DNA of 64,000 bases from an uncultured delta proteobacterium (GTDB lineage Bacteria; Myxococcota; Myxococcia; Myxococcales; Myxococcaceae). Position numbers and translations under genes: made by a program. The DNA lies in NCBI GenBank assembly GCA_963771175.1, contig CAVYSY010000024.1, positions 96,001 to 160,000 on the forward strand, in the 5' to 3' direction. The notes under the pieces were generated by a model. It was given only the letters and a program-made list of their open reading frames with translations. It had not been told where the DNA came from and did no database searches. How positions within the stretch are numbered: the first letter of the stretch is position 1; every line of letters starts with the position of its first letter. Below, one piece after another: positions 1 to 64,000 of this stretch.

Positions 1-126
1 GGGTTGTAAACGCGCTCCAGATGGCTTGACCCGTTCCCCTGGCGTTCTTATCATTCCTCCAGGCATTCCTGGGTTTTCCCAGGAGTTTCAACGATTTGCA
101 GTTCGGAGAGGTTGAGTAGAAGGGTT

Positions 127-315
127 GTCCCCTGCGGGGCGCGTGATGCCCAGCAGAAATTCGAACCGATACGTCCATAACGGGGTCCGTTCCGGGTTCC
201 ATGAGCAAGCCCTCCCCTCGCGGGATGAGGGAAGCCTACGGCGCCAAGATTTGGTCCCCACCTGGCTTTTCTAGGGTTCAATGGACGCTAGGCACACGGC
301 CATTCGGCGGGGGAC
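127..315 (+). ncRNA. ssrS: 6S RNA
   Basis: ~189 nt. The 5' end GTCCCCTGC (127-135) pairs with the 3' end GCGGGGGAC (307-315) and is followed by a T-tract. Internal GAACC (163-167) pairs with GGTTC (275-279). It lies directly upstream of ygfA, the classic ssrS-ygfA arrangement. Confidence 0.8.
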
Positions 316-344
316 TTTTTCTTTCTCTTGGCGGGAGTGGGGCG

Positions 345-971
345 GTGGCGAGCGAGACGGTGGCACAAGAGGGGGCAGCTCGGAAGGTGTCGCTGCGTGA
401 GGAGCTGACGGCTCGGCGCAAGGCGATGACGCCGGATATCATCGACGAGCGCGGACTGAAGGTTCAGTCACGATTCCTGGCAACGCCCTATTACCAAAAG
501 GCACGGACGGTGGCGCTCTACGCCCCCATTCGGGGTGAAGTGCCCACGCGGGACATCCTCATCGCGGCGCTGCAGGACGAGAAGATCGTCTGCTACCCGC
601 TGTCCCATGTCCATGGACGTATTCTTTCCTTCCGGGCCATCCGGTCCGAGGGCGAGCTGGAGCCGGGGCGGCTCGGAGTCCGCGAGCCCACCAACTCCGC
701 CGAGCTCATCCCGGTGGACCAGATCGACCTGTTCGTGGTGCCCGGACTGGGCTTCACGCGAGACGGCAAGAGGCTGGGCCGGGGTGGCGGCTACTATGAC
801 GCCACGCTGAAGGCGGCCTCGGCTCGCAGCCGTCGGGTAGGGCTGGCCTTCGGGGACCAAATCGTCGATACCATGCCGACGAACGCCGACGACGTGGACA
901 TGGACCTCGTCGTGACCGAGGCGGAAACATTGCGCGGGCTCTACCGCGACTGGGATTTCCTGGACACGTGA
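345..971 (+). CDS. ygfA: 5-formyltetrahydrofolate cyclo-ligase
   Basis: Motifs VPGLGF and RLGRGGGYYD. The GTG start at 345 is preferred over ATG 201, which lies inside the 6S RNA. Confidence 0.92.
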   Translation: MASETVAQEGAARKVSLREELTARRKAMTPDIIDERGLKVQSRFLATPYYQKARTVALYAPIRGEVPTRDILIAALQDEKIVCYPLSHVHGRILSFRAIRSEGELEPGRLGVREPTNSAELIPVDQIDLFVVPGLGFTRDGKRLGRGGGYYDATLKAASARSRRVGLAFGDQIVDTMPTNADDVDMDLVVTEAETLRGLYRDWDFLDT

Positions 972-1759
972 AAGTACTCTTCATGGGCGATGTGGTGGGC
1001 AAGCCAGGCGTCATGGCTGTGCGCACCCTCCTCCCCAAGCTCATCGCGCGCCACTCGGTGGACCTGTGCGTCGCCAACGCTGAAAACAGCGAAGGCGGCG
1101 CCGGCATCTCCCCTGAGTCGGCCGAAGCGCTGCTCGGCAGTGAGGTCAACCTCCTGACGAGCGGCAATCATTTCTGGACGAAGAAGCAGATCCTGCCCTG
1201 GGTGGAGGACAACCCCACCCTGCTCCTGCGCCCGGCCAACTACCCCAAGGGGGCACCGGGCAGGGGGCACACCGTCATCCAGACGCCGGACGGGCGCAAG
1301 CTCGGGGTGCTCAACCTCGAGGGCCGTACCTTCATGAAGCCGTTGGACAACCCGTTCACGGTGGCGGTGGACCTGGTGGCGGAGTTGCGCAAGCAGACGC
1401 CCTGCATCCTGGTGGACATGCACTGCGAGGCCTCCAGCGAGAAGAACGCCATGGGGGCCCACCTGGACGGCAAGGTGTCCGCGGTCGTGGGCACGCACAC
1501 GCACGTGCAGACGGCCGACGAGCGGATTCTCCCCGGCGGCACCGCCTTCATCACCGACGTGGGCATGTGTGGCCCGCTGGACTCCGTCATCGGGGTGAAG
1601 AAGGAGCTGTCCGTCGAGCGCTTCATCACCCTGCGCAACACCCCCTACGAGGTAGCCAAGAATCTCGTCTACCTGCAGGGCGTGGTCATCGACATGGATG
1701 ACAAGACGGGGAAGGCGCGGAGCATCGAGCGCGTCCGCGAGCACCTGCCGGGCACCTGA
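968..1759 (+). CDS. TIGR00282/YmdB-family metallophosphoesterase
   Basis: Motifs GDVVG, NAEN, TSGNH, DMHCEASSEK, GTHTHVQTAD and TDVGMCG. GTGA overlap with ygfA. Confidence 0.93.
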   Translation: MKVLFMGDVVGKPGVMAVRTLLPKLIARHSVDLCVANAENSEGGAGISPESAEALLGSEVNLLTSGNHFWTKKQILPWVEDNPTLLLRPANYPKGAPGRGHTVIQTPDGRKLGVLNLEGRTFMKPLDNPFTVAVDLVAELRKQTPCILVDMHCEASSEKNAMGAHLDGKVSAVVGTHTHVQTADERILPGGTAFITDVGMCGPLDSVIGVKKELSVERFITLRNTPYEVAKNLVYLQGVVIDMDDKTGKARSIERVREHLPGT

Positions 1760-1803
1760 TTCCGCGCGTCTCTCCGGTGGTTTTCGGTTAGGTTTCCCGC
1801 GTC

Positions 1804-3067
1804 ATGTCCGAAAACCCGCTGCGCAAGGCGACTCCCCAGGAGCAGTTCGACGAAGTGACCCGCGGCACCGTGGACATCCAGGTGCCCGAGGAGCTCAAGA
1901 AGAAGCTCGAGCGCTCGTACGAGACGGGCAAGCCGCTCGTCATCAAGGCGGGCTTCGATCCGAGCCGCCCGGACCTGCACCTGGGCCACTCGCTGCTGCT
2001 CACGCGCATGCGGCGCTTCCAGGACTTCGGTCACCAGGTGGTGTTCCTCATCGGTGACTTCACCGCGCTCATCGGTGATCCCACGGGGAAGAACACCACG
2101 CGCCCCGCCCTCACCCGCGACGAGGTGAAGGTCAACGCCCAGACGTACCAGGAGCAGGTCTTCAAGGTGCTGGACGCGGCGAAGACGCAGGTGCGCTTCA
2201 ACTCCGAGTGGTTGGACAAGCTGGGCACCGAGGGGATGATCCGCCTGGCGGCGCGCTACTCGGTGCAGCGCATGCTGGAGCGCGATGACTTCAAGAAGCG
2301 CTTCCGGGAGAACCGCTCCATCGCCATCCACGAGTTCCTCTACCCGCTGCTGCAGGGCTACGACTCGGTGGCGCTGAAGGCGGACGTGGAGCTGGGCGCG
2401 ACGGATCAGCTCTTCAACCTGCTGGTGGGCCGGCAGCTCATGAAGGAAGAGGGCATGGAGCCGCAGGTCATCATGACCGGGCCCATCCTCGAGGGCCTGG
2501 ACGCGAAGATGGTCGACGGGAAGATCGTCGGCGACAAGATGTCCAAGAGCCTGGACAACTACGTGGGCATCAGCGAGGCGCCGGAGCAGATCTACGGCAA
2601 GCTGATGAGCATCACGGACGACCTGATGTGGCGCTACTACGAGCTGCTGTCGTCGCGGTCGCTCAAGGAGCTCGCCGAGCTGAAGGCGAAGGTGGCGAGG
2701 CGGGGAGCTGCACCCGAAGGCGGCGAAGTCGGGGTTCGCGCAGGAGATCGCCGCGCGCTTCCACGACGAGGAGTCGGCGCGCAAGGCGATGCAGGCCTGG
2801 GAGGAGCGCTACTCGCAGAAGAAGATCGTCGCCGAGGACCAGCCGCTGGCGGAGGTGTCGCTGGGAGGGGCGCCGAAGATGCCGCTGGCGAAGGCCCTGG
2901 CGGAGGCGAAGCTGGTGGCATCGGTGACGGAGGGCCGCAAGCTGATGGGCCAGGGCGGCGTGCGGGTGAACGGGGAGAAGGTGTCCGACTCCAAGCACGA
3001 GCTGGAGGCCGGCGAGTACCTGGTGCAGGTGGGCAAGCACAAGTCCGCGCGCCTCAAGCTGGCCTGA
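1804..3067 (+). CDS. tyrS: Tyrosine--tRNA ligase (apparent frameshift near 2700)
   Basis: [13 protein letters not shown] (HIGH) and KMSKS motifs. The C-terminal S4 domain continues in the 2789-3067 frame. Confidence 0.95.
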
Positions 3068-3177
3068 CGCAGGCAGCCGCCGGCGGGTGTGCCGCGGCCT
3101 TCATCGAAGACGCGATATTCGAACCCGTGGAGGACACTCCGACTCCACGGGTTCAAATCCCGCCCCGCCCTACCCGC

Positions 3178-5334
3178 TCACCAGATGCGCACGCGCTGCT
3201 CGGGAGTGAGGTAGAGCGACTGCCCGGGCGCGGCGCCGAAAGCCTGGTACCAGGCGTCGAGGTTGCGCACCGTCGAAGCGCGGTACTCGCCCGGCGAGTG
3301 CCCGTCCGTCAGCAGGGTGCGGCGGAGGAACGGCTCGCGGTACTTGTTGCGCCAGACCTGACCGAAGCCGAGGAAGAAACGCTGGTCCCCGGTGAAGCCC
3401 TCGAGCACCGGTGCCGGCTTTCCGCCCAGCGACAGCCGGTAGGCATCGTGGGCAATCGCCAGACCGGCGACGTCGGCGATGTTCTCACCCAGGGTCAGCT
3501 CGCCATTCACCGCGACGTCGGCCAGCGGCTTGTAGGCGCTGTACTGCGCGACGAGCGCCTGGCCGGCGGCCTTGAACTTCGCCGCGTCCTCCTTCGTCCA
3601 CCAGTTCGCCAGCTTGCCCCGAGCGTCGAACTGCGCGCCGACGTCGTCGAAGCTGTGCACGATCTCGTGTCCGATGACGGAACCGATGCCGCCGTAGTTC
3701 ACCGCCGGGTCGGCGTTCGGATCGAAGAAGGGCGGCTGCAGGATGGCCGCGGGGAAGGTGATGGAGTTCTGCTGCGGAGAGTTCAGCGCGTTCACGAGCT
3801 GCGGAACCATGAACCACTCCGACCTGTCCACCGGCTTGCCGAGCTTGTCCAGGTTGCGCCGATACTCGAAGCGTGACGCGCGCTCGGCGTTGCCGTAGGC
3901 GTCCCCGCGCACGATCTCCAGCCCCGAATAGTCACGCCACTTCGCCGGGTGGCCGATGCCCACCTGGAGGGTGGCCAGCTTCTCCTTCGCGCGCGCCTTC
4001 GTCTCCGGGGACATCCACGCCAGCGAGTCGATGCGCTGGCCGAACGCCGCGATGATGTTGCGCACCATCTTGTCGGCCTCCGCCTTGGCCTCCGGCGGGA
4101 AGTACTTCTCGACGTAGAGCTTGCCGATGGCCTCCCCCAGCGCCATGCCGGTGAAGTCGACGCCGCGCTTCCAGCGCTCACGAATCTGCTGCGCGCCCGA
4201 GAGCACGCGGCCATTGAACGCGAAGGACTCGTCCACGAAGGCCTTGGGCAGGAGGGGCGCGGCGCGCTTGATGGCGTGGAAGGCCAGGTAGTCCTTCCAG
4301 GTCTGCACGGGCTGGCTACCGACGAGCTTCGCGATTCCCGTCACCGCGCTCGGCTGCCAGACGATGAACTCGCGCTGCTGCCCGAGGCCCGCGGCGCCAA
4401 ACCAGGCATTCCAATCGAGGCCGGGCGCGCGCTTCGAGAACTCGTCCCGAGGCCAGGGGTTGTTCACCTTGGCGACGTCCTGCGTGTCCACCTGGGCCCA
4501 GTGGACCCGAGCGATCTCCCGCTCGAGCTCGAAGATGCGACGCGCCTTGGCGTCCGCGTCGGAGATGCCCGCCAGGCGCAGCATGGCCGCGATGTGCTGC
4601 TGGTACTTCTGGCGCACCTCCGTGAACCGGGCGTTGTCGACGAGGTAGTAGTCGCGATCCGGCAGGCCCAGGCCACCCTGCAGCAGATAGGCGGCGTAGC
4701 GCGACGGCTCGTTCAGGTCCTCGGTCACCCAGAAGCCGAAGAGCCGATCGGTGGTGACTTGGCCGGTGTTGAGCGCATCGACGTCGGCGCGCAGCGTGTC
4801 ACCCAGCACGGTGGCGAGCTCGCTCCGGGTGGAGATGGCGGCGATGCGGTCGAGCTCCGGCTTGAGCGGCGACACGCCCTTCGCCTCGATGGCCGTCTCG
4901 TCCATGAAGCTCGCGAAGGCGTCACCCAGCTTACGGACCTCGCTGCCCTCGGGTGCGTTGGAGCTCGCGGCCTCCTCGATCAGCGCGCGCGTACGCTGGC
5001 CCGCCTCTTCCGCGAGCCTCGTGAACATGCCGTAGCGCGACTGGTCCGCCGGAATTTCCGCCTTCTCGAGCCATGTGCCGTTGACGAAGCGGTAGAAGCT
5101 GTCGCCGGGCGCCACGGACCTGTCCATCCCGGCGGTGTCGATACCGAAGCCGCCGTAGGTGGGCTTCGGGCCAGGCGCCGGGGCGGCTGGGGCCGCGGGA
5201 GGCGGCGTCACCTGCGTCGGCGCGGTCGCCTTGTCCATCGGCGTGGACGTGGCACACGCGGCGAGCAACGCGGATGCACTGGCCGAGAGAACCACGCGCG
5301 CGGCACCCGGAATACGTCGGAACTTCGATGTCAT
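3178..5334 (-). CDS. M13 family (neprilysin/PepO-like) metallopeptidase, lipoprotein
   Basis: [14 protein letters not shown] (HExxH), GENIAD and HSP motifs. Lipobox LLAAC follows start MTSKFRR. Confidence 0.93.
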
Positions 5335-5544
5335 TGTGAAAGCCCCTCCTGAACATGCCACTCGAACGAAGGAGGACGAGCGGCCGAAAACCCGGGGCCC
5401 CCAACAGCAAGGACCGTTGCTTAATCCCGAGCGTCGAGTCCGGGACAGAAAGCCGGAACCGCTGGACAGATACCACTCCCTACTCGCCCCCCCTACCTCT
5501 GCACCCCACGCCAATGCCCTGGCTCGTCCCAGGGGGAGGGTTCG

Positions 5545-8034
5545 GTGTTGCGATACGACCGGTCATGGCTCAGGTATGCCCTGGGTTCCATCTGTGTGTT
5601 GACGGGCATGGCGTTGTTTCTCGCGACTCCGGGAGCCAGAGCCACCGCTCCAGCCCCCCTGGCCCTGCCGGGTGGCTTCACCCAGGAGGTGATCGCCTTG
5701 GGACTGAACCTCCCGACGATGTTCGCGCCCCTCCCGGATGGCCGCATCCTGATTGCCGAGAAGGCAGGCGTGGTGAAGGTCTTCAAGAACGGGGCCATCC
5801 TGGGCACGCCCTTCATCGACCTCCGGGCTCGCGTCAATGACTTCTCCGACCGCGGGCTCCTGGGAATGACCATCGACCCGGACTTCGCGAGGAACGGCTT
5901 CGTCTACCTGCTCTACATCTACGAGAACGATCCGAACGACTACGAAGGGCCCAAGACGGGACGGCTGGCGCGCTATACGGCCGTGGGCGACATGGCCTCG
6001 CCGGACAGCGAGGCGGTGCTCCTGGGCACCACCGTGGGCCGCTCCTGTTTCGACTTCCCGGCGGGCACCGACTGCATCCCCGCGGACAGCGCGTCCCATT
6101 CCGTGGGCAACCTCAAGTTCGCTCCCGATGGCAGTCTCTTCGTGACCCTGGGCGATGCGGCCTTCTCCGTCGTCGACCCCAACGCGCTCAGGTCGCAGGA
6201 CCTCGACTCCCTCGCGGGCAAGCTGCTCCGCATCACGCCGAGCGGCTCCGGCCTGCCGACGAATCCCTATTGGAATGGCTCCGGCAACGCCAACCGCTCG
6301 AAGGTCTGGAGCCTCGGCCTGCGCAACACCTTCCGGTTCAACCTGCGTCCGGGCAGCGGAGTCCCCTACCTGGCCGACGTCGGCTGGAATGACTTCGAGG
6401 AGATCAACGTCGCGACCCCGGGGGCCAACTTCGGCTGGCCGTGTTACGAGGGCTTCCAACGCCAGAGCGGCTTCGAGCCCTTCGCGGAGTGCCAGGCCCT
6501 CTATGCGCGCGGCCCGTCCGCCGTGAAGATGCCGCTCTTCGTCTATGATCACGGCGGCATCGGCGCGTCCATCACCGGAGGGGTGTTCTATTCCGGTACC
6601 GCCTACCCCACCCTCTATCAGGACGCCTTCTTCTTCGGGGACTTCGCACGAGGCACGATGCATGTCCTGAAGGTGGATGCCAACGACAACCTGCTCAGCG
6701 TGGACCCGTTCGCGACCGGCATCGACGGGATGGTCAGTCTCGAGCTCGGCCCGGACTCCAACCTCTACTACCTCTCCGTCTTCCAGGGAGAGCTACGGCG
6801 CATCCGCTACGTGGGATCCAACTCCCCGCCTGTCGCGGCCGCCTCGGCCACTCCGACGAATGGCACCGCCCCCCTGAGCGTCCAGTTCTCGAGCGCCGGC
6901 TCGGAGGATCCAGAAGGCACGCTCCTGAGCTTCACCTGGGACTTCGGGGATGGCACGCCCACGACGAATCAGCCCCATCCGTTGCACACCTACTCCAGCA
7001 ATGGCACCTACACCGCGCGGCTGATCGTGGCGGATGCCCAGGGAGGCACCAGCTCGGCCGTGGTGGTCATCACCGTGGGCAACACCGCCCCCACCGTGAC
7101 CATCCACTCGCCCGATGCCTCTCTCCGGTTCAAGGTGGGAGACGTCATCATGTTCTCCGGCTCGGCGACGGACCCAGAGGACGGCGTCCTTCCTGATTCC
7201 AGCCTGGCCTGGACCGTCATCCTGCAACACTGCCCCGGCGGTGACTGTCACCCCCACCCGCACCTCTCGATCACGGGAGCGCAAGGCAGCTTCACCATCC
7301 CGGATCACGGGAGTGATTACTTCTTCGAGCTCCGGCTCACCGCCACGAACGCCAGCGGGCTGTCGGCCACCAAGAGCGTACTCCTCCAGCCCCAGACGAT
7401 GCTGCTCACCGTGGACACCTTTCCCTCCGGGTTGCAGGTGGTGTACGACGGCACGCCCGGAACGGCGCCCCTGACGCGCACGGCGATCGTCGGCACCCGC
7501 CACACGCTCTACACGCCGACCCCCCAGGAGGAGTTCACGTTCGAGTCCTGGTCGGATGGGGGCGGGTTGCAGCACGACGTGATCGCCGGCACGACGGATA
7601 CCACGTACACCGCGACCTTCACCGCGCCGTGGCCCGAGTCATGCCCGGTGGGACAGTTCCGCGCGGAGTACTTCAACAATACCTTCCTCGCCGGCCCTCC
7701 TTCACGCGTCCGCTGCGAGCCCTCCCCCGTCGACTACGACTGGGGAGAGGGTGCACCACCCGATACCGGACTCGGGCCGGACGAGTTCTCGGTCCGCTGG
7801 ACCGGGCGCATCTCCTTCTCCTCGGGCCTCTACAGGTTCACCGCCCGCGCCGATGATGGTGTGCGACTCTGGGTGGACGGTGGCGCACCGCTCATCGATG
7901 CCTGGAGGGATCAGTCTCCCACGCAGTACCGCGCCTACCGCTACCTCTCCCGAGGTGAGCACACGGTGCAGCTCGAGTACTACGAAGCGGGGGGGGGCGC
8001 GGTCTGCCAGCTCCGCTGGGCCAGGACCTGGTAG
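5545..8034 (+). CDS. Secreted PQQ-dependent sugar dehydrogenase (GSDH) with PKD and PA14 domains
   Basis: DRGLLG, GKLLRI, GLRN and ADVGW motifs. PKD motif WDFGDG. C-terminal PA14 (FSVRWTG, ADDGVRLWVDG, LEYYE). Exact start uncertain. Confidence 0.85.
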   Translation: MLRYDRSWLRYALGSICVLTGMALFLATPGARATAPAPLALPGGFTQEVIALGLNLPTMFAPLPDGRILIAEKAGVVKVFKNGAILGTPFIDLRARVNDFSDRGLLGMTIDPDFARNGFVYLLYIYENDPNDYEGPKTGRLARYTAVGDMASPDSEAVLLGTTVGRSCFDFPAGTDCIPADSASHSVGNLKFAPDGSLFVTLGDAAFSVVDPNALRSQDLDSLAGKLLRITPSGSGLPTNPYWNGSGNANRSKVWSLGLRNTFRFNLRPGSGVPYLADVGWNDFEEINVATPGANFGWPCYEGFQRQSGFEPFAECQALYARGPSAVKMPLFVYDHGGIGASITGGVFYSGTAYPTLYQDAFFFGDFARGTMHVLKVDANDNLLSVDPFATGIDGMVSLELGPDSNLYYLSVFQGELRRIRYVGSNSPPVAAASATPTNGTAPLSVQFSSAGSEDPEGTLLSFTWDFGDGTPTTNQPHPLHTYSSNGTYTARLIVADAQGGTSSAVVVITVGNTAPTVTIHSPDASLRFKVGDVIMFSGSATDPEDGVLPDSSLAWTVILQHCPGGDCHPHPHLSITGAQGSFTIPDHGSDYFFELRLTATNASGLSATKSVLLQPQTMLLTVDTFPSGLQVVYDGTPGTAPLTRTAIVGTRHTLYTPTPQEEFTFESWSDGGGLQHDVIAGTTDTTYTATFTAPWPESCPVGQFRAEYFNNTFLAGPPSRVRCEPSPVDYDWGEGAPPDTGLGPDEFSVRWTGRISFSSGLYRFTARADDGVRLWVDGGAPLIDAWRDQSPTQYRAYRYLSRGEHTVQLEYYEAGGGAVCQLRWARTW

Positions 8035-8083
8035 GGAGGGACACGGTGGAAGAAGGCCGGGGTGAGGGTATCCTGCGCGGGCG

Positions 8084-9107
8084 ATGCGGCTCCTGACCCT
8101 GCTCCTGATTGGCCTGTGTACCCTCCCCTTCCGCGCCCACGCCTCGGGCGCCTTCGTCTCCGGCGTTGCGCTGGAGGCGGTGGACCAACCCGAGTCCACG
8201 AAGGTCGTCTTCACCGTCGAGCCGGACACGGCCTACCCGGTCCTCAAGAAGGGAGGCCCCGGCCGTGAGTGGTGCAAGCTGAAGGGGGCCACCGGCGAGG
8301 GCTGGGTGAAGTGTGACGGCACGGCGGACCTCCCGGAGAAGCCGCACCTCAGTGGAGAGTTCCTGGCGTCTCGGGATCGGGCTCCCGAGGCCGCTCCCCT
8401 GCCCTCCGATGTCCCCGCGGCCAAGGGCTGCGCCACCACCTGTGCCACCCCTCCCCTCTTCCGCCAGACACCGACGCTCAGCCCGGTGGACCGCGAGGTG
8501 CTCGGGATGTGCCCGGCGCGCCCGGACGCGTCGGTGAGCCGGGGCGACGTGCAGCGCTTCATGTCCGCGCACTACGACGACCCGCGCATCCAACGCGCCC
8601 TGTCCGCGGCGGGACGCCCCGGCGCGCGCCAGGCGAACATCGAGTGGCTCACGGGTCTCTGGGTGAGCACGGGCCCGCGCAACGCCTTCACCCACGTCTT
8701 CTGCGGCGACGACTGGACGACCCGCACCATCGGCGGGCTGCACTACCTGCCGCGCTACGCGCAGCTCGAGTCGGAGGGGAAGCTCTGCTTCGCCGGGCCC
8801 GGCCCGGGCGGCAAGGCGCTGCAGGGCTCGCAGTACCTCATCCGCTTCCGGGGCGTGGCACCGTGGTCCTGCGCCGAGAAGAAGCTCGGGGGCTTCTCCG
8901 GGGGCGAGGACCCGGTGGCATGGTGGCCATCGGCACCCGGGCCTTCGCCCGCTGCTGCACGCGCGGTGGGGCGAAGAAGGAGGGCGGCGTGTACTCGGTC
9001 CGGACCTCGGCGGCACCTCGTGGCAGATCTGGTGCGGCACGCGCAATGGCACCTACGGCATCGCCAGCCTGTACCCCACCGACGACAAGCCGAACTGCGG
9101 CGAGTGA
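8084..9107 (+). CDS. Secreted EndoU-family ribonuclease with N-terminal SH3-like region (frameshifts ~8920-9010)
   Basis: Signal peptide, then W-C-K-L...GWV (SH3b-like). EndoU signature FTHVFCGD...IGGLHY. A C-terminus IASLYPTDDKPNCGE* is reached after frame correction. Confidence 0.7.
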
Positions 9108-9119
9108 GAGGAAGACACC

Positions 9120-9815
9120 ATGTGTGGCCGCGTCACCATCCAGACCCCCGCGTTGGCGCTCGCGCGTGCGTTCGCCCTCACCGGCATCCGCACCGCGCTC
9201 GAGCACCCCCGCTACAACCTCGCCCCCACCCAGTCGATGCCCGCCGTGGTCATCAACGACGGCGCGCGGATGCTGGACGCCTACCGCTGGGGCCTCATCC
9301 CCTCGTGGGCGAAGGACGCCTCCATCGGCAACAAGCTCATCAACGCCCGCGGCGAGACGGTGGCGGAGAAGCCCAGCTTCCGCTCCGCGCTCAAGCGCCG
9401 GCGCTGCCTGGTACTCGTGGACGGCTGGTTCGAGTGGAAGCAAAGCACGAAGCCCAAGACGCCCTTCCTCTTCCGCCGCAAGGACGGCCGGCCCCTGGCC
9501 TTCGCCGGGCTGTGGGAGGAGTGGAACGCCCCGGACACCGGCGAGGTGCTGCGCACCTGCACCGTCATCACCACCGGCCCCAACCGGCTGATGGCCCCCA
9601 TCCACGATCGGATGCCCGTCATCCTCTCCCACGAGGGCCAGGAGGTGTGGCTGCGCCCGGAGCCTCAGGAGGCCTCGGTGCTCCAGCCCCTGCTCGTGCC
9701 CTGTGACGACGGGCCCCTGGAGGCCTGGGAGGTGGCGCGCGTGGTGAACTCGCCCACGAACGACGTGGCGGCCTGTGTGGAGCGCGTGGCGAGTCAGGCC
9801 TCACTCCTCTCCTGA
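9120..9815 (+). CDS. SOS response-associated peptidase (SRAP/HMCES/YedK) abasic-site protein
   Basis: N-terminal MCGR; motifs RYNLAPTQ, NARGET, DGWFEW and IHDRMPVIL. Confidence 0.93.
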   Translation: MCGRVTIQTPALALARAFALTGIRTALEHPRYNLAPTQSMPAVVINDGARMLDAYRWGLIPSWAKDASIGNKLINARGETVAEKPSFRSALKRRRCLVLVDGWFEWKQSTKPKTPFLFRRKDGRPLAFAGLWEEWNAPDTGEVLRTCTVITTGPNRLMAPIHDRMPVILSHEGQEVWLRPEPQEASVLQPLLVPCDDGPLEAWEVARVVNSPTNDVAACVERVASQASLLS

Positions 9816-9829
9816 CCCGCGGGTGACGC

Positions 9830-10442
9830 TCAGGTCGCGGGCGAGGCCCTGCGGCGCAGACCCACGAGGTACACCTCCATGCTGCGCGCCGCGGGTGGCC
9901 TCGGGACGCACCACCTTCACCTCCTCGAAGCTGGCGCGAATCTCGTTGCGGAACTCCTCGAACTCGCCGCCCATGAAGAGCTTGGCCACGAAGGCCGAGC
10001 CAGGCCGGCCCCGGGTGACGGACACCTCGAGCGCCTTGCGGGCCAACCGCAGGCTGCGCGCCTCGTCCGTGGTGCGGATGCCGCTCGTCTTGGGCGCCAT
10101 GTCCGAGATGACCGCGTCGAAGGGCCCCTCGTACATCTCGAGCAGCTTCGCGTCGAAGTCGTCGGCCAGCACGTCCAGCACCGCCGTCTTCACGTACTGC
10201 TGGGAGAAGGGGCGAATGGGTACGATATCCACCCCGATGACCCGACCATTGGGGCCCACCGCGTCGGCGAGGATCTGCAGGAAGCCGCCCGGAGCCGCAC
10301 CCAGGTCGAGCACCGTGGCGCCCTTCTTCAAGAAGGGGAAGCGCTTGAGGATCTCGTCCACCTTGAAGGCGGAGCGGGCCCTCAACCCTTCTTGCTTGGC
10401 TTTCTTGAAATAGTGGTCTTTCGGACGGTAGGGCTTGCTCAT
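9830..10442 (-). CDS. rlmE: 23S rRNA Um2552 methyltransferase (frameshift near the C-terminus)
   Basis: RARSAFK, DLGAAPGG, SDMAP and KLF motifs. The SxEVYLVG end is in a shifted frame. Confidence 0.9.
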
Positions 10443-10535
10443 GGAGGAAGCGGTCCCTACCATCGGCTACTGTCTTCGGAAAGTCGAGCAGCCCGGGTGT
10501 CGGGCACCCGAGGAATCGCGCGGTCCGGAGGGGTC

Positions 10536-10943
10536 ATGCGACCAATCAGCGTGACGACGGCGGTGTGCATCTCCCTGTTGTCCGCGGCGTGCGCCGTGGG
10601 GTGCTGGTACCGCGCCGAGGGGCTGCGCTCGGAGGCGGACTGGCTGCTGGAGCGGAGCAGGGCCCAGGCGAGCGAGTACGCGCACAGCCTCAAGGACACC
10701 CTGGCCACCCAGGAGCTGGAGACGTTCGCGAAGCGCCGGGCGGTGCTGGAGCGGGCGCACGTGTGGCAGCGCGGGCAGACGCTGGGAATCCTGGTGGCGG
10801 TGCTGGCGGCGGCGAGCGCGTGGGTGCTGCGCGTGTGGCGTCGGCTGAACGGGGAGCTGGACGAGGCCGCCGAGGGGCTGGAGTCGCCCCAGGCCGGCGA
10901 GCCGGTGTCCGTGCGTGCGGCCATCCGGCCCTCGCGCACCTAG
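10536..10943 (+). CDS. Hypothetical two-TM membrane protein
   Basis: GGAGG RBS upstream. Two hydrophobic segments flank a helical region; high GC3. Confidence 0.65.
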   Translation: MRPISVTTAVCISLLSAACAVGCWYRAEGLRSEADWLLERSRAQASEYAHSLKDTLATQELETFAKRRAVLERAHVWQRGQTLGILVAVLAAASAWVLRVWRRLNGELDEAAEGLESPQAGEPVSVRAAIRPSRT

Positions 10944-11005
10944 AGGACTCGCGACGTCGGGAGCGCGCTGGTAAGACTGCCCCACCCTTGAGCGAGAGGT
11001 GGAGC

Positions 11006-11293
11006 ATGCCGGGCTGCGCGCACTGCGGAGGCAAACTCGACATCGTGGGCAACCAGGTGGGGCGCCGGGACACCTGCCCCCACTGCGGCGAGGAGCTGCG
11101 CTCGTGCCGCAACTGCCGCCACTTCGACGAGACGGTGGCCAAGCAGTGCAAGGAGCCCTTCGCGGAGGTGCCCTCGGACAAGGACGGGGCCAACTTCTGT
11201 GACCTCTTCCAGATCAGCGAGGGTGGCCTGAATGCGAAGCAGGCCAAGGACGACCTGCTGTCCGCCGCGGAGGCGCTGTTCAGCAAGAAGTAG
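11006..11293 (+). CDS. Small Cys-rich zinc-ribbon protein
   Basis: CAHC, CPHC and CRNC plus further Cys (QC, FC). RBS GAGGTGGAG. Confidence 0.75.
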   Translation: MPGCAHCGGKLDIVGNQVGRRDTCPHCGEELRSCRNCRHFDETVAKQCKEPFAEVPSDKDGANFCDLFQISEGGLNAKQAKDDLLSAAEALFSKK

Positions 11294-11341
11294 CGGCAGA
11301 GCTGATGAGCCAGGGCCACATCCCGGCCTGACCTGACCGCA

Positions 11342-11497
11342 CTAGGTGGACGGGACGGAGGAGGACTGCCGATTCTGGTAGAGGCGGTAGGCCCCCCAAC
11401 CGGCGGCGGCGATCGCGGCCACCTTCGTCAACCCCTTGAGTCCCTTCCAGCCGACGTAGCCCTTGACTGCCTTCTTCCCGATGCGACGGTAATTCAT
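11342..11497 (-). CDS. Small basic 51-aa membrane-associated protein
   Basis: AAGGAG RBS before ATG. Sequence MNYRRIGKKAVKGYVGWKGLKGLTKVAAIAAAGWGAYRLY. Confidence 0.6.
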   Translation of the reverse strand: MNYRRIGKKAVKGYVGWKGLKGLTKVAAIAAAGWGAYRLYQNRQSSSVPST

Positions 11498-11747
11498 CGC
11501 GTGCTCCTTCCGCTGCGGTTCCACTCGGCAAGATGGGATTGGGGACACCCAGGCGCTGCCTATTCAACTGACGTTCGCATGCCTTCCTGCCTGGAGGGCG
11601 CAACTGCCGCCACTCCCCCTGCCCGCGACGCCCCTCGTGGCACCGCGTAGAATAGGGGAGCCGCTGGCTGGACATGCCACGGGGGGAGTCCTCCCTTTCC
11701 TGGGGGACTGATGCAGCAGAGCCGGTGACGGAACTGAACACCGACTC

Positions 11748-14029
11748 ATGACGTCTGCTGCCTCCTCCGGACCCCGTACCTCGCTCGCCCGCTCGACGCT
11801 CCTCGACATGGGCGTCCGCATCGCGCTGGTCATCGTCCTGACCACGGTCGTCAGCTACTTCCACATCCTCCGCTCCATGCGCGGCGAGAGCCTCATGCAG
11901 CTCGATGCGGTATGTCTCGGAGCGGAGCCAGCGCGAGCAGGCCATCTTCGTCCTGGCGCAGGACAACCACGCCCTTCTCAAGAAGGCCCTGGAGGAGCGG
12001 ATCCGGGCCTGGCGCCAGACGGACCCCGATGCCCGCTTCGACAGCCTGTTCGCCCGGCTCCCGGATGGATCCATCCGCGACCGCCCCCAGGGCTCCGATG
12101 GGACGGGACTGCCCTGTGCCTTCGTCACCCGGAGCGTGACGGAGGACCCCGACTTCCGCCGCCGGCTGCTGGCAGCCCATGAGGTGGTGGCCCAGTACGG
12201 GCCCGCGCTCCGCGCCCGCTTCATGGACACCTACGTCATCCTGCCGGAGGGCGCCGAGACGGTGTACTGGCCGGAGGACCCGACCTGGTGTCAGGACGCC
12301 AGTGCCGACTTTCCGCTCGTCACCTTTGACTTCTTCACCCTCAGCCAGCCCGAGCGACAACCCTCGGCGGCAGACAGCCTGGACGGGCATCTTCGAGGAT
12401 GTGCCCTCGAAACGGTGGATGGTCTCGGTCATCACCCCGCTGGACATGGACGGTCGCCATGTCGCGACGGTGGGTCATGACGTGCTGCTCGACGAGCTGA
12501 TGGCGCGCACCGTCAATGAGTCACCTGCCCGGCGCGTACAACCTCCTCTTCCGCGACGATGGACAGCTCATCGCCCACCCCGAGCTGAAGATGGAGAGTG
12601 GCGGGGCCGTCCACAACATCCTGGATGCGGAAGCGAGGTCCGCCGGCTCCGAGGCAGCAGCGGGCCCACCTGCGAGCCATCTTCGAGCGGGTCCGCGACC
12701 GCGAGCCCGAGCAGACGGTGCTGGAGCTGCCGGAGTATGGCGAGTACCTCGCCGTGGGACGGCTGGAGGGGCCTGGTTGGAACTTCATCACGGTCCTGCC
12801 CGAGCGTGTGGTGTCCTCGGCGGCCTTCCAGGCGGCGCGCTACGTGCTGCTCTTCGGAGTGGCGTCGCTGCTGGTGGAGCTGGTCATCATGTACTGGGTG
12901 CTCCGGCGGCACATCACCCGCCCGCTGCTGACCTTCTCCGGGGCGGCCACCCAGGTAGCGGCCGGGGACTTCCAGGTGTCGCTGGAGATGAAGCGTGACG
13001 ACGAGCTGGGGCAGCTCGCCCGGGTCTTCCAGCAGATGGCCCATGAGGTCCAGCGACGCGAGGGGCGCTGCGGACAGGCCAACGAGGGACTGGAGCACCG
13101 GGTGGAGGAACGCACCCGGGAACTGAAGGAAGTCCACGAGCGGCTGGTGGAGACCGCGCGTCGGGCGGGCATGGCGGAGGTGGCCACCAACGTGCTGCAC
13201 AACGTGGGCAACGTGCTCAACAGCGTCAACACCTCGGCGCTCGTGGCCAGGGAGCGGCTGGAGGGGTTGAAGCTCGATCAGGTGGGCCGGGTGGCGGGCC
13301 TGCTCGAGGAGAACCAGACCGACCTGGGCCGCTTCCTCGTCCAGGACGAGCGGGGGCGCAACGTGGTGCCCTTCCTGAGCCGACTGGGACAGCACATGCG
13401 AGCTGGGCAGCAGGAGCTGCCTCACGCTGCTCGAGGACGTCAGCCGGTACACCGACCACATCGCGGCCATCATCCGGTTGCAGCAACGTTACGCCAGGAC
13501 ACCGCAGCACCAGGAGGCGGTCTCCCTCTCCGAGTTGGTGGAGGATGCCCTGCGCATCAACTCGGCCGGGCTCACCCGCCACGCGGTGAAGGTGGAGCGG
13601 GACCTGGCGTCCCTCGCGCCGACGATGACCGACAAGCACAAGGTGCTGATGATCCTGGTCAACCTGATCAGCAATGCCAAGAACGCCATGGACGCCGTGC
13701 CCGAGGAGCAGCGGCGGCTGCTCGTGAAGCTGGTGCAGGCCAGCGACGACCGCGTGCGATTCGAGGTGCGCGACAACGGCGTGGGCATCCCACCGGAGCT
13801 GCTCACGCGCATCTTCCAGTACGGCTTCACCACCCGGGAGGACGGGCACGGCTTCGGCCTGCACTCCAGCGCGCTGGCGGCCCAGGAGCTGGGCGGCTCG
13901 CTCCAAGCCCACAGCGAAGGGCCGGAACGTGGGGCCACCTTCACGCTGGAGCTGCCCTACCACCCGGATGGGGAGCAACAGGAGCCAGCGGACGCTCCCG
14001 GGCAACGCGCTGAAACGCGCCGGCCGTGA
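11748..14029 (+). CDS. Sensor histidine kinase (periplasmic Cache-like sensor, HAMP, HATPase); about five frameshifts
   Basis: Fragments align with the paralogs at 24437 and 26870. H-box ATNVLHNVGN, N-box NLISNA, DNGVG and GHGFGL are present. Confidence 0.8.
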
Positions 14030-14047
14030 GACGCCACGGCCGGCGCG
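14016..14047. terminator. 13-bp perfect inverted repeat between convergent genes
   Basis: CGCGCCGGCCGTG / CACGGCCGGCGCG with a 6-nt loop. Confidence 0.5.
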
Positions 14048-14053
14048 GGTGCG

Positions 14054-14557
14054 TCACTGGCGGTTCTGCATCCGCTGGCGCATGGCTTCGTGCCGGCGCT
14101 GGTGCTCCTCACGCTCCTGAGTGATGAGTTCCCGGCCGCGCGCCTTTTGCGTGTCGCTCAGAAGCTTCTCCGCCTCCTGGTAGGCCGCGTCGTCGTTGGC
14201 TCGCAGCTCGGTGACGATGGGCTCGATTTGCTGCATCCGCTCGCGCATCGCCTCGGAGTTGGGCGGCGGCCCGTTCATCCTTTCCGTGTCGCTGGGAGGT
14301 GGCCCCGACGGGCGCGGCGGACGCAGTGTCTTCAGCTCCTCCAGGAGCGGTGCGTTCTTCTGATCCAGCGCCGCCTGCAGCTCTTCCAGCAGGGCTACCT
14401 GCTCGGCAGTCAGGGCCAGTTCCTGCTGGTTCTTCAGCAGCAGTTCCAGCGACGAGGGCGGCTTGCCCTGGGCTCCCCCGGGTCCTCGTGGGCCCTGCGC
14501 GCCCGCCAGCAGCGGGACGGCCAGTACCAGTACGAGTGGCATCATCTTGAGAAACAT
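14054..14557 (-). CDS. Secreted Spy/CpxP-like helical protein
   Basis: Signal peptide; LALTAEQ and LLSDTQK (LTxxQ-like) motifs; GGAGG RBS. Confidence 0.65.
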   Translation of the reverse strand: MFLKMMPLVLVLAVPLLAGAQGPRGPGGAQGKPPSSLELLLKNQQELALTAEQVALLEELQAALDQKNAPLLEELKTLRPPRPSGPPPSDTERMNGPPPNSEAMRERMQQIEPIVTELRANDDAAYQEAEKLLSDTQKARGRELITQEREEHQRRHEAMRQRMQNRQ

Positions 14558-14810
14558 GTTCTTCCTCCTGTTTGCCTGTTTGCGTCCCGATCGGGCCTGC
14601 CTTCCAGCGTCTGCCTTGCAGGCTCCCTGACGCGTCAGGGTTCAATATGTCCGCTCCCCATTTCCCGTGGATGACACCCGTATTTTGATATGTTTTGGAG
14701 CCCCCGCGACGAGACCAGCGCCCCCCCTCTTGCGGCTCTCGCCTCCCCGCCCGAGAGGACCGGGTCGCAATCTTTCGTCATGAAAGGGCAATGGGCGCGA
14801 AAGAAGTCGG

Positions 14811-16145
14811 GTGTGTCCTGTCGGGATGGAACTCCAGGTCAAGAAGGGCCATGTGGAAGTCAGGCGGTATTCCCTCCGGGAGCGTCTGCTGGGAGCCTTC
14901 ATCGCGCTGGGACTGTTCTACTTCACGGGCTGTGGCACTTCCCGTGAGGCGACCCTCCCACCGGGCTCGACGCTGACCCAGGACACGTCGGCGCTGTCGG
15001 TTCCAGAGCGGGTCTGCTCGGACGCGGCGAACTGCCGTGAGGCCCTGCGGGAGTTGCGCGAGGTCACTCCCGAGTCCTCCTGCGCGCTGCGCGAGCGGCT
15101 CGGGGTCGCCCGGAGTGCTTGTCTCCTGGGCGTCGCCGAGGGTTGCACCGAGCTCGGCCGGGCGGAGCTGTGGAGGGCCGAAGCCGGGGATGGGGCCGCG
15201 CTCCACACCGCGCGAGCCCTGTTCCAGCGGGCCTGTGAGCAGGGGGATGGGGAGGGGTGCGCTCGCCATGCCCTGATGACGCTCCTGGGCCAGGGGGTTG
15301 CTCGGGACGAGGCCGCGGGCCTGGCCGAGCTCCAGGACGCCTGTGACAAGTCCCCGGAGGTAGCGTGTGGACTCGGGGCCAGCGGGCTCGGCGAGGATGC
15401 ACGTCGGCGCGAGGTCTCCCCGGAGCACGAGGTGATCGCCCTGTATGCGCAGCGAGGCTGCGACGCGGGAGACGGGCTCTCCTGCCGGGTTCTCGGGGAC
15501 GCCTTCCGCGAGGGGCACGGCGTTTCCCAGGATCTCGACAAGGCCATCGGGCTCTATCAGCGCGCGTGTGAGGCGGGGAATGGCACGGCGTGCGCGAGGG
15601 AGGGCGTGCTCTCGCTCCAGTTCCAGGGCTTACCCGGGGCTCCGCGCGCCGATGACCTCTTCTCCCGAGGGTGCGAGCTCGGCTCCTCCGAGGCCTGCCG
15701 GATGCGCGTCCTGATGACCCTCCAGCAGCACGGGGGCGAGGAGGACGAGGCAGCGAGGCAAGCACTCTTTCGTCAGGCGTGCGACCGGGGCGCGGCGGTG
15801 GGCTGTCTCGCCCTCTATGACGTGCTCCGGCACAAGCTGCCCGAGCCCGGGGTCGCCCTCCAGCTGCCGGGTCTCCTGAAGCGCGCCTGCCAGTTCGGAG
15901 AGACCCAGTCCTGCGAGTTCCTGGAGGCGCTCTCCCGTGTGTCCCAGGAGAAGTGCGAGGCGGGCTCCGCTTCCGCCTGTGGTGTGCTCGGAGGGCTGCT
16001 GGTCAGTACGCCCGCCCTGGAGTTCGAGGCCGTCGAGGGAATGCAGCTCCTCCATCGCGCCTGTGGGGCGGGCGATGCGGCAAGCTGCGAACTGCTGCGC
16101 GACGCGACACCCCGCTCGGACGAGCGGACGTGTCGCTCGCCCTGA
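14811..16145 (+). CDS. Cys-rich Sel1-repeat (Hcp-like) lipoprotein
   Basis: Lipobox FTGC and repeated 'ACxxGxxxxC..LG' units. Start uncertain. Confidence 0.8.
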   Translation: MCPVGMELQVKKGHVEVRRYSLRERLLGAFIALGLFYFTGCGTSREATLPPGSTLTQDTSALSVPERVCSDAANCREALRELREVTPESSCALRERLGVARSACLLGVAEGCTELGRAELWRAEAGDGAALHTARALFQRACEQGDGEGCARHALMTLLGQGVARDEAAGLAELQDACDKSPEVACGLGASGLGEDARRREVSPEHEVIALYAQRGCDAGDGLSCRVLGDAFREGHGVSQDLDKAIGLYQRACEAGNGTACAREGVLSLQFQGLPGAPRADDLFSRGCELGSSEACRMRVLMTLQQHGGEEDEAARQALFRQACDRGAAVGCLALYDVLRHKLPEPGVALQLPGLLKRACQFGETQSCEFLEALSRVSQEKCEAGSASACGVLGGLLVSTPALEFEAVEGMQLLHRACGAGDAASCELLRDATPRSDERTCRSP

Positions 16146-16178
16146 GTGGGGCCTCGGGGCGCCTCACTGCTGCGAGCG

Positions 16179-16278
16179 TGCGTGCACCAGACCATGTGGA
16201 ACACTGATTCCGGAGCATGTGGAACGCCCATTCCGGCCAGTGGAACACTGATTCCGAGCAAGTGGAACGCACCCTGAA
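16179..16278 (+). mobile_element. Orphan IS21-family-like terminal repeat array
   Basis: Begins TGCG. Four direct repeats with core GTGGAAR-like GTGGAAC at 16196, 16219, 16240 and 16262 (spacing 23/21/22); the first three end in ATTCCG. No istA/istB nearby. Confidence 0.6.
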
Positions 16279-16541
16279 AGTAGGGAGCCCGGGAAGGTGT
16301 CAAAGGATTCGTTCCGGCTCCCGGCCGAGTGAGCCATGCGGAGGTACGGACACGAGGGGATACCCAAGAGACCGCGCCTCAACTGCCTCGCCCTCCTCTG
16401 GACCGCCCCCGTGGGCCAGCCACATCGCGGGGAGGAGATTGCCCTCGTGCCTTGTTACTCTCCGAACGACGCGGCCAGTTATGGCCCGCCTGGATACGCC
16501 GCGAACCCCGGTTCATCGCGCGCACTCGTTGGGAGGGAGTC

Positions 16542-17072
16542 TTGCCGCAGACGGATGAGACGGGGTTCTTCGCCTGGGTCACACGCCTCGTGCGGGAGCA
16601 TCGGTCGGAGTTGGCCGCCGTCGCGCGGAAGGAAGGGTTGCTCGCCGAGGAGGCATTCGACGCCGTCCAGGAAGCGTTCACCACCTTCCTGAGGCTCCCG
16701 CATTCGCGGCGTCTTGCGAACGAGGTCGAAGACAGCCGCAACCTGCTGGCCGTTCTCGTCCGGAATCACTCGCGCAACCGCCGTCGTCGCCACGACCGGG
16801 CGCGGCCGCACCTCACCGAGCCCGAGGTCGTCGAGAGCCTGGTGGACGTTCAGGAGAGCGTGGAGTCCCTGATCAGCCAGGCCGAAGCGCATGTCCTGGC
16901 CTTCCAGTGTGTGGAGCTGCTCGGGGAGGTTCAGCGGAAGGTCGTGACGCTTCGGCTACTCGAGGAGCAGCCAGGCGAGAGGGTGGCCGAGCTGCTCGGC
17001 ACGACACCTGGGAACGTCGCGGTGATCCTCCACCGCGCGAAGCGCGAGCTGCGCGCATGCATGGACGCCTGA
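16542..17072 (+). CDS. ECF-type RNA polymerase sigma factor
   Basis: Region 2 AFDAVQEAF and region 4 VAELLGTTPGNVAVILHRAKRELR. TTG start after GGAGG. Confidence 0.85.
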   Translation: MPQTDETGFFAWVTRLVREHRSELAAVARKEGLLAEEAFDAVQEAFTTFLRLPHSRRLANEVEDSRNLLAVLVRNHSRNRRRRHDRARPHLTEPEVVESLVDVQESVESLISQAEAHVLAFQCVELLGEVQRKVVTLRLLEEQPGERVAELLGTTPGNVAVILHRAKRELRACMDA

Positions 17073-17089
17073 GCCGCCAGCGTACGGCA

Positions 17090-17701
17090 TCAACTGGCGC
17101 CGAGTGTCGCGGGCGCACCGCTCCGAACACGTGAGGTGCGCGCCAGATAGGTCCGCGCCGAGTCGGCCATGGTGACGATCGCCGCGCCGAGCATGATCGC
17201 ATCCTTGATGACCAGCCTGCCCCGGCCGCTCAGATAAGGAAATCCGTGGTGAGCGTCTCCGAGATTGGCGACCCAGCTCTCGGGTGTCGTCACGAGGAAG
17301 GACAGCGTGACGAAGGACATCCCGAGCACGAGGAAGCTTCCCAGCGCACCGAACTCCGGCCGCCACCAATGCGCCGCGACGAGTAATCCCAGCAACACGA
17401 TGACGCTGCCGAGCAGATACGAGAACCAGTACGTCCCATTCGCCTGGTGCCACGCGCGGTTGGCTGGAATGAGCTCGCCCTCCCGGTTCTGGTGCTGCCG
17501 GTAGTCGGGCGCGTCGTAGGCATAGAAGAAGCTCATCACCGGGCTGTTCGCCACGAAGGGAACGATGCCGTCGGCTTCGTAGGGGGTCACCTTCAGTGCG
17601 CCGATCCAGACCAGGACAACGATCAGGCCGGCGCGCAGCACGTTCATGCCGAGTTTCTCCGCGCCGGCAGCGGCGCGGAACAGAGAATCCAAGCTGGACA
17701 A
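17090..17701 (-). CDS. rclC: DUF417 / YkgB (RclC) family inner-membrane protein
   Basis: WIGALK, YEADGIVPFVANSP, TLSFLVTTPE and HHGFPYLSGRGRLVIKD closely match E. coli RclC motifs. TTG start after AGGAG. Confidence 0.85.
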   Translation of the reverse strand: MSSLDSLFRAAAGAEKLGMNVLRAGLIVVLVWIGALKVTPYEADGIVPFVANSPVMSFFYAYDAPDYRQHQNREGELIPANRAWHQANGTYWFSYLLGSVIVLLGLLVAAHWWRPEFGALGSFLVLGMSFVTLSFLVTTPESWVANLGDAHHGFPYLSGRGRLVIKDAIMLGAAIVTMADSARTYLARTSRVRSGAPATLGAS

Positions 17702-17918
17702 GGGCAAACTCCTGCGATCGGGGATGAACGGAGGGCCCCGAATTGGGCCCCCACACACCGATCTGGCCACCGGTCAGGTTCCGACGGGCCCTTGCATTAC
17801 AAATGAAGTAGATCCAGCAGAGCCGCTGAGCGGCCCAGCGCTCGGGCGTGCAGCGGCCGAGGAAGCGAACCACCTGCCGCCCGATGCACGGGCCTACGCG
17901 GGCGCAATCCGGTTGTGA

Positions 17919-19058
17919 TTAGAAGCCAGACATCTTGGAGAGGATCTCCTTCATCACCTCCGAGGTGCCACCGCCGATGGTGATGAGCCGGATGTCGCGC
18001 CAGGCCCGAGCGATGTGCGTCTCCTCGATGTAACCCATGCCTCCGAAGAACTGCTGGACGTCGTAGGCCACCTTCTGCGCCAGGTCTCCCGCGAACAGCT
18101 TCGCCATGGAGATCTCCCGCACCGCGTTCTCCTTCGCGTTGAAGACGTCCACCGCGTGGTACGTCAGCCGCTTCGCCGCCTCGATGGCCGCCATGTGCTC
18201 CACCAGCTTGTGGCGCCACACCTGGAAGCCCAGCAGAGGCTTGCCGAACGCCTGCCGCTCCTTCCCGTACTGGAGCGCGTCTTCAATCATCCGCTCCATC
18301 CCGCCCACCGCCGACAGCGCTCCCACCAGGCGCTCGCCCTGGAAGTTCGTCATGATGTGGTAGAAGCCCTCGTTCTCCTCGCCCAGCACGTAGCGGCGCG
18401 GAATCCGGCAGTCCTCGAAGTAGAGAATCGCCGTGTCCGAGGACAGGTTGCCCACCTTGTCGAGCTTCTTCGACACCCCGAAGCCCTTCACGTCCGTGGG
18501 GAACGTCACCAGCGAGATGCCCCCGTACCCCGGCCCGCCCGTGCGCACCGCCAGCGTGATGAAGTCCGCCCGCGTGCCGTTCGTAATCCACATCTTCGAA
18601 CCGTTGATGACGTAGTCATCCCCATCCCGCCGCGCCGTCGTCTGGATGTTCGCCACGTCCGAGCCCGCCCCCGGCTCGCTCACGCCCAGCGCGGCGATCT
18701 TCTCGCCCGCCAGCGCCGGCGCGAGGAACTCGCGCTTCTGCTCGTCCGTGCCGATCTCGTTGATGATCGGCGTGGCCATCTGGCTCTGCACCAGCAGCGC
18801 CATGTTCACGCCCGCGTTCCGGCTGCGCGTCAGCTCCTCGGTGAACGCCGTCACGTACCAGTAGTCCAGCCCGCTGCCGCCGTACTCCGGAGCGTGGTTG
18901 ATGCCGAAGAAGCCCAGCTCGCCGCACTTCTCGAAGATCTCCCGCGGGAAGATGCCTGCTCGGTCCCACTCCAAGGCGTGCGGCGTGAGCTCCTTCTCCA
19001 CGAACGTACGCACCGTCTTGCGAAAGGCCTCATGCTCCTCGGTGAACGGGTTCAGCAT
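17919..19058 (-). CDS. Acyl-CoA dehydrogenase
   Basis: [29 protein letters not shown] and [10 protein letters not shown] motifs. Confidence 0.95.
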
Positions 19059-19135
19059 GGTCGCTCTGGCTCCTCGGCGTGATTGATTGGGGAGTCAATA
19101 GTACAAGGGTCGTTCTCGCCGACAAGGACGACACC

Positions 19136-20230
19136 ATGGCTTCTGTCACCCTGGCGCTGATCGCGCTGCTCTCGGCCACTCCGCCCGCCCGCCCCTCGGC
19201 CGAGGAGATGCTCCGCGCACAGTGCCGCACCTGGGCCTCCGAGCCGAAGAACCCCTGGGCCCTCGCCCACGGCATCGCCCTGGAGGGCCGCGCCTTCAAG
19301 GCTCGCGATGGTCGCCCCGCCGCGGACGTCATCATCGCGGACTTCCTCCGCCGCGAGGGCACCGCTCCCCCCGTGGAGCTCCGCTTCGAGTCCTTCGCTC
19401 CCGATGGCACGCCCGTGGAGCCCCACCCCAACCTGCTGGTGAAGACGTTGCTGCTCTCGGGCCAACCGCTCTCGCGGAGCTTCCGTGCGAGCTGGGGTCC
19501 CGTCACCCTCGGCGCGCTCGTGGAGGACCTGAAGCGCGACTTCCGCCGGGACTCCGCCCTCTCGCCCCATGGCGCCTGGACGCTCGACGCCCTCTCCCAC
19601 GCACTGCCTCCCGGCGCCACCTTCACCAACGGCGCCGGAGAGACGATCCGCCTCGATGCGGTGATGGACGAGGCCCTCGCCCTGCTCGAGCGCGAGCAGG
19701 CGGAGTTGCTCGCCGGCATGAAGGCCGGACTGCCGCAGGTCCCCAAGCGCAAGCAGGGCATCTACACGCACCCCTGTGGTGGACTGCACCTCTTCCAGGC
19801 CGTCGCCACCCACGCGCGTCACGCCGCGGTGCGCAAGGCGTGGGGCCCGCGCCTGAGCACCCAGGTGGACGTCCTCGTCTATCGGCTGGGCTCCGAGTCC
19901 CGGCAGTACGACGCCGCCCTCACCTCCGCTCCGCCCTCCTATCGACTCCCCGTGCTCGTGCAGATGGTGAAGTTCTACGGGCACTTCCTCGAGGCGCTCG
20001 GGCGCTACCGCGAGGAGACGGGCTGGAAGCCCTCGCCCGAACAGGCCCGGGCGGTGGAACAGGCGCGCGGGCTGCTCGATGGCGCAGTGCGTCGTCTCGA
20101 TGCGTCAGGCGCATTCCGAGACATGGAGTCACTGAAGACGACGCAGTACCAGCTCTACCTGGACCTCATCGGAGACTCCTGCCACGCCGCCCACGGGCTC
20201 GGCTACTGGAGGAACCACCTCGGAGGTTGA
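19136..20230 (+). CDS. Secreted hypothetical protein with His/Cys motifs
   Basis: Signal peptide; PWALAHG, EPHPN, HPCGGLH, GHFLE and GDSCHA motifs. Confidence 0.75.
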   Translation: MASVTLALIALLSATPPARPSAEEMLRAQCRTWASEPKNPWALAHGIALEGRAFKARDGRPAADVIIADFLRREGTAPPVELRFESFAPDGTPVEPHPNLLVKTLLLSGQPLSRSFRASWGPVTLGALVEDLKRDFRRDSALSPHGAWTLDALSHALPPGATFTNGAGETIRLDAVMDEALALLEREQAELLAGMKAGLPQVPKRKQGIYTHPCGGLHLFQAVATHARHAAVRKAWGPRLSTQVDVLVYRLGSESRQYDAALTSAPPSYRLPVLVQMVKFYGHFLEALGRYREETGWKPSPEQARAVEQARGLLDGAVRRLDASGAFRDMESLKTTQYQLYLDLIGDSCHAAHGLGYWRNHLGG

Positions 20231-20244
20231 TACAAACGTCAACC

Positions 20245-23200
20245 ATGTCCTCCCCCCTTCGCCTCCTGGCCCTGTGCCTCGCGCTGGCCGGGCTCACGCT
20301 CGCCGGCTGCAAGAAGGAGAGCTGCCTCGGCAATGAAGATGGCTGCCGTGTCGTCAGCCCCTGCGAGAAGCTGAGCTACTCCTGTGAAGCCGCCTCCGGC
20401 TCGAAGCTGGAGCTCCGCACGCTCACCCCCGAGGATCGCCGCGCCGGCAGCCACGCCCCCGGCACCGGGGTCGATACCGTGCCCGGCGGTCTCAACGCCC
20501 TCGGCGCTCGCGGTGACATCCTCCTGGGCAACGAGCGGGCGGTGGCCGTCATCGCCGGCATCGGCAACAACAACCTGTTGGATCCCAACGGCGGCTCGCT
20601 GCTCGACCTGAGCGCCCGCGGCAAGGACAACGACGGCCTCAACCAGGTGCTCCAAGTGGTGGGCATCCTCCCCGGGGACGCCGTGCGCTACACCTCGGCC
20701 GAGCTCATCGACGAGCGCCCCACCCGCGTGGCGGTGCAGCTCCGCGGCACGCTCGACGGCAAGCCCGAGTTCCCCGTCCACACCGTCTACGAGATGCGCC
20801 CGTGCGAGCCGGGCATCCGCGTGCGCACGGAGATCCTCAACACCTCCGTGGATCCGCAGCTCTGGGCGCTGTCGGACGGCTTCTACTGGAGCGGCCGAGA
20901 GGCCCTGCCCTTCACTCCCTCGGCGGGCACGGGCTACCAGCACCCGTCCTTCAACCTGCTCACCATCGGTGACGCCTTCGGCCAGTTCCCCTACCTGACG
21001 GCCGCGATGGCCTCGCGACCCGGCCGCCAGCTACGCCGAGGTGGCGTGCGGTGAGGCGAACCTGCTCGAGGGCTTCCAGAGCGATCAGATCTCCTCCTCG
21101 GGCCTGCCGCGCACGGTGGTGCAGCCGCGCGACTACCTCGTCTACGAGCGCTTCCTCGCCGTGTCCGAGCGCGGGGACGTGGGCGCCGCCGCGGACCTGG
21201 CCCTGGAGGCCCGGCAGCAGCTCCATGGCGAGAAGTACGTGACGCTGCGCGGGACGGTGCAACGGCTCGGGGCGCCGCTCGGCGCGGGCCGTGAGGCCAG
21301 CGTCCTCATCAGCGAGGGTGAGCTCGCCGCCGACCCGAGCACCCGGATTCCCTGGACCCAGGTGACGCCGGACAAGGAGGGCCTCTTCCAGGCCCGCGTG
21401 CCCGCCGGCCGTAACTACGTGGTGGAGCTACACGCCTTCGGCCGCAAGGTGGCCGATCGGCAGCTCGACCAGGTGGATGCGGACACGGACGTGGGGACGC
21501 TCGCCGTGTCCTCTCACTCCCGGCTCACCGTGAGGGTGGTGGATTGGATCACCGGCGAGCCCCTCGATGCCGAGGTCTTCGTCGTCCCCGTGGACGACAT
21601 CACCCAGAAGAACACCGAGGGCACGCTGCACGGCCGCTTCGGCACCTGCGCGCCGTGGCTCGGTTCGCCCGCGGGCTCCTCGCCCGCCTGCAATCGCTTC
21701 CTCGTCGCACAACGGCACCGCCACCGTGGACGCCCCCATGGGCCGCTTCTACCTCTACGCTTTCAAGGGCCCCTTCTGGACGATCGACCGGGAGACCGTG
21801 ATGCTCGGCGCCAGCGACACCACCGTGGACCTCGTCCTGCACAAGCTGGCGCTCCAGCCCCTCGGTACCGTGGGCGCGGACCTGCACGTGCACGGCGCCG
21901 CCAGCTTCGACAGCTCCCTCCCCGACATGGACCGCGTGCTGTCCTTCGCCGCCACGGACCTGGAGGTCATCGTCTCCACCGACCACGACGTCATCTACGA
22001 CTACGGGCAGATCGTCCGCGCGCCTCGGCCTGCAGGACAAGATGAGCACCGTGGTGGGCCTGGAGACCACCGGTCACATCCTCTGGATGAAGCGCCCCGG
22101 CTCCACCCTTCCCCTCGTGGTGGGCCACTACAACTTCTGGCCGCTCGAGTACGACCCGACGAAGCCGCGCAACGGCGCCCCGTCGGACGAGCTCGTCGAG
22201 CCCGGTGAGCTCTTCGACCGCGTGAAGGCCAGCGCCCCGCGAGCCTGCGCGACCAGTTCCTCGTGCAGCTCAACCACCCGTGGGCGGATGCCGAGTTCGG
22301 CCGGGACCTCGGCTACCCGCGAGCGCTCGCGCTCAACGCGCTGAAGAACCTGCCCGCGACGGACGACGGCACCAACGCCGGCATGTACGTGCGCTCGCCC
22401 AAGGGCGGCTTCGCCAACAACGGCCAGCACGCCCAGGAGGTCATGAACGGCACGCAGAACGACATGCTGCTGCCCTACCGCGCCTTCTGGTTCTACGGGC
22501 TCAGCCAGGGCCAGCTCGTGACGGGCACCGCCAACAGCGACTCGCACAGCCTCACCGACAACACCGTGGGCCTGCCGCGCAACATCGTCTACGCGGACAC
22601 CAGGCCGGGCCCCGGGTTCGACACCGCCCGCTTCAACGCCGCCCTGAAGGCCGGCGCCTCGTTCGGCACCAACGGCCCCGTCATCGAGGCCACCGTGGAC
22701 ACCGCCACGCGGGCCCCAGCGCTACGGGCTCACCTCGCTCGTGCCCTCGGCGGACGCGAAGCTGCACCTCAAGGTCTCCGCCGCCCCCTGGGTGCCCGTG
22801 GAGGAGGTGCGCATCATCGTCAACGGCACCGTCGTGAAGACGCTGGACGCCTCGGCGCTCTCGCACCCGGCGGACCCGTTCGGCGCCGAGGGACTCGTGC
22901 GCTACGACGGGCACGCTCGCCCTCTCCGAGCTGGTCACCCGCTCCGGCGACGCGTGGCTCGTGGTGGAGGCCGGGCCGCCGCCTGCCGCTCGCCGCGGAC
23001 TTCGGTGGCCCCGGTGCCGACGCGCCGGACGGCATCCCCGATACCGGCGACAACAACGGCGACGGCGTGGTGGACCGCGACGACATCGCCAAGGACTCCA
23101 CGTACGGCCCGCTGAAGACGCCCGCGCCGCCCTCCAGCGAGGCGGACCCGCTGTTCCACTTCGCCCAGGTCGTCACCGGTGGCTACCCGATGGCCTTCAC

Positions 23201-23267
23201 CAACCCCTTCCTCCTCGACCGGAATGGCAACGGCCACTTCGATGCCCCCGGCGTGGCCGCTCCGTGA
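20245..23267 (+). CDS. CehA/McbA-like (PHP-fold) metallohydrolase lipoprotein; several frameshifts
   Basis: Lipobox LAGC. DLHVH, STDHD, GLETTGH, QLNHP and NSDSH motifs are spread over consecutive frames. Confidence 0.75.
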
Positions 23268-23287
23268 ATCGAGGGAACACCGTGAAC

Positions 23288-24112
23288 ATGTCCCGACTCT
23301 TCGTCGCGCTCGCCGCCCTGCTGCTCGTGCCCGCCTCCGCCCGCGCGGAAGGCGCGTGTGAGCAGTGGATCGCCCCCGCGCTCGCCGAGGGCCCCATCCC
23401 CTTCGGCTACCTGTCCGCCGATGTCGCCACCGGCCGCCGGGCCTGCCCTCGCACCGAGGCGGGCCTGGGCCTCCAGGGTGGAGCCATCGTGGAGACCGCC
23501 AACTTCTACGGTGCCATCACCGCCGCCGGACTCGTGTCCGGCAGCTACGCCGTGCGCCCGGACCTGGAGGTCTTCGCCACCCTGGAGGTCCCCCGCTTCC
23601 AGTTCGTCCAGAACGCCACCCTCACGGGAACCCGGCTGACGCTCGGACAGCTCACCGCCGGGGCCACGTACGTGGCGCTGACGCGTGGCGCGTTCGTGCT
23701 GTCCCCGAGCGTGCGGCTGCAGCTCCCCACGTCCTTCGCGAGCCCGCGCACGCGGACGCTGGGCGGGGAGCTCGGGGCCGCGGTGCTGTACCGCCCCACG
23801 GACCGCTTCGAGGTCCACGGGTACGCGGGCGCGGACGTGTCCGCGGGCCTGGGTGCCGCGGCCGCGATGCCGCGCGCCGGCTTCCTGGTGAACGTCGGCT
23901 CCGAGTACGCCCTCTGCAGCGGCTTCGCCGCCGTGCTCGATGCCAACGTCCACTTCGGGCACCGGGACGTGCTCGACTACGTGGCCCCGGCCATCGGGCT
24001 GCGGTTCCGCGCGGGCGAGCACTTCGGCGCGGAGCTGGGCGCGAGCCTCCCCCTGCTGGGCGCCGAGCGGGCGCTCGCCATCGGCGGGCTGAAGCTCTCG
24101 TACCGGATGTAA
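23288..24112 (+). CDS. Putative outer-membrane beta-barrel protein
   Basis: Signal peptide, alternating beta-strand pattern and C-terminal LKLSYRM. Confidence 0.65.
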   Translation: MSRLFVALAALLLVPASARAEGACEQWIAPALAEGPIPFGYLSADVATGRRACPRTEAGLGLQGGAIVETANFYGAITAAGLVSGSYAVRPDLEVFATLEVPRFQFVQNATLTGTRLTLGQLTAGATYVALTRGAFVLSPSVRLQLPTSFASPRTRTLGGELGAAVLYRPTDRFEVHGYAGADVSAGLGAAAAMPRAGFLVNVGSEYALCSGFAAVLDANVHFGHRDVLDYVAPAIGLRFRAGEHFGAELGASLPLLGAERALAIGGLKLSYRM

Positions 24113-24436
24113 CGGTGTGCGGGGGACGGAGTGCTCGCAGGAAGCACTCCCCTCCTCCGACCGGGAAGGCCCTGCCTCCCCCGTCCGGTAGCCCATGACA
24201 TCCACCGGCAGGGTGCACGGCGGTCAGGGCTGCATTAGCGCCAGACAAAAGCTGAACAGGTCAGCCTGCCCCCACTGCGAGTAGAGGCTCGACCCTCCCC
24301 ACACAAACGTTTGCTGGAGACTTGCTGGCAGGCAATTCCTCGCATAGTCCCACGAGGAATTCCCGTGACCGGATTCGTGTCACACCTGTCCCGGCTGATA
24401 TGTCCATGGCAGGAAAAGCCAGGACGGCAAGTCTAC

Positions 24437-26671
24437 ATGCAACCTCATTCCAGTCCCCGAGCCCCCCTGGCCCGATCGACGCTCCTCAAGATGGGTGCGC
24501 GTGTCGGGGTCATCATCGCCCTCACCACCCTCATCAGCTATCTCCACATGCTGCACACCCTGCGCATCGAGGCTCTCGCGCAACTGGAGCATCATGTCTC
24601 GGAGCGCAGCCATGGCGAGCAGGCCCTCTTCGTGCTGGCGGAGGACAATCACGCCGTCCTCAAGAAGGCCCTGGAGGAGAGGATTCGAGCCCTCACCCTG
24701 GAGGAGGTCAACGCTCGCTTCGACCGCCTGTTCGTGCACCTGCCCGATGGCACGGTGCGCAACCGTCCCGAAAGCTTCGATGGCACCCGCATGCCGGGCA
24801 TCTTCGTCCCCAGGGGAGTGAGCCTGGACGCGGACCTGCGCCGCCGGATCCTGGCCTCGTATGACGTGCTCTCCCATTACGGGCCTGCCTTCCATACGCG
24901 CTTCACGGACACCTACGTCACGCTGCCGGAAGGGCCGCTCATCCTCTACTGGCCTGCTCGCCCCTCCTATACGCAGGACGCCGCGCCCGACTGGTCGCTC
25001 ATCACCATGCCGTACTTCCCCAGCAGCCGCCCCGAGAACAATCCGGAGAGGAAGACGGACTGGTCCCAGGTCTTCGTGGATGAGGTCGCCCAGAGTTCGC
25101 TGGTCACGGTCTCCACACCGCTGGACCTGGATGGCCGCCATGTCGCGACCCTCAGCCACGACGTCCTCCTCGAGCAGATGGTGGCCCGCACCGCCAACAA
25201 CCGGCTGCCCGGCGCTTACAACATCATCTTCCGCGACAACGGCGATCTCATCGCCCATCCCGAGCTGGTGACGACTGATGCCACCGGCGTCTACAACATC
25301 CTCGCCGACTCCGGGCCATCGGACGGCGCCATGCGGCTCGGTACCCCGGAGCAACAGGCCCACCTGCGAAACATCTTCGAACGGGTGAAGAACCGCTCGC
25401 CCAATCAGCGCGCGCTGGAGCTGGCGGAGCACGACGAGCACCTGGCCGTCGCACAGCTCCAGGGCCCCGGATGGAACTTCGTCACCGTGCTGCCCGAGAG
25501 CGAGGTATCCCGGCCCGCCTTCCAGGCCGCGCGTTACGTCCTGCTGCTCGGCGTGCTCTCGCTGCTGCTGGAGCTGGTCATCATGTACTGGGTGCTCCAG
25601 GAGCAGATCACCCGTCCGCTTCTCGCCCTGACCCGAGCCACCGACCGGGTGGCCGCTGGAGACTTCAAGGTCGAGCTCGACACCTCACGCAAGGACGAGC
25701 TGGGGCAGCTCGCCCAGTCCTTCCAGCTCATGACCGACAAGGTCCAGCATCGCGAGGAGGAGCTGCGCCAGGCCAACGAAGGATTGGAGCAGCGCGTCGA
25801 GGAGCGCACCCGCGAGCTCAAGGACGTCCATATCCAGCTCGTCAAGACGGCCCGGCAGGCCGGCATGGCGGAGATCGCCACCAACGTGCTGCACAACGTG
25901 GGCAACGTGCTCAACAGCGTCTACACCTCCGCCCAGGTCGCCAAGGAGCGCATCTCCGGCATGCGCCTGGAGCACGTGGGCCGCGTCGCCAACATGCTCC
26001 AAGAGCGCCAGAGCGACCTCTCCACCTTCATCACCGAGGACGAGCGGGGCCGCCACCTCATGCCCTTCCTCAGCAAGCTCGGACAGAACCTGGTGGATGA
26101 ACGCCAGGAAATCGTCTCGCTGCTCGATGACGTGGGCCGCTACACCGAGCACATCGGCGACATCGTCAAGGTGCAACAGAATTACGCCAAGGTTCCCCGA
26201 CTCCACGAAGCGGTCAATCTGGCCGACCTGGTGGAGGACGCCCTGCGCATCAACTCGGCCGGGCTCACCCGCCACCAGGTGAAGATTCAACGCCACCTGG
26301 CCTCCCTCCCCCAGGTGCTGACCGACAAGAACAAGCTGCTGATGATTCTGGTCAACCTGGTCAGCAACGCCAAGTACGCCATGGACGATGTGCCGGTCGC
26401 CGAGCGGATTCTGGACGTGAAGATGGAGCACCTGCCCACCGACCGCGTCCGCATCTCCATCCATGACGATGGCATGGGCATCGCACCGGAGATGCTCACG
26501 CGCATCTTCCAATATGGCTTTACCACCCGCGAGGAAGGACACGGCTTCGGCCTGCACTCCAGCGCCCTCGCCGCCCAGGAGTTGGGCGGCTCCCTGTCCG
26601 TCCACAGTGACGGGCCTGGCAAGGGCGCCACCTTCACGCTGGAAGTTCCCTTCTATCCGTCCAGCAAGTAG
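24437..26671 (+). CDS. Sensor histidine kinase (Cache-like sensor, HAMP, HATPase)
   Basis: Two TM helices, HAMP DELGQLA, H-box ATNVLHNVGN, NLVSNA and GHGFGL. Confidence 0.92.
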   Translation: MQPHSSPRAPLARSTLLKMGARVGVIIALTTLISYLHMLHTLRIEALAQLEHHVSERSHGEQALFVLAEDNHAVLKKALEERIRALTLEEVNARFDRLFVHLPDGTVRNRPESFDGTRMPGIFVPRGVSLDADLRRRILASYDVLSHYGPAFHTRFTDTYVTLPEGPLILYWPARPSYTQDAAPDWSLITMPYFPSSRPENNPERKTDWSQVFVDEVAQSSLVTVSTPLDLDGRHVATLSHDVLLEQMVARTANNRLPGAYNIIFRDNGDLIAHPELVTTDATGVYNILADSGPSDGAMRLGTPEQQAHLRNIFERVKNRSPNQRALELAEHDEHLAVAQLQGPGWNFVTVLPESEVSRPAFQAARYVLLLGVLSLLLELVIMYWVLQEQITRPLLALTRATDRVAAGDFKVELDTSRKDELGQLAQSFQLMTDKVQHREEELRQANEGLEQRVEERTRELKDVHIQLVKTARQAGMAEIATNVLHNVGNVLNSVYTSAQVAKERISGMRLEHVGRVANMLQERQSDLSTFITEDERGRHLMPFLSKLGQNLVDERQEIVSLLDDVGRYTEHIGDIVKVQQNYAKVPRLHEAVNLADLVEDALRINSAGLTRHQVKIQRHLASLPQVLTDKNKLLMILVNLVSNAKYAMDDVPVAERILDVKMEHLPTDRVRISIHDDGMGIAPEMLTRIFQYGFTTREEGHGFGLHSSALAAQELGGSLSVHSDGPGKGATFTLEVPFYPSSK

Positions 26672-26869
26672 AGCAAGCAGGCTCGCCATGCTAGGTTCCC
26701 CAGGAGGCCTCGTGACGAGCAATCCCTTGCATGCTCCCATGAGGAATTCCAATGACGGGTTCTATGTCAATTGGGTCATCGTCGACCGACCGAGGGACAT
26801 GCACTGGCTTACGCAGGGGGCGCCAGACCCGCATGCCCGCGGACAGCGAAGCCATGTCGGCAAGTCGCC

Positions 26870-29095
26870 ATGCATCCTTCTTCCAGCCCAACAGCGCCCC
26901 TGGCCCGCTCGACACTCCTCAGGATGGGCGCGCGCGTTGGAGTCGTCATCGCGCTGACCACCCTCGTCAGCTACTTCCACATCCACCACTCCCTGCACGC
27001 CGAGGCCCTCGCGCGGTTGGAGCAGCACGCCACTGAGCGCGGCCAGCGAGAAGAAGCCATCTTCCTGCAGGCCGAGGACAATCACGTCGTCCTCAAGGAG
27101 GCCCTGGAGGAGAGAATCCGAGCCCTCTCCGAGGAGGAGATCAACTCCCGCTTCGACAAGCTGTTCGCGCGGCTACCGGACGGCACGATCCGCCGCCACC
27201 GCGAGGGCTTCGACGGCACGCGGATGGTGGGCCTCTTCGTGCCCAGGGGCGTGAAGGTGGACACCGACATGCGCCGCCGGATCCTGGCCTCGTATGACGT
27301 CCTCACCCAGTACGGGCCCGCCTTCCATGTCCGCTTCACCGATACCTTCATCACGCTGCCGGAAGGGCCGCTCATCCTCTACTGGCCCTCGCGCCCCACC
27401 TTGACCCTGGATTCCGCGCCCACGGAGTCGCTCATCGCCCAGGAGTACTTCCCCATCAGCCTCCCCGAGAACAACCCGGAGAGGAAGACGGCGTGGTCCG
27501 GCATCTACATGGATGAGTTCGTCAAGAGCTCGCTGGTCACGATCTCCACGCCGCTGGACCTGGACGGTCGCCATGTCGCGACGATCAGCCATGACGTCAC
27601 CATCGAGGAATTGATGGCGCGCACCGTCAACGACCACCTGCCCGGCGCCTACAACGTGCTCCTTCGCGACAATGGCGAGCTCATCGCCCATCCCTGGCTG
27701 AAGCTGAAGGGGGCCACCAGCAACGCCGCGCAGCCCGGGGTCTCCCCCGTGCAACTCGACACCCCGGAGCAGCAGGCCCACCTGCGAAGCCTCATCGAGC
27801 AGTTGAAGAACCGCTCGCCCGAGCAGCGCATGCTGGAGCTGCCGGAGTACGGTGAGTACCTCGCCGTCGTGCGGCTCCAGGGCCCAAGATGGAACTTCGT
27901 CACCGTGCTGCCCGAGAGCGAGGTATCCCGGCCCGCCTTCCAGGCCGCGCGCTACGTGCTCCTGCTGGGTGTGCTGTCCCTGCTGCTGGAGCTGGTCATC
28001 ATGTACTGGGTGCTCCAGGAGCAGATCACCCGTCCGCTTCTCGCCCTGACCCGAGCCACCGACCGGGTGGCCTCTAGTGACTTCAAGGTCGAGCTCGACA
28101 CCTCACGCAAGGACGAGCTGGGGCAGCTCGCCCAGGCCTTCCGGCTCATGGCCGACAAGGTCCAGCACCGCGAGGAGGAGCTGCGACAGGCCAATGACGG
28201 ACTGGAGCGGCGCGTCGAGGAGCGCACCCGCGAGCTCAAGGACGTCCATGAGCAGCTCGTCAAGACGGCTCGGCAGGCCGGCATGGCGGAGATCGCCACC
28301 AACGTGCTGCACAACGTGGGCAACGTGCTCAACAGCGTCTACACCTCCGCCCAGGTCGCCAAGGAGCGCATCTCCGGCATGCGCCTGGAGCACGTGGGCC
28401 GCGTCGCCAACATGCTCCAGGAGCGCCAGAGCGACCTCTCCACCTTCATCACCGAGGACGAGCGGGGCCGCCACCTCATGCCCTTCCTCAGCAAGCTCGG
28501 ACAGAACCTGGTGGATGAACGCCAGGAAATCGTCTCGCTGCTCGACGATGTGGGCCGCTACACCGAGCACATCGGCGACATCGTCAAGGTGCAACAGAAT
28601 TACGCCAAGGTTCCCCGACTCCACGAAGCGGTCAATCTGGCCGACCTGGTGGAGGACGCCCTGCGCATCAACTCGGCCGGGCTCACCCGCCACCAGGTGA
28701 AGATTCAACGCCACCTGGCCTCCCTCCCCCAGGTGCTGACCGACAAGAACAAGCTGCTGATGATTCTGGTCAACCTGGTCAGCAACGCCAAGTACGCCAT
28801 GGACGATGTGCCGGTCGCCGAGCGGATTCTGGACGTGAAGATGGAGCACCTGCCCACCGACCGCGTCCGCATCTCCATTCATGACAACGGCATGGGCATC
28901 GCACCGGAGATGCTCACGCGCATCTTCCAATATGGCTTTACCACCCGCGAGGATGGGCACGGCTTCGGCCTGCACTCCAGCGCCCTCGCCGCCCAGGAGT
29001 TGGGCGGCTCCCTGTCCGTCCACAGTGACGGGCCTGGCAAGGGCGCCACCTTCACGCTGGAAATTCCCTTCTACCCGGCCCAGGAGACGAAATGA
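26870..29095 (+). CDS. Sensor histidine kinase, tandem paralog
   Basis: Same architecture as the upstream kinase, with a near-identical C-terminal half. Confidence 0.92.
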   Translation: MHPSSSPTAPLARSTLLRMGARVGVVIALTTLVSYFHIHHSLHAEALARLEQHATERGQREEAIFLQAEDNHVVLKEALEERIRALSEEEINSRFDKLFARLPDGTIRRHREGFDGTRMVGLFVPRGVKVDTDMRRRILASYDVLTQYGPAFHVRFTDTFITLPEGPLILYWPSRPTLTLDSAPTESLIAQEYFPISLPENNPERKTAWSGIYMDEFVKSSLVTISTPLDLDGRHVATISHDVTIEELMARTVNDHLPGAYNVLLRDNGELIAHPWLKLKGATSNAAQPGVSPVQLDTPEQQAHLRSLIEQLKNRSPEQRMLELPEYGEYLAVVRLQGPRWNFVTVLPESEVSRPAFQAARYVLLLGVLSLLLELVIMYWVLQEQITRPLLALTRATDRVASSDFKVELDTSRKDELGQLAQAFRLMADKVQHREEELRQANDGLERRVEERTRELKDVHEQLVKTARQAGMAEIATNVLHNVGNVLNSVYTSAQVAKERISGMRLEHVGRVANMLQERQSDLSTFITEDERGRHLMPFLSKLGQNLVDERQEIVSLLDDVGRYTEHIGDIVKVQQNYAKVPRLHEAVNLADLVEDALRINSAGLTRHQVKIQRHLASLPQVLTDKNKLLMILVNLVSNAKYAMDDVPVAERILDVKMEHLPTDRVRISIHDNGMGIAPEMLTRIFQYGFTTREDGHGFGLHSSALAAQELGGSLSVHSDGPGKGATFTLEIPFYPAQETK

Positions 29096-29607
29096 GCAAC
29101 TGTGACAACAAGAGGCGGATCCTCGTCATCGACGATTCCGAGGCCATCCACACGGACTTCCGCCGGATCCTCTGCTCGGAGCAGCGCAAGGGTCAGGACG
29201 ATCTCGACCTGTTGGAAGAGGCGCTCTTCGGCACGGCTCCCTCTCGCGGCGATTCCTCCAACGATCCGGAGTTCGAAGTGGATTCGGCATTCCAGGGACA
29301 GGAGGGGCTTACCAAGGTCCGGGCGGCCCTGGAGACGGGCCAGACCTACTCCCTGGTCTTCCTCGACTACCGGATGCCGCCCGGCTGGAACGGCGCCGAG
29401 ACCCTACGGCGCCTGCGGCAGGTGGCTCCCTCGCTGCGGGTGGTGCTCTGCTCGGCCTACTCCGACTACTCCTGGGAGTCGATGCTCAAGGAGTTCGGCC
29501 AGTCCCAGTTGCTGAAGGAGCTGCGAAAGCCTTTCAACGGCCAGGAAGTGCGCCAGTTGGTGCACAACCTCACCGCGCAGCAGGGCGGCTCTCACGCGCC
29601 GGCGTGA
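29092..29607 (+). CDS. Single-domain response regulator (receiver with acidic insertion)
   Basis: VIDD, FLDYRMPPG, CSAY and KPF motifs. ATGA overlap with the kinase. Confidence 0.88.
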   Translation: MSNCDNKRRILVIDDSEAIHTDFRRILCSEQRKGQDDLDLLEEALFGTAPSRGDSSNDPEFEVDSAFQGQEGLTKVRAALETGQTYSLVFLDYRMPPGWNGAETLRRLRQVAPSLRVVLCSAYSDYSWESMLKEFGQSQLLKELRKPFNGQEVRQLVHNLTAQQGGSHAPA

Positions 29608-31972
29608 GCCAGTAGCGCTGACGCTGGAAGGGATAGGTGGGCAGGGTGACCCGACGCCGCGCATACGGGGCGTCGTAGGCCGCCCAGTTCACCTCCACGC
29701 CCCTCACGTACAGCCCGCCCAGCGTCTCCAGGATACGAGGCCACTCCGCACGAAGCTCCAGGCACACGTCCACGCCGTGGGCCTTCAGCACCTTCTCCGC
29801 CTCTTCCCACTGCGCCGCCTGCTGCCCTCGCGCCCTGCGCCAGTACTCCTCCTGGCTCGCCTCCGCTCCGGGCGCCGTCCCACTCTCCGCGCTCACCAGC
29901 AGCACCTTCGGCACCGCGTACGGCCCCTGCTTCCCCGGCTTGCCCACCGCCAGTCTCAGCCCCTCCTCCAGGCTGAACACTCCCGCCTCCACTCCCGCCA
30001 CGTACTCCCCTACTCCCTGCCCCACCACCGCCCTCGGCTCCACTCCCCACTCCCTCCACATTCGCGCCTGCGCCCACTCCAGCGCGAACACCGCCGCCTT
30101 CCCGTATCCCTCCTCCTTCAGCAGCGCTGACTCCTCCCCGTACAGCACCTGCTCCAGCCGCTTCTCCAGCACTCCCTTCAGCCCCTGCGCACACCTCTCC
30201 ACTGCCTCCCTGAACGCAGGCTGCGTCTCGTACAACTCCCTCCCCATTCCCGCGTACCGCTCTCCCTCTCCTCCGAATACGAAGGCCACCTTCGGCGCCG
30301 TGGCCCCCGTCCTCCCCGCCACCACTCCCTCCACCTCTCGTCCGCTCGCCGCCGCTTCCAGCCTCTCTCGCACCTGCTGCGCGCTGCCGCCCACCACCGC
30401 CAGTCGGTGCTCGAAGTGCGCCCTTCCCGTCGCCGCCGTGAAGCACACGTCTCCCACCTCCGCTCCGCCCTCCGCCAGCGCCCGCGCGTAACGGCCCGCC
30501 TGCACTCGCAGGGCCTCCGCGCCGCGCCCCGATACCACCAGCACGTGCTCCGGCCTCTCCACCTCCCGCGTCCGCACGGGCATCGACGGCGCCTCCTCCA
30601 ACACCACGTGTGCCAACGTGCCGGTCCTCCCGTACGAGGTCACTCCCGCGATGCGCCGGCCCTGCGTCGGCTCCCACGGCGTCAGTTCCACCGGCACCTT
30701 CACCCCCATCCCCTTCCAGTCGATGTTCGGATTGGGTTGCTTCAGATGCAGGTGCGCCGGCAACTGCTTGTGCTGCATCGCCAGCACCACCTTCATCATT
30801 CCCACCACGCCCGAGGCCGCCTCCGGGTAGCCGAGGTTCGTCTTCACCGAGCCCATCCACAGCGACTCCCCGCCCTTCCTCCCCTCCTTCAGCACCGACC
30901 ACATCGCCTCCGCCTCGATGGGGTCTCCCAGCGCCGTCCCCGTGCCGTGCGCCTCCAGGTAGCTCACCTCGGCCGGTGACACTCCCGCGCCCTGCAATGC
31001 CTGTCGGATGACGGATTGCTGTGCCACCCCATTCGGCACCGTGAACGAGCTGCTCGGGCCGTCATGCCCCACCGCCGAGCCTCGAATGACCGCCAGGATG
31101 TTGTCTCCCTGCGCCTGGGCCTCCGACAGCCGCTTGAGCACCAGCACGCCACAGCCCTCGGCTCGCCCGAACCCATCCGCCGAGGCATCGAAGGTCTTGC
31201 AGCGTCCGTCCGCCGAGAGCGCCCCGCTGCAGGAAAGATAGACACTCACCTCCGGCGAGAGGATGAGGTTCACCCCCGCCGCCAGCGCCACCGCGCACTC
31301 GCCGTTCCGCAAGCTCTGGCAGGCCAGGTGCAGCGCCACCAGCGACGACGAGCACGCCGTGTCCACCACCAGGCTCGGCCCCTGAAAGCCAAACAGATAC
31401 GACAGCCGCCCCGAGATGGCGCAGTTCGCTCGCGCGCCAATGAAATACGGGTCGATGCCCTCCAGGCCCCCCGCCTCCAGCGCGAGCTGCCCGTAATCGT
31501 TGTTCATCGCCCCCACGAAGACGCCCACCCGCTCGCGCCGGCCTCGCTCCACCGCGTGTCCGGCCCGCTCCAGGGCCTCCCAGGCCACCTCCAATACCAG
31601 CCGCTGCTGCGGATCCATGCTCTCCGCCTCGCGCTGCGAGAGGCCGAAGAACCGTGCGTCGAACCGGTCCACGTCCTTCAGGAAGCCGCCCCGCCGAGTC
31701 CGCATCCTCCCCTTCGCCTGGGGATCCGGATCGTAGAAGGCCTCCGCGTCCCAGCGCTCCGGGGGAACCTCGCTGGTGGCATCCACTCCCTTCACCAGCA
31801 GGTCCCAGAGGGCCTCCGGGCTCTCCACTCCTCCGGGTAGCCGGCAGGCCATCCCGATGAGCGCGATCGGCTCGCGACGGGCGGCCTCGGCCTGCTCCAC
31901 CCGCGCCTCCAGCTTGCGGATCTTCACCAACTGCTGCTGCAGCAGTTGGCGATAGTTGATTTCCTCGGACAT
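29570..31972 (-). CDS. Type I PKS gene 3: docking domain, variant KS, inactive AT; no ACP or TE
   Basis: DTACSSS and HGTGT are intact, but KTNLGYPEAASG replaces GHLE. The AT remnant has GQGVGE. The protein ends just after YPFQRQRYW. Confidence 0.9.
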   Translation of the reverse strand: MSEEINYRQLLQQQLVKIRKLEARVEQAEAARREPIALIGMACRLPGGVESPEALWDLLVKGVDATSEVPPERWDAEAFYDPDPQAKGRMRTRRGGFLKDVDRFDARFFGLSQREAESMDPQQRLVLEVAWEALERAGHAVERGRRERVGVFVGAMNNDYGQLALEAGGLEGIDPYFIGARANCAISGRLSYLFGFQGPSLVVDTACSSSLVALHLACQSLRNGECAVALAAGVNLILSPEVSVYLSCSGALSADGRCKTFDASADGFGRAEGCGVLVLKRLSEAQAQGDNILAVIRGSAVGHDGPSSSFTVPNGVAQQSVIRQALQGAGVSPAEVSYLEAHGTGTALGDPIEAEAMWSVLKEGRKGGESLWMGSVKTNLGYPEAASGVVGMMKVVLAMQHKQLPAHLHLKQPNPNIDWKGMGVKVPVELTPWEPTQGRRIAGVTSYGRTGTLAHVVLEEAPSMPVRTREVERPEHVLVVSGRGAEALRVQAGRYARALAEGGAEVGDVCFTAATGRAHFEHRLAVVGGSAQQVRERLEAAASGREVEGVVAGRTGATAPKVAFVFGGEGERYAGMGRELYETQPAFREAVERCAQGLKGVLEKRLEQVLYGEESALLKEEGYGKAAVFALEWAQARMWREWGVEPRAVVGQGVGEYVAGVEAGVFSLEEGLRLAVGKPGKQGPYAVPKVLLVSAESGTAPGAEASQEEYWRRARGQQAAQWEEAEKVLKAHGVDVCLELRAEWPRILETLGGLYVRGVEVNWAAYDAPYARRRVTLPTYPFQRQRYWLTPARESRPAAR
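29755..30975. repeat. Near-identical ~1.2 kb duplicate of ~35080-36300 (KS C-terminus plus inactive AT)
   Basis: Long identical runs, e.g. CTCCAGGCACACGTCCACGCCGTGGGCCTTCAGC, occur at both loci. Confidence 0.9.
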
Positions 31973-31980
31973 CTCCGACC

Positions 31981-49468
<17,488 letters not shown>

Positions 49469-49798
49469 GGTGATGCCTTCCTGTGTCCGTCAAAGGTCCA
49501 CTGCGCACTTGGCGAGTGTCAACCAGCCCAACTGTCAATGAATTACGACCCTCACGGGTTTCACTGGATTCACACGCGCGGTGCGTTGATTCCTCTCACG
49601 GATGCTCATCCCCCCACCTTGCGGCCGAACACTCACGGACAGAGACATGCACCGTCCGGAATTGGCCCGCTTCAAAATCGCATGTCTCTGTATTCCTGGG
49701 TAGCGGGTAAAGACAGACCCCCATCCTTTACGGGAGATCCGGGAATACTGACGCACCCGGACATCCCGCCCACACTCCCAGCCAATTCCTGGCAACAC

Positions 49799-50971
49799 TC
49801 AGTTAACTAGTTTTTCAATTTCTTCCGGGCTAAAGCCTGCCTCGGCGAGAATTTTGTGATTGTGCTGTCCAAGCGAGGGCGGCGGACGCAAAGGCGTTTC
49901 ACCCAGACGCAGGGGCGTGAGCAGGTGGGTCACCTTTCGCCCACGTTGGGTGTCTTCCGACTCCACGAAGAGGCCGCGCGCGCGGAGTTGTGGATCCTCC
50001 AATACCTCGTCACCTTCGAGCACCGGCTCCACGCACAGGTCCTTCCCCGCGAAGCGCTCCTTCCAATGCGCCAGCGGGTGCTCGGCGAAGAGGCGAGCGA
50101 ACTCCGCCTTCACCCGCGCGCCGGCCTCGCCCAGGTCGTACGCGTCCGCGAGCAGGTCTGGCCGTCCCAGCACCTCGCACACACCGGCGAGGAACTTGGG
50201 CTCCAGCGCGCCCACCGACAGGTAGCGGTCGTCCTGGGTGCGGTACAGGCCGTAGCAGGCGTAGCCACCGTTGAGCGCCTCGCGGCCGCGCCGCAGCGGC
50301 GGGCCCTGCTCGCCCATCACCAGCCGCGCCGCCAGGTGCATGTGGAGGAAGGCCATGGCGCCGTCCGTCATGGACACGTCCACGAAGCGGCCCTGCCCGG
50401 TGCGCTCGCGCTCGTGGAGCGCCGCGAGGATGCCCACCAGCGCGAAGAGGCTGCCGCCGCCGATGTCCCCGAGCTGCACGCCCGGGAAGGCCGGGGCGCC
50501 GCCCGCCTCGCCCCCGTAGGCCAGCACGCCCGCGCGCGCCGCGTAGTTGAGGTCGTGCCCGGCCTTGAGGCGGTCCGGCCCCGTCTGCCCGTAGCCGGAG
50601 ATGGCGCAGTAGATGAGCCGCGGGTTCTGCTCGTGCAGCACGGACCAGCCCACGCCCAGCTTGTCCATGACGCCGGGGCGGAAGCTCTCCACCAGCACGT
50701 CGTAGCCGCGCGCCAGCCGCTTGAGGGCCTCGCGTCCCTCGGGGGACTTGAGGTCCAACACCAGCGAGCGCTTGTTGCGGTTGAGCCCGTAGTAGAGCGC
50801 GCTCTCGTCGTCGCGAATCGGCGGCATCTGGCGGATGTAGTCGCCGCCGTGGGGGTCCTCGAGCTTGTCCACCGTGGCACCGAGATCGGCGAGCACCAGC
50901 GTGGCGTAGGGGCCTGGCAGCAGGCGCGACAAATCCAGGACCTTCAGTCCGGAGAGGGGGAGCGTGTTCAT
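49799..50971 (-). CDS. CaiB/BaiF family CoA-transferase / alpha-methylacyl-CoA racemase-like
   Basis: DLSRLLPGP, NRNKRS, FRPGVM, SGYGQTGP and GHDLNY motifs. Confidence 0.92.
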   Translation of the reverse strand: MNTLPLSGLKVLDLSRLLPGPYATLVLADLGATVDKLEDPHGGDYIRQMPPIRDDESALYYGLNRNKRSLVLDLKSPEGREALKRLARGYDVLVESFRPGVMDKLGVGWSVLHEQNPRLIYCAISGYGQTGPDRLKAGHDLNYAARAGVLAYGGEAGGAPAFPGVQLGDIGGGSLFALVGILAALHERERTGQGRFVDVSMTDGAMAFLHMHLAARLVMGEQGPPLRRGREALNGGYACYGLYRTQDDRYLSVGALEPKFLAGVCEVLGRPDLLADAYDLGEAGARVKAEFARLFAEHPLAHWKERFAGKDLCVEPVLEGDEVLEDPQLRARGLFVESEDTQRGRKVTHLLTPLRLGETPLRPPPSLGQHNHKILAEAGFSPEEIEKLVN

Positions 50972-51078
50972 GGCGGAGGGGGGGAGTCTCAGGGGGGAGG
51001 TAAAAGAAGCGGCGCGGCCCCGGAGAGGAGCACGCGCCGCCCGAGGAGCACGCGCCCGAGGGCGCGTCTCCGGTGAGT

Positions 51079-51409
51079 CTAGCCCAGCAGCTTCGCCAGC
51101 TTCATGGCGAGGCCCATGTCCATCGGCTTGAACTTCAGCTTGCCCTGCATGGCGGCCATCTGCGCGTTGAGCTGCTTGGCGCGGATCTTCACGAAGTCTG
51201 TCGTCGCTGACGGTGATGGTCATCTTCGGGGTGCCCTCGGCGCCCTTGGAGACCCAGTTCTCCGTCTTGGTGCAGTCCAGCGTCCAGGTGCCGCCGTTGT
51301 CGCCGGTGATGTTGAAGTGGATGACCGAGTTGATGTCCTTGGCCAGCTCCGGCTTCTGCTGCAGCGTCGCCGGGATGTCCTTCTCGAGGATCTCCTGGGA
51401 ATTCGCCAT
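51079..51409 (-). CDS. SCP2 sterol/lipid-binding domain protein (frameshift ~51200)
   Basis: FNITGDNGGTW at the N-terminus; QMAAMQGKLK...MGLAMKL follows in the shifted frame. Confidence 0.82.
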
Positions 51410-51499
51410 GGCACTCTCCGTTTGATGGATTGACTGGTGAATCAACAGTCGGATGGGACCGTAGTGACGAGGGCTGGGCAGGTCAAGCGCGCGGAAGCA

Positions 51500-51948
51500 T
51501 CACCGCCCGGTAGTGGCCGCCCCCTGGCTCAACGCGCGCCGGACCATGTCCAGCAGATCGTTCAGCTCGAAGGGCTTGGCCAGGTGCCCCACCGCGCCGA
51601 TGTCCGTGGCCTTGCTGCCCACGTTGCGGTCCGCGCTCAGCACGATGAGCGGGATGCCCGCCACCGAGGGCCGCTGCCGCATCCGCTGGGCGAACTCCCA
51701 GCCGTCCATCACCGGCATCATCAGATCCAACAGGATGAGCTGGGGGGATCCGGCTCGAGGCGATCCAACGCCTCCTTCCCGTTGCGTGCGCGTCGGATCT
51801 CGAAGCCCTCGGCCTCGAGAATCTCGGAGAGGGCCTCGAGGATGTCGGGGTCGTCATCGACCACCAGCACCACGTGTGAACCCGAATCCTTGAAATTGGA
51901 TGAAGACAGATCTTTCTCCTGGGGTTGCGCACCCCCATTTTCACCCAA
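51500..51948 (-). CDS. Single-domain response regulator (frameshift ~51745)
   Basis: VVDDD, DLMMPVMDG, LSA and KPF motifs. Confidence 0.85.
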
Positions 51949-51994
51949 GGGAGGGCAGATGTGCGGAAGAAATCAACCAGCTCGTGGGGCAGCG

Positions 51995-52010
51995 CGGCAG
52001 GCTCGTTGCA
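51995..52010 (+). promoter_or_regulatory. Putative sigma54 (-24/-12) promoter
   Basis: CGGCAGG-CTCG-TTGCA with exact GG-to-GC spacing, 35 nt before the ATG at 52046. Confidence 0.45.
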
Positions 52011-52045
52011 AAATCGACAGCGCCTCCCCACCGTTCTCCTAACCC

Positions 52046-53068
52046 ATGGACGAGGAGACAGCAGGCGTGAGGGACGAGGGTCTGCGAGGACTGGGGGCGA
52101 GCTGGGAGGCACCCGGACTGGCCATGCTCTCGCGCCGGGGCCACCTGAGCGAGCTGGATGGTCGGTTGCATGCCCACCTGGGGGTGGAGCAACTGCCGGA
52201 GCGCGTGGGCTCGGTGGAGGAGCTGCTGCTGGCGGCGGGCTTCCAGCGGAGGCCGGGTGCGGACGTGTGGGAGCGCGAGGGACGGCTGCTCCGGGCCGGC
52301 GAGAGCCCCCTGGAGGACGGCGCGCGGCTGCTGTGGACCGTCCCCCTCGAGGGGGACGAGGAGAGCGCCCGCCGCCGGGTCCGCTATCTGGGGATGGCGT
52401 CTCATGACTTGCGAGGCTCCCTGGCCAACGTGCGCTCCTACGCGGCCCTGCTGCTCAATGGCCGCATCCCGCTCGAACCGAAGGTGAAGCGGGGATTGGA
52501 GACCATCCTTCGGAACACGGACAAGGCCCTCGCCTTTGCCCAGGACTTCTTCGATTCGAGCCGGGCCGACCTCGGCCTGCTGGCCTGCGAAAAGGAGCGG
52601 CAGCCGCTCGAGCCCCTGCTGGCCAACGCGGTGGAGCACCTGCTCGAGGCGGCGGGCACGGCGAGCGTGGCGCTGAGCCTGGAGCTCCCGAGCGGACCCC
52701 TGCCCGAGGTGGACGTGGATGGAGGCCGCGTGCAGCACGCCGTGGAGGCCTTCATCCGCCACCACCTGCTGTACGCCCAGCCGGGGGAGCAGCTCCGGGT
52801 GCGGGCCCGAGCGGACGACGGTGGGGTCCGGGTGGAGGTGCGGCGCGACGGCGTGCCCCCGTCCGAGGGGGATACCGCGCTCACCTTCGCGCGCGAGGAG
52901 CGTGCCTTCCGGGAAAAGAAGCTGGAGGATCCGCTGCGCCTGTACCTCGCCCTGCAGGAGGTGGAGGCCCTCGGCGGAACCGTCGGGGTCACAACGGACG
53001 CGGGCGGAATGACCCTCTACCTTACAGTGCCCATCGCGCTCGCTACCTCGGCGGGCATGCAGCATTGA
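52046..53068 (+). CDS. Cytoplasmic histidine kinase with degenerate ATPase domain
   Basis: H-box ASHDLRGSL is present; the N and G boxes are poorly conserved. Confidence 0.75.
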   Translation: MDEETAGVRDEGLRGLGASWEAPGLAMLSRRGHLSELDGRLHAHLGVEQLPERVGSVEELLLAAGFQRRPGADVWEREGRLLRAGESPLEDGARLLWTVPLEGDEESARRRVRYLGMASHDLRGSLANVRSYAALLLNGRIPLEPKVKRGLETILRNTDKALAFAQDFFDSSRADLGLLACEKERQPLEPLLANAVEHLLEAAGTASVALSLELPSGPLPEVDVDGGRVQHAVEAFIRHHLLYAQPGEQLRVRARADDGGVRVEVRRDGVPPSEGDTALTFAREERAFREKKLEDPLRLYLALQEVEALGGTVGVTTDAGGMTLYLTVPIALATSAGMQH

Positions 53069-53142
53069 CCCTCCCTGTCGTCGTGCTGGCGACCCGAGCC
53101 CTCCGGGGCTATTCTGCGCACGCCTTTGCAAAGGAGTGCGCG

Positions 53143-53373
53143 ATGGGTCTGAAGATGTCCGAGATTCTGCTGATCATGGGGGTGCTGCTCCTCCTGTTTG
53201 GAAGCACGCGCCTGCCGCAGCTCGGCTCCGCGCTGGGCAGCGCCATCCGCAACTTCAAGCGCGGCTTCGGCGGTGAGGAGACTCCCGCCACCGACAAGAA
53301 GCAGCCGGAGACGCTGGCCAGCAGCACCACGGTGGAGAAGGACGTCAACGCCCGCAGCAGCCATCACAGCTGA
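53143..53373 (+). CDS. tatA: Twin-arginine translocase TatA
   Basis: TM helix, FG, RLPQLG..LG..IRNFK. AAGGAG RBS. Confidence 0.9.
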   Translation: MGLKMSEILLIMGVLLLLFGSTRLPQLGSALGSAIRNFKRGFGGEETPATDKKQPETLASSTTVEKDVNARSSHHS

Positions 53374-53480
53374 AGCGCCCCGCTGGCGGTCCCTGCGCAC
53401 CACGCCCGATCGGCCTTCCCCCAGGGGAGAGGCGGACCGGGCGTTGTCGCGTTTGAAGCAGCCGGCCGGCCGAGGGCTCC

Positions 53481-55335
53481 TCAGTCCGAGCGGCCTCCCT
53501 CATAGAGGCCGTCCAGCACCTGCTTGTACTTCTGGCTGACGAGCTTGCGCTTCACCTTGAGGCTCGGTGTCAGCTCGCCGGACTCCTGGCTGAAGTCCGA
53601 GTTCATCACCGCGAAGCGCTTGAGGGTGCTGTAGGAGGGCAGCTCCGCGTTCACCTTGTCGATGACCTCCTGCACCGCGGCCCGGATCTCCGGCCGCCGG
53701 CAGAGCTCGGCGTAGGTGCCGGGCGTCACGCCCTTCTCCGTCAGCAGCTTGCGGGCCGACTCCTCGGCCACGGTGATGAGCGCCACCAGGTACTGGCGCT
53801 GGTCGCCGTGGACCACGGCCTGGCTGATGAGCGGGAACGTCTTCAGCGCGCCCTCGATGTTCTGCGGCGCGACGTTCTTGCCGCCGGCGGTGACGATGAT
53901 GTCCTTCTTGCGGTCGGTGATGCGGACGTAGCCGTCCACGTCCATCTCGCCGATGTCACCGCTGTGGTACCAGCCATCCGCCTCGAGCTCCGCCGCCGTG
54001 GCCGCCTCGTTCTTGTAGTAGCCCTTCATCACCCCCGGGCCGCGGATGAGGACCTCCCCGTCGGGGGCGATCTTCACCTCGGAGCCCGGCAGCGGCGGGC
54101 CCACGGTGCCGATCTTGATCTTCTCCGGCAGGTTGACGCAGGTGGCGGCCGACGTCTCGGTGAGGCCGTAGCCCTCCAGCACCTTGTAGCCGAGCAGGTC
54201 GAAGAACCAGGCGATCTTCCGGGACAGGGGCGCGCCGCCGGAGACGAACAGGCGCATGTTGCCGCCCAGCTTCTCGTCGAGCGCCGCGCGCACCTTGCTG
54301 AACACCAGCTTGCGCGCCAGGGAGAGGCCCAGCATGGGGGGCTCGCGGCCCTGGTTCTTCGCCTCCACGTACTCGTCGAAGAGCGAGAAGGCCCAGCGGA
54401 ACAGCCGGCCCTTCACCCCGGGCGCGGTGGAGCCGTTGGCCACCACCCCGTTGTAGACCTTCTCGAAGACGCGCGGCACCGCCGGGAGGATGGTGGGGTG
54501 CGTCTCCATGAGGTTGCCCATCAGCTTGTCCACCGACTCGGCGAACACCATCCGGAAGCCCATGGAGAGCCACGCGGCCTTCACCACCTGCCCGAAAGAG
54601 TGCGCCAGGGGCAGGAACATCATCACCGAGTCGCTGGGCGTCATCACCCCGATGTTCTTCACCCCGTTGGCCTCGTAGGCCCAGTTGCCGTGGGTGAGGA
54701 GCACGCCCTTGGGGTCCCCCGTGGTGCCGGAGGTGTAGATGATGCAGCAGGTGTCATCCGCCTTCACGGCCCCCACCCGCTCCTCGAAGTCACCGGGACG
54801 GGCCTCGTGGGCCTCGCGCCCCCGGGCCAGCAGGTCCGCGAGCGTCAGCTCCGCGTCGCCGCTGGCCGTGCCCTCGAAGAGCACCACCCCGCGCACGCTG
54901 GGGCACTCGGCGAGCTTCTGCCGCAGGCGGGTGATGCGCCCCGTCTGCTTCGCCGTCTTCTCGTCATGGTCCACGAAGACGAGCGACGCCTCGGAGTGGT
55001 CGAGGATGTAACGGACCTCGTCCGGAGTGTTGGAGGCGTAGATGGGGACGGTGATGGCCTGCGCCGCGGAGATGGCCAGGTCGCACACCACCCACTGGAG
55101 ACTGGTATCAGCGAAGATGGCCACCCGCTCTCCGGGCTTCACGCCCTGGGCGACGAGGCCGGCGGACAGCGCCTTCACGTCCTCGAGGATGCGCGCCCCA
55201 GGTGACGTCCTCCCAGCGACCGCCTGTCTTCCAGCTCGCCGCGACCTTCGTGGGAGATTGCGCCCGTTGAAGCAACAACTCGACGAGATTGCGCGCCTGG
55301 GCGCTGGGAGTGGCGAGCTGGGTTTCCGCCCTCAT
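53481..55335 (-). CDS. Long-chain fatty acid--CoA ligase (frameshift ~55195)
   Basis: YTSGTTGDPKG, EGYGLTE, SGDIG, DRKKD and TPSLKVKR motifs. Confidence 0.92.
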
Positions 55336-56076
55336 TTGAGCTCCTCCTCGATGGCGGCCTGGACCTTCTTCGCCCACCCCTGGACGCGCTGGCCCTCGGC
55401 CGGGTCATACCCCACGCTCCCCTGGGGCACCTTGAGGATGGCCTCGTGCGCCTTCTTCTCCTCGCCCTCCGCGAGCTGCGTCTCGGCCAGGTACAACGCA
55501 GGCCCTCTGCTGCTCGGGGTGCTTGGCGATGACCTTCTGGAAGAACGAGGCGGACTTCTTCAGGTCCCTCTTGGGCCAGGGTAGCTCATAGTAGTAACGC
55601 CCCTTGGCCAGCAAAGGTCCCCCGCGCTCATACATCGGGTCGATCTTCAGCGCGGCGTCCAGGCGCTCGTTGTATTTGCCCTCCAGCCCCTGGCCGAGCG
55701 CCGTGAGGATGCCCACCGCCTGCGAGTAGGCGCCGACGCCCAGGGCCGCGAAATACTGACCCTCGACGCGCTCCGGCGCGAGCTTCCGGGCCTTGTCCCC
55801 GAGCTCCCACGTCTGCTTGCCCAGGTTCTTCTTCACCTTGGGGTCCGAGGCGTTCCCCTCCGCCTGCCAATTCCGGAGGCGAGCCGCGCGCCACAGCACC
55901 TCGAAGTCCTCGGGCGAGGCCTTCAGCGCCTGGGTCAGGGCCTCGTCGAGCTGCTTCACCGCGGCGGCCTCACCCCGACGGGCGTACAGCGCGTCCCACG
56001 ACGACAGCTCCTCAGGGGTGGCGGCCAGGGCCGGCAACGTCACCAGAACCAGAACAGCAAGCAAAATCGAGCGCAT
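55332..56076 (-). CDS. Secreted TPR-like protein (frameshift ~55500)
   Basis: Signal peptide and helical repeats (GRYYYELPWP). ATGA overlap with the ligase after frame correction. Confidence 0.75.
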
Positions 56077-56207
56077 AAGCGGGTGTTAGCATGCGCTTTC
56101 GCTCACCAGCAATACGAGCAACCAGACGACAGAGGCGGTACCCGTGGTGCGTGAAACACCTCAGGTACCGCCCCGTTTGGTAGCGGACATGGACCCTGTC
56201 CTCGCGG

Positions 56208-56962
56208 TCAGGCCGCGTCCACCGCCGACTCAGGAGAGGGCTGCTCCTCGTCCTGGTTGAAGGCCTCGAGGTAGCGCTGCGAGGAAGTGCTTCGTCTTCA
56301 GCTCCACCTGGCGCACGCGCTCGCGCGACACGCCCCAGCGCTGGCCCAGCTCCTCCAGCGTGCGCGGCTTGTCCTGCGTGAGCCGCTCCTGGAGGATGTC
56401 CCAGCCCAGGTCGCCAATGCGCTTGCGCACCTTGGCGAGCGCCTCCTGGACCTCCGTCGTTCTGCTCGCGCGACCAGGAAGATGTCCTGCGGCGAGGGGC
56501 CGCCGTCCTCGAGCCGGTCGAGGAAGGTGGTCTCGCCGTCCTCGTCGATGGTCGCGTCCAGCGAGAAGTCCGTCATGCTGCCGCGCTCGGCCTCGCCGCC
56601 GCGCACCTGGCTGCGGTTGTCCTTGAGGTAGCGGGTGATGTAGGCGCGGATCCACCACACCGCGTAGGTGGCGAAGCGCACGTTCTTCTTCGGATCGAAG
56701 TGCTCGATGGCCTTCATCAGGCCGACGTTGCCCTCCTGGATGAGGTCGTCCAGGCGGGCGCCGCGGTTGGCGAACTTCTTCGCCACCGCCACCACGAAGG
56801 CCAGGTTGGACTGCGCGAGCATCTGTCGCGCGGACTCGTCGCCCTTGCGGGCGCGCCGGGCCAGCTCGTACTCCTGCTCGCGCGTCAGCTGCGGGTGGCC
56901 CCCGAGGTGACGCAGGTAGTGCGACAGACCCTCTGCCGCGTACTTCTCGTCGTGTTCGCCAT
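56208..56962 (-). CDS. sigD: Sigma-70 family RNA polymerase sigma factor, myxobacterial SigD-like (several frameshifts)
   Basis: DLIQEGNVGL, FATYAVWWIR and TLEELG..GVSRERVRQVE. Sequence and tatA/ligase neighbourhood resemble M. xanthus sigD (from recall, not searched). Confidence 0.75.
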
Positions 56963-57165
56963 GTTTCGCGTCCTCCGTTCCCTGTCGTAGCGGACGCGCT
57001 CGCCCCCAGGTCCGCGTCCACATCCTCTAGGACGCTCAACGGGCGAATGGGTTTCTCATTCCGTTCCAGGGTATTTCGCCCGCTTACCCTGCACAAGCAG
57101 GTCAGGCCACGGCCGGTCGTCACGATGGCGTCACGGCCCCGGGGGCATCGCGCATCCGCGTACGA

Positions 57166-58592
57166 CTAAGAACGCTCGGGCGCGGGAAAGATTTTCCTCG
57201 GATTGAGCAGATCCTGAAGGATCGAAGAAGCCCTTCAGCCGGCGCTGCAGCTCGAGGACGGCTCGGGCTGCTCCAGCGCGAGGTAGTCGCGCTTGGCGTG
57301 GCCCACGCCGTGCTCGCCGGTGATGGTGCCGCCCATCTAGACGGTGAGCTCCAGCATGCGCTGGATGGCCGTCTCCACCAGGGCGCGCTGGTGCGGGCCC
57401 TCGTAGAGGATGTTGGCGTGCAGGTTGCCGTCGCCGGCGTGGCCATACGTGGCCACGGGCAGGCCCAGCTCCTCGCCCATGGCCTTGAGCGCCTCGATGA
57501 TGTCGGGAATGCGCGAGCGGGGTACCACGATGTCCTCGGAAATCTTGTGGGGCCGGAGGGTGCGCAGGGCGCGGGAGACGACGCGGCGGGCGGCCCAGAG
57601 CTTCTCGCGCTGGGACTCGTCCTGGGCCACGAGCACCTCCTTGGCGCCGTGCTGCTCGCAGATCTCCCCGAGCTGGGCGAGCTCCGCGAACAGGCCCTCC
57701 TCCATGTTGCCGTCCACCTCGGCGATGACGGCCGACGCCGGCGCCCGGCGGGAAGTGGAAGCCGCGACCGTCCACCGCGCGCAGGGCCACGTCGTCGATG
57801 AGCTCCAGCGTGCGCGGGAGGATGCCGGCGGCGAGCACGGCGGACACGGCGCGCGCGGCGGTCGAGCACCGAGTCGAAGACGACCAGGGCCGTCTTCACG
57901 TGCCGCGGCAGGGGGATGAGCTGGAGGGTGATCTCCGTGGCCACGCCCAGCGTGCCCTCGGAGCCCACGAAGAGGCCCACCAGGTCGTAGCCGGCCACGC
58001 CCTTGATGGTGCGGCGGCCCACGCGGAGCACCTCGCCGTCGGGCAGCACCCACTCCAGGCCGATGACGTAGTCGCGGGTGACGCCGTACTTGAGCGCGCG
58101 CGGGCCGCCGGCGTTCTCCGCCACGTTGCCGCCCAGCGTGCAGAACTCCCAGGAGTTGGGGTCCGGCGGATAGAAGAGGCCCTGCGCCTCCACGGCCTTC
58201 ATCAGGTCGCCGGTGACGACCCCCGGCTCCACCACGGCGGTGAGGTCCTCCGCCGGAGACGGAGAGGATGCGGTTCATCCGCTCCAGGCTCACCGACACG
58301 CCGCCCATGCAGGGGCAGCGAGCCGCCGCTCTTGCCGCTGCGCGCCCCACAGGGGTGAAGGGCACGCCGAGCGCCTGGCACGTCCGGAAGACGGCGCGAC
58401 ACCTGCTCGGCGCTCTCGGGGAACACCACGAGGTCCGGCGGGTAGACGCCGGTGTCCGACTCGTCCTTGGAGTAGTTCCGCGCAGGGTGGCCTCGTCGCG
58501 GCGCACCTGGCCGGGCGAGAGCACCTCCACCAGCGCCGTGCAGGCGCGCTCCAGGAGCGGCGGGCGTCGACGCGGGGAAACTGCGCGCTCAT
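57166..58592 (-). CDS. FAD-linked oxidase, GlcD/D-lactate dehydrogenase family (many frameshifts)
   Basis: YPPDP, TLGGNVAENAGG, KYGVT, GSEGTLG, GHAGDGNLH and GEHG motifs. Confidence 0.85.
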
Positions 58593-59186
58593 CGCTTCGT
58601 GGCCCCCAGCCGCGCCCACAGCTCGCGGCGCAGGGCCCCGTCGCGGCGCAGCCGGCCCTCGTAGGCCTCCGCGTGGGTGCGGGCGTCGCGCTGGCGGTCT
58701 CCCCGGATGCGCAGGCACGCCTGCTCCGCCTCGATGATGCAGGCGGTGGCGGGGCTGCCCAGCACGCGCGCGAGCGACGCGGCCACCTCGCGCGCCAGGT
58801 CCTCCTGGAGGATGAGCCGGTGCGCGAAGCAGTCCACCAGCGCGGACAGCCGGCCGAAGCCCACCACCCGCTTCGCCGGCACGTAGGCCACGTGCGCCCG
58901 GCCCTCGAAGGGCAGCAGGTGGTGCGGGCACATGGAGTGGAAGCGCAGGTCCGTCACCACCACCATCTCACCGGACGAGCTCGGCGGCGCCGGGAAGGTC
59001 TCGCCCAGCGCCTCCTCGGGCGTCCGGGCGTAGCCGTCGAGGAACTCGCTCCGCCCAGGCCTCGGCCACGCGCTCGGGCGTGTCCGCGAGGTTGGGGTCG
59101 TTCTTCAGCGGCAGGCCCGCCGCGCGCAGGAAGTCCTGGATGGCGGCGGCCATGGCCACGCGATCCGGCTTTCGGGGGTTTCGCAC
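58589..59186 (-). CDS. folE: GTP cyclohydrolase I (frameshifts)
   Basis: DTPERVA, SMCPHHLLPF, RLILQE and C..IRG motifs. Confidence 0.88.
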
Positions 59187-59233
59187 GGACGGAGCTCCTT
59201 GAGTCCTCTGATGCGTGATGCTTCCTCGATGCT

Positions 59234-59575
59234 TCAGGGGGCGCGCAACCTACCCGAAGCCGCCACCTGAATCTCGTCCCCGATGACACGCACCTCGTAG
59301 ATGCGCACCCGCGCGCCGGGATTCGTCGGACTGTCGCCCGTGCGGACGTCGAAGGCCCAGGCATGCAGGGGACAGTGGAGGAGGCACCCGTCCTGGTCCC
59401 CCTCCGACAGCGGCCCGCCCCGGTGGGGACAGGCCTGCTGGAGGGCATGCAGCCGACCCTCTACCCGGACCAGCGCCACCCGCTCCCCTCCCACCTGCAT
59501 CACCGCCCGCCCCCGCTCGTCGAGGTCCGCGAGGCGCGCCACGGGAATGAAGTGCTCGTCCGCCTGTCCGTTCAT
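59234..59575 (-). CDS. Rieske [2Fe-2S] ferredoxin
   Basis: CPHRG...CPLHAWAFD. Confidence 0.9.
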   Translation of the reverse strand: MNGQADEHFIPVARLADLDERGRAVMQVGGERVALVRVEGRLHALQQACPHRGGPLSEGDQDGCLLHCPLHAWAFDVRTGDSPTNPGARVRIYEVRVIGDEIQVAASGRLRAP

Positions 59576-59651
59576 AGGCTCGTTCCTCAACGCACCGAGG
59601 TGGCCATCCCGTCCCCACATGAATGCGGCGCGAGGCCCATGCGTCGCTCCC

Positions 59652-59691
59652 TTGACACCTCTGGAGGGGACCAGTAGAGCAACACAGTTAC
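59652..59691 (+). promoter_or_regulatory. Putative sigma70 promoter with an overlapping Zur/Fur-like palindrome
   Basis: TTGACA-17nt-TAGAGC. GCAAC-ACA-GTTAC lies at 59679-59691, upstream of the Zn-uptake genes. Confidence 0.45.
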
Positions 59692-59708
59692 CGTCATCAT
59701 CCTGCCTG

Positions 59709-60131
59709 ATGCGACCTCGAGCCCATATCGCCGCCGCTGGACGCCTCGCCGCCACGTTGCTGGTGGTGATGTGGGTTGCCCAGCCGCTGCTCGGCATCGC
59801 GCACACGCAGGAGCATGTCCACCGCTATTGCCCGACGCACCGGACCTTCGAAGAGGCCTCGGCGGGTGGGTCCACGGCGCGTGTCGCGCAGGTCCGGGAC
59901 TCGGGGGCCATCGAGAAGCTGCCGCCGGCCCCCGTCGGGCCGCTGCACCATGAGGAGTGTGCTTTCTTCTCGGCCAGCACCCGGGATGAGCTGGTCGGCC
60001 GCGCCGACGTGCGGCCCGTCGTCCAGGCCTGCCTCGAGGTGAGCCGTCCGGCCACCGCGCCGCCCCGGGCCCTGCACTCCCTCTCCGCCCTCGACACCGC
60101 CCCCAAGGCCTCGCCTCCGGCGCACACCTAG
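59709..60131 (+). CDS. Small exported His/Cys-rich protein (DUF2946-like)
   Basis: TM/signal segment, HTQEHVHRYCPTH, HHEEC and C-terminal APKASPP. Confidence 0.7.
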   Translation: MRPRAHIAAAGRLAATLLVVMWVAQPLLGIAHTQEHVHRYCPTHRTFEEASAGGSTARVAQVRDSGAIEKLPPAPVGPLHHEECAFFSASTRDELVGRADVRPVVQACLEVSRPATAPPRALHSLSALDTAPKASPPAHT

Positions 60132-60203
60132 CGCCGTCGAAGCGAAGTCGTGGTGCGACGTCCGCCCTCGCGGGGCGTCTGTGGTTTCGAGGAGCCTCTA
60201 CCT

Positions 60204-61557
<1,354 letters not shown>

Positions 61558-61583
61558 AAACCCTTTCGCTCCAGGAGTCCTCC

Positions 61584-62504
61584 ATGAGCCCCTCTCGATT
61601 CCTCGCGGCCCTGAGCGCCGCCCTCCTCTGCCTCCTCGCCCTGCCCGCTCGCGCCGACCTGCGGGTGGTGGCCAGCACGCCGGACCTCGCCGCGGTCGCC
61701 AAGGCCGTGGGCGGCGACAAGGTGCAGATCATCTCGCTGGCGCTGCCCACGCAGGATCCGCACTTCGTGGACGCCAAGCCCAACCTGGCGCTCGAGCTCA
61801 ACCGCGCGGACCTGCTGCTCGCCATCGGCCTGCAACTGGAGATCGGCTGGCTGCCCACGCTCCAGAATGGCGCGCGCAACCCGCGCATCATCGCCGGCGG
61901 CCCGGGCTACCTCGAGGTGTCCCAGTTCATCCGCCCGCTGGAAGTGCCCACCAACACGGATCGCAGCCAGGGTGACGTGCACCCGGGCGGCAACCCGCAC
62001 TTCCTCTACGACCCGAGGGCCATGCTGCTGGTGGCCCGGGGCATCGCCGACCGCATGGCCTCGCTGGACGCGAAGAACGCGGACGTCTACCGGGCCAACC
62101 TGGCGAAGTTCACCGCCGACGTGGAGAAGGCGCGCGCCGGCTGGGAGCAGCGCCTCGCGGGACTGAAGGGCGTGCCCGTGGTGGCCTACCACCGGACGAC
62201 CGCGTACCTGGCGGACTGGCTGGGCTTCGAACCCATCGCCTTCCTCGAGCCCAAGCCCGGCATCCCGCCCAACCCCGCCCACGTGGCCCAGGTGCTGCGG
62301 ATGGGGCGCCAGCGCAAGGCGAGGATGGTGCTGCAGGAGGACTACTACCCGAACACCACCGCCCGGCTGGTGGCGAGCAAGATTCCCGCTCCCCTCGTCG
62401 TCATGCCCGCGGGCACCGACGTGCGCGGCGGGCAGACGTACATCCAGCGCATGGAAGAGCTGGTGAAGCGTCTGGAGAACGGCCTGAAGGGCCAGGGGAC
62501 CTGA
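61584..62504 (+). CDS. znuA: Metal (Zn/Mn) ABC transporter substrate-binding protein
   Basis: DPHFV, GDVHPGGNPH, YH and EPKPGIPP motifs. Confidence 0.85.
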   Translation: MSPSRFLAALSAALLCLLALPARADLRVVASTPDLAAVAKAVGGDKVQIISLALPTQDPHFVDAKPNLALELNRADLLLAIGLQLEIGWLPTLQNGARNPRIIAGGPGYLEVSQFIRPLEVPTNTDRSQGDVHPGGNPHFLYDPRAMLLVARGIADRMASLDAKNADVYRANLAKFTADVEKARAGWEQRLAGLKGVPVVAYHRTTAYLADWLGFEPIAFLEPKPGIPPNPAHVAQVLRMGRQRKARMVLQEDYYPNTTARLVASKIPAPLVVMPAGTDVRGGQTYIQRMEELVKRLENGLKGQGT

Positions 62505-62507
62505 GCC

Positions 62508-63350
62508 ATGCGGCGCGAACTCCTCCTCCTCTCCTTCCTCTCCCTGGGTGGCTGCGCGTGGGACGCCGGCCAGGGCTTCGCGGTGGTGGAGCCCACCGTG
62601 CGAGCCACGTACGAGACCCTGCCCGAGCGCGACGCGGGAGACCGCTACCAGCGGCTGAGCTCGGACTACCAGGTGCGCGTGAACTCGGGCTCGATGCGAC
62701 TGTCCGACATCGAGCTGCTCTCCCTCAGCACGGGAGGCTCCGGCGGAAGCTTCGATCCGGCCAACCCTCCCCCGCGCTACTCGCTGTGCCACGGCGGCCA
62801 CTGCCACCGCGACGACGGGGCGCTCATCCCCTACGAGCAGATCATCGCGGAGATGGGCGGGGGCGGCGGCTCCAGCACGGTGGTGACGCTCCCCGTGGAT
62901 GAGCCGTTCGATCTGCTGGCCTCGGAGACGCGCGCGGTGGGCTGCACGCCGGACTGCGCGCTGCCCAATACGCAGGTGTCCCAGGGTCGCTGGGGCGTCG
63001 AGGCGCTGCGGCTCGAGGGCACCGTGCGTGACGGGCGCCCCACCCCGCGATTCTCAGGCGAGCGCCGCTTCCGGTTGGACCTCCCCAAGCCCACGACCCC
63101 TGACACGCCGGTAGCGGTGCTCGCTGGCGAGGTGGATCTGCCCTCGAACCGGGAGGACCCGCCGGAGGCCCGGCTGGCCCTGGACCTGGCCCTGTCGGCC
63201 ACGCTGTTCGATCCCCTGGACTGGAGCACGCTGGCGTTGGGGATGGACGGCGTGGTGGACTTCAATGACCCGGCCAACGCCGAGGCACTCCAGGTGCTCC
63301 TCGAGCGGCTGGCGCAGGTCTCGCCCGAAGCGGAGGTGACCCGTGGATGA
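62508..63350 (+). CDS. Hypothetical lipoprotein with CHGGHCH metal-binding motif
   Basis: Lipobox LGGC and YSLCHGGHCH. Located within the metal ABC operon. Confidence 0.75.
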   Translation: MRRELLLLSFLSLGGCAWDAGQGFAVVEPTVRATYETLPERDAGDRYQRLSSDYQVRVNSGSMRLSDIELLSLSTGGSGGSFDPANPPPRYSLCHGGHCHRDDGALIPYEQIIAEMGGGGGSSTVVTLPVDEPFDLLASETRAVGCTPDCALPNTQVSQGRWGVEALRLEGTVRDGRPTPRFSGERRFRLDLPKPTTPDTPVAVLAGEVDLPSNREDPPEARLALDLALSATLFDPLDWSTLALGMDGVVDFNDPANAEALQVLLERLAQVSPEAEVTRG

Positions 63351-64000
63351 CCTCAAGCATTCGCATCCGCAGCCCCACAAGCACACGCACGACCACGACC
63401 AGCACGAGCACCACCACCAGCACGAGCACTCGTCCGACCTGCTCCTGTGCTGTGAGGACCTGGTCGTCGGCTACAACGGCAAGCCGATGCTGCCGGCCAT
63501 CAGCCTGCAGATCCGCCGCGGCACCTTCCTGTCGGTGATCGGCCGCAACGGCTCGGGCAAGAGCACCTGGTTCAAGACGTTGCTGGGCATGCTCCCCCCG
63601 GTGTCCGGCTGCGTGGCGCGCACCGGTGAGCACGTGAAGAGCGCCTATGTGCCCCAGACTTCTGGCATCGACGCGCTGCTGCCGGTGCGCTCGAGCGAGA
63701 TCGTGCACTGGGGGCGACTGTCTGGGTGGAACTTCCTGTGGCCCTTCGCCAAGAAGCAGGACCGGCATCTGGTGGACTCGGCACTGGACTCGGCCGGAGC
63801 CCGGGTCATCGCCAACCGTCCCTACCGCGACCTGTCCGAGGGCCAGAAGCAGCGCGCCCTGCTGGCGCGGGTGCTGGCCACCGAGGCGGACTTCGTGCTG
63901 CTGGACGAGCCCACCGCCTCCATGGACGCCGTGGCCGAGCGAGAGACGATGCAGCGCCTCGCGGAGCTGACGCGCGGGCCGCGACGCCTCGGGGTCGTGG
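63343..64000 (+). CDS. znuC: Metal ABC transporter ATPase with His-rich N-terminus (runs off the window)
   Basis: Read manually from GTG 63343: HSHPQPHKHTHDHDQHEHHHQHEH, Walker A GRNGSGKST, LSEGQKQR, LLDEP. Confidence 0.88.
   Translation, partial: MDDLKHSHPQPHKHTHDHDQHEHHHQHEHSSDLLLCCEDLVVGYNGKPMLPAISLQIRRGTFLSVIGRNGSGKSTWFKTLLGMLPPVSGCVARTGEHVKSAYVPQTSGIDALLPVRSSEIVHWGRLSGWNFLWPFAKKQDRHLVDSALDSAGARVIANRPYRDLSEGQKQRALLARVLATEADFVLLDEPTASMDAVAERETMQRLAELTRGPRRLGVV

Follow-up and report, generated by a model that had tools for sequence, protein, structure and literature searches.

A conserved Cys-His-Tyr ketosynthase at the end of a thioesterase-less myxobacterial polyketide synthase and its possible role in chain release

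The window studied here (the whole 64,000-nucleotide stretch of DNA that was analysed) encodes what is, by its domain content, a three-protein, thioesterase (TE)-less, cis-acyltransferase (AT)-type polyketide synthase (PKS), with a ketosynthase (KS) protein as its last component. In this terminal KS the second catalytic His has become Tyr, and the same Tyr is found in 24/24 members of the family (23/23 database relatives and the window protein), which come from the genera Archangium, Cystobacter and Vitiosangium. What does such a KS do at the end of the line? We put at about even the chance that it is a non-elongating KS that takes the finished, fatty-acid-like chain from ACP3 and off-loads it. 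Release from TE-less modular PKSs is understood only in part, and the set of non-condensing KSs is growing but still small; the terminal KS adds to it a natural Cys-His-Tyr example that is strongly conserved and belongs to a very short line of just three genes.

The gene lies at 29570-31972 on the minus strand, as do all the PKS features given below. Its translation is an 800-amino-acid protein. The open frame extends upstream to a GTG at 31984, and the start was placed at the ATG at 31970-31972 because the N-termini of orthologs read MSEEIN, in agreement with the end coordinate given by the first-pass annotation. The protein begins with a docking coil (MSEEINYRQLLQQQLVKIRKLEAR..., 31874-31972) that hardly varies across the 21 sequences aligned, which bears out the earlier description of a terminal KS with an N-terminal docking helix. 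The KS domain (residues 38-464, 30593-31873), delimited by Pfam and by its motifs, had been described as stand-alone, and this is not the case: it is followed by a CurL-like/RhiE-like KS-AT linker detected by Pfam (residues 480-549, 30338-30547), by the N-terminal third of an AT (residues 568-682, 29939-30283; positions 2-116 of the 319 in the Acyl_transf_1 profile), by a variable stretch of AT remnant, rich in indels and with a neutral dN/dS of about 1 (29747-29938), and by a conserved post-AT linker (29606-29746) that aligns to CurL residues 890-936. The terminal protein is therefore a KS plus an AT remnant with linkers, and a bare KS is excluded. The nucleophilic Ser of the AT has been replaced by Gly (GHSxG reads GQGVG; GQGVGE at 30005-30022), with Gly at this position (G657) in 21/21 aligned sequences, and the AT has also lost most of its C-terminal half. 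Pfam finds no ACP, PP-binding or TE domain in the protein; the earlier statement that no ACP follows the KS thus stands, and a TE and a working AT are absent too. Among the best 60 of 122 PDB sequence matches, the best is the CurL KS-AT, and an ESM Atlas query with the KS part returned generic KS clusters only.

Cys211 (codon 31352-31354) sits in the motif DTACSSS (31343-31363), His346 in HGTGT (30935-30949), and Lys381 (30842-30844) is the Lys of KxNxG. Where a canonical KS reads GHLExAAG, this one reads GYPEAASG (30809-30832), with Tyr386 (codon TAC, 30827-30829) replacing the second catalytic His. Two loops are changed as well: AVGHDGPSSSFT (31040-31075) is an altered NQDG loop, with N to G306, Q to H307 and L to F314, and GVTSYGRTGTLAH (30608-30646) is a remodelled GFGG/GTN loop, with F to Y451, F/M to R453, S/G to T454 and N to L457. 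The first-pass annotation had reported the kept Cys and first His, the GHLE to GYPE change and two altered loops, and every motif it quoted is present in the translation. Cys211 is invariant in 21/21 aligned sequences, and His346 and Lys381 are invariant in the aligned family sequences, amid residues beside the Cys that vary across the family (DTACSSS, DTACASS, DAACASS, DSACASS). The Cys to Gln change of a KSQ loading decarboxylase is absent, Cys211 being kept. Compared with an elongating Cys-His-His KS, the Cys, the first His and the Lys are present, while the second His, a downstream ACP and a working AT are missing; we concur, on account of these three absences, with the earlier view that a normal elongation cycle is impossible.

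How unusual is a Tyr at this position? Background KS domains were taken from the 150 best matches (giant multi-KS synthases) of a profile search of 1.84 billion representatives, which serve as a background sample and not as a screen for distant Tyr-type relatives. Among the 1144 other domains that have a residue at the column (20 further domains, truncated, were left out), His occupies it in 1139, Asn in 2, and Ser, Phe and Tyr in 1 each. This comparison of sequences confirms that Tyr at the second-His column exceeds chance. The earlier proposal also turned on whether orthologs keep GHLE or run on into ACP or TE domains: all family members carry Tyr, no ortholog continues into either domain, and a non-His residue occurs in 0/311 K-x-N-x-G motifs of 120 longer proteins. 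The lone aligned sequence with a canonical GHLE, P0022, sits on a 3.4-kb metagenome contig and was rejected as a His-bearing ortholog. It has an N-terminal ACP and a KS resembling that of module 3 (KS3) fused to a tail resembling that of the terminal KS (KS4), and is read as module 3, or as a chimera created at the shared repeat during assembly. A full-text literature search for 'ketosynthase' with 'Cys-His-Tyr', in that one wording only, gave no match.

The relatives of the terminal KS suggest how it arose. In the KS tree the KS4 sequences form one monophyletic clade (support 99) whose sister is KS3; its stem is long (0.36 vs 0.16) and its tips are short. The module-3 KS (35266-37194), which has a canonical GHLE and the same dead AT remnant, is both source paralog and conversion partner: judging from these relationships, the terminal KS and its AT remnant arose by duplication of their module-3 counterparts, after which the active site was rebuilt and then stayed conserved. 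The terminal KS is under purifying selection. With 36 pairs compared for each domain, the median dN/dS comes to 0.162 in KS4, 0.154 in KS2 and 0.241 in KS3, and the KS4 value is 0.157 in the N-terminal part, outside the reach of gene conversion. At 34 positions, clustered in active-site loops, a residue is invariant in 9/9 KS4 sequences and absent from 18/18 KS2/KS3 sequences. The near-identity to module 3 noted in the first pass holds from about residue 330 onward, where nucleotide identity in 30-codon windows is 0.89-1.00, but not over residues 31-331, where it is 0.62-0.92. Gene conversion, as these identities indicate, homogenises the tail of the terminal KS with module 3 while active-site differences persist: 18 amino-acid differences remain in the window's conversion tract, 14 of them at positions that are either invariant in the nine KS4 sequences (12) or have no residue in common between these and KS2/KS3 (2). 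The suggestion that the GYPE and SYGRTG changes are selected and not products of decay gains support from these data, and the GHDG change can be added to them: all three are invariant or nearly so in orthologs, the dN/dS of the KS is 0.16, and the conversion tract has not erased them. The locus is a clear example of selection holding active-site differences inside a gene-conversion tract.

Is catalysis needed to explain this conservation? The terminal KS could be a structural or gatekeeping cap, a downstream KS-like dimer that serves the architecture or positions ACP3, with an unlinked hydrolase or spontaneous hydrolysis freeing the acid. The AT stub and linkers evolve at a dN/dS of 0.2-0.4 that climbs close to 1 in the middle, and clearly look scaffold-like in sequence, as a cap would; the KS, besides, is tied to release by inference. 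A cap would leave without explanation an invariant Cys211, His346 and Lys381 amid variable flanks, as well as 34 clade-specific, then frozen substitutions in active-site loops. We consider it unlikely, with a chance that is small but appreciable; if it were true, the terminal KS would be a minor curiosity.

The upstream PKS (31981-49468) consists of protein A, with the order KS1-ATremnant-AT1-DH-ER-KR-ACP, and protein B, with the order KS2-AT2-KR-ACP-KS3-ATremnant-DH-KR-ACP. ACP3 of PKS-B (32149-32355, from Pfam), the presumed chain donor, is followed by a C-terminal docking tail of about 55 amino acids (31984-32148). In the window a single 1-nt frameshift interrupts each of them, near 48.79 kb in protein A and near 39.74 kb in protein B, and if these are real and not assembly errors the assembly line is dead in the window's strain. 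The active-looking integrated ATs of the line are AT1 and AT2; the Ser is kept in two AT domains only, vs three ACPs, so module 3 already relies on an AT elsewhere in the line. Module 2 has a KR and no DH and leaves a hydroxyl that would lie delta to the thioester. KR3 bears an LDD motif, and the usual rule for a KR with this motif is an E-2-enoyl chain. The domains predict that the chain at ACP3 is 2-enoyl, with the module-2 hydroxyl and a methyl branch. Scans for a TE gave none in the PKS, none in the window's neighbouring ORFs that were covered (25 + 6), and none at four orthologous loci (L003, L004, L005, L009), where the five scanned ORFs lie downstream of the terminal KS. A family III CoA-transferase encoded just upstream (49802-51445) was considered as a partner of the KS that might free the product in the form of a CoA ester, and was dropped, as it is conserved far beyond the cluster: orthologs of 390 amino acids with 70-91% identity occur in Myxococcus (M. 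xanthus 81%), Corallococcus, Pyxidicoccus, Stigmatella and Hyalangium. By its distribution it appears to be a common gene that adjoins the cluster and lies outside it.

How might the terminal KS off-load the chain? In the mechanism we propose, its N-terminal coil would dock on the tail that follows ACP3 in PKS-B, and the finished chain would be passed from ACP3 to Cys211. A malonyl unit would be neither decarboxylated nor condensed because of the Tyr in place of the second His, the altered gating loops, the missing AT Ser and the missing ACP. With no condensation possible, the acyl-Cys intermediate would be off-loaded, most simply by hydrolysis to a free acid, and the AT stub and linkers would act solely as scaffold. 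Both the acylation of Cys211 and the release from it are steps that we infer. In a more specific version, the Cys-His-Tyr triad and the remodelled gating loops would have turned a thiolase-fold domain into a release catalyst, an acyl-S-Cys hydrolase doing the work of a thioesterase in a cis-AT PKS, which may also dehydrate the module-2 hydroxyl vinylogously; this version is offered tentatively, as we would sooner expect it to fail than to hold. If true, it would set up a KS class that is new in function ('KS as thioesterase') and has become fixed in a single family of myxobacteria.

The alternative that the terminal KS still condenses has to be weighed here. The hydroxyl of Tyr386 may replace His as hydrogen-bond donor, so condensation is formally conceivable, and with Tyr386 standing in for His the protein could perform one more extension or iteration on ACP3, or on a different ACP that AT2 or AT1 has reloaded. 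The kept Cys, first His and Lys would be in line with this, as is the dependence of module 3 on an AT outside it. However, the second His is kept almost throughout the background sample (1139/1144), the adjacent loop is altered too (F to Y, N to L, Arg at the GFGx position) and there is no ACP downstream. KSs also tolerate little change in the active site, to go by the passages on DEBS mutants in PMC7327777, where H346A and K379A each left about 1% product, data that do not extend to the second His. Continued condensation thus seems improbable to us.

A cluster with this architecture has been expressed. The bgc34 cluster of Archangium violaceum SDU8 (PMC13454183, 2026) has three PKS proteins, two ATs in module 1, a module 3 without a working AT, and a terminal KS with no TE. 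The window's cluster shares all three unusual features of bgc34 and the genus Archangium, and A. violaceum has orthologs of both the terminal KS (76% identity) and PKS-B. By its architecture and these A. violaceum orthologs, and not by SDU8 sequence, the window cluster matches the Archangiaceae one described as bgc34. The window comes from another strain or species than SDU8, its best match (93% identity) being an Archangium MAG. Heterologous expression of bgc34 gave branched unsaturated fatty acids (compounds 7-9), which were followed at 254 nm (PMC13454183); release as a free acid fits, since these are the products. The main text of PMC13454183 makes no mention of the His-to-Tyr change, of the dead AT stubs, or of a deletion, mutant or test of the terminal KS. 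As the bgc34 line already has an expression system and isolated products, the role of the KS as off-loading domain is directly testable by deletion and a few point mutants. Free acids in a heterologous host may also arise via a host thioesterase or by spontaneous hydrolysis of the ACP3-bound product.

Could the chain leave as a ring? The first-pass annotation had proposed a cyclase role with release by lactonisation, after the manner of SalC or TAS1. Such a role would suit a KS that closes a TE-less line without elongating, and the module-2 hydroxyl would stand delta to the thioester. With the LDD type of KR3, however, an E-olefin is expected, so that a delta-lactone cannot close directly, the geometry being unfavourable. 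KS-catalysed lactonisation has precedents among those that PMC12291444 treats, but the products of the matching cluster are called fatty acids, not lactones (PMC13454183), and neither SalC nor TAS1 appears by name among the best 60 of the 122 PDB sequence matches. Direct delta-lactonisation was rejected on the KR3 type and the reported bgc34 products, and cyclising release in general has, in our judgement, a very slim chance. A further possibility is that the acyl-Cys undergoes a vinylogous dehydration or a double-bond shift, then hydrolysis. Module 2 has no DH, yet the products are unsaturated and were tracked at 254 nm (PMC13454183), which would be in keeping with a conjugated diene; in idm/idp the terminal KS has been put forward as a dehydratase and SalC is said to form an alkene, in the sections of PMC11686505 that treat them. 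DH3 could, however, act twice, and we hold such cryptic tailoring to be about as improbable as continued condensation.

It seems reasonable to compare the terminal KS, read as a non-elongating release domain, with other KSs at the ends of pathways. It resembles the KS0 domains of trans-AT PKSs in that the Cys is kept, it would be non-condensing, it comes last in its protein or line, and the chain is passed on. In enacyloxin biosynthesis a KS0 reportedly takes part in a 'dual transacylation' release. Unlike a KS0, which typically lacks the His of HGTG according to the KS0 passages of PMC7327777, the terminal KS keeps the HGTGT His and has the other His replaced, and its lineage is cis-AT (sister to the module-3 KS, with the CurL KS-AT as best PDB match). 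The precedents for KS-mediated release listed in the relevant part of PMC12291444 are NghhA and SalC, together with a proposal for EbeG. The terminal KS is like SalC, the NghhA KS, the proposed EbeG and the IdmP/IdpK KSs in being a pathway-end KS fold that would release or transform a chain without elongation, as far as these are covered in the corresponding parts of PMC12291444 and PMC11686505. By the same passages those enzymes give beta-lactones or rings, whereas the bgc34 type gives linear acids and has one His naturally absent; among the best 60 of the 122 PDB matches, the terminal KS showed no close kinship in sequence with them. The only other KS with Tyr at the second-His column among the 1144 sampled belongs to P0391, a 6735-amino-acid AT-less PKS. 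Like the terminal KS, it is the last domain of its protein, with only a linker remnant after it; it differs in being of trans-AT type, in reading HSNGG for HGTGT and in lacking the GHDG and SYGRTG signature, and its score with the family profile is 296 bits, vs 808-969 bits for family members.

The minus-strand ORF at 29570–31984 translates without a stop codon. All orthologs begin with MSEEIN, which in the window maps to an ATG at 31970–31972 with a GGAG just before it; the span of 29570–31972 given by the first-pass annotation is therefore exact and gives a protein of 800 residues (the numbering used here starts with the GTG at 31984, following the retrieved protein P0001). Pfam recognises a complete KS (PF00109, residues 38–289; PF02801, residues 297–414; C-terminal extension, residues 417–504), a KS–AT linker (residues 480–549) and a partial Acyl_transf_1 domain (residues 568–682) covering only profile positions 2–116 of 319, and finds no PP-binding, thioesterase or other release domain in this protein. 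In the AT remnant the nucleophile motif GHSxG has become GQGVG, and the C-terminus aligns with the post-AT linker of CurL, whose structure (4mz0, E = 6e-226) is the closest among the best 60 of 122 PDB matches. What had been called a stand-alone KS is thus a KS followed by a dead AT remnant. The motifs DTACSSS, HGTGT, GYPEAASG, AVGHDGPSSSFT and GVTSYGRTGTLAH all lie where they had been placed, GYPEAASG (30809–30832, minus strand) holding Tyr386 (codon TAC).

How unusual is a tyrosine in the column of the second histidine? Among 1187 KS domains from 390 retrieved proteins, aligned to the family profile, the column holds His in 1139, Tyr in 24, Asn in two, Ser and Phe in one each, and is truncated in 20. 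All but one of the 24 Tyr domains belong to the terminal KS family; the last, in P0391 (residues 6124–6535), is the final KS of a 6735-residue AT-less synthase and is an independent case. P0379 has Asn in its last KS, and all five non-family exceptions to His occur in AT-less synthases. A word-seeded search gave 23 proteins that share this architecture and these motifs (19 full-length, 727–824 aa; four truncated at contig ends), 63–93% identical, from Archangium gephyra, A. violaceum, A. minus, A. lansingense, A. primigenium, Cystobacter fuscus, Vitiosangium and MAGs. Across the alignment (n = 21), Cys211, His346, Lys381 and the Gly that stands in for the AT serine do not vary, and GY[P/A]E and S[Y/F]GR[T/A]GT are common to every sequence except P0022; AVGHDG is reported in 20 of the 21, with AAGHDG in one relative and P0022 again excepted. 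In P0022, an 833-aa protein on a 3.4-kb metagenome contig, an N-terminal ACP precedes a canonical, KS3-type KS, and the tail finishes as that of the terminal gene does (…RYWLT). We take it for module 3, for a chimera produced by assembly across the shared repeat, or for a natural recombinant without DH-KR-ACP and the Tyr KS. None of 311 K-x-N-x-G motifs in 120 longer proteins (1408–4020 aa) carried a non-His residue, and therefore no ACP- or TE-fused form of the Tyr KS was seen among them.

When did this KS arise? A genome scan returned 73 loci, and the window was analysed with the eight that have the terminal gene and intact flanks (L003, L004, L005, L006, L008, L009, L011 and L012). Left out were L001, L002 and L013 (interrupted by contig ends), L007 and L023 (frameshifted), L010 and L014 (matching module 3) and the other 58 (L015–L022, L024–L073), which at 43–54% identity represent KS-AT modules of the usual kind from other phyla, not orthologs. 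Trees built from 27 rows of KS2, KS3 and terminal KS sequences place the terminal KSs in a single clade (SH-aLRT 99), sister to KS3. This clade has a stem of 0.36 against 0.16 for KS3 (N-terminal 290 residues), and its tips are as short as in KS2 and KS3; the duplication is therefore older than the sampled genera. Median pairwise dN/dS is 0.162 for the terminal KS (0.157 in its N-terminal part alone), 0.154 for KS2 and 0.241 for KS3 (36 pairs each), and comparing the paralogs of one genome with each other gives dN of 0.27–0.33 and dS of 0.41–0.72 for the N-terminal part. The pattern indicates a burst of amino-acid change with constraint afterwards. Thirty-four positions are invariant in 9/9 terminal KSs and absent from 18/18 KS2/KS3 sequences, among them G183–N187, I190, S247, Y249, S253, G254, D270, G306, H307, F314, Y386, T449, Y451, R453 and T454. 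Going by FabF and modular KS structures, we take these positions to fall in the loops surrounding the active site and in two gating loops.

Nucleotide identity between the window's terminal KS and module 3 is 62–92% over residues 31–331 and 89–100% over residues 332–721; the near-identical DNA covers 29606–30990 against 34900–36210 (minus strand; 89–100% in 30-codon windows). Trees of the linker and AT remnant pair both paralogs by genome in three of the seven genomes with both tails extractable (support 98 in the window, 100 in L012, 95 in L011), so the tails undergo homogenisation, a sign of concerted evolution through gene conversion. Within residues 330–467 of the window's protein, 18 amino-acid differences from module 3 are left; 12 lie at positions invariant in the nine terminal KSs, and at two more (P387, L457) the residues are never in common with KS2 or KS3. 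Selection thus preserves the active-site differences despite conversion, which bears out the earlier suspicion that these changes are selected; the terminal KS is a real, conserved feature under selection. In the AT remnant, the first part is under moderate constraint (dN/dS ~0.35), the middle is neutral (0.93 and 1.13, with large indels) and the post-AT linker is constrained (0.22 and 0.33), which fits a scaffold.

Upstream, on the same strand, lie the PKS proteins A and B. A comprises KS1, a first AT remnant (GHGVGE), a second linker, AT1 (GHSMGE, VASH), DH, ER, KR (LDD) and ACP; B comprises KS2, AT2 (GHSVGE, HAFH), KR (no LDD; Trp motif) and ACP, then KS3, an AT remnant (GQGVGE, profile positions 2–115 only), DH, KR (LDD) and ACP. 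The module 3 remnant lies at 35266–35607 and that of module 1 at about 47450–47810 (both minus strand, both with Ser replaced by Gly), the latter only ~30% identical to the other two remnants. With two active-looking ATs for three ACPs, module 3 must therefore rely for loading on an AT that belongs to another part of the line. Single-base indels split B inside AT2 at ~39.74 kb (about 39730–39760) and A inside KS1 at ~48.79 kb (about 48780–48800; both minus strand). Past each, the sequence continues in another frame with good ortholog homology, and B is a single intact ORF of ~3000–3300 aa in eight other genomes, so that the breaks may be assembly errors; L007 and L023, both long-read 'contig_1' assemblies, are full of breaks. 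Both A and B extend ~55 residues beyond the last ACP, B and the terminal KS each start with a coiled N-terminus, and at most 15 bases separate the B stop codon from the terminal KS start. These tails and coils we take to be the usual docking arrangement.

How, then, might the chain be released? Judged from the predicted anatomy, normal elongation by the terminal KS is excluded, and residual condensation with ACP3, the last ACP of B, seems improbable. It can be argued that the chain would pass from ACP3 to Cys211, because the Cys, first His and Lys are invariant and the docking coil is present. Neither a thioesterase nor a discrete AT was found in 25 other window ORFs picked by third-position GC, in six further window ORFs, or in five scanned ORFs downstream of the terminal KS in L003, L004, L005 and L009. 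That the KS is a purely structural cap and something else releases the chain is, in our estimate, unlikely. Assuming the usual rules, AT1 (VASH) and full reduction predict a methyl branch, the A-type KR a hydroxyl from module 2, and the B-type KR3 with DH3 an E-2-enoyl end, from which presumably no direct delta-lactone is possible. DH3 has its His and DxxxQ. That the terminal KS itself would host a cryptic dehydration or isomerisation is, in our view, improbable. The first-pass annotation had proposed a cyclase; this predicted chain and the acids reported for the related bgc34 cluster (PMC13454183) both speak against it, and it now looks very improbable. For the same two reasons we favour, with evenly balanced confidence, off-loading as an acid by hydrolysis of the acyl-Cys intermediate.

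Cluster bgc34 of Archangium violaceum SDU8, described in 2026, yielded three branched unsaturated fatty acids when expressed in Myxococcus xanthus as chassis; two of them were new and the third was already known (PMC13454183). The window's PKS matches it in all three unusual features (two ATs in module 1, no working AT in module 3, a KS instead of a TE at the end), and both the terminal KS and B have orthologs in A. violaceum; we therefore take the window to hold a bgc34-type cluster. Its odd ending and its simple acid products are thus already in print. The paper's main text makes no mention of the KS triad or a KS role, and what is new is the Cys-His-Tyr triad, within the known 'non-elongating terminal KS' domains. 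Such KS-fold domains release or transform chains in NghhA and SalC, and are proposed to do so in EbeG (PMC12291444) and IdmP/IdpK (PMC11686505); KS0 of trans-AT systems, unlike the terminal KS, usually lacks the HGTG histidine (PMC7327777). A type 1 PKS of unknown kind, conserved in Archangium and Melittangium according to a pan-genome paper (PMC12766979), may be the same cluster.

Convergent with the terminal KS gene, 24239–29607 (plus strand) encodes two paralogous HAMP histidine kinases and a response regulator, whose ORF overlaps the KS 3' end by 38 bases. They are also found downstream in L003 and L004 (Pfam), L007, L011 and L012 have ORFs that agree with them in size and strand, and they are missing in C. 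fuscus L009; A. minus L005 has a GMC oxidoreductase directly 3' of the KS gene. ORF 49802–51445 (minus strand) joins an SCP2-like N-terminus (Pfam SCP2, residues 29–85) to a family III CoA-transferase that begins MNTLPLSGL at residue 159, and the 70 residues between them resemble out-of-frame, Arg/Ala-rich sequence; since the transferase orthologs have only 390 aa, the ORF probably represents two genes or reflects a further indel. The transferase, which some sources call an alpha-methylacyl-CoA racemase, is kept across Myxococcaceae. Several truncated-looking ORFs lie at 55405–59104 (minus strand): a sigma-70 ORF with regions 1.2 and 2 only (56301–57026), a FAD_binding_4 match beginning at profile position 68 (57123–58235) and a GTP cyclohydrolase I match beginning at profile position 34 (58592–59104), which fits further indel errors or decay.
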